56,877 nucleotides of DNA, from the NCBI GenBank assembly GCA_018714345.1, contig DVNO01000012.1, forward strand, positions 1 to 56,877. Direction: 5' to 3'. The position numbers and the translations under genes are program-made. This document shows, piece by piece, positions 1 through 56,877 of this stretch. Numbering within the stretch: the first letter of the stretch is position 1; each line of letters starts with the position of its first letter. The notes under the pieces were generated by a model. The model did not search any database. It was given only the letters and a program-made list of their open reading frames with translations, and had not been told where the DNA came from. The stretch is from Candidatus Enterousia avicola. GTDB lineage: Bacteria > Pseudomonadota > Alphaproteobacteria > Rs-D84.

Positions 1-1524
1 ACCTTTGTATGGGTTAGATTGAAATTCTGGATGAAACTGCCCTGCAATAAAGAACGGGTGGTCTTTTAATTCCACAATTTCTGGTAATCTGCCATCTGGG
101 CTACGTCCCGATATTATCATGCCTGCGTCTGCAAACCGTTTCTCCCACGAGATATCCATTTCATATCTATGACGATGACGTTCAGAAATTCGCGTTGTCC
201 CGTATATTTTATGTGCTAATGTATCAGGTGTTATCTCGCAAGGGTACGCCCCTAACCGTAAAGTACCGCCCATGTCCGCTGAATTATGGTCTGGCATAAT
301 ATTTATTATAGGCGTACAGTTCTTCGCAAACTCGGTTGAATCTGCATCAGAAATTCCTAGGACATTACGCGCAAATTCTATGACGGCAACCTGCATACCT
401 AAGCAAATTCCCATGTATGGGACTTTGTTTTCACGAGCGTAACCTGCCGCTGCAATCTTTCCTGCGACGCCGCGATTGCCAAACCCACCGGGCACTAAAA
501 TTCCATCTACATCAGACGCTTCGTCAGGGTCAAAGTGTTCAGCATTTATCTTCTTAATGTCTACATGTACATTGTTTTGAATACCTGCATGAAACAATGC
601 CTCATTCAAAGATTTATACGCATCTGGCACATCAAAATATTTACCAACTACACCTATTGTAACATGCGGTAAATCCGCAGATAGATAATGCTCTATCTTT
701 TGAAATTTATCCGTATTTCCTGCTGCATTTGGTAAATCAAAATGGTCCGCAATGATATCAAATACATGCTGGGCATCATATGCTAATGGAATTTTATAAA
801 TATTATCTAAATCAATCCCGCTGATTACATTTTTTGCTGGTAAGTTACAGAACATACCTATCTTTGCTCGCTCGTCAGCGGTCAGCATTCGTGGGCTGCG
901 AACTATTAACATATCTGCTTGAATTCCGTTCTCTAATAATTGTCGCACAGACATCTGTGTTGGCTTTGTCTTTAATTCCCCGCTTTTTTCCAAATACGGT
1001 GCCAAAGTCAAATGCACAAACATTACATTTTTCCGTCCTACGTCATTGGCAAACTGTCGAATAGATTCCAGAAATATTTTTCCTTCGATATCACCAACAG
1101 TACCACCTATTTCACATACAACAAAATCTGTATCGGTCGGGGCAGATATATACTCTTTTATCTTATTAGTGACATGCGGAATCATCTGAACGGTTGCCCC
1201 TAGATAATCACCATGTCTTTCAGCATTCAGAACATCCCAATAAATTCGTCCACCTGATACAGAATCATTCCTTGAAAGTTGTATGCCTAGAAATCTTTCG
1301 TAGTAACCTAAATCTAAATCTGTTTCAAAACCATCATTTGTGACGTAGACCTCGCCATGTTGAAATGGCGACATAGTCCCTGGATCTATATTTAAATACG
1401 GATCAAACTTTCGCGCGTGAACCGTATACCCCCTGGATTGAAGAAGGGCGCCACAACTTGCCGCCGCGACGCCCTTGCCTAAACTGGATACAACACCACC
1501 AGTAATAAAGATATATTTTGCCAT
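1..1524 (-). CDS. pyrG: CTP synthase (3' end outside window)
   Basis: Manual translation from the ATG at 1524 gives MAKYIFITGGVVSSLGKG...KFDPYLNIDPGTMSPFQHGEVYVTNDGFETDLDLG...EIGGTVGDIEG...GELKTKP. Absent from the ORF track because it runs off the window edge. Confidence 0.97.
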   Translation of the reverse strand, partial: MAKYIFITGGVVSSLGKGVAAASCGALLQSRGYTVHARKFDPYLNIDPGTMSPFQHGEVYVTNDGFETDLDLGYYERFLGIQLSRNDSVSGGRIYWDVLNAERHGDYLGATVQMIPHVTNKIKEYISAPTDTDFVVCEIGGTVGDIEGKIFLESIRQFANDVGRKNVMFVHLTLAPYLEKSGELKTKPTQMSVRQLLENGIQADMLIVRSPRMLTADERAKIGMFCNLPAKNVISGIDLDNIYKIPLAYDAQHVFDIIADHFDLPNAAGNTDKFQKIEHYLSADLPHVTIGVVGKYFDVPDAYKSLNEALFHAGIQNNVHVDIKKINAEHFDPDEASDVDGILVPGGFGNRGVAGKIAAAGYARENKVPYMGICLGMQVAVIEFARNVLGISDADSTEFAKNCTPIINIMPDHNSADMGGTLRLGAYPCEITPDTLAHKIYGTTRISERHRHRYEMDISWEKRFADAGMIISGRSPDGRLPEIVELKDHPFFIAGQFHPEFQSNPYKG

Positions 1525-1567
1525 AAGAAACGCCTCCTTATGGGCTTTAATCATACGAAATTTTTCA

Positions 1568-1597
1568 TTGCGGTGCAATTAAATAAATTCCTATAAT
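1568..1597 (+). promoter_or_regulatory. sigma70-type promoter for comEC (probably leaderless)
   Basis: TTGCGG-N18-TATAAT, ending 6 nt before the ATG at 1604, with no Shine-Dalgarno. Confidence 0.55.
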
Positions 1598-1603
1598 TTT
1601 CAT

Positions 1604-3541
1604 ATGCAAGAATTGTGGCAAAATCAATCGAATAACTTATTTTTATGGGTGCCTTTCTTAATGGCATTCGGTGCCGCACTATATTTTAACCTGTCTTTTG
1701 AGCCAAATTTTTTAATATGCATTGCTATTGGAATAATTTCCGTCGTATCGACGCTTTTTAAAATACCAAAAATAATAAAAGCTTTGGCTCTGTTTTGTTT
1801 CGGTTTTTGCTATGCAGCAATTTTTACACATATTATAGCCACACCACAAATACCGCACGAATTACATAATTTAAATATTGTTGGCACAGTCGAAAATATA
1901 GACTTCACAACTGATAAAACAAGAATTTACATAGAAACATCGTCAGAACAACTTGGTGCAGGAAGTGGGAAAGCAATTATCAGAGTATCTGCAAATTCTA
2001 ATATAATGCCGCCAAACATAGGCGATAAAATTAATGCCAATGTAGGGTTATTTCGCCCAAGTCCCGCGGATGCACCAGAAGCTTTCGATTATGCTCGTTG
2101 GGCATACTTCAATAATCTGACCGCAACAGGATATTTGACCGATTATGAAGTTATATCAGAAACTCATCACAGTAACATTTCAAACTTACGAAATTATTTA
2201 CATAAAAAAGCGAACTCTTTTCTTGTGGACACATTGATCCTTGGTTATAAAAATGCTGTACCAAAATCAGACGGTGAAATATGGACTGCGACAGGTGTCG
2301 GTCACGTTTGGTCTATTAGTGGCTTTCATATCACTTTGGTATCGGGTTGGCTATTCGCAATTTTTTATTTAATATTCAGGTCAATTCCACCCGTAACAAA
2401 ACGAATTCCAGCAAGAATTCCTGCATTAATTTGCGCATGGTTTGGATTGATGTTCTATCTATTTTTATCTGGGTGCGATGTTGCAACTATCCGAGCTTTC
2501 ATTATGGCAACATTGGTCTTTATGGCTTTTATATTCGGCAGAAACGTTATATCTATAAGAAATATTTGTGTTGCATTCTGCCTTATATTTATGCTCAACC
2601 CCCATTTTGTCATGCAACCAGGTTTTCAATTATCGTTTGCAGCGATATTCGGTCTGATTTGGTTATGGAATGAAGTCAAACCACGAATGCCACATAATAA
2701 AATCTTAAAGGTTATTTATACTGCTTCTTTAACATCAATTGTTGCAACAATCTTTACTGCCCCTTTCGTAATTGCACATTTTTACAGCCTGCCTATTTAT
2801 GGTCTAATCGGAAATTTAATACTGTTGCCAATCTTTTCTGTCGCAATTATGCCATTGGTGATGCTTGGAGTTTTTACGTCCGTATTCGGTTGGAATGCAC
2901 CAATAATTTTAGCAGATAAAATCTACGATTTTCTTTTAATAATCGGTAATAAGATATTTGAACTGCCATTTGCATCTATAACAATGCCTCATATTCCGAA
3001 TGCCGCCTTAACAATGATTATAATTGGCTTAATGTGTTTAATGTTTGTTCGCCCATTACGTGTAAAAATAAATTACATATTGTGTGCAGTTTTCATCTGT
3101 TCTGGCGTTCTTATTACTCTTGTTTATCCCAAACCTGTCTTCTATGCAACCAGTGATCATGAACTTGTCGCCTTTGTCGGAAACAATGGCACGTTAGAAT
3201 TCAGCAAATATCGTGCGTCTAATCACTATTTTACTTTTGATACGTGGAAGCAAATAAACAATGAAAAGGTAAATACCAAAAACATTCGCCGCAAACCAGC
3301 AGATGGAGTATGGATTTATAAAACGCCGCATTTCAATCTGGCATATATTCAAAAATTCGTACCACTGCAAAAGAATATCGTTGATTTATGCCGTGATGAA
3401 AGTATTGATTATATAGTTTCGTACTTTAATGTAAATTCACCAAGTTGTAATGATAAAATATTACATGGCAGTTTTGTAATTTATCCGTCTGGTAAAGTTA
3501 TTTATGTTCACCACAATCGTCCGTGGCATAATCCGCACTGA
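1604..3541 (+). CDS. comEC: ComEC/Rec2 DNA uptake channel protein
   Basis: Multi-TM protein with an OB-like region (FDYARWAYF), GVGHVWSISGFH (ComEC H-x-x-x-ISGxH), IRAFIM, NP..PGFQLSF and NLILLP. Confidence 0.92.
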   Translation: MQELWQNQSNNLFLWVPFLMAFGAALYFNLSFEPNFLICIAIGIISVVSTLFKIPKIIKALALFCFGFCYAAIFTHIIATPQIPHELHNLNIVGTVENIDFTTDKTRIYIETSSEQLGAGSGKAIIRVSANSNIMPPNIGDKINANVGLFRPSPADAPEAFDYARWAYFNNLTATGYLTDYEVISETHHSNISNLRNYLHKKANSFLVDTLILGYKNAVPKSDGEIWTATGVGHVWSISGFHITLVSGWLFAIFYLIFRSIPPVTKRIPARIPALICAWFGLMFYLFLSGCDVATIRAFIMATLVFMAFIFGRNVISIRNICVAFCLIFMLNPHFVMQPGFQLSFAAIFGLIWLWNEVKPRMPHNKILKVIYTASLTSIVATIFTAPFVIAHFYSLPIYGLIGNLILLPIFSVAIMPLVMLGVFTSVFGWNAPIILADKIYDFLLIIGNKIFELPFASITMPHIPNAALTMIIIGLMCLMFVRPLRVKINYILCAVFICSGVLITLVYPKPVFYATSDHELVAFVGNNGTLEFSKYRASNHYFTFDTWKQINNEKVNTKNIRRKPADGVWIYKTPHFNLAYIQKFVPLQKNIVDLCRDESIDYIVSYFNVNSPSCNDKILHGSFVIYPSGKVIYVHHNRPWHNPH

Positions 3542-4256
3542 CAAAAAACAAACCTGACGCTGGGGCAGTTGGACCTGCTGCACTACGATTTTTTGCTGCG
3601 AAAATTTCATCTATATCATATGGTTTTCCTAGTCCTATTTCCACCAAAGTTCCAACCATATTCCGTACCTGATGATGTAAAAAAGACCGCGCAGAAAATT
3701 CAAAAATTATATATTCCCCGCTACGCTTAATTGTACACGAATCAAGAGTTTTTATAGGGCTTTTTGCCTGGCATTCTGATGCACGAAAGCTGGTAAAATC
3801 ATGATGCCCGACTAATTTTTCTGCCGCACAACGCATGGCTGACATATTTAATTTTCTTGGCACCCACCAAACACGATTCTTTTCCAATACGGGGCGTGCA
3901 CCGCGATTTAATACTACATATCTGTAGTTACGACGCACGCAAGAAAATCTAGCATGAAAGTCATCTGGAACTATATCACAAGACAATACAGAAACAGGTG
4001 AATCAGATAGGTAGAAATTCATAGCCCGCATAACTGTTTCTGGATTTTTCTGTTCATCTAAGTCAAAATGCGCCACCATCGCAATCGCATGTACACCTGC
4101 ATCAGTACGCCCCGCTGCAACAATATCGGGCCGCGCACCACAGAACTTTTCAACCGCATCGCGCAATATAGATTGTACAGACGGGCCTTGGCGATTTTCC
4201 TGCCAGCCTATTAAATCTGTCCCATCGTATTCAACAGTTATTTTATATCGCGTCAT
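3498..4256 (-). CDS. truA: tRNA pseudouridine(38-40) synthase
   Basis: EYDGT, AGRTDAGVHA, FHARFS, GHHDFTSF, FLHHQVRNMVG and TAPASGL motifs. Confidence 0.97.
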   Translation of the reverse strand: MTRYKITVEYDGTDLIGWQENRQGPSVQSILRDAVEKFCGARPDIVAAGRTDAGVHAIAMVAHFDLDEQKNPETVMRAMNFYLSDSPVSVLSCDIVPDDFHARFSCVRRNYRYVVLNRGARPVLEKNRVWWVPRKLNMSAMRCAAEKLVGHHDFTSFRASECQAKSPIKTLDSCTIKRSGEYIIFEFSARSFLHHQVRNMVGTLVEIGLGKPYDIDEIFAAKNRSAAGPTAPASGLFFVSADYATDDCGEHK

Positions 4257-4469
4257 TTATCTGCCTAAGCACTTATTACATTTTATACGGCGACGTGCTT
4301 CCGTTGACAACGCTTTTATTTCAGCATATACATTACAAACATGACATTTGTCTCCAGAACAATTCATACACTGGCAATTCCCATAATCATTATACGTAGA
4401 TAAAACTATGCTTACACACCATAAGCCGCACATTTTTTTTCTTTCCGATTTATTATTAGCTGTTCCCAT
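4257..4469 (-). CDS. small Cys-rich hypothetical protein
   Basis: 70 aa with 9 Cys; AAGGA RBS upstream; stop codon abuts the truA ATG. Confidence 0.65.
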   Translation of the reverse strand: MGTANNKSERKKMCGLWCVSIVLSTYNDYGNCQCMNCSGDKCHVCNVYAEIKALSTEARRRIKCNKCLGR

Positions 4470-4487
4470 ATTTTAATCCTTTTTTAA

Positions 4488-4697
4488 TTAACGAGATTTT
4501 TGCTGGTTTCTATATTTTTTTGCATATTCAAAATGCTTACATGTATCATCAAAGTTTCGTCTTTGATCAAACATACCAAACAAAAAATATAAAAAAGCCC
4601 CTGTAAACTTATAGCAATTACCAGAAAAATCATCTGTGGCATTATAATATTTACAATACTTACACCATCTAGGCAAAGACTTTCGTTTTTTTGTCAT
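4488..4697 (-). CDS. small Cys-rich hypothetical protein (CxxC...C...C)
   Basis: Likely start MTKKRK at 4697, just after the fmt stop and preceded by AAGGGG; contains WCKYCKYY...GNC...DDTCKHFE. Confidence 0.65.
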   Translation of the reverse strand: MTKKRKSLPRWCKYCKYYNATDDFSGNCYKFTGAFLYFLFGMFDQRRNFDDTCKHFEYAKKYRNQQKSR

Positions 4698-4708
4698 TAA
4701 TATACCCC

Positions 4709-5515
4709 TTATTTTCCAAACTCTATGTCTACACCACGCAATCCATTTACAAAACTTTTCCAATCCATTGGTTTTTTCCCAGCTGGTTGAATCTTTAATA
4801 TCTTTAATTCACCATTTTCTATTCTGGTTCCTAATATCTTTACATCTATACCATTTATTTTTGTCCGACCTGCCCCCAGCGCACGAATCTGATTATGTAT
4901 TTCAATCGCTCCTCGTGACCAATCTATTATTTCATCATCACTGGTAAATTTATGTGTAAATGTCGGTTCACCGATTTGAGGCACCGCTTTATAAGCAGAC
5001 GGATTTGCTAAATATTCTGTCAGCATATCTGCGCCTATTTTTGACACAATCTTTTCAACGTCAGTATTTGTGTCATTTTCACCAATATCAAATTCACGAC
5101 GCATATAAACATCCCCAGCGTCCATTTCTGGCGTTATTTGCATTAAGCATACCGCGCTTTTTTTATCCCCATTAAAAATAGCTGTACGAATTGGTGATGG
5201 CCCACGATATTTTGGTAAATCACTGGGGTGAATATTTATACACGGTGCAGAATTCAAAACATTGTCACGCAATATTACGCCATAAGAAACAACTACAACC
5301 ATATCAGGTGAAAAGTTATAATCTTTTATATTTGTGTAAACAGGCAATTTATTTTCATCCGCCCAAACATGAACAGGCGATGGCGTTATAACCTGCTTTC
5401 TGCCAACTGGTTTCGGTGCGCGCGTAAATACGGCCACAATTTCATGACCTGCCTTTAATACTGCATCAAACATAGGGACAACAAAATCATTTGTTCCCAT
5501 TAAAACTATTTTCAT
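4709..5515 (-). CDS. fmt: methionyl-tRNA formyltransferase
   Basis: MKIVLMGT, PKPVGR, INIHPSDLPKYRGPSPI and MDAGD motifs; ATGA overlap with def. Confidence 0.96.
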   Translation of the reverse strand: MKIVLMGTNDFVVPMFDAVLKAGHEIVAVFTRAPKPVGRKQVITPSPVHVWADENKLPVYTNIKDYNFSPDMVVVVSYGVILRDNVLNSAPCINIHPSDLPKYRGPSPIRTAIFNGDKKSAVCLMQITPEMDAGDVYMRREFDIGENDTNTDVEKIVSKIGADMLTEYLANPSAYKAVPQIGEPTFTHKFTSDDEIIDWSRGAIEIHNQIRALGAGRTKINGIDVKILGTRIENGELKILKIQPAGKKPMDWKSFVNGLRGVDIEFGK

Positions 5516-6015
5516 TTTTTATGCTTCCTAACTTTACGCATTAACATTTCACGACGAACTGGCGATAAATAATCTATAAATAAAATTCCATCCAAATGGT
5601 CTGTTTCGTGCTGAACTATCCTTGCCGGCAATCCCGACATTTGTGCCTGCAAAAGCTTTCCGTTTTCATCCGTCCATTCTACTTCAACAGACTGAGGTCT
5701 GGTAACATTGGCATAAACAGGCAAATCATCTGGCCCAAGAACAGATAAACATCCCTCTTCCATTGTGCATACTTCACTGCTGCGCGTCAAAATCTTAGGG
5801 TTAATCATTTTAAAGACTTTTTCAGATTCAGGATCCATCATTACCAAATATCTTTTAAGCTGCCCAACCTGAGGTGCAGCCAAGCCAACGCCATTCTGGT
5901 CGCGCATCATACCAACCATTTCATCTAAAACATCTAATACGTCTGGGGTGATTTCCGTTATAGGTTCGCACTTTTCACGTAAAACCAAATCACCACAAAG
6001 TTTCATTTGCAACAT
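5512..6015 (-). CDS. def: peptide deformylase
   Basis: GVGLAAPQVG, EGCLS and QHETDHLDG motifs. Confidence 0.98.
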   Translation of the reverse strand: MLQMKLCGDLVLREKCEPITEITPDVLDVLDEMVGMMRDQNGVGLAAPQVGQLKRYLVMMDPESEKVFKMINPKILTRSSEVCTMEEGCLSVLGPDDLPVYANVTRPQSVEVEWTDENGKLLQAQMSGLPARIVQHETDHLDGILFIDYLSPVRREMLMRKVRKHKK

Positions 6016-6057
6016 CTATAAATCCTCTTATAATGGATTTTACCAAAGGATTCCAGA

Positions 6058-6939
6058 ATGACAACTTATATTTTCATATTACTATTTATCATAATTGCCT
6101 TGCTGTTTGCTATTCTGATGCGCAAACCTACGGTTGATATATCATCTTTACGCGAAGACAATGCAAGACTTCGAGAACGTTTGGCAGAGCGCCTGGGTGC
6201 ATTAACACAAAACGCCATTGAATTAAAAAATATAAGTAGTGATATCGCCAACTTCAAAAACATTTTGATGGGGAACAAACAGGCTCGTGGTACTTTTGGT
6301 GAACGCCAATTAGAGGATTTAGTTGCAGATATCATGCCCCCAGAAACTTATGCTTTCCAAAGCGTATTAGATACAGGTGTCAGACCAGATTGTATAATTC
6401 GCCTGCCGTATCCACCGGGTGACATGATTATCGACAGTAAATTCCCATTGGAAAGCTATAACCGCATGATGTCCAATAATTCTGACGACGGTGCCAAAAA
6501 GCAGTTTGAACTGGATGTGCGCAAGCATATAGACGCAATTGCAGAAAAGTACATCATTCCAGGGAAAACAGCGGAATCAGCAATGATGTTCATAACATCA
6601 GAGTCTATTTTTGAAACTTTACACCGCGATTTTCCTGGCGCGATAGAATATGCAAACCGTAGGAAAGTATTTATAGTATCTCCATCAACTTTATGGGCTA
6701 CTTTAAACACAATCAGAGCAGTATTGTCAGATATAAAAATTAAACGCGTGGCCGATAAAATTAAACGAGAACTGGACTATCTTTTAACAGACCTATCACG
6801 TTTAGCAGACCGTGCCAGCAAAGTTCAGCAGCACTTTTCACAGGCAACCGTTGATATAGAACAATTACAGACCTCCATAGGGAAAATAACACCACGTGCA
6901 GAAAAGCTTAAAGAAATGGACTTTGGCGAAGATGATTAA
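6058..6939 (+). CDS. rmuC: DNA recombination protein RmuC
   Basis: N-terminal TM, RGTFGE, RPD..LP, IDSKFP, KYI.PG.T and VSPSTL motifs. Confidence 0.93.
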   Translation: MTTYIFILLFIIIALLFAILMRKPTVDISSLREDNARLRERLAERLGALTQNAIELKNISSDIANFKNILMGNKQARGTFGERQLEDLVADIMPPETYAFQSVLDTGVRPDCIIRLPYPPGDMIIDSKFPLESYNRMMSNNSDDGAKKQFELDVRKHIDAIAEKYIIPGKTAESAMMFITSESIFETLHRDFPGAIEYANRRKVFIVSPSTLWATLNTIRAVLSDIKIKRVADKIKRELDYLLTDLSRLADRASKVQQHFSQATVDIEQLQTSIGKITPRAEKLKEMDFGEDD

Positions 6940-6964
6940 AAACGGGGAACTATTTCCCCGTTTT
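6938..6964. terminator. bidirectional intrinsic terminator
   Basis: AAAACGGGGAA-CTAT-TTCCCCGTTTT between convergent genes. Confidence 0.8.
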
Positions 6965-7195
6965 CTTTTTCAATATCTTTTTTTGCAGTTCTAAAATTTG
7001 ATTTTCTCGATTTTTTATCGTTTCTATCAACCGATTATTTTCTAAACGTAATTTTTCTAAATCTTTCCTGTTTAAAATAATTTCATTGGATAAACGACGG
7101 TTTTTCTTACTTGTAAACATTAGCATTATTAAAGCGCCCAAGACAGCACCAGCTACACCAACCGTCAAATCATACAAAACATCTGTTATAACCAT
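6950..7195 (-). CDS. small membrane-anchored coiled-coil hypothetical protein
   Basis: One TM followed by a heptad-like tail; extended -10 TGtTATGAT 6 nt upstream. Confidence 0.7.
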   Translation of the reverse strand: MVITDVLYDLTVGVAGAVLGALIMLMFTSKKNRRLSNEIILNRKDLEKLRLENNRLIETIKNRENQILELQKKILKKKTGK

Positions 7196-7228
7196 AAGAC
7201 AATCATAACAGATGCATATTTTTTTTCA

Positions 7229-7831
7229 CTAGGCAGATTTTCTTAACCCCGTTTTTCTGTCTACCCATACCTGCTCATTAGCAATTTCCATTATCGGCAT
7301 ATCACTTTTACTGTCTGAGTACGCACGAACAACATTTGGGATAATTTTGTTTTCCTTTGCCCATTCATCCATAGCAATGACCTTGTTCGCCCCCCAGCAC
7401 AAAAAATCATACTTCCACGGCTTATCTTTTTCCATACGAGAACACAACACAACATCAAATTTCATATCTTTTACTAACTGCGGAACCAAATAATCCGTAC
7501 TTGCAGAAACCAATATTACCTTTCTGCCTTCCGCTTTTTCTTTTGCGACTTGTTCTTTTGCCCAACCAAAACGTTCTTTTTTATGCTGTTTTATAAATTC
7601 TGGCGCAAATCTTTTAACCATTTCTGGTGTCATAAATCGCCGCATCCACTGACGCCACCAAATACCCTCTGGCTTTACCATTCTGCCTATTGCAGCAACC
7701 CCAATCATAGGTAAAAATAGCCATGGTCTGAAAGATTTTTTAAAGCAATATTTTGCAAATTCTACATTTGAATCGTACGCTGATAATGTTCCATCAAAGT
7801 CGAAAACTACAATATCTTGTTTTCTTAACAT
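7229..7831 (-). CDS. HAD-superfamily (IB) phosphatase
   Basis: FDFDGTL, VSAS, conserved K and YSDSKSD motifs. Confidence 0.88.
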   Translation of the reverse strand: MLRKQDIVVFDFDGTLSAYDSNVEFAKYCFKKSFRPWLFLPMIGVAAIGRMVKPEGIWWRQWMRRFMTPEMVKRFAPEFIKQHKKERFGWAKEQVAKEKAEGRKVILVSASTDYLVPQLVKDMKFDVVLCSRMEKDKPWKYDFLCWGANKVIAMDEWAKENKIIPNVVRAYSDSKSDMPIMEIANEQVWVDRKTGLRKSA

Positions 7832-7886
7832 CTATATTCCTTTATTAAAATTCTGGTGAATTATAACAAGCTTTTTTCTGGTTTGC

Positions 7887-7916
7887 AAAAAAAATGGGGG
7901 TGCTTCCCCCATTTTT
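7887..7916 (-). terminator. intrinsic terminator of the efflux operon
   Basis: AAAAAATGGGGG-TGCTT-CCCCCATTTTT. Confidence 0.8.
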
Positions 7917-10900
7917 TAATGTAGTAACTTTTTTACCTTTTCTTTGCCACGCTCAACCAAGAAGAACAGAGCTGGCGTTAGTACAAATGTAAATACCAAG
8001 CTGGCGAACATACCACCTATCATAACGGCGGCCATCGCAACTTTCATACCATCCGTACTCCATAACTGTGGAACCATACCAGCCATAACAGCAATAGATG
8101 TCATAAGCACCATGGACTGTTTACTTTTTAGTTCTGTCCATAAGGCTTCATACGGGCGTTCCCCCTGTGAAACCCTGACGATTGTTGGTTCCAGCACCAA
8201 AATGTTGTTGTTTACAACCAAGCCAACCAACATAACAAATGCAAGCATAGCCCCAACATTCATAGACGCACCAGATAAGAATAACAATATAAATACCCCT
8301 GTAAAGCTACTGATTATGGATGTAGCAATAGTAAATGGATGTGCCAATGAATTCAGTATCGCCGCCAGCAACATGTAAGTCAAAATTACTGCCAGCAAAA
8401 ATGCGTTACCAATTTCTGTTGTGGTTTCTTCTTGAATTTCTGACATACCACCGAACTCTGTTCCGTAACCAGATTCCCAATCTATTTTAGCTAATGCCGC
8501 TTCTATCTTTTTCTGAACAGGTCCCATGGTAGATTTACCAATGTTTATATCTATTTCTGTGATTCTGTTCTTGTCTATACGGCTAATATCAGGAGTTGCA
8601 GGAACAACTTGAATGCTGCCCAGCTCTGACAATGGAACCATACCTTTTTGAGAATTTACAAACAAATTTTCAAACATACCCTTTGTTTTAAACGGTTCGG
8701 CAAACTCCAAAATAATAGGATATTCTTCACCGTTTTCTTTATATTTATAATCGTCATTACCATATAATGCAGTACGCAACGTCATACCTGCATAAGAATT
8801 GTTTATTCCCCAGAAATTCATCTTTTCTTGATCCGGAACAAACTGTGTTTCATAACCTGGCTTTTGCTGAGCTAAAACAGCACTTTGCACCTCTGGAATA
8901 TCATTTATCATATCCAAAATTTGATTTGCATATGCTGTACGTTTTTCATCGTCCGCACCAAATACATTTAATACTATATCAGCTGACACCGCACCACTAG
9001 ATATGGCCTGACCTGCACGCACCTGTAACTCAACGTCTGGTATCTCAGATAAAACAGGCAATATTTGACGCGCCAATTCTTTATCAGAAACACTACGTTC
9101 AGATACATCCTTCAATGTCAATTTTATCGCCATATTTTGTAAACCACGATCACCAATTTTTACTGATACTGCGGTTACGTCATCAAAGTCTTTTAATTTT
9201 TCCTCTATCTGTTTGGCAATCTCAGCAGACTTTTCATACGTTGCCCCCATTGGTGCACGTGCCGTTATATTGATTTCATTTGCATCCGTAGACGGCGCAA
9301 ATTCATTTCCAACAAATTTCATCAACATAGCTGATGCAATTAATGCCACAATTGCCATTATTACAACGCGCCCTGAATGAACATATTGATAGTCAAACCA
9401 TCTGCGTAACCAAGATTTGTCCTTAGCTTTTTTATTTTCTGATTTTTCTGCGACAACAGTTGCACTAACGGTTTTAACATTTTGCATCTTTTTTGACGTT
9501 TTACCCTGCGTTAAACGCAAGAATTTCGCTATCATCATCGGTGTCAACGTAAACGAGAACAACAACGATAATAACGTTAAATACACCACCGTTAAACCAA
9601 ATTGATTCATAAATTGACCTGCAATACCGCTCATAAACGCCAAAGGCAAGAACACAACGACATTAGTTCCAACACCTGCTAAAACGGACACTGCAACTTT
9701 CTTTGTTCCATCAATGGCCGCACTTTCTGGGTCTTTGCCTGCGCGCATTTCCTGCAATGCAGACTCAATCAAAATAATTGCATTCGACACCAACGTCCCC
9801 AAGGCAGAAGAATATGCCAACAAGGTCATAGCGTTTATAGTAAAGTTACTAGCGTCCATAAAGAAGAAACCAGCAATCAATGACGCAGGAATAACAATGC
9901 CCGCGATAATTGTAGAACGCCAATTTCGTGTAAACACCAACAACACTAAAACAGTAAACAGTACACCAAGAACTATTCCCCAAATTGTGCTGTATGTATC
10001 ATCTGCAACAGCAATTGAAGAGTCTGAAATTATTTCCATTGTCGCATCTGGGAAACGTTCTTGCAGACTTGCTTGCAACTCAGGCATTTTTTCGCGCAAA
10101 TCTTTCGACACGTTTACCGCATTACCGTCTGATGCTTTTACAACAGATGCGATAATAACGTCTTTGCCGTTATAACGTGCACCATTTTCTATATCACGTG
10201 CAGAATCTGTTATTGTGGCAATATCTTTTAATTTAAATTTTTGTCCCTCGACCGTAGTTAACTGCAAATTTGCAATTTCATCAACACTACTAAACTCACC
10301 AATAAATCTGACATTCGAAGAATCCGTACCAAACTCTATCTTTCCACCAGGTACATTTAAATTTCTTGCCCCCAATGCAGAAACAACATCCATAACAGTT
10401 GCACCACGTGCAGCTAATAATTCCGGATTCATTTCAATTCTTATTGCGCGCGTCTCGCCACCAAATACAGTCACACTTGCAACGCCAGATATTCCCGTTA
10501 TCTGATTAGACAACGTATCATCTACATATTCTTGTAAATCACGTAAGTTGGAACCACTAACTGCTATATCTACTACAGACTCTTCTAGTGGGTTTAGTTT
10601 TTCAACAATTGGTTGTTCCATAGCTTCTGGGAACTCGGAAATCAAAGAGTCTAATTTAGTTTTTACCTCAGTAGCCTTATCATTTACGTCCACGCCTAAG
10701 TTAAATTCCGCCATTACAAAACCACCGTTTTCAAAGGCTTGCGATGTTAATTTCTTTAACTCTGATACCTCTGACATTGCGTCTTCTGCACGCTTTATAA
10801 CCTGAGATTCTATTTCAGATGATGCCGCCCCAGGATAAATAAAGGTCGCCGTAACCATTGGGAAATCAACCGACGGAGTCCGCTCTATATTCATTTTTGG

Positions 10901-19594: not shown

Positions 19595-19747
19595 ATGGCA
19601 ACAAAACGTACATATCAACCATCAAAAACACGTCGCGTGCGTACGCACGGTTTCCGTGAACGGATGGCTACAAAAAGCGGGCGCGAGGTTTTGAATCGTC
19701 GTCGCGCGGCTGGTCGTAAAAGATTGGCAGTAACCGCAGCAAACTAA
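19595..19747 (+). CDS. rpmH: 50S ribosomal protein L34
   Basis: Manual translation [46 protein letters not shown]; AAGGA RBS. Confidence 0.97.
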
Positions 19748-19772
19748 AAAGACCGCCGGTGCGGTTTTTTTA
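19746..19772 (+). terminator. terminator after rpmH
   Basis: AAAAGACCGC-CGGT-GCGGTTTTTTT. Confidence 0.75.
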
Positions 19773-19781
19773 ATGATAAAC

Positions 19782-19810
19782 AAACCGCGCAATTAATGCG
19801 CGGTTATTTT
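19782..19810 (-). terminator. terminator of the valS-thioesterase unit
   Basis: AACCGCGCA-ATTAA-TGCGCGGTT hairpin. Confidence 0.7.
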
Positions 19811-20544
19811 TATTTTTTGATTTCTTCCCATGTGCAGATTACATATGCATGCTCTGTATCCCCCGTTCTAATTTTATGACGGGTAACAAGGCCGTCTATC
19901 GCAACATCAACCGATACTTCCGGAGTATCAGGACTGATTTCTTTTTTGAAATTCAGTTCTATACTTTTTAGCACATGCTGATTCCTGTACACGTACCCTA
20001 CGCTTTCAGTTGCCCAGACCGCATATACCGCATTATTTATGTGCTGATTTACATCAATATCATCAAACCTGCACTTGAATACATGAGTCTTTTCTGCATC
20101 AAAGTCAGGAAATTTTTCAAACTTTCTGTCCCACGCCCGTTCTGAAATTATCGGCCAACTTGGCAAACTATCATCAGCACGTATCGGGCGACGACGTTTC
20201 ATGTCGATTAAAATCCATTGAGACGTTGCACGAACCATCAATCGACCGTCACTGCCCCGAACCTCAAAATCACGAAACGCACGCAGCCCATCATAAGAAG
20301 ACGGCCATGTTATAAACGAAAGTTCTTCACCTTCTCGCGGCATTTCTACAATGTCTACAAGATAGTGTGTTACAACCCATGCTATGTTATGTTCTATCAA
20401 ATAAGACCGACCACAACCTAAAACCTCTGCATTAGTATCGGCAACCCCTTGAAGTTCATTCATTAAAATCAAGGGTCTAACGTTGCCGTACCTATCACAT
20501 TGATAGGCTTGTAACACTCTCTTCTCTGCATACTTACCAGCCAT
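19810..20544 (-). CDS. acyl-ACP thioesterase (double hot-dog)
   Basis: WVVTHY, ATSQWILID..RRP and DIDVNQHINNAVY..W motifs. Confidence 0.9.
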   Translation of the reverse strand: MAGKYAEKRVLQAYQCDRYGNVRPLILMNELQGVADTNAEVLGCGRSYLIEHNIAWVVTHYLVDIVEMPREGEELSFITWPSSYDGLRAFRDFEVRGSDGRLMVRATSQWILIDMKRRRPIRADDSLPSWPIISERAWDRKFEKFPDFDAEKTHVFKCRFDDIDVNQHINNAVYAVWATESVGYVYRNQHVLKSIELNFKKEISPDTPEVSVDVAIDGLVTRHKIRTGDTEHAYVICTWEEIKK

Positions 20545-20546
20545 TT

Positions 20547-22958
20547 TTATTCACCCTTAACTTGATTGTTTTGTGCAACGACAAAATCAATCTTATCGCC
20601 CAACAAAACTTCATTAGCCCTTGCTGCGGATTTTATAACACCATGCAGTGCAACAGGCACATCAGACGGTATAGTTAAGGTTTCTAGTTTCGCCCCATTA
20701 CCTATCTTTTGCTCTGTACGCATACCACGAACAGTCTTTAACAAATCTAACGCTATCTGCATCTCAGACACGTCTGTATCACGTGCAGCATCAACAGATG
20801 GATATTCAGTCAAATGCAACGTGTCACCACCTTCATACGATTTGTAAATACGCTGCCATAATTCTTCGGTTTGGAAAGGTATAAATGGCGCATACAAACC
20901 TATTACTGCACGCAATACCTCATATAACGTCCACTGCGCAGATAATTTTGATTCCGCACTATACTTTTCTGGTGACCAGAATCTGTCTTTGATGAACTCT
21001 AAATACTGATCACAGAAGATTTCATAAAAGAACGTATCTATCGCAGCACGAGAATTATAATTATCGTACTTGTCCAAATTCTTACGAACTTCCGCAATCG
21101 TCTTATTCAACTCTGACAAGACCCAGCGATCTTCTATGAACCTATCTGCAACCGATATTTTCTTTGCTGTATCTGGTTCAAAATCAGTCAAATTCATCAA
21201 AACATATTTAGCGGCATTCCACAATTTTGTAAGCAATTTAGACCCACGCTTAACCTCGTCATCACTATAACGAATATCTGTACCTATTGGCGCTGTTGCA
21301 ATCCAATAGCGCAAAGCATCTGCACCAAACTTTGCAACAGTATCTAGTGGATCTGTGCCGTTGCCTTTTGTCTTGGACATCTTCTGTCCTTTGGAATCAC
21401 GTACCAACCCATGAAAGTTTACCGTTCTGAAAGGAACATCGCCCATAACATACATTCCCATCATTATCATACGTGCAACCCAGAAGAATATTATGTCCGC
21501 ACCTGTATACAGTAAATCTGTTGGATAATATTTCTTTAATTCTGGTGTTTCATCCGGCCAACCCAATGTAGAAAATGGCCACAAAGCAGAAGAAAACCAC
21601 GTATCCAAAACATCCTTGTCACGAGTTAATTCTTTGCCCCCAGATTGTTTAATAGCCTCTTCTTCGCTTTCTGCGACATAAACATTACCATCTGCGTCAT
21701 ACCACGCTGGTATATGATGCCCCCACCATAACTGACGAGAAATTGGCCACTGGCGAATATTCTTCATCCACGCCATATACAAATTATAACGGTGTTCTGG
21801 CATGAATTTTATGCGACCGTCTTCAACAACCTTTATCGCTTCGTCTACCAACTTGGTTGTGTCAACAAACCACTGATCTGTCAAATAAGGTTCTACAACC
21901 ACCCCACCTCTTTCAGAATATGGTGTCGGAATAACTTTGTCTTCTATCTTTACCAACAGACCCGCAGCTTCTATATCCTTTACAACTTCCTCGCGAGCCT
22001 TGAATCTATCCATACCACGATATTTTTCCGGAACGCAATCTGCATCATTTAACTTTGCATCTGGCGTCAAAATATTTACAGCTTTCAAATTATGACGCTG
22101 ACCTACTTCCCAGTCATCAAAATCGTGTGCAGGCGTTATCTTTACCGCGCCAGTTCCTTTTTCTGGATCGGCATGTTCATCCCCGATAATTGGAATTTCT
22201 ATATCCGTTAGCGGTATTATCGCCTTTTTACCAATCAAGTGCTTTAATTTTTCGTTTTCTGGATGTACTGCAATTGCTTGGTCTCCAAATAACGTTTCTG
22301 GTCTGGTCGTCGCAATTTCAACATAACCACCACCAACTAAAGGATAATTAAAGTAATAAAATTTACCTTTCTCTTCCCGCGTCTCTACTTCCAAATCAGA
22401 AACTGACGTCTGCTGTTTAGGACACCAATTTACTAAACGTTTGGCACGGTATATTATCCTTTCGTTGTACATTTTTACAAACAACTTTATAACCGCGCGC
22501 GACAATCCATCATCCATTGTAAAGCGTTCGCGCTTCCATACAGGCGTTACCCCCAATATGTGCAACTGGTTTACAATCTGACCACCCTTTTCGGCTTTCC
22601 ACTTCCAAGCGTAGTCAAGCAACTGCTCTGTACTTAAAGAACGTGGATTTATACCTTTCTTCGACAAGTCACGTTCTACCAACAACTGAGTAGCAATAGA
22701 CGCATGATCTGTACCAGGTTGCCACAAAACATCATAACCACACATACGTTTATAGCGACAAATAATATCCGTTAAAACATTATCCAACGCATGTCCCATG
22801 TGTAAATTACCCGTAACATTCGGTGGTGGCATCATAATGCAAAAAGCGGGTTTATCTGACGTTACGTTATTTGACCAAAAATCATTCGAATCCCAGAAAT
22901 TCTGTATTCTAGTTTCTATTTCTCGTGCGTTTAAATTTTTTCCTAAATCTATTTTCAT
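20547..22958 (-). CDS. valS: valine-tRNA ligase
   Basis: PPPNVTGNLHMGH, ATTRPET, GTGAVKITPAHD, ISRQLWWGH, DTWFSS and KMSKT motifs. Confidence 0.97.
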   Translation of the reverse strand: MKIDLGKNLNAREIETRIQNFWDSNDFWSNNVTSDKPAFCIMMPPPNVTGNLHMGHALDNVLTDIICRYKRMCGYDVLWQPGTDHASIATQLLVERDLSKKGINPRSLSTEQLLDYAWKWKAEKGGQIVNQLHILGVTPVWKRERFTMDDGLSRAVIKLFVKMYNERIIYRAKRLVNWCPKQQTSVSDLEVETREEKGKFYYFNYPLVGGGYVEIATTRPETLFGDQAIAVHPENEKLKHLIGKKAIIPLTDIEIPIIGDEHADPEKGTGAVKITPAHDFDDWEVGQRHNLKAVNILTPDAKLNDADCVPEKYRGMDRFKAREEVVKDIEAAGLLVKIEDKVIPTPYSERGGVVVEPYLTDQWFVDTTKLVDEAIKVVEDGRIKFMPEHRYNLYMAWMKNIRQWPISRQLWWGHHIPAWYDADGNVYVAESEEEAIKQSGGKELTRDKDVLDTWFSSALWPFSTLGWPDETPELKKYYPTDLLYTGADIIFFWVARMIMMGMYVMGDVPFRTVNFHGLVRDSKGQKMSKTKGNGTDPLDTVAKFGADALRYWIATAPIGTDIRYSDDEVKRGSKLLTKLWNAAKYVLMNLTDFEPDTAKKISVADRFIEDRWVLSELNKTIAEVRKNLDKYDNYNSRAAIDTFFYEIFCDQYLEFIKDRFWSPEKYSAESKLSAQWTLYEVLRAVIGLYAPFIPFQTEELWQRIYKSYEGGDTLHLTEYPSVDAARDTDVSEMQIALDLLKTVRGMRTEQKIGNGAKLETLTIPSDVPVALHGVIKSAARANEVLLGDKIDFVVAQNNQVKGE

Positions 22959-22961
22959 TTT

Positions 22962-23483
22962 TTATTTCCTAATTATCGGTTTCCAATTCGTTGTATCAAT
23001 ATTTTTTAATTCGGCTGGCAAATCTGAATCGCTTAAAACGTTCCAAGTTTGCGTCCTGCCAAACGGGCCTATTTTTCCACGCACTCGTAATTTATCGTTA
23101 TAATCTTTCCAAATCTCACTTGAATAAACGCTACCCTTTTTAGGGTCCATTATCTTACCATCTGTGTATTCGGAATCATCTGAATCCCATTCCATTTTCC
23201 AGATAATATCTAACCCTACATACTTCGGACTTCCTGCGACCTTTTCTGCAATTTTTACAGGATTATTTATAGTTTCTGAAACATTACCCTTTTCATCATA
23301 TAACGCGACTATACGCCCCGCTAACAAGCTATCATTTCCGTCTTTATACTCGTATAACTTAACAATAGACTTTGGCAAATTCGTTTCATCATCAATCGTT
23401 TGATACATTCCCGTAAATGGCAATGCAGCACATGCAGCACCAGACACAAGTATTCCACAAAGCCCAAAAGTAAATATTTTCAT
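22962..23483 (-). CDS. exported DUF2147-like protein
   Basis: Signal peptide; G.YQTIDD, GLDIIW, GKIMDP..G.VY and LRVRGKIG.FGRTQTW. Confidence 0.82.
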   Translation of the reverse strand: MKIFTFGLCGILVSGAACAALPFTGMYQTIDDETNLPKSIVKLYEYKDGNDSLLAGRIVALYDEKGNVSETINNPVKIAEKVAGSPKYVGLDIIWKMEWDSDDSEYTDGKIMDPKKGSVYSSEIWKDYNDKLRVRGKIGPFGRTQTWNVLSDSDLPAELKNIDTTNWKPIIRK

Positions 23484-23616
23484 TATAAAACACCCCTAAA
23501 TTACTCTGCAAATCCTATCAGATAAAAAATAAAATTCAAGGCATTGTTATAATATTAATTGACAAATTAAAAAATTTGTACTATATATTACACAACAAAC
23601 AAAAAGAGCATAAAAA

Positions 23617-24015
23617 ATGACAGCTTCAGAGCTTTCTTTTATAAAGCAAATTTTTGAAGAGAATCCTATTTCTCACTGTGTGAAATACAGCGGCAGAAGC
23701 CCTGTGGATGTTTATACAGTCAGCACCTCTTATCGCACAAAAGAAGGAACAATCAGAAAAGATTTGGTTACCGTAACAAACACAAAAGACACTGCTTTGT
23801 TCGAGGTTTTAATTGGTGGCAGCTGCGTTTTTGCCAAAAATTATAGAAAAGCAAAACCTATCAAACTAACTGATTCCAACTCTCTACCAGATGAAGACGA
23901 AGTCATTTTAGATTTGCTGAAATTATGCGATGACAAGGTTACAAGAAAATACTTAAATCAGTTAAAAGAGATAAAAAGTTTCTTAGACGATTTAAAAAAC
24001 TCTAACATAAAGTAA
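23617..24015 (+). CDS. hypothetical protein
   Basis: 132-aa ORF after TTGACA(23559)-N17-TATATA. Confidence 0.75.
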   Translation: MTASELSFIKQIFEENPISHCVKYSGRSPVDVYTVSTSYRTKEGTIRKDLVTVTNTKDTALFEVLIGGSCVFAKNYRKAKPIKLTDSNSLPDEDEVILDLLKLCDDKVTRKYLNQLKEIKSFLDDLKNSNIK

Positions 24016-24020
24016 AAGAC

Positions 24021-24413
24021 ATGTCCGACGATCTATTCACTTTGTTACTTCTTGCAATACAAAAAACTTTTATATCAGTAGAAAATACTGATACAGGTTC
24101 ATCTTACTATTTCATTCTGCGTGATGATTCTGAAATCCAAGAAATAGAGCTTCAATGTTTATACTCTCATACAGACGAAAAAAATACATATGCAAAATGT
24201 AACTTTTATGTAAACGGCTTTTTACTTGAAGAAGCTTTTATTCCTGTATTTCAAGGAAAAAAGCCACAGAAATTTAACAAACTAACAACTTCAGCTAAAC
24301 TGGAAATACTATTAAGAGCATGTTCTCAAAAAGTAATAAAACAAGAAATAGAATGCCAAAAATTCAATATGCTTAAAACATTTAAAAAGAATTCTAAACA
24401 ACGCTCTAATTAG
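24021..24413 (+). CDS. hypothetical protein (possible distant paralog of 23617..24015)
   Basis: 130 aa, 5 nt downstream of the previous ORF; shares an LL..C..KV motif with it. Confidence 0.75.
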   Translation: MSDDLFTLLLLAIQKTFISVENTDTGSSYYFILRDDSEIQEIELQCLYSHTDEKNTYAKCNFYVNGFLLEEAFIPVFQGKKPQKFNKLTTSAKLEILLRACSQKVIKQEIECQKFNMLKTFKKNSKQRSN

Positions 24414-24418
24414 AAAAA

Positions 24419-25177
24419 TTAAATTGCGCGAACAATTCTACAAAACGTAACCCCATAAACTTCCTTGGCGCCAGCTTTCATTAAAACGTGACGCAATTCA
24501 GAAAATGTCGCACCAGTAGTCATAACATCATCTACTAGCAAAATTTTTCTGCCGCGTATGTTTTCGGGATTTATCACATTAAAAACACCTTTTACATTCT
24601 CCATACGTTGCTTGGCATTTTTATGGCCCATATCTGCCCTATACTTACGTTTTAAACTAGACAAATCCATTCTTACCCCAAAGGCTTTCGCAATAGGCCG
24701 CGCTAACAATGTCGCCTGATTATAACCACGATGAAACAAACGTTTGTACGCCAATGGTACAGGAATGACTACATCAGGTTTTATATCTACATCTCGTAAA
24801 GTCCATATCATGGCCCGTGACATAAAGTAAGAATATCTTATTTTCCCAGCATGCTTAAATGGCAACATAACTGACCGAGACACGTCATCGTAAACACATG
24901 CAGAACGAATTAAATCCAACTCGCAACAACCTGCCGCACAATTTGGGCACAGTGGCTGATTTCCTAAATCAATGTTTGCAGGAAACGGATATCCACATTT
25001 TTCACATTTTGGATTTCCTATCCAATTGAATCCAACCCAACAATCCGCACATAATTCGCCATTCGTCGATACCGCTGCACCACATATCGGACAAGACGCA
25101 GGAAATAAAAAGTCAATCAAGGAATTTGCGCATCTATTAATGATATTATGCGCATTCGCAGAAAACTTCTTTACCAA
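24419..25177 (-). CDS. comF: ComF family protein (double Zn ribbon plus PRT domain)
   Basis: LFPASCPIC..LCADC..CEKC..CPNC, PVPL...RGYNQ and LLVDDVMTTGAT motifs. Confidence 0.92.
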   Translation of the reverse strand: MVKKFSANAHNIINRCANSLIDFLFPASCPICGAAVSTNGELCADCWVGFNWIGNPKCEKCGYPFPANIDLGNQPLCPNCAAGCCELDLIRSACVYDDVSRSVMLPFKHAGKIRYSYFMSRAMIWTLRDVDIKPDVVIPVPLAYKRLFHRGYNQATLLARPIAKAFGVRMDLSSLKRKYRADMGHKNAKQRMENVKGVFNVINPENIRGRKILLVDDVMTTGATFSELRHVLMKAGAKEVYGVTFCRIVRAI

Positions 25178-26559
25178 GACATACTTCTATATGTTTTCTT
25201 GCTGACCGTATCACCAAAAATATCTTTCTGCTGCTTAGTCAGCGTTTCATATTGATCAAGCGATATCATCCTTAGTACTAAACCTTCTTCGTCACGCTGG
25301 GAAAGCACAGGTAATATACGCTGTTCAGAAATTCCATTGTCTCGCAAGACTTGTTCTATTATCGCCAAACGTCTTGCTGCCAACTTCCGTTCTTCTGCGT
25401 TGGTTGTAACGTTCTGAGGAATCGAAACCTGAACCGCACGTGTTGGATTACTTAACACTATTCCTGCATACTCTGTCAGCAAATTATAATTATCTCTGGA
25501 TAATGCAGCGTCGGCATTTCTAAATTTTATCTTTATCTCTAATGGTCTTATTCCACCTAGCTGAGTACCAGCTGTTTCGGACAAATCACGCTGTGAAGTA
25601 AACCCTTCGGCATTAGCCGTCATATCACTAGCAACATCAAACCTATCATCTATTTGGAAAGTTGATAAATGCTTATTCTCTGACAAGAATGTTTTTCTAA
25701 ACGCTTTACGTAATTCACTTGGACTCATTTGCGTCATCTCGTTACGCGTCTCAACAATACGTGGTGATTCTGCACGCTGAACGGCACGAACAACAACATC
25801 GTCAGACACATCATCAAATGGAACAACGACACGTGACAATCTTACATCATCATTTTCACCTGCCTTCGCCACGCTTTCATTTGCAATACCCGTACTTCTT
25901 GCAGAACTACGAGAAACAACTTTGCGTTGTGACAAATTATTTTCTGCCGCAAAAGGCTTAACACTTTCATCGGCACGACGCTGCAGCTCATTCAAATGAG
26001 CAATTTGCGCATCCAATTCAGACATAGCAGTATCTGTTGACTTAGATACAGAACTAGCAACTCTCGACACATCAGAAGTTCTTTGACTTGCCACCACTTC
26101 CCCGTCCAAGCTTTCTTCTGGCAGCATTGTATCAGAGCGAATTACAGAAAATTCGTCAGGAGAGGGTAAGCGCAAAGGTATAACATCGGACGATGAAGAT
26201 ACCCGTGCCCATAAATCTGCACTTGGTCTACGTGGAGACAAAACATCCGATGCAACAATTTGTTCACCAGAATCTACTGGCTTGGCAACAGATGCTTTTT
26301 GTGTGGTCGCTGCACGCGAAACAACAGTGCGAGATTCTTTTTCATTACTTGCCACACTCTTTTCTTTATTCTCTGTATTTGTATTAGATTTTGCTATTGC
26401 AGTAGGTGCCTTGGCTTCTGAATGCTTTATGATTGGTTCCCCAAACGCTTCGCGCGCAGAAATTCCGCCCGCCGCCACATTGACTACGGGCAACCGTACG
26501 TTCGCAAAAGCCGGTAAAACAACAAAAAGAGATAAAACAGAGATTGCAATCTGTCGCAT
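25171..26559 (-). CDS. exported protein with Ser/Arg-rich region and degenerate OmpA-like C-terminal domain
   Basis: Start MRQIA at 26559 with AGGA RBS; signal peptide; C-terminal F...DAALS...L...RKLAARRL..IEQVL...GI...RI. Confidence 0.7.
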   Translation of the reverse strand: MRQIAISVLSLFVVLPAFANVRLPVVNVAAGGISAREAFGEPIIKHSEAKAPTAIAKSNTNTENKEKSVASNEKESRTVVSRAATTQKASVAKPVDSGEQIVASDVLSPRRPSADLWARVSSSSDVIPLRLPSPDEFSVIRSDTMLPEESLDGEVVASQRTSDVSRVASSVSKSTDTAMSELDAQIAHLNELQRRADESVKPFAAENNLSQRKVVSRSSARSTGIANESVAKAGENDDVRLSRVVVPFDDVSDDVVVRAVQRAESPRIVETRNEMTQMSPSELRKAFRKTFLSENKHLSTFQIDDRFDVASDMTANAEGFTSQRDLSETAGTQLGGIRPLEIKIKFRNADAALSRDNYNLLTEYAGIVLSNPTRAVQVSIPQNVTTNAEERKLAARRLAIIEQVLRDNGISEQRILPVLSQRDEEGLVLRMISLDQYETLTKQQKDIFGDTVSKKTYRSMSW

Positions 26560-26630
26560 TTTCCTTTCCTTCCTTAATTCATCATAGAACAAATGACGAA
26601 TCGCAAGCAAGTAGAAAAATGCAAAAATCG

Positions 26631-27677
26631 CTATTTTGTTACTTCATCACAAATAATTTTTACTGCATTATTCGGGACAAGTGATTTGTGAGCCATTTTC
26701 TCCAATCGATTAGTATTCTCAAAAAGTTCCGTCAATGTCGCGCTTAGCCATTTTGGGGTAAACTTCTCTTGCGGGACAGCAAATCCACCACCAAGCTTTG
26801 CAAAACTTTGTGCATTTGCAGCCTGATCTGGATTTATGTTTAATGGTACTAATATTGCCGGTCGCCCAACTGTTTCTAGTTCCACAACTGTGCTTGCACC
26901 ACTTCTTCCTATAACCAAATCCGCATCAATTATTGCACCTGCCATATCGTGTATAAAGGACAACACATTTGCGCGTATTTTGTTATCTGCATATAACTTT
27001 TGCAGCCTAGCCACATTTTCTGGACGCGTCTGATGTGTAACAAAAATCTTCTTGTTTTTCATCTGTAACAATGCTGCCGGAACCACATCGTCTAGAATCT
27101 GAGCCCCCAAAGACCCACCCGTAACTAATAATTTCGAAGCATTTGGAATTGGTGCCCCCGCTGCCGCCAAAAATTCCTGTCTAACAGGTAACCCCGTATA
27201 AACTATTTTAATTTGCGTATTACCTGGTATACCATCAACAGATGGAAAGCTTGTCATTAACGTCTTTACCCAGCGCATTGCAAATTTGTTTGCACGACCA
27301 ATGGCCGCATTTTGTTCATGCAAGTACGTAGGTATTTTCCACAAATGCGCTGCAAAAACAGCTGGAACAGACGCATAACCACCAAAAGCAACTAATCTAT
27401 CTGGTCTAGAAAACAAGAAACGAAACGTCAGCCACGTTGCAGATAAAGCTATTTTTGACAAAGCAAGAACTTGCTTTATACGGCTTTTTGCGCCGACACC
27501 CGACGCCCATAACATTACTACCTTGGCCCCATCTGGTGCGCCATCTTTAACCATTTGCTTTACGCGACCATCCGCAGAAATAGTGACACTATATCCGCGC
27601 TTTACTAATTCTGTCGCCACGCTTAATGCCGGAAAAACGTGACCGCCCGTACCACCTGTTGCAATCCATATTTTCAT
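26631..27677 (-). CDS. murG: MurG GlcNAc transferase
   Basis: GGTGGHVFP, GGYAS.P, HEQN..GRAN, GLPVR, GGSLGA and RSGASTV.E motifs. Confidence 0.97.
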   Translation of the reverse strand: MKIWIATGGTGGHVFPALSVATELVKRGYSVTISADGRVKQMVKDGAPDGAKVVMLWASGVGAKSRIKQVLALSKIALSATWLTFRFLFSRPDRLVAFGGYASVPAVFAAHLWKIPTYLHEQNAAIGRANKFAMRWVKTLMTSFPSVDGIPGNTQIKIVYTGLPVRQEFLAAAGAPIPNASKLLVTGGSLGAQILDDVVPAALLQMKNKKIFVTHQTRPENVARLQKLYADNKIRANVLSFIHDMAGAIIDADLVIGRSGASTVVELETVGRPAILVPLNINPDQAANAQSFAKLGGGFAVPQEKFTPKWLSATLTELFENTNRLEKMAHKSLVPNNAVKIICDEVTK

Positions 27678-27760
27678 GTTTTTTCTCTGTTTTTATGGTA
27701 TAATTCTCAGTGACTAGTTATTATAACACCGCTATTAAATATTTCAACAAGGAGTAACTT

Positions 27761-28288
27761 ATGTTAGAAAAAAAAGCAACTAACACAAATAACATTCCCA
27801 AAAGCTACTTAAAATTCAAAGCCCTGTTACCGCGCGATGGATTCTGTATTCTAAAACCAGATGATTTTAAAAAAATGATAAAAATTATTCATGACGAACA
27901 AGATAAAAAAACAAAAAACGTTCTTTTTGGTGAAGTATTAGATAAGTTATTCGCTGGTGGTTGGGGCTGGTATATGCGCTACGGCCAAAGCCTATCATCT
28001 GCACGACCTATAAGGCGCGCATATCAATTACCAGAAAGTGAGCGAGATAAAGCTCTAAAAGTTTTGAGAATGGTAAAAGACATGCACATTGAATTACGTT
28101 ATAAACCAAGCTATATCGGAATTATCAACTCATTTATACGAGAGTTTGGCGGAAAAACAGTAAGCCGCGAACAGCAAAATCAAAAACAAAAAGAAGAATT
28201 TAACAAGGCAATATCAAAAATAAAATCTGGTTCAAAAATGCCGCGAAAACTAAAAAAAAGACTGACGAAATTGGAGAAGGTTCATTAA
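27761..28288 (+). CDS. basic hypothetical protein
   Basis: 175-aa Lys-rich ORF with AGGAG RBS, TGgTATAAT upstream and a terminator downstream. Confidence 0.78.
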   Translation: MLEKKATNTNNIPKSYLKFKALLPRDGFCILKPDDFKKMIKIIHDEQDKKTKNVLFGEVLDKLFAGGWGWYMRYGQSLSSARPIRRAYQLPESERDKALKVLRMVKDMHIELRYKPSYIGIINSFIREFGGKTVSREQQNQKQKEEFNKAISKIKSGSKMPRKLKKRLTKLEKVH

Positions 28289-28312
28289 AAAAACGGGATT
28301 TTCCCGTTTTTT
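28287..28312. terminator. bidirectional terminator
   Basis: AAAAAACGGGA-TTT-TCCCGTTTTTT. Confidence 0.75.
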
Positions 28313-29447
28313 ACTTCCACCGATCTTCTCTTACTATTGCCATTATCATACCAAACAGCAGGCAAAATGACAGCAAAGAACTTCCACCATATGATATAAA
28401 TGGTAACGTCATTCCTTTTGGTGCAAATAAATGCAAAGTAGACATAAGATTTATGCAGACTTGTGTACCAAACAATGCAGCCGTTCCACCTGCCGCATAA
28501 AAAACAAATTTATCCCTAGCATTTATAGCATTCAAAATCAGACGCCGTAATACCAACATTAAAAAGATTATTAGTGCACACGCCAATATTGCCCCTGCAT
28601 CCTCTGCAACCGCGGCAAATATAAAGTCAGTATGCGCATCTGGCAAAGATTGTTTAACAAACGAACCGTCACCTTGACCGAATAAACCACCATTTTGAAT
28701 AGACTGAACCGATTGAGTAACCTGATATGTATCCCCTGTTCCCGTAAAAAATGAAACTATACGATTATGCACGTGTGACATTGTAAAGAAAGCAACGGTC
28801 AACAATCCGACAGCCGCCGCCCCTAAAACAGGTATTATGACCAACGGCAAGCCCGCTATAAACATCATAGCACACAACACAGCCAGATATAGAATAGACG
28901 TACCTAAATCAGGATGAGAAAAGATTATAAGTAATGATACTGCAAAAGTTGCCAAATATGGCCACCATGATAGCCACTTAAATCGCCATGCCTCTTTATT
29001 AAAGAAAATATCGTCCCCATAAACATCACGCATTTTTGCAAAGAACCACGCTGTGATTATTATAAATCCAGGCTTCATTATATCTGCTGGCATGACATTG
29101 GCAAACCCCAAAGAAACGAAACGATCAGAACCATTTATAGTGTGTGGTGCCACAATAGTTACTAAAAGCAGCAACAACCCAACCGCTACATTTAACCACG
29201 ACAACCTTATAACCCATTTTTTATTTAACATACTGGCCCCTAAAAGGGTTACAAATCCCAACACATAAAATGGAATCGCTTTTACTATATAATAGTTCCA
29301 AGGTTGTCCAATACGCTCTGCTGCAACCGAACCCGCTGAAATCATACAAATCACGCTTATCAGCATCATCACCAGCACATAGGCCAGCAATTTACGGTCT
29401 ATTTCAAAGTACCAACTAGTAAGTTTGCTTTCTTCCGTTCTTAGCAT
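28311..29447 (-). CDS. ftsW: SEDS cell division protein FtsW
   Basis: PDLGT, LPDAHTDFIFA..AE and P.KGMTLPFISYGGSS motifs; lies between mraY and murG. Confidence 0.9.
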   Translation of the reverse strand: MLRTEESKLTSWYFEIDRKLLAYVLVMMLISVICMISAGSVAAERIGQPWNYYIVKAIPFYVLGFVTLLGASMLNKKWVIRLSWLNVAVGLLLLLVTIVAPHTINGSDRFVSLGFANVMPADIMKPGFIIITAWFFAKMRDVYGDDIFFNKEAWRFKWLSWWPYLATFAVSLLIIFSHPDLGTSILYLAVLCAMMFIAGLPLVIIPVLGAAAVGLLTVAFFTMSHVHNRIVSFFTGTGDTYQVTQSVQSIQNGGLFGQGDGSFVKQSLPDAHTDFIFAAVAEDAGAILACALIIFLMLVLRRLILNAINARDKFVFYAAGGTAALFGTQVCINLMSTLHLFAPKGMTLPFISYGGSSLLSFCLLFGMIMAIVREDRWK

Positions 29448-29505
29448 GTCGGGAATATTATACCATCTTTTTTAAGAAAATATACTGCTGAAAATATTTT
29501 TATTT

Positions 29506-29531
29506 AAAAACCCGACTTAAAAAGTCGGGTA
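29506..29531 (-). terminator. terminator after mraY
   Basis: AAAAACCCGACTT-AAA-AAGTCGGGT. Confidence 0.75.
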
Positions 29532-29534
29532 AGA

Positions 29535-30623
29535 TTATGCGAACTTTAATAAAACCAACGCAAGCCCCGAAAACAATATCGACATTATGAAAAAGCGTTC
29601 TACTATTTTCGTTTCTGGCCACCCCAATTCCTCAAAGTGGTGATGCAATGGGGCGCGCAGAAATACACGCTTACCCGTTCCCGTTATTTTACGAGACGCT
29701 TTAAAATACATAGTCTGTATGAATGAAGACAACAAAATCAATACCATCATACCAGCAGCAATAGCCATTATTATCTCTGACTTCAGCAACATCGCAACTG
29801 TTCCCATAAATCCGCCCAAAGCCAAAGAACCAACATCACCCATGAAGATAGAAGCTGGCTTAGAGTTAAACCACAAGAATCCTAACACTGCACCAAACGC
29901 AGCGCCTAAAACTGCATACAGTCCGCTTGCCGCTGGTAAAAACATGACTGTATCCATAAACCCTATACGGGTTGCCCCATACAAAGCTACAACTAAGACA
30001 ACCAAAACAGGCATATAAAGTTTTACCAGCATACCATCTAATCCGTCTGTTATATTAGTTGCATTGGCACTGCCAGCTATAACGAAATAAGCAAATATGT
30101 AATAGAATATACCCAAAGGCCAAATTATACCAAATGGCAAAGCTAATGATAATTCGGGTATGTACAAAGGAATTGTTCTATTAATCAAATAAGCCAATAT
30201 CACAACACAAACAGCCTCTAGCCCCAAACGCGCCATAGGTGACAAACCATTTGATGCTTTTTTTGACTGAGATACGACTTTCTTATAATCATCAACAAAA
30301 CCGATTGCACCGAACATAACCAAAGCAGCTAGTGCTATCCAACCTGTTGGATTAGAAATTGGCATAAACAAAATACTTGGAATAAGAATTGCGGCGATGA
30401 TTAACAAGCCGCCCATAGTTGGCGTTCCCGCTTTTTTTCTATGCTCTTGCGGAACATTTTCACTTATTGGTTGCCCCTTCTTTTGCAATCTGTGCATCAT
30501 GCGTATGAATGGTCTGCCAAATAAAATCATAATTAAAAACGCCAGCCCAAACGCTGCGGCAAACTGAGTCCAACCACTTGCAAAAAATGTTGCGCCACGT
30601 TCAAAAAACAAAGATGTCAGCAT
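29535..30623 (-). CDS. mraY: phospho-N-acetylmuramoyl-pentapeptide transferase
   Basis: KAGTPTMGG, GFVDDY, NITDGLDG, IFMGDVGS and APLHHHFE motifs; start 30623 with AGGAG RBS. Confidence 0.97.
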   Translation of the reverse strand: MLTSLFFERGATFFASGWTQFAAAFGLAFLIMILFGRPFIRMMHRLQKKGQPISENVPQEHRKKAGTPTMGGLLIIAAILIPSILFMPISNPTGWIALAALVMFGAIGFVDDYKKVVSQSKKASNGLSPMARLGLEAVCVVILAYLINRTIPLYIPELSLALPFGIIWPLGIFYYIFAYFVIAGSANATNITDGLDGMLVKLYMPVLVVLVVALYGATRIGFMDTVMFLPAASGLYAVLGAAFGAVLGFLWFNSKPASIFMGDVGSLALGGFMGTVAMLLKSEIIMAIAAGMMVLILLSSFIQTMYFKASRKITGTGKRVFLRAPLHHHFEELGWPETKIVERFFIMSILFSGLALVLLKFA

Positions 30624-30676
30624 AAAAAACTCCTTCTTATGCTGACATTTTATCACATAAATATAAAAAGCCAAAA

Positions 30677-30970
30677 CTATTTAGCAACGCATGATATAGG
30701 TTCGCCATCGTTCAAGAACAATGTCCAATCTTCACCCTTGTTCCATAACGTAACAATAGTTTCGTTTAATTCCCCAACATAACGTGCACCAGACGCAGAT
30801 ATAGCCAAATCAAGCACCATTTCGTCACCGTTTATTATGGCGTTAAGCTTTTCACCATTTTCTGATAACGTCATTTGCACCTCATAGTCCCCGCACATGA
30901 CAACTTCTTTTTTGTCACCACAGCCCGCCAGAGCTAACAAGGACATTCCACATAGTAAAAATTTTTTCAT
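30677..30970 (-). CDS. MliC/PliC-like lysozyme-inhibitor lipoprotein
   Basis: Lipobox LAGC, AISASGARY, LWNKG and paired Cys. Confidence 0.82.
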   Translation of the reverse strand: MKKFLLCGMSLLALAGCGDKKEVVMCGDYEVQMTLSENGEKLNAIINGDEMVLDLAISASGARYVGELNETIVTLWNKGEDWTLFLNDGEPISCVAK

Positions 30971-30991
30971 TAATCTCCCCCTTTGTTTAAA

Positions 30992-33040
30992 TTAGAATAC
31001 ACCGCCTACAACCGGTCCAGAACTTTTCGTTTCTTTTTGGGGTGCAGGATTTGGTTTTTGTCCGGCTTTAAAAGCTTCCGTTATAATCATTCCATTTGGA
31101 TCGGCAGATGCCGCAGCACCACTCATCCTATTTACACGAACAAATGTCAAACCATCTGGCACAGGGAACGGCTGATTCGTCTCGTTCGCAAGTGCAGTTT
31201 TCATAAAATCTGCAAACACACGCGCTGCCATATGACTGCCTGCCCCCTTGCCCAAAGGTTGCGGTAAATCAAAACCTAAATAAACACCCGCAATTAAATT
31301 TTTAGAAAATCCAACGAACCAGATATCTTTCACATCGTTAGTAGTACCAGTTTTACCCGCGATAGTATGTCCCGCTACACGCGCTTGCTTACCTGTTCCA
31401 CGTTCGACGACACCTTGCAAAATAGAAACCATTTGATATAAGCTTTGTGGATCAGATAAAGGCTCGGATTCAGACAAACGTTCGGGTGGCAATAAATCTT
31501 CATTCCATTCTACCAATGTTACATTTCCACCGCCCAAAACACGTCCATACCTGTCTTCTATATAGTCCACAAGTTTTGGCTCTATTAAGCGTCCACCATT
31601 CACGAATGCTGAATAGCCTTGAACCAAACGCTGCAACGTTGTTTCACCAGAACCCAGTGCCAACGATAAATTCACATTCTTTAAGTCTTTCGGATAAACC
31701 CCGAATCGCTGCGCAACCTCTATGGCGTTTTCTACACCTAAATTTTGAACCATTCTTACCGCAGGAACATTCCTTGACGTCTCCAAAGCGTAGCGTAATG
31801 GTATATCCCCTAAGAATTTCTTATCATAATTTTCTGGTTTCCATAACGTTTCATCTTCACGCCAACCTACAATAGGCGCGTCTAATATCAGACTTTCTGG
31901 TGACACACCACGCTCTAAGGCGGCAAGATAAACAAATGGCTTTATCGTACTTCCAATCTGTCGCATAGCCTGTGTTGCTCTATTAAAGGAACTTTCGTTA
32001 AAAGAACGTCCCCCAACCATTGCAACTATTCGACCAGTATGAGGATTCATCGCAATAAGTGCACCCTGCAACTTCTGTTCGTTTTCACCGCGAACGGAAT
32101 TATATCTATCTAGTTCTTTATTCAGTGCGTCACTTGCCGCATGTTGTAATTCAGGAACAATCGTGGTCTTTATATATAGCCCTTCATTATACAAAGTCTC
32201 GCGACCAAGACTTTCAAGCAATTGACGGCGAACGTCTTCCGCAAAATATTGAAAATCTTCTTCCATCTGCGCAGTAAAACCACTGTTTATATTTAACGTC
32301 TCGGCTGCGGCTGCGTCCGCTTCTGCCTGAGTTATATAACCTTCGTCAACCATACGACGCAAAACATAATTTCTTCTTTCTATCGCATCTTCTCTGTTAT
32401 TTGGCGCCTTTGGCAGTGCCGCTAAGAAAGCGCACTCTGATAGCGTCAATTCTGATACAGGTTTATTAAAGTACATCAATGCCGCAGAACCTACGCCATA
32501 CGCACGTGCCCCTAAATATATCTGATTTAAATACAAAGTTAAAATATGTTCTTTTGAAAACGTTCTCTCTAAACGCAAAGCTAAAATAGCTTCTTTTATC
32601 TTTCTGGATATCGTTCTTTCAGACGTCAGGAAAAAGTTTTTTGCAACCTGCTGGGTTATTGTTGACGCACCAGAAAACCGCGCATTAAATCCCATCATAT
32701 GCAGACCATTATTAACAACCGCACGCGTTATTCCCTGAATATCTATTCCAGGATGCGTCCAAAAGTTTTGATCTTCTGCTGCAATAAACGCATTTACAAG
32801 TTGCGGTGGCAAATCCGCATAATCTATAAACACCCTGCGTTCTTCTGCATATTCTATCAACAGACTGCCATCAGATGCATACAGACGCGTTGCAACCGGT
32901 GGCGCATATGTTGCCAGTTTTTTATAATCTGGCAAATCATTACCATATATAAAAACGAGTACTGCCAACGCAGCAACACAAAAAGTAAAACCCCAAAATA
33001 ATATGTTTAAAAAAACTTTTAATACTTTTTTGAACTTCAT
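30992..33040 (-). CDS. mrcA: penicillin-binding protein 1A
   Basis: Transglycosylase motifs EDQNF, GASTITQQ and RKIKE; transpeptidase motifs STIK, SRN and KTGT. Confidence 0.93.
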   Translation of the reverse strand: MKFKKVLKVFLNILFWGFTFCVAALAVLVFIYGNDLPDYKKLATYAPPVATRLYASDGSLLIEYAEERRVFIDYADLPPQLVNAFIAAEDQNFWTHPGIDIQGITRAVVNNGLHMMGFNARFSGASTITQQVAKNFFLTSERTISRKIKEAILALRLERTFSKEHILTLYLNQIYLGARAYGVGSAALMYFNKPVSELTLSECAFLAALPKAPNNREDAIERRNYVLRRMVDEGYITQAEADAAAAETLNINSGFTAQMEEDFQYFAEDVRRQLLESLGRETLYNEGLYIKTTIVPELQHAASDALNKELDRYNSVRGENEQKLQGALIAMNPHTGRIVAMVGGRSFNESSFNRATQAMRQIGSTIKPFVYLAALERGVSPESLILDAPIVGWREDETLWKPENYDKKFLGDIPLRYALETSRNVPAVRMVQNLGVENAIEVAQRFGVYPKDLKNVNLSLALGSGETTLQRLVQGYSAFVNGGRLIEPKLVDYIEDRYGRVLGGGNVTLVEWNEDLLPPERLSESEPLSDPQSLYQMVSILQGVVERGTGKQARVAGHTIAGKTGTTNDVKDIWFVGFSKNLIAGVYLGFDLPQPLGKGAGSHMAARVFADFMKTALANETNQPFPVPDGLTFVRVNRMSGAAASADPNGMIITEAFKAGQKPNPAPQKETKSSGPVVGGVF

Positions 33041-33143
33041 AACTGTTGAATTTTAAATTATTTGTTTTGGCTTTGCAAGTTTTGTATACCAATAAAAAAG
33101 CCCCACATACAAATGTGGGACAAAACACAATATTCTTCGTTTT

Positions 33144-33848
33144 TTATAATTCTACTTTTCCATTTGTTGCAACTAAATCTGCCCCCATAGTAATCTTACC
33201 GCCCGCTTCGCGAACCAATAAATCACCAGCCGCAACTTCAGCAAAATCTAATGGGTCAGAAACGAATGCATCAAACTTCCCAGCTGCAACCCATGCTAAA
33301 TCCAATGCTGGGCATCCTGTCTTACGTACATCACCAATTAAACGACGAGAATCAGACACATTATATGCAATTGTCAAATCAGCTGGTTCTGATAAATTAG
33401 AAACTTTAACACGTGCCGAATGATAGGCAGAAAAAATATACGCCCCACGTTCAGCTTCTGCGTAATACAATCTTTCGTCAATCGGCGAATATACCAAAGC
33501 TATCTTCGTTTCGTCATTAGAACGCAGCGCCAAAGAAATTGCGAAATGAGGATTTGCACGAACGAAATTAGCCGCCCCAGACAAGGACAACACAAACTCA
33601 TCGCGACCGTCACCCTCTTGCGTCACGTTCGGCGTCAACAACCCAGCAGACGGGCGAACCAGCAACAAATCAGAAAGAATGCTTTCTTCTATTCTGGCAG
33701 CAGCTTTCTTTACAAAGTCACGCGCACCATGCAAAGATTGCTGAAGATTCTCAACCTCGCCAAAGTCATGACGCAAACCAGACGCAGTACGTTGCAGCGC
33801 CATAAACATTCTATTTAACTCAGTCGAGCCCTTTATCAGCAGTTCCAT
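33144..33848 (-). CDS. suhB: SuhB/inositol monophosphatase-family protein with degenerate catalytic motifs
   Basis: DFGEVENLQ, HFAISLAL, YAE..RGAY, G..ALDLAWVAAG.FD and AAG.LLVREAGG are present; DPLDGT is absent. Confidence 0.82.
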   Translation of the reverse strand: MELLIKGSTELNRMFMALQRTASGLRHDFGEVENLQQSLHGARDFVKKAAARIEESILSDLLLVRPSAGLLTPNVTQEGDGRDEFVLSLSGAANFVRANPHFAISLALRSNDETKIALVYSPIDERLYYAEAERGAYIFSAYHSARVKVSNLSEPADLTIAYNVSDSRRLIGDVRKTGCPALDLAWVAAGKFDAFVSDPLDFAEVAAGDLLVREAGGKITMGADLVATNGKVEL

Positions 33849-33873
33849 TACTGTGCCTCGTCTTTATTGTATA

Positions 33874-34086
33874 TTAAAACTTAAACCCTGCAAATTTCTT
33901 CTTAAAGCCCGCAGCACGCTGACCTTTCTCACCAGCGTTACTACGCTGACCGGTCCATGCAGAATGGTTCAAGTTATCTGTAGACAAAACTAAATCTTTT
34001 TTTACAGAAGAATACATCTTAATCGTGTTACCATCTGTCATTGTAACATTGATTTCGTGATATTCTGGATGAATTCCTTTTTTCAT
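33874..34086 (-). CDS. rpmE: 50S ribosomal protein L31 (Cys-free)
   Basis: MKKGIHPEYH...H.AWTG...F.KKF. Confidence 0.95.
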   Translation of the reverse strand: MKKGIHPEYHEINVTMTDGNTIKMYSSVKKDLVLSTDNLNHSAWTGQRSNAGEKGQRAAGFKKKFAGFKF

Positions 34087-34164
34087 CGTATTTACCCTTT
34101 ATGTTTTACAAGCCTGAAAATTATACAAACATTTTTCCAGAAATCAAGCAATATTCACATCTTA

Positions 34165-34683
34165 TTAATAGCGACCAATGCAACCTAAATAAGAATTTCC
34201 CGTAGATTCTAGTACATTTATAAACTGTGCCTGACTTTTCCCAGAAAACAGCGCAAGTATTGTCCCCGCGTCCGTCGCCAACATATCTGCAACGGTGGCA
34301 ATACCAGAATTCATTTTTTTAAAAAATCCACTGGCGGGGTATATCTCTGCCGCCAAAAGTTGGTTTTTACCGCTCTTTGATGCTTTTGCCGCCATTTTTT
34401 CTGATTCTATTACCATCAATTGACATTCAGGAGATATTATCAGCTTGTCCGTAACAACAGCATTACCCCCCAACAACTCGCCCCACCAACCAGTCGATTC
34501 ACAAAAAACAGGGTAATATACGGTTCCACTAGGATTTTTTTCCAAAATATCAACCAAATCTACGTCACCAGTCACTATTTCTGGCATTACACCAGTAGAA
34601 TTATTTATCACCTTACGCGCCAACTGATAATCAGGGTCGGCTTTCGTTTTACGTGGCCAATAAAGAATCGGAAACTGCTTCAT
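34165..34683 (-). CDS. hypothetical protein
   Basis: 172-aa ORF with TGaTATAAT 8 nt upstream. Confidence 0.72.
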   Translation of the reverse strand: MKQFPILYWPRKTKADPDYQLARKVINNSTGVMPEIVTGDVDLVDILEKNPSGTVYYPVFCESTGWWGELLGGNAVVTDKLIISPECQLMVIESEKMAAKASKSGKNQLLAAEIYPASGFFKKMNSGIATVADMLATDAGTILALFSGKSQAQFINVLESTGNSYLGCIGRY

Positions 34684-34751
34684 TGATATGAATTATATCA
34701 GATTCGGCATATACAAAAAAGAGGCCTACTATAAATAAAGCACTTGATTTT

Positions 34752-36041
34752 TTATTTTTTTAATGAGGCATACCATTTTTTTAGGTTTCCCCACATAATA
34801 TTTACATCTTTTTTAGCGGTATTATAGAAATCCTCAGGAATTTTTACATTTGCAAACAATGTTTTTACCAGCGCAGGTATCATTGTCATAAACATTGCAA
34901 TAAATATTCCCATCAAAAGAATCGTTATTATGCTGTCATTTCGCATCATCAGACCGTCCATTAAAATAGTTGAATCATTCTCTGACAAAGCTAATGCCAG
35001 CCTATCCGCACCGTCCCATTGACCAAATACTGCATTCAAGAACATAATCGAAAATGTTAAAAACACGCCAACCATTGCGATTCCTGCTGTTGCCTTTATG
35101 ACATCGTCTATCATTCCTTTTATTGTTTGACCACCATTTGGAAATATTGGCCAACCTTTAAACAACCATGACATTAACATGAACGGCAACATAACTAAAT
35201 CTAAGGACAGTTTTACCAATACCTCTAAGAAATATAACGGAACTGGTAACATCGCAGCAAAAAACAATACCAGAATTAATAAACCAACAAAGAAAATTGG
35301 CACGTTCGGGAATATAGGAACACCCCATAGTATGTGATGCATGTACTCTTCATTAAAAGCCATATTTAACATCGTCCAGCCTATGGTCATTCCAAGCCCA
35401 GTCATTTGATGTACGTTTGCAATTTCACATGTTAAATTATGACGCAGGCGCGGTGAAAACGCCCCCGATTCTGCCGAAGCAACGCTTGCAGCAGTTGGGT
35501 CTGCAACGGCTGTCGCAACAACACACGAAGCAAACTCATCGTTCCCCGCAACAGCACGATTCAAAGAAAGCCCGACATTAAAAATAGGTTCTATCGCTAT
35601 ACTTGTTATCAATCTAGGCAACGGTATCGCTATCAATGCAGCCACAAAAGCAAGCTTTATAAACTTTACACCAAAGTCACTAACTATTGACCATGGTTCT
35701 TCTATCTTCGCATTTAGAAATCCAGAAAATAATTTCCAAGCAAACCATACAGCCATTAAACCAGCAGAAAAAGGAACTATTACTGTCCCTATTGCGCTAT
35801 AAACACGTGGTAATAAACCAGACAGAGTTGAAATAATATCTGCGAACATCTGACATGACCAACAACTACTAAAGAAATTTAAAGCATCTGCCATATTAAC
35901 AGGTGCCGCTGTTCTATATATGGAAAAACCTGCAATAACCCCAAGTCCGGCTATTGTTCCAACAATAAGTGGCGCAGCCGCCCCTGCTGTGAAAGGCAAG
36001 AAAGATAAAAAAATAACCCAAAATTTTTTTAGTCGGTTCAT
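34752..36041 (-). CDS. polytopic membrane protein, VirB6/TrbL-like paralog 1
   Basis: Probable start MNRLKK at 36041; CWSC; many TMs; L.L.LVMLPF pattern shared with neighbours. Confidence 0.6.
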   Translation of the reverse strand: MNRLKKFWVIFLSFLPFTAGAAAPLIVGTIAGLGVIAGFSIYRTAAPVNMADALNFFSSCWSCQMFADIISTLSGLLPRVYSAIGTVIVPFSAGLMAVWFAWKLFSGFLNAKIEEPWSIVSDFGVKFIKLAFVAALIAIPLPRLITSIAIEPIFNVGLSLNRAVAGNDEFASCVVATAVADPTAASVASAESGAFSPRLRHNLTCEIANVHQMTGLGMTIGWTMLNMAFNEEYMHHILWGVPIFPNVPIFFVGLLILVLFFAAMLPVPLYFLEVLVKLSLDLVMLPFMLMSWLFKGWPIFPNGGQTIKGMIDDVIKATAGIAMVGVFLTFSIMFLNAVFGQWDGADRLALALSENDSTILMDGLMMRNDSIITILLMGIFIAMFMTMIPALVKTLFANVKIPEDFYNTAKKDVNIMWGNLKKWYASLKK

Positions 36042-36108
36042 TGCTTTTAAGTATACCATATTTTGCATTAAATGTGATATAATTGAAAAGATAAAAAATG
36101 CAGAGAGA

Positions 36109-37407
36109 ATGATTTTATTCAAAAAAATTCTTAACAGTTTGTGCTTACGCGGAATAACCGCAGCATTTTTTGCATTTTTTATTCTAACCCCGTTCAGTGC
36201 ATACGCAGCAGATTACGCTATTGTGGACGCGCTAAATCTTGCCCCTATCATTCCTACCATCCTTGATGCACTGATGGCAATTGCAACCGGCGGTTACGAA
36301 TTTTTTGTAGGAAATGGAACTGGGATAATCTACATACTGGTATGGGGCTTCCTTGCAGTATCGATGGCATTGTATTTGCTGAAAATGTACTTCCCAAAAA
36401 CATGGTTGTCTTTTTTTGGCTTCTCTGGCGGTGGCGAGATGATAGCCGGAGTAGACGGTATGAGTATTGCCACAAACATGTTAAAACCTGCTATCAGGGC
36501 TATAATAGCTGTAACGGTGTTGCTGCAACTAAAACCCGTTTATCTAACTGAATGGTTAATTAACCCTTTCTTACAATTCGGTTCTCTTTATACACACCAC
36601 ATAACAGAAACAATTAATGAAACTGGCACGAACGCAAAAAAAATAGAATGCCCTCAATCTGTGATAGACCAAGGATGGATAACAAAAGAAAGCTGTGAAT
36701 TTTTGGTTCAACCAGTTTCCGACCTATCCCATGCAAACAATCAAATCATAAAACGAGGCTTTGATTTTATTACCCGCGGTTTAAAGGGACTTATAACTTT
36801 AATACCACATGGTGGTGAAGACTTCCTTAACCTTGTTACAGGCATAATTTTAGTTATCACTTTTGTTTCAAGTAACCTTTTCATGGCTTTGTTAATAATA
36901 CAGGCAATATTTAATTTTGGTATGGCCCTAGTTCTGTACCCGTTTCAGGTTTTGGTTTATGTAGTTAAACCAAACGACAAATGGTTAGATATATGGCCGG
37001 CCTTTGGCGGAATAACAAAAGCCTTGCAGAAAATAGTTGTTACTATGATTGCATGCGCTTTTATGCTATGTGTAAATTTGGCTATAATAAAAGCTTTGTT
37101 CCAATGGAATTCGTCGGTATTTGTAGTCGCAGCAGGTGGAACTGCGTCCTCTAATATTCCATCCGCAGTAAATACAAGTCTTGGTTTCGGACAACATTCC
37201 ATATTATGGTTATCAGCAATTTTAACATTTTATTTGATGTTTAAGTTGTTTGATTTAACACGTGAAAAACTTGATACGTACGTTGGAAAAGATTCTGCCA
37301 ACCTATATAACCAAGTTAAGGGCGATTCAAAAATCTTAATCAATCGTGCCAAAGGCATTGGGTCTGCAATAGGTACAGCAGCAGGGTGGATAAAAAAGAA
37401 GAAATGA
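36109..37407 (+). CDS. polytopic membrane protein, VirB6/TrbL-like paralog 2
   Basis: Probable start MILFKK at 36109 behind TGaTATAAT; TM pattern and loop Cys pair match the neighbours. Confidence 0.6.
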   Translation: MILFKKILNSLCLRGITAAFFAFFILTPFSAYAADYAIVDALNLAPIIPTILDALMAIATGGYEFFVGNGTGIIYILVWGFLAVSMALYLLKMYFPKTWLSFFGFSGGGEMIAGVDGMSIATNMLKPAIRAIIAVTVLLQLKPVYLTEWLINPFLQFGSLYTHHITETINETGTNAKKIECPQSVIDQGWITKESCEFLVQPVSDLSHANNQIIKRGFDFITRGLKGLITLIPHGGEDFLNLVTGIILVITFVSSNLFMALLIIQAIFNFGMALVLYPFQVLVYVVKPNDKWLDIWPAFGGITKALQKIVVTMIACAFMLCVNLAIIKALFQWNSSVFVVAAGGTASSNIPSAVNTSLGFGQHSILWLSAILTFYLMFKLFDLTREKLDTYVGKDSANLYNQVKGDSKILINRAKGIGSAIGTAAGWIKKKK

Positions 37408-38618
37408 ACGAAATAGCAAACTCTTTTGTTGAAAGCACTGCGCAATGTTGGGGTTGCCCAATATTTGACCGTTTGTTTCAAATAATTTCTTATGCGGCTG
37501 CCGCCGTATATGATAAGTTTGCAATTTTTTGCGTCATAATATTCTGCGTCCTATTCGCTTTTTATATTATAAACGCGTTCTGGAAAAATATGAAAGACGG
37601 CGTTTCTGATCCGTTTTATCAAAAATCTATTAAACCTGTATTTATAAATTCTATTGTGGCGTTGGCTCTTTTAAGTATGGGGGTTATGTTCCCACGCTTT
37701 ATAACAAGTATTACGTTTGAACCCGTAGCAGATCTGACTCTTATCTACACGCAAAGCATGTTAAAAACAGACAATAGCGTTGTAAACGAGAAGGTAACAT
37801 ATCAACCAGAAACTATAAACGATGAAGGATTTTACCGCCCACAGCTGCGTGACAAAATTATAATGCTTATGAAAACAACTATCACACAGTTCCAAGCATA
37901 CATGAAACTTGGTATTGCTATCATGGACAAAGCGTTTTCTTTAAAAGCACTGCTTGGAATAGGTTCTTTAATAAAGCACATACTTCTATTCGTGATTGGC
38001 TTATATTTAACCTATGGGTTCTTTAAACTTTTCTTGTATTTCTGCTTTTATTTTGCTGACGTAATCATAGCGATGACCTTTTTCGCCTTTTTCTTCCCAT
38101 TGTCGTTAATACTAATTTCTTTCAAGGGTGGAAATGCGCCCAATTGGATTTTATCACTTGGGAAAAACGTTGGAACCAACCAATTTAAAAATTTAATAAA
38201 CTCTATCGTTACATTGGCGTCTGCTGTTATTACATATACTGTAATAATGGTTATACTTGCAAAATTTTTCTCTGCCCAGGGGCAAAGTGCAGCCGAAATC
38301 ATGGAGCTTATAACCACAGGGCAAATATTTGCTGACGATCTTTCAACAGACAACCTTGCAGCTATGACAATCGGTAGCTGTATAATTCTTGTTTATGTGT
38401 TAAACTTCATATACAGTCAAATTCCACAGGTTACATCTATGATTATGGATTCGTTCGGCGTTTCTACAAAGAATGATTTGAGCGAACAACTGGCAAAGGA
38501 CGCGATGAAGTTAACATCAAACGTAATAAATACAGCAGTTAGCATCGGGAAAAACATTTTAAGTGGTGGCGAAACAAAAGATAAAAAAGAAGGCGACAAA
38601 AAAGCGGAAAAGAAATAA
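37404..38618 (+). CDS. polytopic membrane protein, VirB6/TrbL-like paralog 3
   Basis: ATGA overlap with the previous gene; CWGC; TFEP; FFFPLSL. Confidence 0.6.
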   Translation: MNEIANSFVESTAQCWGCPIFDRLFQIISYAAAAVYDKFAIFCVIIFCVLFAFYIINAFWKNMKDGVSDPFYQKSIKPVFINSIVALALLSMGVMFPRFITSITFEPVADLTLIYTQSMLKTDNSVVNEKVTYQPETINDEGFYRPQLRDKIIMLMKTTITQFQAYMKLGIAIMDKAFSLKALLGIGSLIKHILLFVIGLYLTYGFFKLFLYFCFYFADVIIAMTFFAFFFPLSLILISFKGGNAPNWILSLGKNVGTNQFKNLINSIVTLASAVITYTVIMVILAKFFSAQGQSAAEIMELITTGQIFADDLSTDNLAAMTIGSCIILVYVLNFIYSQIPQVTSMIMDSFGVSTKNDLSEQLAKDAMKLTSNVINTAVSIGKNILSGGETKDKKEGDKKAEKK

Positions 38619-40051
38619 TGAAGAAAAAATTAATTGCCATTGCCATAAAATTTACCATGGGCTTAATTGCCCTAGGTATAGGTATATGGTATTTGTCATC
38701 TTCTATTGGTGGGGCCGCCATAACATACACCAGTATGGATAATTTTATGACGGCAATCGGTGTCAAAGACGGGGATATCGCATCTGCAAATGGTTGTTTT
38801 TTGTGCGGCTACATACAAGAGCTGTTTGCAGTAATAGGCCGTGCCGCTGAAATGTTCTGGACTGCGATGGTGGACAACATCTGGATACTGATGGCATTAG
38901 GTTTCGGGTTGTTCTTGGTTATATATACGGGCAAATACATTTATGACGCAGCAAAAAAAACAGCCACTCTTGACGAGTCAGAAAAGAAAATCGAACTAAA
39001 AGGCTGGTTTGATAAAGTATGGCGACAAGGCGCCAGAGTTTTAATTGTTGGGGCTATGATGGGCGCTCTTGGCATGGGTGGCACCGCTGCTTTACGAACC
39101 GTAGCAAACATAACGATAACTCCTGTGATGTTCGTTGGCGCCGAGTTATCCATGGCGGCAACAGGTGTATCGGATGCCGCACAATGCAATGCACTTAATC
39201 CAAATGCAGAAACAGACGATGTTCTGAACCCTGTACTTGGACCCTTTATGTGCGTCATTGGAAACATAAATAGCGTTATGCTGGCTGGCGCAGCTGGTGG
39301 TTTTTCCCTGATGAATTATTCATGGCTGGACATGGGTGGTGGTGTCTTTACTTGGTTAGCGGGGCTTGCATTAGTATTAATGTTCCTAATAATCGGGTTC
39401 GATTTAGTTTTTCAAATTCTTTCCGTGGTCTTTAAGCTTGTTTTCTTAATAATATTTTTACCGCTAATTTTAGCAGCCGCAGCATTTGAACAGACTTGGT
39501 CTTTGGCAAATGGTGTGGTAAAGAATGCAGTAGATATGCTGATAAAAACCGCTATTCAGGTTGTAAGCATTACTTTAAAAGTCCTTATCACGTACGCTAT
39601 CGTTGCATACGCTGCTGATTCGTATTTCCCGGGACCACGCGATGGGTACAGTGCCATACTGCCACCAATGATGGGACAAACAGTAGAAAATCCAGATGCC
39701 CAAACACTATCCGTAATTAACGTATTTTCTACCTGTGAAAGTGTGGCCACAGCGGACGGAGAAATGGATGCAGACAAATTTAAAAACTGTTTTACTGCGC
39801 AACGCACACAAGTAGAAAATCAATATCCAAACGCCTTTGACTTTATGGATGACGGTTGGGATTTCTTATTAATGATGTTATTCATATTCTTCTTGTACTT
39901 TTATGCAATTAAACCAAAAGTAGACGCTATAATAGTAGGAAGCAGTAAAGAACAATTTGATTTTGGAACTTGGGCCAAAGATTTGGGTAAGAAAATTTGG
40001 TACAGTCCAAGACAAATATTTGAAAACATTTCAAAGGCTATGGATAAATAA
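38618..40051 (+). CDS. polytopic membrane protein, VirB6/TrbL-like paralog 4
   Basis: TAATG coupling; CFLC; TITP; IIFLPLIL.A.AF..T. Confidence 0.62.
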   Translation: MKKKLIAIAIKFTMGLIALGIGIWYLSSSIGGAAITYTSMDNFMTAIGVKDGDIASANGCFLCGYIQELFAVIGRAAEMFWTAMVDNIWILMALGFGLFLVIYTGKYIYDAAKKTATLDESEKKIELKGWFDKVWRQGARVLIVGAMMGALGMGGTAALRTVANITITPVMFVGAELSMAATGVSDAAQCNALNPNAETDDVLNPVLGPFMCVIGNINSVMLAGAAGGFSLMNYSWLDMGGGVFTWLAGLALVLMFLIIGFDLVFQILSVVFKLVFLIIFLPLILAAAAFEQTWSLANGVVKNAVDMLIKTAIQVVSITLKVLITYAIVAYAADSYFPGPRDGYSAILPPMMGQTVENPDAQTLSVINVFSTCESVATADGEMDADKFKNCFTAQRTQVENQYPNAFDFMDDGWDFLLMMLFIFFLYFYAIKPKVDAIIVGSSKEQFDFGTWAKDLGKKIWYSPRQIFENISKAMDK

Positions 40052-41352
40052 TGCGGCACTTAATTAAAAGCTTTTTTACAAAATTAATACCAGCGCTGAT
40101 GGTTTTAGTAATTAGTATGTCTGGTGCTGTAAGTGCACAAAGTAACTTACCATTTACCGAAATTGGTGATAACGGTGCATGGATGACAGAATCTAATATG
40201 GAGCAATTTAATCAGAATATTAGTTCTGACATGATTGAATTTCAGTCTGCATTCCAAGCTAACCAGCTAGTATCAGATTACGTACCGATTGAGGCAAAAA
40301 TTGGTTTTGCCATGATGGGGGCATTATCAATGATTGCAGACATACTAGACTCGTCTTTAGTGCGATTTGCAATCATATTCATGATTCTTGCATATATTTT
40401 CTGGACGATGTTCGAAGCATACAACATGATGACAAAAGGTTCCAGCGCAATGGAACTTGGCGTCAATTTAGTAAAAAAAGCCGCTTTGATAATGATTTGG
40501 TCAATAATTTTGGTTCAAGGACCAGCGCAAGTCTTTATGTGGGTAATGGGACCAATAATAACCATTGCGACATATTTATCGGACCTAATATTAAATGCTG
40601 TGGCAAACTCCGCTGGGGCAGAAATACCAGATACTTGTGCCGCAATCAGAGACTATGCCGCAACACACATGTCTGAGAACATGGTAATTGATGCAAAAGC
40701 TGCCGCAGATATGCTTTGCGTACCAACCAGATTATCAGGATTCTTCTCTACGGCAATTGCTGCTGGATGGAAGTGGATGATTGCAGGTATTGGAACTAGC
40801 GCTTTTACAACTCTTGTTGGTGCAGTTTTTATAGTCGTGTTCATTTATAACGCATTCAAGTTCGCGCTTATGGGGTTGGGGGTCATAATGGATTTGTTCT
40901 TGTCCGTTATCATGTTACCTTTCACAGCTATCTCTGAAACAATTAATAAAACATCTTATAAAGGTATAGCTGGCGATATCTTTAATGGTTTTCTTGGGTT
41001 GTTTAAACCAGAATCTTTATCTAACCAAATAAAACGCTTTATCAATGCAGCTGTTTATTTCGTATCACTTTCCATCGTTGTTGCTGTTTGTGGCGCATTG
41101 TTATCGGGGACAGTAGACGCAAACCTTGCAGCAGAAGTCCCAACTTTGGACAATGTCGGTTTCATTTTGACTCTTTTGACAGGGCTTCTTGTTGCCTATC
41201 TTGCCGATAAAGCCGAGAAAATCGCAAAAGATATTGGTGGCGAAATAAACTATGACTTTGGCAAAAAATTCGGTGAAGATGTAAAAACACTATCAAAGAA
41301 GATATATGGTAAAGGTAAAGAAATATACAAACTTTTAAAAGAGGACGAATAA
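40051..41352 (+). CDS. polytopic membrane protein, VirB6/TrbL-like paralog 5
   Basis: TAATG coupling; signal-like N-terminus; loop Cys pair; VIMLPF. Confidence 0.6.
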   Translation: MRHLIKSFFTKLIPALMVLVISMSGAVSAQSNLPFTEIGDNGAWMTESNMEQFNQNISSDMIEFQSAFQANQLVSDYVPIEAKIGFAMMGALSMIADILDSSLVRFAIIFMILAYIFWTMFEAYNMMTKGSSAMELGVNLVKKAALIMIWSIILVQGPAQVFMWVMGPIITIATYLSDLILNAVANSAGAEIPDTCAAIRDYAATHMSENMVIDAKAAADMLCVPTRLSGFFSTAIAAGWKWMIAGIGTSAFTTLVGAVFIVVFIYNAFKFALMGLGVIMDLFLSVIMLPFTAISETINKTSYKGIAGDIFNGFLGLFKPESLSNQIKRFINAAVYFVSLSIVVAVCGALLSGTVDANLAAEVPTLDNVGFILTLLTGLLVAYLADKAEKIAKDIGGEINYDFGKKFGEDVKTLSKKIYGKGKEIYKLLKEDE

Positions 41353-41355
41353 CCA

Positions 41356-43446
41356 CTAGTCCACAAATGCAAGAAATTGCCGTGCCACTTTCTTTATGCC
41401 GCGCGTACGAAAAGCAACAGTTAAAATATCTTCGTTTTCTTCTATTACGACACCGCGCCCCATTTCATCGTGCTCTACAAGTCTGCCAACGCTGGATGTC
41501 TTTTGAATTGGTTTGTTTCGCATTCTTGGCTTTGATTCATAACTTGAAGAATACTGATATGAGCGTGGTTTTCCACCTTGAAAATCCAGAAATTTATTAT
41601 CCATTTCCGTAATAAATCGACTAGGTGAATTATATTGACGACTACCAAATACCATACGAGACATCGCATTTATTATTATCGCACGTTTACGAGCCCTGGT
41701 AATTGCAACATATGCCAAGCGGCGTTCTTCTTCCAAACCACCTGATTGTACAGCCATATCATTTGGGAAAATACCCTCTTCCCAGGCAGGTAAAAATACC
41801 GTATCAAACTCTAGCCCCTTTGCCGCATGAATAGTCATAATGCTGACCGCATCATTCGTAGGTGTCGCATCATCCGAATCATTATCATCTGTCATCATCA
41901 AAGCAGCATGTTCCAGAAACTCTTGCAACGAATCATATTTAGAAATTACATTCGTTATTAACTCCCTGATATTGTCCAGCCTGTCAGATGCATCCACGTC
42001 TTTTGAATCGCGCCACATCTGTATATAACCAACATTATCTAATAACTTCTGTGCTGCATCAGCAGGGCGAATGTCCGTCCAATCAAAATTGAAAGCTGCC
42101 AAAAATTCGTCTGCAATTGCTCTTTGCTTGCCAGACAATTGAACTTTGCGTAAACCATCCATTAAATTTTCACCAGCCATACGTATCTTTGCAATAGCGG
42201 ACGGTCCGAAACCACGACGCGGTTTGCCTATTACACGTAAAAAAGATATATCATCAAACGGGTAAACTAATAAGCGTATGTATGCAATAGCATCCCTTAT
42301 TTCTGCCCTATCATAGAACTTTGTTGCACCGACTAATCTGTACGGGATTCCCCGCGCAGTAAACTCTTCTTCAAAAAGACGCGATAAACTTCCTGCACGA
42401 ATTAACACCGCATAGTTTGAATAAAACTCACCATCACCCTTGCGCAAAATAGTATCTGCAACTAAATGTGCTTCATCAAAATCGCTGGGGACTGTTAAAA
42501 CATAAACAGGCTCACCGCTACCTGCATTAGGCTCTGCACGTAATTCTTTACCAAGCCTGCCGTTATTATGACGTATTAAAGAATTTGCCGCCCCAAGAAT
42601 GTTTGATGTGCTGCGATAATTTGTTTCAAGACGAATTATCTTTGCGTTTGGGAAACTTTTTTCAAAATTTAAAATATTCTTTATCTCTGCCCCACGCCAT
42701 GAATATATAGACTGGTCATCATCACCAACACAACAGATATTCGGATTTTCTTTACCACTAGTAAGCAACTCTAAAAATTGCATTTGGGCCGAATTTGTAT
42801 CTTGAAACTCGTCCACCATAATATATTTAAATTGATTCTGATAACGGTTTAATACTTCTGGCATAGAATTAAATAACTCTAAAACCTTTAATATAATATC
42901 CCCAAAGTCAACCGCACCAAGTCTTGTTAACTCTGCATTATATGCGTCTAATATTTTTTTCGCTGTCGCAGACGTATGTTCGGCAGAATGCAAGCCTTTG
43001 TCTTTTATCGAAGAAATACGTTCGACCCAATCAGACGGATTAAAATCTTTTATATCCAAGCCCATATCCGTCAGAACGTGCTTTAAAACTGTTTTTTGTT
43101 CGTCTTCCCCATATATCAGAAAATCTTTACGCAAGCCCAGCGCACTAGAATTTGCCCTTAAAATTCTAAGGCATATAGAATGAAACGTGCCGCACCACAC
43201 ATCAGCCGCGTACCAAGAATTTCCATCTGCAAATGAAGCCAATCTATTTTTCATTTCATTTGCTGCTTTATTAGTAAAGGTCAACGCCAAAACCTGCCAC
43301 GGAAATGCCAAGGCATTATTTAAAATATAAGCAATTCTCGTAGTAAGAACACGAGTTTTCCCAGTACCCGCCCCAGACAACACTAACAGCGGCCCTTCTG
43401 TAGTTTTAACGGCTAATTTTTGTTCATCATTAAGATTTTCTAGCAT
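41356..43446 (-). CDS. uvrD: UvrD/PcrA SF1 DNA helicase
   Basis: GAGTGKT, TFTNKAA, VDEFQD, GDDDQSIY.WRGA, NYRS, TIHAAKGLEF and EERRLAYVAITRA motifs. Confidence 0.96.
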   Translation of the reverse strand: MLENLNDEQKLAVKTTEGPLLVLSGAGTGKTRVLTTRIAYILNNALAFPWQVLALTFTNKAANEMKNRLASFADGNSWYAADVWCGTFHSICLRILRANSSALGLRKDFLIYGEDEQKTVLKHVLTDMGLDIKDFNPSDWVERISSIKDKGLHSAEHTSATAKKILDAYNAELTRLGAVDFGDIILKVLELFNSMPEVLNRYQNQFKYIMVDEFQDTNSAQMQFLELLTSGKENPNICCVGDDDQSIYSWRGAEIKNILNFEKSFPNAKIIRLETNYRSTSNILGAANSLIRHNNGRLGKELRAEPNAGSGEPVYVLTVPSDFDEAHLVADTILRKGDGEFYSNYAVLIRAGSLSRLFEEEFTARGIPYRLVGATKFYDRAEIRDAIAYIRLLVYPFDDISFLRVIGKPRRGFGPSAIAKIRMAGENLMDGLRKVQLSGKQRAIADEFLAAFNFDWTDIRPADAAQKLLDNVGYIQMWRDSKDVDASDRLDNIRELITNVISKYDSLQEFLEHAALMMTDDNDSDDATPTNDAVSIMTIHAAKGLEFDTVFLPAWEEGIFPNDMAVQSGGLEEERRLAYVAITRARKRAIIINAMSRMVFGSRQYNSPSRFITEMDNKFLDFQGGKPRSYQYSSSYESKPRMRNKPIQKTSSVGRLVEHDEMGRGVVIEENEDILTVAFRTRGIKKVARQFLAFVD

Positions 43447-43524
43447 TAAAGTCACCGAGCTATTATAATACACAAAACTTACTTATCAAAAACATATTTA
43501 TATTTTTATTTGGGATGGAGAAAA

Positions 43525-44202
43525 ATGGGGCGCGTTATCTGTTTTGATATTGAAACTACGGGGTTAGAATATATGCGTGGCGACCGCTGCATAGAAATCG
43601 GTGCGGTTGAAATGATAGACGGGAAAATAACAGATAACACATTTCATGAATATATAAATCCAGATGGGAAAATAATACCACCTGACTCATACATGGTTCA
43701 TAAAATCTCCAATGCTTTTTTGGAAGACAAACCAAAGATGGCAGTAGTTGCGCCAAAGTTTTTGGAATTCATCGGGGACAGCCCTATTGTTGCACATAAT
43801 GGTCTGGATTTTGACTTTCCGTTTATAAATCATGAATTACAGATGATAGGTTTGCCACAAATTCCACGTGCACAACAACTTGATTCTATAGTCATAGCAA
43901 GGAATAGGGTTTTTGGCCCCAAAAGCTATTCGTTGGACGCATTAGCAAAATGGTATGGCATATCATTAACTGCACGTGCAGATGCGCATGGTGCGTTGAT
44001 TGACGCTGAAATTTTAGCAAAGGTTTATAAAGAACTTGAAAACACGGCCCCTGCACCGGACGTATCAGATGTGATTGCAAAACAGCACGAGGCTTTTTTA
44101 GCCACCCCTAAAATAGGTTCAAATTTTCCGTATAGGAAATTTTCTGCACACGAAGATGAATTAGCTGCCCATAAAGCATTTATAGAAAAAATAACCGCTT
44201 AA
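43525..44202 (+). CDS. dnaQ: DNA polymerase III epsilon subunit
   Basis: DEDDh motifs FDIETTG, AHN..FD..FI and HGALIDA; GGAG RBS before the ATG at 43525. Confidence 0.93.
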   Translation: MGRVICFDIETTGLEYMRGDRCIEIGAVEMIDGKITDNTFHEYINPDGKIIPPDSYMVHKISNAFLEDKPKMAVVAPKFLEFIGDSPIVAHNGLDFDFPFINHELQMIGLPQIPRAQQLDSIVIARNRVFGPKSYSLDALAKWYGISLTARADAHGALIDAEILAKVYKELENTAPAPDVSDVIAKQHEAFLATPKIGSNFPYRKFSAHEDELAAHKAFIEKITA

Positions 44203-44221
44203 AAAAGCTTATAACGGCATT

Positions 44222-46792
44222 TTAGTTTCGGCAGGCATTCACACCATTAATATAAGTTCCGTTCGAACAAATACAAGTTTTACCCTTAGCATCATACGTC
44301 GCATCCTCTGGGCAAGGGTCACACGTAAAACCGGCTATAGAACCGGGTGTCCTGCTCAGAACCTTAACAAAACCATCGTCACAAACACATTCACCGGCAC
44401 TTGCGTCAAAATGTGCATGAGCCTGACAAGAAACAGCAACACATTTCCCTTCTGTTAATTTATAGCCTGAATCACACTCACACACACCAGAGCTATTAAC
44501 AGAAGCGTTGTCAGGACAACTTATCGCGACACATTGTGTTCCGGACACCTTATAACCCGACAGACACTTGCAACGTTCGTTAACATAACCATCTGTACCA
44601 GCAACCCCTGGGTCCTCCTGATATGTTGAATTATCCGGGCATAACAATGATTGATAGAACATTTCTGATATGCTATCTATGCAAACATCCTCAGTGGTGC
44701 AGCTTGTTGTATCTTTATCAAAGACCGCATACGCACAAGTCAATGCGACATTACGGCATGCGCCACGCATTACGTTATAAATACCATTTATGCTGGCGCT
44801 GCTTGACCACGCATTAACCTGCGTTACCTGCTGGTTATAACATGTTGCTATATCTAACATACAATTAGATGCATAATCAGATATTATCTGCTGTTGCTGC
44901 GCTTTTATATTTACCATCGCACGCTGTATATAATTCGTTACTACATCATTATAAGGTTGATAATTCCCATTATCATCATAGGTATATGCCTGACATTTAT
45001 CAAGAACCGCGCGACATAAACCTTCGTCAGTAACCTCTTGTTTTGTTCCTATCTTTTTCAACAAATAGCTAACTACACATGCACCGTTATTACCTGTAGC
45101 GTCGTCATCACCCTGCTTTATAGCAGCCGAACAACTGTCTTCGTTTATAGACATAGTATACGAATTCTTTAAGAAATCACTTGTTATGTTGGCATTATTA
45201 TAAGACGTCATAAAATCTGTGATTTTCGTTATGTTCTGACCAAGAACAACTTCCCCATTTTCATCAATGTACTTCTTGGTTGGATCCAAGCATTTTGTAT
45301 AATCTGCACCACAAACCATCTCGTCCGTCATGCAAGTATCTAAGGCAGCAATGCACCCCTTGGCATCATACTGGTTCTTATTCTGCAGTACTGCCAAACG
45401 TGCTTTTTGTAACATTAAGTTGGCACTACGAACATTGGAAACCAATGTCTCGTTCATTTTTGTCAGCCCCTGTTCATAAGAAATACAATCTTTATCAATC
45501 GCTAAATCGTAATTCGCTGTGATTTGCTCAACATTAGCACCGGCCGCTTCACATTGATTCAATATTGTCTTACAACGAGATTTTGCGGCATTATATAAAT
45601 CTCTACCACGCAAATTCGACATACTGGTAGTACCAGTATTTAGAAAATCTAAACTAAATATGTCGGCAGTATCAGACGAAAAATCTAAATCCATATCCAA
45701 ACCAAATGCCGATGAATTGTATGATGAAGTAGAAGATGCACTGGACGGATCGCGAATAAGCGCCTCTATCTCGTCTAACATATTACGCGTCTCTGACGTA
45801 TCTTTTGCACCAGACAAAGCCTCTTCCGCTTCGGTCTCTGTCATAATGGCACGAATTTCATCTGCTGACAGGCCAACATAACGAATTCGCTGTGCAACCT
45901 CATTCAATTGGTTGTTAGCATCAGTAACAGCTTCTTCAACCCGAGTATAATTATTTAAATTCGCCGAACATGAGCAGCGCTTTTGATTGGAATCAATTAC
46001 CGAACAGAACTGATCCATACAATCATTATACTGCTGCTGACAAGATGTGTTTAAGTCCGCAGTTAAATCCAGACGTTCTTTCGCCTCTGTAATACTTTCA
46101 GTTGTTGGGGTAGTTGTTGCTGAACGTGACTGTACACCACGAACTTCTTCGTCTATGTTAGAACCTGTCTGAACCGTTGTTCCCGCAATAGTCGCACGAC
46201 CACCAACCTCTGCCGTAGATGGCCTTAATGTTAAACCCGCACGCCTTACTGCTGGGTTATTGTTTATACTTGCTGCCTCTACCCTTGCATTACGCCCAAC
46301 CGTATTCACAGTTGCTTCTAAATTATCACGCGCACTATTCGATGACGTTTGCGCAGTACCAGCACGTGATACACCACCAGAAACAGTCGTTGTACTTCCA
46401 CGCGACGTTGCCGTCGATGTGGTTGAAGATTCCCCACCAAGATTTAAAACCCTTGACCCAACACGAACAACATTACTGTCCTGAGTTGCCGTCGCAGCCG
46501 ATGATGCCGTACGATTGACGACATTGCGTGCCTCTGAATCACGTGATGAAGTATCCGTTGTGCTACTTGTCGAAGAAGCTTGTGGAACACTTGTTTGTGC
46601 GGCAGTCGTAGTACGCGATGTCTGTGCACGAGATACTGTGCTAGACGTGCCACGAGAACTGGTCTGTGATGTAGAGCTTGTATTAGACGCCGCCGATGGT
46701 ATAACACGCGATATAGTCGTCGAAGTACCGTCTGCAAAAGCAAACGGCGCACTAAACGCAATTAAGAAAAAGCACAGTGGCAATCTTCTCAT
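44222..46792 (-). CDS. large exported Cys-rich protein with S/T/R-rich N-terminus and EGF-like C-terminal repeats
   Basis: Signal peptide; about 220 aa of low complexity; C...Y..CMD..C...RC.C; CP.....C.C..GY......C repeats. Confidence 0.85.
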   Translation of the reverse strand: MRRLPLCFFLIAFSAPFAFADGTSTTISRVIPSAASNTSSTSQTSSRGTSSTVSRAQTSRTTTAAQTSVPQASSTSSTTDTSSRDSEARNVVNRTASSAATATQDSNVVRVGSRVLNLGGESSTTSTATSRGSTTTVSGGVSRAGTAQTSSNSARDNLEATVNTVGRNARVEAASINNNPAVRRAGLTLRPSTAEVGGRATIAGTTVQTGSNIDEEVRGVQSRSATTTPTTESITEAKERLDLTADLNTSCQQQYNDCMDQFCSVIDSNQKRCSCSANLNNYTRVEEAVTDANNQLNEVAQRIRYVGLSADEIRAIMTETEAEEALSGAKDTSETRNMLDEIEALIRDPSSASSTSSYNSSAFGLDMDLDFSSDTADIFSLDFLNTGTTSMSNLRGRDLYNAAKSRCKTILNQCEAAGANVEQITANYDLAIDKDCISYEQGLTKMNETLVSNVRSANLMLQKARLAVLQNKNQYDAKGCIAALDTCMTDEMVCGADYTKCLDPTKKYIDENGEVVLGQNITKITDFMTSYNNANITSDFLKNSYTMSINEDSCSAAIKQGDDDATGNNGACVVSYLLKKIGTKQEVTDEGLCRAVLDKCQAYTYDDNGNYQPYNDVVTNYIQRAMVNIKAQQQQIISDYASNCMLDIATCYNQQVTQVNAWSSSASINGIYNVMRGACRNVALTCAYAVFDKDTTSCTTEDVCIDSISEMFYQSLLCPDNSTYQEDPGVAGTDGYVNERCKCLSGYKVSGTQCVAISCPDNASVNSSGVCECDSGYKLTEGKCVAVSCQAHAHFDASAGECVCDDGFVKVLSRTPGSIAGFTCDPCPEDATYDAKGKTCICSNGTYINGVNACRN

Positions 46793-46864
46793 ATTATTGT
46801 GTAATTATAACACAACTACACAAAACAAAAAAGACGAAAATAATTATTTCAAAAAATAATACAC

Positions 46865-46891
46865 AAAAAAATCCGCCCCTTTGGGCGGATT
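46865..46891 (-). terminator. terminator after rpmA
   Basis: AATCCGCCC-CTTT-GGGCGGATT with flanking A-tract. Confidence 0.8.
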
Positions 46892-46893
46892 AC

Positions 46894-47160
46894 TTATTTG
46901 TCTTCAGATTCAGGTATAACAGAAACTGTTTTTCTGTCGCCCAGACCTTTCTTGAACTTCACAATGCCTGCGATTTTGGCAAACAATGTGTGGTCTTTAC
47001 CCATACCAACATTCAAACCAGGATGTACAGATGTACCGCGCTGACGAATAATGATATTTCCTGGGATAACACGACTGCCACCAGATTTCTTAACACCCAA
47101 ACGACGTCCCGCTGAGTCGCGTCCGTTGGTCGTTGCTGAACCCGCTTTCTTATGTGCCAT
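46894..47160 (-). CDS. rpmA: 50S ribosomal protein L27
   Basis: MAHKKAGS...NGRDS.GRRLGVK...[19 protein letters not shown]. Confidence 0.98.
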
Positions 47161-47206
47161 AATTAAACTCCTTTGGATTTCTGATTTTTATTCCAACCAG
47201 AAATTT

Positions 47207-47506
47207 TTAGCCCTTAATTTCTGTAATTTTCAATACAGTGATGTACTGACGATGACCCTGTGTACGACGGTAGTTCTGACGGCGTTTTTTCTTAAACACC
47301 AAAACTTTGTCTGTACGTTTCTGTTCTACGACCTCGGCAACAACTTTGGCACCATCAACGAACGGTGTACCAACCTTGTCATCCAACATCAATACTTGGT
47401 CAAATTCAACCTTGCCTTCGGCATTCAGTTTTTCAACCTTTACAATATCACCCTGTTTTACGCGATACTGTTTGCCACCGGTTTGAAAGATTGCAATGTT
47501 GCTCAT
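47207..47506 (-). CDS. rplU: 50S ribosomal protein L21
   Basis: [24 protein letters not shown] and FKKKRR..YRR..GHRQ motifs; start MSNIA. Confidence 0.98.
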
Positions 47507-47629
47507 TTTCTTTCTCTTTGTATGCTGTTCTTGTTCTATTTTGTTCAAAAGTTTCTACAAAAATAACATTTTTAAGCAAAAAGTCAAGCATTTTGCATAA
47601 TTTTTTCTACAAATTGTCATATTTTACAT

Positions 47630-47660
47630 AAAAAAACCGCCCCGAAGGGCGGATGTTTTT
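47630..47660 (-). terminator. intrinsic terminator with UUCG tetraloop
   Basis: CCGCCC-CGAA-GGGCGG with flanking A/T tracts. Confidence 0.8.
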
Positions 47661-47669
47661 AATAAACGG

Positions 47670-50036
47670 TTATTGTGCTACGCACGCACCATTCTGAACG
47701 TTATAACCAGGGTTACAACTTACCAAGCTGCAACCACTCCATGACTGCGTTGTTGTGTTCCATGTCTGTGATGCTGTTGCTGCGTTTGGATCAGAATGCG
47801 TACAAGATTTAGTGCTTGGTACGCAACTGTTGCCTTCTAAATGCTGGCCAGAAGGACAAGTTGTCGCAGACCAACCACCATTCGTATTTGAACTGGACCA
47901 GTTACGAACCCCTTCTATACCGACACTTTTCAAACATGCCTCACGCAATGCCGTTGAGGAGCCTTCTGTTGCATCATTGGCATATGCACCATCCAATATT
48001 TCTGCCAATGTTACGATATTGCGGCATGTGTTCGTTTCATAATCTGTCGTATTTTCACAAATCGTTTTCTTATCATCCTCTTTATCTATTACCGCCAACA
48101 GAGAATTATTAGGTGCGCCACAAATCATTTCTTCATAACAATGTGGAACATTCGATACCTGCGAGCAATATGTCTTTATACGACTGGTGCTCCACGATGT
48201 ATTAGCTGTTTCTTGTGTGGTATAGCAGTCATACAACTCTGACAGACACTGATTAAAGTTAGTACGAGCAGTCGTGTACGCACTAGCAATTGTTTCCTTT
48301 TCTTCTTGTGCAAACTCCAAACGCTTCTGTTGCAATGCCTGTTGTGCTGCAACTTTCTGATAACCAATGTTCTGTGCCGTTTGACTCAACTGTTCACCAT
48401 ATGCATCGCAGTCTGCGTTTGCGTCCAATGCATATTTCTGCATAATGCTGCGACGTGCATCGGCCACAGGTCCACGCAAATCTGCATACGGGTCGCCTGA
48501 CGCCGATGTATAACCAAAGCATGTTGCAGAATTAGACGCTGTATAACCTGTATTTGGTTCAATGAAGTCTAATTCATAACTACCCGTATTGGATACAGAT
48601 ATATAGCTGTTGTAGTTATATGGGCACTGTGAACGACCATTTCCACACTTATTACTACCAGACGGTGGCGTGCCGCAAGCTTCATAAATTCCGTTAAAGC
48701 AGGAATCCAAAACGCGATTGCAAACATTGTTATGTGCATATTCGAACAATTCATAACCCCATGTTTCCGCCAAAGAATCCTTGATAGAATCCGAATTAGC
48801 CAAAGACCCACTAATACCCGCCAAATTACCAACAACATTGGTCAATTCATCAAACGCACTTGTTAATGAATCTTCATCGTCCGTCAAAATAGTCAAAGTC
48901 TTTTCTTTCGCATCAGCCCAAGATTTTAACGACGCCAATATATCACTGCTTGTACCGTCGATATCATCTATGTTAAATCCAAAATTATTGCCACCCACCC
49001 CAGTATCACAATAAGCTGGTTTTGAACACGCTGATAATGTGCCCCCATCTGTGCCATAAATTCCGTGATTGTAACACCATTCAACCGCTTCATCTGAACC
49101 TTCACCGTACTGGCTTGTAACTTCTTTCCATGAAACGCAGTTCATAACTTTTTCTGCATCTGTTAATTGGAACGCTTCGGAAACATCCTTGCCCTTGGTT
49201 GCAATCAACAATGCCAATTCACCAGAAACTTTAATTAATTCTTCATTCGCTTTTTCAAGCGCATCTTCTGCTTCTGCAAATGCCTTTACACGGCCAGCAC
49301 ATGCACAACGACGTTGTGCTGCGTTACGCGCTGTGCAGATTTCGTCCATACACGCATAGTAAGATTCCATACAATTATTATAAGCCTCAGCAGAAATCAA
49401 ACCCGTTGAAGAATCAATAATATTCGAATAATTACCTGTATACAGCTTGTTCTGTAAATAGGTGTACGTATTCGAATTCACAGATGCGTTACTGCCACGA
49501 ATTGCACTGCCCTGCAGTGAAATACGCGCTGCTGTATTCTGTGTTGTGCCAACACGAGACACCACCGCACGCGACGCATTTGCAACGTTCGACGACGTTG
49601 TACGTGAAACTACATTTCTTGACGAAACACCACGAGACGCAGATGTATTAGACGCAGTTGCATTTGCACGAGATACTGTTGTACTTGGCCGACTTGTTGT
49701 GGTCGCCGTTGTTCTAACCGCAGTAGTTGGTGTCGTGGTCGTCGCACGAGAAGTTACACCGCGTGCAACTGTTGCAGAACTTGTCGTACCTGTGTCACGG
49801 GACACGACATTCGACGTTGTCGTACGAGAAGTTGCAGGGCGCGCAGATGTACGCACATTACTGCTGTAACGCGGCGATTGTACTGTGTTCGTCGTCATAG
49901 TATTTGTCGGCGCTATTGGATCTGCAAACACCGCACGAATAGATAAAAATGTTGAACAAACAAAGAATGCCCCAGCCAGTAAAAATACTGTTCCCATCGC
50001 ATTTTTACAATGTTCTGCGAAATTACGGCTTTTCAT
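47670..50036 (-). CDS. large exported Cys-rich protein, paralog of 44222..46792
   Basis: Probable start MKSRN at 50036 (AGGAG 7 nt upstream; alternative start 50114); hydrophobic signal; T/S/R tract; CMESYYACMDEIC...RRCAC; Cys-rich C-terminus. Confidence 0.85.
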   Translation of the reverse strand: MKSRNFAEHCKNAMGTVFLLAGAFFVCSTFLSIRAVFADPIAPTNTMTTNTVQSPRYSSNVRTSARPATSRTTTSNVVSRDTGTTSSATVARGVTSRATTTTPTTAVRTTATTTSRPSTTVSRANATASNTSASRGVSSRNVVSRTTSSNVANASRAVVSRVGTTQNTAARISLQGSAIRGSNASVNSNTYTYLQNKLYTGNYSNIIDSSTGLISAEAYNNCMESYYACMDEICTARNAAQRRCACAGRVKAFAEAEDALEKANEELIKVSGELALLIATKGKDVSEAFQLTDAEKVMNCVSWKEVTSQYGEGSDEAVEWCYNHGIYGTDGGTLSACSKPAYCDTGVGGNNFGFNIDDIDGTSSDILASLKSWADAKEKTLTILTDDEDSLTSAFDELTNVVGNLAGISGSLANSDSIKDSLAETWGYELFEYAHNNVCNRVLDSCFNGIYEACGTPPSGSNKCGNGRSQCPYNYNSYISVSNTGSYELDFIEPNTGYTASNSATCFGYTSASGDPYADLRGPVADARRSIMQKYALDANADCDAYGEQLSQTAQNIGYQKVAAQQALQQKRLEFAQEEKETIASAYTTARTNFNQCLSELYDCYTTQETANTSWSTSRIKTYCSQVSNVPHCYEEMICGAPNNSLLAVIDKEDDKKTICENTTDYETNTCRNIVTLAEILDGAYANDATEGSSTALREACLKSVGIEGVRNWSSSNTNGGWSATTCPSGQHLEGNSCVPSTKSCTHSDPNAATASQTWNTTTQSWSGCSLVSCNPGYNVQNGACVAQ

Positions 50037-50229
50037 AAATGCTCTCCTGTGTTCCGGAAAGGCCCGGAAAACCAAACGTTCAGCGGTTTGGTCTATAATA
50101 AACCACCCACCCATTTTTTACAATTATAACATTTTTACTCTTGTCTGTAAATAAGAAAACCCGGTATTCCCAATGCGGATTTTTTTATTATTGGTTGTTG
50201 TCTCTTTATGGTGTATAATAGTACGGACT

Positions 50230-50793
50230 ATGAAAAAGTTTGTTGCTTTATTTTCAATGATTTTATCAATGCCAGCATTTGCTGATACAACCGTTTATAA
50301 TCCAATGTTTGGCACGAATACGCAGAATTCAATTGCCTTGTATGCTTCACAAGGAACAGGGGCTGGTTCATTATTTAAATTAATTGACCCGTTCATGTGG
50401 GATTTTGAGCCAATGACAAATCTGATGTTGCAATATAGCCAACCTACTGAAATTTTCCGCTTGCCGTCCAGAATAAACTTATCATTCGTTCAAAACTTCG
50501 GGTATCACCATAACCATGGTTTATCTTTTATGGCAATTGGTATCTCTTGGGACGTAGCATTGGTAAACTGGCGTGGGTTCTATATTGGTATAGGAATTGG
50601 ACCGTATATGCGTGATTCCAGAGATTGGTATGTAGCAAGCCGCTTGGTATTTGGTGAAAGATTTTTCATCGGGAAAAACGTATCAGACCGCTGGCACATA
50701 GAATGGTTTACACAACACTTTTCAAACGGTGATTTTACAGAAATAAATCGTGGTTTTAATTTTACTGGTCTGGCAATAAATTACAGCTTTTAA
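50230..50793 (+). CDS. PagL-like lipid A 3-O-deacylase / acyloxyacyl hydrolase beta-barrel
   Basis: Signal peptide, amphipathic strands, QHFSNG...NRG.N, terminal YSF. Confidence 0.78.
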   Translation: MKKFVALFSMILSMPAFADTTVYNPMFGTNTQNSIALYASQGTGAGSLFKLIDPFMWDFEPMTNLMLQYSQPTEIFRLPSRINLSFVQNFGYHHNHGLSFMAIGISWDVALVNWRGFYIGIGIGPYMRDSRDWYVASRLVFGERFFIGKNVSDRWHIEWFTQHFSNGDFTEINRGFNFTGLAINYSF

Positions 50794-50806
50794 AAACAAA
50801 CTCGAT

Positions 50807-50837
50807 AAAAAAATAACGCCCACGAGGGCGTTATTTT
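50807..50837. terminator. bidirectional terminator
   Basis: AAAATAACGCCC-ACGA-GGGCGTTATTTT. Confidence 0.85.
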
Positions 50838-50853
50838 ATTTATATTTCCAAGT

Positions 50854-53514
50854 TTAATTCTTTCTTGGGAATTTGACTGCTGCTTGTGCCGCCGCCAAAC
50901 GTGCAATTGGCACACGGAACGGACTGCACGATACAGAATCAAATCCAACACGATGGAAATATTCTACAGATGCAGGATCACCACCATGTTCACCGCATAC
51001 ACCAAGGTGGATGTTTTCACCCTTGGTCTTACGCGCTTTTGCAACTGCACCTTCTATCAAGGCACCTACACCTTCTTGGTCAACAGATGCAAACGGATCC
51101 GCAACGTAAATACCACGTGCACGATACTCGTCCAAAATCTTACCAGTATCATCACGAGACATTCCCAATGTCGTCTGTGTCAAATCGTTTGTTCCAAATT
51201 CAAAGAATTCGCAACTTTCTGCAATCTGATCTGCCAAGACTGCTGCACGAGGCAACTCTATCATTGAACCAACTTTGTATTCAATGCTGTCACCTGTTTC
51301 AGCAAACAACGCAGCCGCTGTTGCATCAATTACAGATTTAACAATATCTACTTCCTTCTTAGAACCTACCAAAGGAACTTCAATTTCTGGGAATACGTGT
51401 ACACCTGCGTTCTTGCATTCCAGCGCAGCTGACAAGATCGCGCGTGTCTGCATTTCACAGATTTCTGGATATGTAATCGCTAGTCTGCAACCACGATGTC
51501 CCAACATAGGGTTCTGTTCGTGTAATGCCTCTGCACGAGCCTTTACAAATTCAACCGTCTTGCCAATATGCTCTGCCAATTCTTTCATTTCAGCTTCTGT
51601 ATGTGGCAAGAATTCATGTAGCGGTGGGTCAATTAAACGAATTGTAACTGGCAGACCGTCCATGATCTTGAACAACTCAACAAAGTCCGCTTTCTGATAA
51701 GGCAATAACTTTGCCAATGCTGCACGACGACCTTCTTCGTCATCCGCCAAAATCATTTCTCTCATATCCTGAATACGATTTGGTGCAAAGAACATGTGTT
51801 CCGTACGTGCCAAACCAATTCCTTCGGCACCAAAATCACGTGCTTGTTTTGCATCTTTTGGTGTTTCAGCATTTGCTTTGACCTTCAATGATTTGATTTC
51901 ATCAACCCATTTCATCAAAGTACCAAAGTTACCTGTCATTTCTACGGATACAGTTGGAACTTTGCCTTCGATAATCTGACCTTTCGCACCATCAATAGAT
52001 ACCCAATCACCCTCGTTGATCACAGAACCACTTGTTGTCTTCATAGTTTTGGTCTCGTAATCAATTTTAATGTCAGGAGAACCTGATACGCATGGTGTAC
52101 CCATACCACGTGCAACCACCGCTGCGTGTGATGTCATACCACCACGAGCCGTGATAACACCCTGCGCTGCGTTCATACCAGCAATATCTTCTGGTGATGT
52201 TTCAACGCGGATCAGCATTACTTTTTTACCTTCTTTTGCCCACTTTTCTGCATCTTCTGCATTAAATACAGCCTGACCAACAGCTGCCCCAGGAGATGCC
52301 GGCAAACCTGTTGCAATGACGTTCTTTTCCGCCTTTGGATCCAACATAGGATGCAGCAAGTGATCTAGTTGGTCTGCACCCACACGCAGAATTGCCTCTT
52401 CTTTCGTCAGCAAGCCTTCTTCAACCATTTCTACTGCCATACGGACAGCCGCTGCAGCAGTACGTTTACCGTTACGGCACTGCAACATCCACAATTTTCC
52501 GTGTTCAATCGTGAATTCCATATCCTGCATGTCTTTATAGTGCTTTTCCAGTTTTTCACGAACGTCGCACAATTCTTTATATACTTCCGGCATTGCTTCT
52601 TCCAAAGACATACGACCAGAATCATCCTTGCTCATAGGCTGTGGTGTACGAATACCCGCAACAACGTCTTCACCTTGTGCGTTAATCAAATACTCACCAT
52701 AGTACTTATTTTCACCTGTTGCAGGGTCACGGCTGAAGCAAACACCAGTTGCTGAATCTTCACCAGAATTACCGAATACCATCGCCTGAACGTTTACAGC
52801 TGTACCCCAATCACCTGGAATATTGTTTAACTTACGATATGTAATAGCCTTCTTAGACATCCAGCTGCCAAATACAGCACCAATACCTAACTTTAACTGT
52901 TCCCAAGGATCCTGTGGGAAGACTTTGCCAATCTTAACACCGATTTCTTTGAACTTTTCAACCAAATCCTTTAAGTCTTCGGCAGTTAATTCTGTGTCTA
53001 CTTTATAACCCTTGTCTTCTTTCATGCGTTCCAAGGTGTGTTCGAACAAATCAATATCCGCACCCAACACAACGTCACTGAACATCATAATAAAACGGCG
53101 ATAAGAATCATATGCAAATCTTTCATCACCTGAATGCTTTGCCAAAGCTTTAACCGTTTCGTCATTCAACCCCAAGTTTAAAACTGTATCCATCATACCT
53201 GGCATAGAAACGCGTGCACCAGAGCGAACAGAAACCAACAATGGGTTTTCCATATCTGCGAATTTCTTACCCATTATGCGTTCGATATGTGCGATACCAT
53301 CACGAACCTGATCCATCAAATCTGCTGGATAAGTATGGTTATTATCATAGTAGTACTTACAAACATCAGTTGTAACAGTAAACCCGGCAGGTACTGGTAA
53401 ACCAACCAAGTTCATTTCGGCCAAATTAGCGCCCTTACCTCCAAGCAAGTTACGCATATCCGCCTTGCCCTCTGCGGCGCCATTACCGAAGGTATATACC
53501 CATTTATTACTCAT
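50854..53514 (-). CDS. ppdK: pyruvate, phosphate dikinase
   Basis: LLGGKGANLAEM, SVRSGARVSMPGMMDT, GGMTSHAAVVARG, FGTNDLTQ and CGEHGGDP motifs. Confidence 0.98.
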   Translation of the reverse strand: MSNKWVYTFGNGAAEGKADMRNLLGGKGANLAEMNLVGLPVPAGFTVTTDVCKYYYDNNHTYPADLMDQVRDGIAHIERIMGKKFADMENPLLVSVRSGARVSMPGMMDTVLNLGLNDETVKALAKHSGDERFAYDSYRRFIMMFSDVVLGADIDLFEHTLERMKEDKGYKVDTELTAEDLKDLVEKFKEIGVKIGKVFPQDPWEQLKLGIGAVFGSWMSKKAITYRKLNNIPGDWGTAVNVQAMVFGNSGEDSATGVCFSRDPATGENKYYGEYLINAQGEDVVAGIRTPQPMSKDDSGRMSLEEAMPEVYKELCDVREKLEKHYKDMQDMEFTIEHGKLWMLQCRNGKRTAAAAVRMAVEMVEEGLLTKEEAILRVGADQLDHLLHPMLDPKAEKNVIATGLPASPGAAVGQAVFNAEDAEKWAKEGKKVMLIRVETSPEDIAGMNAAQGVITARGGMTSHAAVVARGMGTPCVSGSPDIKIDYETKTMKTTSGSVINEGDWVSIDGAKGQIIEGKVPTVSVEMTGNFGTLMKWVDEIKSLKVKANAETPKDAKQARDFGAEGIGLARTEHMFFAPNRIQDMREMILADDEEGRRAALAKLLPYQKADFVELFKIMDGLPVTIRLIDPPLHEFLPHTEAEMKELAEHIGKTVEFVKARAEALHEQNPMLGHRGCRLAITYPEICEMQTRAILSAALECKNAGVHVFPEIEVPLVGSKKEVDIVKSVIDATAAALFAETGDSIEYKVGSMIELPRAAVLADQIAESCEFFEFGTNDLTQTTLGMSRDDTGKILDEYRARGIYVADPFASVDQEGVGALIEGAVAKARKTKGENIHLGVCGEHGGDPASVEYFHRVGFDSVSCSPFRVPIARLAAAQAAVKFPRKN

Positions 53515-53642
53515 TATGGTTTCTCCTTATTTAAAATGCGTAGAGATTTTGAGAAATATATAATACAAAAGCAAGAAAAAAAGCAAAAAACTAACAATTT
53601 TTTATCTTTACAACTTGATATTCTGGGTATACCTTGTCAGGT

Positions 53643-54224
53643 ATGACGAATTTACACGATTTAGATTTTATCAAAAAATTAAATGAACATTTAGCACGTG
53701 GGGGTGTCATTGCTTTTCCAACCGATACGGTCTGGGGGTTGGGGGCTTTGCCAACCCGTGCTGGTGCAGATGCGATATTTGAAATAAAGCATCGCCCAAA
53801 GCAAAAGCACTTAATCATTATGTCTGATAGTTTTGAGCATATAAAAAAGTATATGTCGGAATATCCAAAACGTGCATTTGAACTAGCCGAAAAATATTGG
53901 CCTGGTGCTTTGACAATTGGCGTTCCTGTGGCTGAAACAGATTCTATGGCGTTTGGCGGGGTGCGTGTTCCTAATTATAAACCGTTCCAGGAATTATGTT
54001 CTGTAATTGATGGGCATTGTTTGGCGACAACGTCTGCGAATATTTCTGGCCAGCCGCCCCTTACATCTGTCGCGGATATACAGACACAATTTCCCGACAT
54101 TATAGTCATAGATAACGCAAAAAATGAAATTCGAGGGAACCCAAGTACTGTTGCCATTCTGGATAAAGATGGTAAAGTGAATGTGGTTCGTGAGGGGGCT
54201 GTAAAACTTACAACCGATATATAA
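53643..54224 (+). CDS. tsaC: threonylcarbamoyl-AMP synthase (YrdC/TsaC)
   Basis: FPTDTVWGL, K.RP, WPGALT, TSANISG and REGA motifs. Confidence 0.93.
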   Translation: MTNLHDLDFIKKLNEHLARGGVIAFPTDTVWGLGALPTRAGADAIFEIKHRPKQKHLIIMSDSFEHIKKYMSEYPKRAFELAEKYWPGALTIGVPVAETDSMAFGGVRVPNYKPFQELCSVIDGHCLATTSANISGQPPLTSVADIQTQFPDIIVIDNAKNEIRGNPSTVAILDKDGKVNVVREGAVKLTTDI

Positions 54225-54228
54225 AGGG

Positions 54229-54651
54229 GTGTTTATAATGAATCCTAAAAATACAATATCTTATTATTTTGCAAAGTTTTTAAACGAACGCGAAGAAAAA
54301 AAGAAGCAGGCAAGTTTTGAAAGAGAGTTTTTGAAAACGGTCGAATCTTCTTTTCCTGGTGCTGATGTAAAGTTTTTAGAAGCTGGCGAAATAATTTTAA
54401 CAACTAAAAAAGCAAAATTGTCTATTAGCATCATAAAAAAAGATATCGTTTTAAAAGAAAAATTTACAAAGCAAGACTTTCTAAGTCATTTTGGAAAAAT
54501 TGTAACTGTAAATGATCAAAAAATACACTTATCTAAATCCACGATGGAAAAATTGATTTTGTTACTGTTTTCCGAAATTGCCGCACGTGATTTTGCAGCA
54601 AAGCAAAAATTAAAAACAACAATTCTAGAAAGTCTATCGTTAGAAAAATAA
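54229..54651 (+). CDS. hypothetical protein
   Basis: 140-aa ORF immediately after tsaC, with an AGGGG RBS-like run. Confidence 0.7.
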   Translation: MFIMNPKNTISYYFAKFLNEREEKKKQASFEREFLKTVESSFPGADVKFLEAGEIILTTKKAKLSISIIKKDIVLKEKFTKQDFLSHFGKIVTVNDQKIHLSKSTMEKLILLLFSEIAARDFAAKQKLKTTILESLSLEK

Positions 54652-54677
54652 TTATAGTGTGTTGTTTCTGAAAAATT

Positions 54678-54705
54678 AAAAAGCCATCCTGTTGGACGGC
54701 TTTTT
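54678..54705. terminator. bidirectional terminator
   Basis: AAAAAGCCATCC-TGTT-GGACGGCTTTTT. Confidence 0.7.
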
Positions 54706-55282
54706 AATTAATAAAAGTTTCACATAAGTTCCACATTTCTGGAAACTGGTGCATATCCCCACTAAAATGGCTTTTATCACTAAATTTATGCACACGCATA
54801 TTTGGATATAGGTCTTGAAGTTTATCACATCCTTTTAAAATCAAGTCACCATAATGGTCGTCAGTTGAATAAAATAAATCTATCGTTTTCATTCGGTTTG
54901 GCAACTTTGGATCCGGTGAAAAACCGTTAAAATATTCTGGGAATTGATGCAACACATCTATCCATGGCGCAACCAGTACTAAATGCCCGATTTTTATTTC
55001 TGGATTTTCAGATAAATATTTAACCAACAGGCCACCGCCACACGAATGTCCTATTAAGATTGTTTTTTCGTTTATTATTTGACGCTGTAAAATATCCACG
55101 TCCGCTGCATAATTTCGTGCCGGCAGCCATGAATTCGTAAAAGACGGGACTTGCGTTGGTACACCCGCAACAATTAATTTTTGTTGTAGCCACGGATACC
55201 AATATGATGCACAAAACGGAATTTGCATTTTATCAAATTCGTCTTTGAACTTAACACCATGACATATTATTGCGTTCGCCAT
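54704..55282 (-). CDS. RBBP9/YdeN-family alpha/beta hydrolase
   Basis: IICHG, WYPWL, GHSCGG nucleophile elbow, LVAP, STDD and catalytic HF. Confidence 0.88.
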   Translation of the reverse strand: MANAIICHGVKFKDEFDKMQIPFCASYWYPWLQQKLIVAGVPTQVPSFTNSWLPARNYAADVDILQRQIINEKTILIGHSCGGGLLVKYLSENPEIKIGHLVLVAPWIDVLHQFPEYFNGFSPDPKLPNRMKTIDLFYSTDDHYGDLILKGCDKLQDLYPNMRVHKFSDKSHFSGDMHQFPEMWNLCETFIN

Positions 55283-55296
55283 TTTCCTTTCCCCTT

Positions 55297-55620
55297 TTAT
55301 TTTGTTCTATTCAGACAAGATTCTCGAAACATTCGCCAGAACACGGCACCTCCGATTTTTTTAGGGCAATTCTTTGCGCTGCATTTTCTCCTACGATTAG
55401 GATTTGCAACACACGTACGTGCAGCCACACGATTATTTAATTTATCTATACCAGCTTTGTAATTATCAATTGCTTCTTCTAAATCATTACTGTTCCAAAC
55501 ATAACATTTAAATATTCCTGGAACCATACGATGTTGCAATAATACGGAAAAACATCTGTCTTCTTGAAAGATTGTCACTTCTCCATTTTTGTTGAAATAC
55601 TTGGCATAAACCTTTTTCAT
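55297..55620 (-). CDS. hypothetical protein (Cys/Arg-rich C-terminus)
   Basis: 107 aa; AAGGA RBS; TTGCGC...TATAAC promoter-like sequence upstream. Confidence 0.7.
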   Translation of the reverse strand: MKKVYAKYFNKNGEVTIFQEDRCFSVLLQHRMVPGIFKCYVWNSNDLEEAIDNYKAGIDKLNNRVAARTCVANPNRRRKCSAKNCPKKIGGAVFWRMFRESCLNRTK

Positions 55621-55675
55621 AAAAAATCCTTTTTTACTACAATTAAACGATATCAGTTATAAGAAAAAGCGCAAG

Positions 55676-55699
55676 AAAAAACCGCCCAACGGGCGGTTT
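55676..55699 (-). terminator. intrinsic terminator
   Basis: AAACCGCCC-AAC-GGGCGGTTT. Confidence 0.8.
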
Positions 55700-56324
55700 A
55701 GTCGTTTTGTTGTACAAAATATTTTTGCAATTTTTCCCAAAAAGAGAGTGTGTTTTTCCCTTTTAAAAAATCTTGCTTTTTTTTACCGTCACTTCCATAA
55801 ACATATAAATCACGAAGTTTTTTATAAGTATTAACCTTTGAAAATTCTTGTGGAGTTAAAATTGCTGTTATACGGTGTGGCACAACTCCCCCAATATTTC
55901 CAACTTTAATTTCTGATTTAATATATCCTAATTCTTTACGTCCTGGGTCAAATGCACGCAAATTACCTTTTTCATCATATACAGCAATAATTTGATGTCC
56001 GTTTATGACCCGTTCTTTTTTACCGTCTTTACGGTCTTGCTCTGCACCGTTTAAATCGGCTATGCGTGCGGTGGTTAGAACAACATGTTTTAAGCCTGCC
56101 TCGGTCGCAAGTTTAGAAAAAACTTTTGATATTCCTGTGCATCCAGCAACAGCACGCGGAATCTTTTGCTTTATGATATCATCGGCCGATAAAGAAAAAT
56201 GCCAATCTATACCACTAACATTATGTTGGCGCATATATTCTACGCGATTATTGGGACCAGCCGCCCTATCAAATATAGCATGCATTTTATCCAGCAAAGA
56301 TTGAATTAGGTTATCTTGATTCAT
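55698..56324 (-). CDS. transglutaminase/papain-like Cys-His-Asp protein
   Basis: GCTGISKVF..LA...GL, GHQIIAV and AFDPG motifs; probable start MNQD at 56324. Confidence 0.7.
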   Translation of the reverse strand: MNQDNLIQSLLDKMHAIFDRAAGPNNRVEYMRQHNVSGIDWHFSLSADDIIKQKIPRAVAGCTGISKVFSKLATEAGLKHVVLTTARIADLNGAEQDRKDGKKERVINGHQIIAVYDEKGNLRAFDPGRKELGYIKSEIKVGNIGGVVPHRITAILTPQEFSKVNTYKKLRDLYVYGSDGKKKQDFLKGKNTLSFWEKLQKYFVQQND

Positions 56325-56361
56325 GAAAGGCATCGTACCATAAAAAAAACAGAATACAAAG

Positions 56362-56384
56362 AAAAAACCGCCCAATGGGCGGTT
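56362..56384 (-). terminator. rRNA operon terminator
   Basis: AACCGCCC-AAT-GGGCGGTT with U-tract, downstream of 5S. Confidence 0.8.
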
Positions 56385-56415
56385 AAAATTCGGTTTTCAT
56401 ATCGAACTGGATTTA

Positions 56416-56531
56416 TTCTGGCGACGACCTACTCTTCCGTGGCTGAAGCCAAAGTACCATCGGCGATACGGGGTTTCCCTGTCTGGTTCGGAATGGAACA
56501 GAGGGTGACTCCCGCTCTATAATCACCAGAA
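56416..56531 (-). rRNA. rrf: 5S rRNA
   Basis: Minus strand TCTGGTGAT...CCATTCCGAAC...CGCCGATGGTACT...GAGTAGGTCGTCGCCAGA; ends approximate. Confidence 0.95.
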
Positions 56532-56629
56532 TAAATCCAGCGAACAATCGTAAATTCTAATCAATCAACATGCTTTGAACTTACTCTTCAAGCATACGTC
56601 TGACTTATCAAAAAGTCAAACAAAAAGAT

Positions 56630-56877: not shown

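Follow-up and report, generated by a model that had tools for sequence, protein, structure and literature searches.

Multi-copy VirB6 is a long-noted and unexplained trait of Rickettsiales-type secretion systems, for which scattered T4SS genes together with several VirB6 copies are the published pattern (PMC2653234, PMC7648143, PMC11077975). The rvh T4SS of Rickettsia is described with five RvhB6 proteins (PMC2653234), and the hallmarks given for rvh systems are multicopy VirB6, duplicated VirB4, VirB8 and VirB9, the lack of VirB5, and carriers belonging to the Rickettsiales (PMC11077975). For Anaplasma, which has three distal clusters, four cotranscribed virB6 genes are reported in one of these (PMC7648143). 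In R388, VirB6 is described as the pentameric base of the stalk (PMC12981334); this pentamer and the several virB6 copies of Rickettsiales had both been invoked in the original prediction, and the cited sources agree with it on these points. A 2021 review asks if VirB6 paralogues mix within one machine (PMC8035066), and a 2025 Wolbachia preprint terms the VirB6 duplications "a mystery" (bioRxiv 2025.08.29.673095). The same feature is now found in Candidatus Enterousia, a widespread uncultured gut lineage with genomes of about 0.9 Mb that is placed in the GTDB order Rs-D84 (PMC12306168); the terms "secretion", "T4SS" and "VirB" occur zero times in a genome paper on this lineage (PMC12306168).

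The window analysed here is the whole 56,877-nucleotide stretch of contig DVNO01000012.1. It holds five VirB6-like paralogues, named A to E, which were taken from the ORF listing and whose start codons were chosen with the support of ortholog alignments (e.g., the ATG of A at 36041 corresponds to the ortholog consensus start MNxLKKFW). Paralogue A (34752-36041, minus strand, 429 aa) is divergent from the other four, which follow one another on the plus strand: B (36109-37407, 432 aa), which has diverged furthest among the paralogues; C (37404-38618, 404 aa), the start of which overlaps the stop of B (ATGA); D (38618-40051, 477 aa); and E (40051-41352, 433 aa), with TAATG at both the C/D and the D/E junctions. 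Five polytopic proteins of about 400-480 aa, one divergent gene and four translationally coupled ones had been predicted, and the reading frames bear this out. The 67-bp gap between A and B (36042-36108) also contains the predicted extended -10 boxes (TGaTATAAT on the plus strand, and TATACT with a preceding TG on the minus strand), but these can be regarded as pattern matches only, because promoter-like matches are not enriched over shuffled sequences (19 observed across the region versus 25.2 +/- 5.3 in shuffles). As to the flanks, uvrD (41356-43473) abuts E as proposed, but rpmE (33874-34086; L31 match at 4e-17) is separated from A by a conserved ORF of 172 aa (34165-34683), which lies downstream of A on the same, minus, strand. 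The remaining ORFs scanned in the window are housekeeping genes; the context of the array is chromosomal and, as had been stated, there is no T4SS gene next to it among these ORFs.

The five proteins are mutually homologous beyond chance at the sequence level, although very divergent (about 20% identity). BLASTP linked A with C (2e-12), A with D (6e-5), D with E (0.01) and B with C (0.05). Comparison of orthogroup profiles by hhalign connected A with B (97%, 5e-11), with C (99.9%, 2e-37, over 362 columns), with D (98.7%, 2e-16) and with E (98.4%, 4e-15), and D with E (96.8%, 3e-10), whereas the B-C link was weak (24%, 8e-4); A is the best-connected paralogue and the links cover nearly the full length of the proteins. 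When the profile of group A was run against all genome ORFs of at least 60 aa, exactly five ORFs were recovered (2e-212 to 6e-7), the next match being at 0.015. The proline motifs on which the prediction of five paralogues partly rested (AIEP149 in A, LINP150 in B, TFEP104 in C, TITP166 in D and VMGP165 in E) fall into one shared aligned column of the profile comparisons, and so does the second set of motifs (LPF285, YPF277, FPL231, LPL281 and LPF289, respectively). The Lys-rich C-tail was likewise recovered, every paralogue having 7-10 Lys+Arg in its C-terminal 40 residues, and a simple Kyte-Doolittle scan displayed several hydrophobic stretches in each. A CxxC motif is invariant in the orthologs of A (C60, C63) and in those of C (C15, C18).

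Assignment of A to E as VirB6/TrbL-like paralogues is supported by the folds of B and D, a sub-threshold family match of D, and relatives of A that match the family model. Against PF04610 (VirB6/TrbL; gathering cut-off 25.9 bits), D gave a match below the cut-off (E 0.0028, 17.9 bits), which was also the single weak match of the whole-genome scan, and A, B, C and E gave none at E <= 1. Of the 125 relatives of A that were found, 30 distant ones were scanned: PF04610 was matched at E <= 0.001 in 10 of the 30, and in three above the cut-off (P0192, 32.7 bits; P0200, 29.2 bits; P0196, 26.3 bits). NCBIfam models matched none of the five, and the profiles of groups D and A, run against PDB sequences, returned chance-level rows only (E >= 0.8). 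The stretch of D that matches PF04610 includes the invariant W236 and W246; the central region of VirB6 is reported to carry a conserved essential Trp (PMC2653234). AF2 models of B (pLDDT 79.6, pTM 0.70) and D (pLDDT 65, moderate) were compared with 48,161 chains by VIA-align, the structure comparison covering these two proteins. For both, the TrwI/VirB6 chain 7o3v_F ranked first of 48,161, with Z 13.6 for B (rmsd 6.1, 251 of 261 residues) and 12.7 for D (rmsd 5.2, 255 of 261 residues; next row 7.8), values which by VIA-align's own caution are in the range reachable by chance for all-helical models; DotA-IcmX was also among the top three rows. The Foldseek search against VirB6 that had been suggested as a check gave TrwI chains the highest probability for both models (0.96-1.00): the best row for B was 8rt9_F (E 0.019, probability 1.00, TMt 0.50), and for D the TrwI chains reached 0.96-0.97 and every other row 0.30 or less. 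TrwI does poorly by Foldseek E-value (0.019-0.33), and weight was put on the VIA-align rows and the Foldseek probability.

The original prediction had regarded the array as a stand-alone locus that might specify an entirely different machine, and had named a genome search for vir genes as the check; this view was not supported by that search. The genome is a 0.86-Mb draft assembly in 36 contigs (96.8% complete). VirB8 (33.6 bits), VirB9 (78.3 bits) and VirB10 (57.2 bits) are encoded together on one contig (C5), a VirB11-like ATPase (78.7 bits) on another (C30) and VirD4 (125.1 bits) on a third (C2). VirB9, VirB10 and VirD4 have one match each; VirB8 has one match above the cut-off and a weak second candidate (G000:C26:63226-63927, 17 bits). 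VirB4 is present in 10 of the 10 relatives searched, with one PF03135 match each (a match count does not give the copy number, and a second, divergent VirB4 might be missed). In relatives, VirB3 and VirB4 form a separate pair, e.g., in G001, in which a VirB3-like ORF precedes VirB4 and a SufBD-like gene neighbours it. In the assembly of the strain itself, PF03135 found no VirB4 candidate and TIGR00929 only P-loop scraps (15.9 bits or less), PF05101 found no VirB3, and tblastn with VirB4, VirB3 and two neighbours from G001 retrieved nothing. We attribute this absence to the draft state of the assembly, since it is fragmented and incomplete and also lacks the SufBD-like gene that lies beside VirB4 in G001; loss of VirB4 and VirB3 in this strain is the less favoured alternative. 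No matches to VirB2 (PF04956) or to the relaxase families PF03432, PF08751 and PF03389 were found in the genome; VirB5 (PF07996) was not matched either, in a search that also gave nothing above the cut-off in any of 14 control genomes.

We thus consider it very probable that A to E are diverged VirB6 (TrbL) paralogues of one chromosomal T4SS that is scattered in the manner of Rickettsiales, with B8-B9-B10, the B11-like ATPase and D4 elsewhere, and B3-B4 missing from the draft. The other T4SS genes lie elsewhere in the genome, so that this is an established type of machine, met in a new lineage, and not a new apparatus. With RvhB6a-e, the set has in common an array of five VirB6/TrbL-domain paralogues that have diverged strongly (as described in PMC2653234 and PMC8035066) and conservation limited to the membrane-spanning core; as in the published accounts of rvh, the T4SS is chromosomal and its genes are scattered in a reduced alphaproteobacterial genome. 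Multicopy VirB6, with exactly five copies in the genome, is an rvh hallmark found here; the blank for VirB5, in a search that was also blank in the 14 controls, may fit the VirB5-less pattern of rvh. The differences are that the Enterousia proteins are compact (404-477 aa) and without flanking extensions, whereas 674-1154 aa are given for RvhB6; that the array, unlike that of rvh as described, is not beside virB3-virB4 and has its first gene inverted; that each of the 10 relatives gave one VirB4 match (not a copy number), whereas duplicated VirB4, VirB8 and VirB9 are reported for rvh; and that the lineage is placed in the GTDB order Rs-D84 (PMC12306168) and not in Rickettsiales. Tandem divergent VirB6 and a T4SS in distal clusters are likewise reported for Anaplasmataceae including Wolbachia (PMC7648143; bioRxiv 2025.08.29.673095), where the VirB6 genes are cotranscribed, as B-E are coupled here; the four copies described there directly follow virB3-virB4 and some of them are greatly enlarged by repeat extensions, whereas Enterousia has five compact ones. 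TrwI/VirB6 of R388 (7o3v, 8rt9, 8rtd) has in common the polytopic inner-membrane character and the membership of a P-type T4SS, and is the best structural match of B and D, with nearly the whole resolved chain covered. TrwI, however, is encoded by one gene and builds a homo-pentamer, within a conjugative system that has a relaxase and VirB5, in contrast to the five genes of Enterousia; sequence identity is 10-13%, and the Enterousia proteins exceed TrwI by 130-200 residues, having an additional soluble loop and the Lys-rich tail.

The array is conserved among related loci. All 76 that span it keep the order A- B+ C+ D+ E+ (the other four of the 80 end inside the array), with frames intact at identities down to 42-55%. 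Of 15 arrays fetched from other genomes, 10 comprise five tandem copies and one (G025) has five counting a copy on another contig; in G270, G091 and G127 five copies each are spread across two or three loci. Two arrays (G177, G283) are complete with four copies, and in two further genomes (G176, G088) only three copies were seen. The expectation of exactly five orthogroups throughout the lineage therefore holds for the genus and family, and largely for the order, but not without exception, as four-copy arrays exist. Sets of five are met again in other families and orders. The fourth-position orthologs (D) form a clade over five families (SH-aLRT 98), and in the free gene tree, a "quick" search with many long branches, all 15 copies from three genomes of two other families (f29, f83) group in a single clade that excludes the Rs-D84 copies. 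Constraining all nine fourth-position proteins together cost 21.1 log-likelihood units (p-AU 0.052); a shared origin across orders may be considered, the AU test being not clearly against it. In contigs of the metatranscriptome library X2, which may hold DNA, 20 of 30 bins were present in pieces at 95-99% identity, and two libraries labelled "RNA-Seq" are probably DNA; such cover is no sign of transcription or of an operon.

What five copies mean for the machine is open to several readings. That the array works without Vir proteins, as a stand-alone novel envelope apparatus, is highly improbable: the array has no vir neighbour in the window, none of 35 arrays or part-arrays of other genomes has VirB4 or VirB3 beside it (no BLASTP match at 1e-5), and VirB4 was not found in the strain's own assembly, but the rest of the T4SS is in the genome, all 10 relatives searched have VirB4, and in published systems of this kind it is usual for the vir genes to be scattered. 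Within a T4SS, the five paralogues might form an obligate 1:1:1:1:1 hetero-pentamer in place of the homo-pentameric VirB6 stalk base, a reading that we hold only tentatively. The pentameric VirB6 described for R388 (PMC12981334), with 7o3v as the structural match, is in line with it, as are the retention of all five genes in each of the 76 complete related loci despite a genome of 0.86 Mb, the sets of five noted above in other genomes and the likewise five copies reported for Rickettsia (PMC2653234). With B-E translationally coupled, equal amounts of these products are favoured, and heterogeneous complexes are among the possibilities left open by the 2021 review (PMC8035066). The complete four-copy arrays of G177 and G283, the genomes with only three copies seen, the four copies reported for Anaplasma and Wolbachia (PMC7648143; bioRxiv 2025.08.29.673095) and the separate transcript of gene A speak against it. 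It is a doubtful, if possible, proposal that an obligate five-subunit ring replaced the homo-pentameric VirB6 base in reduced alphaproteobacteria, the five-copy state having been fixed, possibly more than once.

Equally tentative is the reading that the paralogues are specialised alternatives, each serving another machine or condition (for example, another substrate, growth stage or step of assembly), as its own homo-oligomer or in a distinct non-ring role. Their low mutual identity would suit different jobs, A has its own candidate promoter region (pattern matches), some Anaplasma VirB6 paralogues are reported to be surface-exposed (PMC7648143), and homogeneous complexes are named as the alternative in the review (PMC8035066). 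The overlapping and coupled B-E genes, however, suggest co-expression rather than alternation, and only one match each of VirB9, VirB10 and VirD4 is available to build machines.

In the scattered T4SS that we favour, the five proteins, as VirB6, would be polytopic inner-membrane proteins at the base of the central stalk, placed above the VirB4 ATPase, with the VirB8 arches and the VirB9/VirB10 outer core around them. The five non-redundant copies would most likely co-assemble into mixed stalk bases instead of serving as spares, and contacts among them or with other Vir proteins are predicted. As the genome gave no relaxase match, the machine would be expected to move proteins and not DNA. That an organism with so poor a metabolism carries a T4SS suggests that it depends on another cell or attacks one. 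Five short paralogues free of extensions are a handy test of five genes versus a five-fold stalk, and if the ring did exist, the compact Enterousia set would offer the least complicated natural case for determining its structure.

The 172-aa ORF beside A was considered as a further T4SS part and dropped: it has no Pfam, NCBIfam or Atlas match, and no homologs were found beside the arrays of other families. It is present in 73 of the 80 related loci at 67-90% identity, and is a member of the family's conserved block.

The five genes A to E of the array (A 34752-36041, minus strand, 429 aa; and, on the plus strand, B 36109-37407, 432 aa; C 37404-38618, 404 aa; D 38618-40051, 477 aa; E 40051-41352, 433 aa; the start codons are those that agree with ortholog alignments) have the arrangement first described for them, one divergent and four coupled ORFs with ATGA at the B/C junction and TAATG at the C/D and D/E junctions. 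The two sets of motifs ascribed to the proteins (in a Pro-containing helix and at the end of a hydrophobic hairpin) are likewise present in all five and fall in the same aligned columns of the profile comparisons, and the Lys-rich C-terminal tail was recovered as 7-10 Lys+Arg in the final 40 residues of each. A contig of a related strain (sequencing run X1) carries a 15-base insertion at window position 38582, within the Lys-rich tail of C, so that the length of this tail varies between strains. The back-to-back -10 boxes noted in the 67-bp gap between A and B are both there (TGaTATAAT on the plus strand; TATACT preceded by TG on the minus strand), but they are patterns only, because the region has no excess of promoter-like matches (19 observed, 25.2 expected).

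As to the proposed flanks, uvrD abuts E, but between A and rpmE (L31; 33874-34086) lies a conserved 172-aa ORF (34165-34683, minus strand) with a TATAAT-like box of its own upstream and no match in Pfam, NCBIfam or the Atlas. It is retained in 73 of 80 related loci (all from gut metagenome assemblies) at 67-90% identity, a higher conservation than that of the adjoining VirB6 genes, and since no homolog was found beside the arrays of other families, it appears to be confined to the family of the Enterousia array. The remaining genes of the window are housekeeping genes (gyrA, leuS, murG, ftsW, mraY, a class A PBP, uvrD, dnaQ and others).

BLASTP among the five proteins gave a chain of similarities (A-C 2e-12, A-D 6e-5, D-E 0.01, B-C 0.05). 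Per-gene alignments of each window protein with 15-23 relatives were converted to profiles and compared pairwise, and A matched B (97%, 5e-11), C (99.9%, 2e-37), D (98.7%, 2e-16) and E (98.4%, 4e-15), as did D and E (96.8%, 3e-10), with B-C being weak (24%, 8e-4). These scores may be inflated by hydrophobic composition; the alignments, which span 275-362 columns throughout, are nevertheless collinear with coinciding conserved Pro, Gly and Cys columns, which counts against an artefact of composition and supports the claim that the five are mutual paralogues. There are exactly five copies in the genome, because the profile of group A, run against all ORFs of at least 60 aa, recovered A to E (2e-212 to 6e-7) with the next match only at 0.015. 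A CxxC motif is invariant at one aligned column in orthogroups A (residues 60-63), C (15-18) and D (60-63) and absent from B and E, which have other invariant Cys pairs (C181 and C196 in B; C196 and C223 in E); this pattern suggests disulfides or metal sites in the soluble loops.

The assignment of these proteins to VirB6/TrbL comes from distant relatives and predicted folds. Among A to E the Pfam TrbL/VirB6 family matched D alone (17.9 bits, below the cut-off of 25.9), and neither the NCBIfam scan nor the sequence-profile searches of the PDB gave a match. An exhaustive search with A returned 125 relatives; PF04610 was found at E <= 0.001 in 10 of the 30 distant ones scanned, in three of them above the cut-off. 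The structure model of D, of moderate confidence (pLDDT 65, pTM 0.56), had as its top match among 48,161 chains TrwI, the VirB6 of plasmid R388 (7o3v_F; Z 12.7, rmsd 5.2, 255 of 261 residues), followed at 7.8 by the DotA-IcmX protochannel (DotA is described as having structural features in common with VirB6; PMC12981334), and in Foldseek the TrwI chains reached probabilities of 0.96-0.97 with all other rows at or below 0.30. The better model of B, the most divergent paralogue (pLDDT 79.6, pTM 0.70), also selected 7o3v_F (Z 13.6, rmsd 6.1, 251 of 261 residues), and TrwI chains ranked first in Foldseek (E 0.019, probability 1.00, TMt 0.50-0.55). Chance alone can bring helical models to Z values near 13; in this case the two models, which are independent, select the same chain, each covering 96-98% of it. 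B and D were the proteins folded, and A, C and E are tied to VirB6 via the profile comparisons. The distant relatives and both models thus agree in indicating that A to E are VirB6 proteins, as originally predicted. An M23 peptidase domain stands at the N-terminus of seven of the 30 distant relatives (P0173, P0184, P0188, P0192, P0195, P0196 and P0199), of which four have a TrbL match in the same protein and one has a VgrG3-like C-terminal domain; these proteins look like cell-wall hydrolase-VirB6 fusions.

The locus was originally thought to stand alone, which did not hold for the genome as a whole (a draft of 861,634 bases, 96.8% complete and split over 36 contigs, of which the window is C32). 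VirB8, VirB9 and VirB10 are consecutive on contig C5 (33.6, 75.9 and 53.5 bits), VirD4 is on C2 and a VirB11-like ATPase of 325 aa on C30. VirB4 and VirB3 had no match in this assembly; VirB4 was present in all ten related genomes searched, and in one of them (G001) a 98-aa VirB3-like ORF precedes it, the pair lying about 110 kb away from the VirB6 array. Their absence could reflect loss in this strain, but this is less likely than an assembly gap, because the SufBD-like gene neighbouring the G001 pair is also without a match, which suggests that a whole stretch escaped assembly and not that a single gene was lost. The genome, or its lineage, therefore combines five strictly conserved paralogous membrane proteins of VirB6 fold with the remainder of a P-type T4SS. 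None of three relaxase families was found in the genome, which favours protein translocation over conjugation. At G000:C26:63226-65360 in the same genome, a 756-aa ORF directly precedes three ORFs that overlap or adjoin one another: the first, of 233 aa, matches VirB8 weakly (17 bits, short of the cut-off) and may be a divergent second gene of the VirB8 type, and the next two, of 214 and 262 aa, have no family.

The array order (A on the minus strand, B to E on the plus strand) is the same in all 76 related loci that span it, the other four of the 80 stopping inside the array, and the lowest identities to the window proteins are 55% (A), 49% (B), 46% (C), 53% (D) and 42% (E). The A profile matched 58 of 61 genomes in an order-level sample (the window's own included) and 23 of 251 in a class-level sample, the latter being small genomes (0.9-2.5 Mb). 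When the ORFs of 15 arrays from nine families were scored with the five profiles, ten arrays had five tandem copies, G025 had four plus a fifth on a separate contig, and G177 and G283 had four with both flanks present (the arrays of G072 and G017 are interrupted by contig ends). Conservation of exactly five orthogroups thus holds for every complete related locus but not for all other families. In a second batch (20 stretches, 12 further genomes), three genomes (G270, G091, G127) had five copies over two or three loci, G176 and G088 had three and G243 one, the other stretches being cut off. By BLASTP, VirB4 and VirB3 had matches at 1e-5 in none of the 35 stretches from other genomes.

In the arrays of other families the copies are all on one strand and mostly longer (about 400-980 aa). 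The best match of the D profile is repeatedly the fourth gene, and the first gene of G016 matches A at 1e-82; these sequence matches indicate that the order A-B-C-D-E is old and that an inversion of A took place in the Enterousia family. A quick maximum-likelihood tree was built for 45 copies drawn from nine genomes; its branches were long. In it the proteins at the fourth position in five Rs-D84 families formed one clade (SH-aLRT 98), and families f5 and f6 paired position by position across the five genes. The 15 copies from three genomes of two other families (f29 and f83) all fell into a single clade (100), which would mean separate duplications there; constraining all nine fourth-position proteins together cost 21.1 log-likelihood units (p-AU 0.052), so a shared origin is not clearly rejected.

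Several VirB6 copies are known from the Rickettsiales: Rickettsia has five RvhB6 paralogues of 674-1154 aa, similar in the TrbL core only (PMC2653234), Anaplasma has vir genes in three distal clusters, one of them with virB3, virB4-1 and four cotranscribed virB6 (PMC7648143), and Wolbachia has four virB6 in tandem, a duplication whose meaning has been called a mystery (bioRxiv 2025.08.29.673095). The Enterousia system resembles the Rickettsiales-type (rvh) T4SS in its multicopy VirB6 and scattered layout. The rvh hallmarks listed in the Methods of PMC11077975 also include duplicated RvhB4, RvhB8 and RvhB9 and the absence of VirB5; here we found one VirB4 match per relative, one VirB9 match, and one clear plus one weak match for VirB8, which makes the system no more than a candidate member of rvh proper. 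Enterousia belongs to the uncultured order Rs-D84 and has genomes below 1 Mb without TCA cycle and respiratory chains (PMC12306168); 'secretion', 'T4SS' and 'VirB' occur nowhere in that paper, and no description of a T4SS in Enterousia or Rs-D84 was found in the literature searched, which stopped short of Begmatov et al. 2023 (Microbiology 92:S50) and the supplements of PMC11077975.

By analogy with the R388 structure and the known role of the family, A to E would make up the base of the stalk in the inner membrane, with VirB4 below them, the VirB8 arches around them and the VirB9/VirB10 core overhead, and VirD4 would feed substrates in. Whether VirB6 paralogues build heterogeneous or homogeneous complexes has been raised in a review (PMC8035066), and the accessible parts of the VirB6/RvhB6 literature contained no link between five paralogues and a pentameric stalk. 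We think co-assembly of the five more likely than redundancy, because a genome of 0.86 Mb has kept every one of them and because translational coupling links four. The originally proposed hetero-pentamer, as a strict 1:1:1:1:1 ring, is a possibility rather than the likely arrangement, and the four-copy lineages speak against it as a general rule. The array is of value as a compact test case, and it hints that this common gut lineage directs itself at a host or at prey.

This genome probably encodes a further envelope machine, either a pilus or a system for DNA uptake, since a PilB/GspE-type ATPase of 545 aa scores strongly (219.5 bits) within a four-gene block at G000:C28:3010-7695 and the window has ComEC-like and ComF-like genes (1604-3541 and 24419-25177). 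The window also encodes an 856-aa protein (44222-46792, minus strand) whose N-terminus is signal-like, with a long run rich in Ser/Thr and a C-terminal half rich in Cys; its Pfam matches are EGF-like only and weak (E 0.02-0.26). It could be a surface protein or an adhesin, and in many related loci a relative also occurs close to the array.
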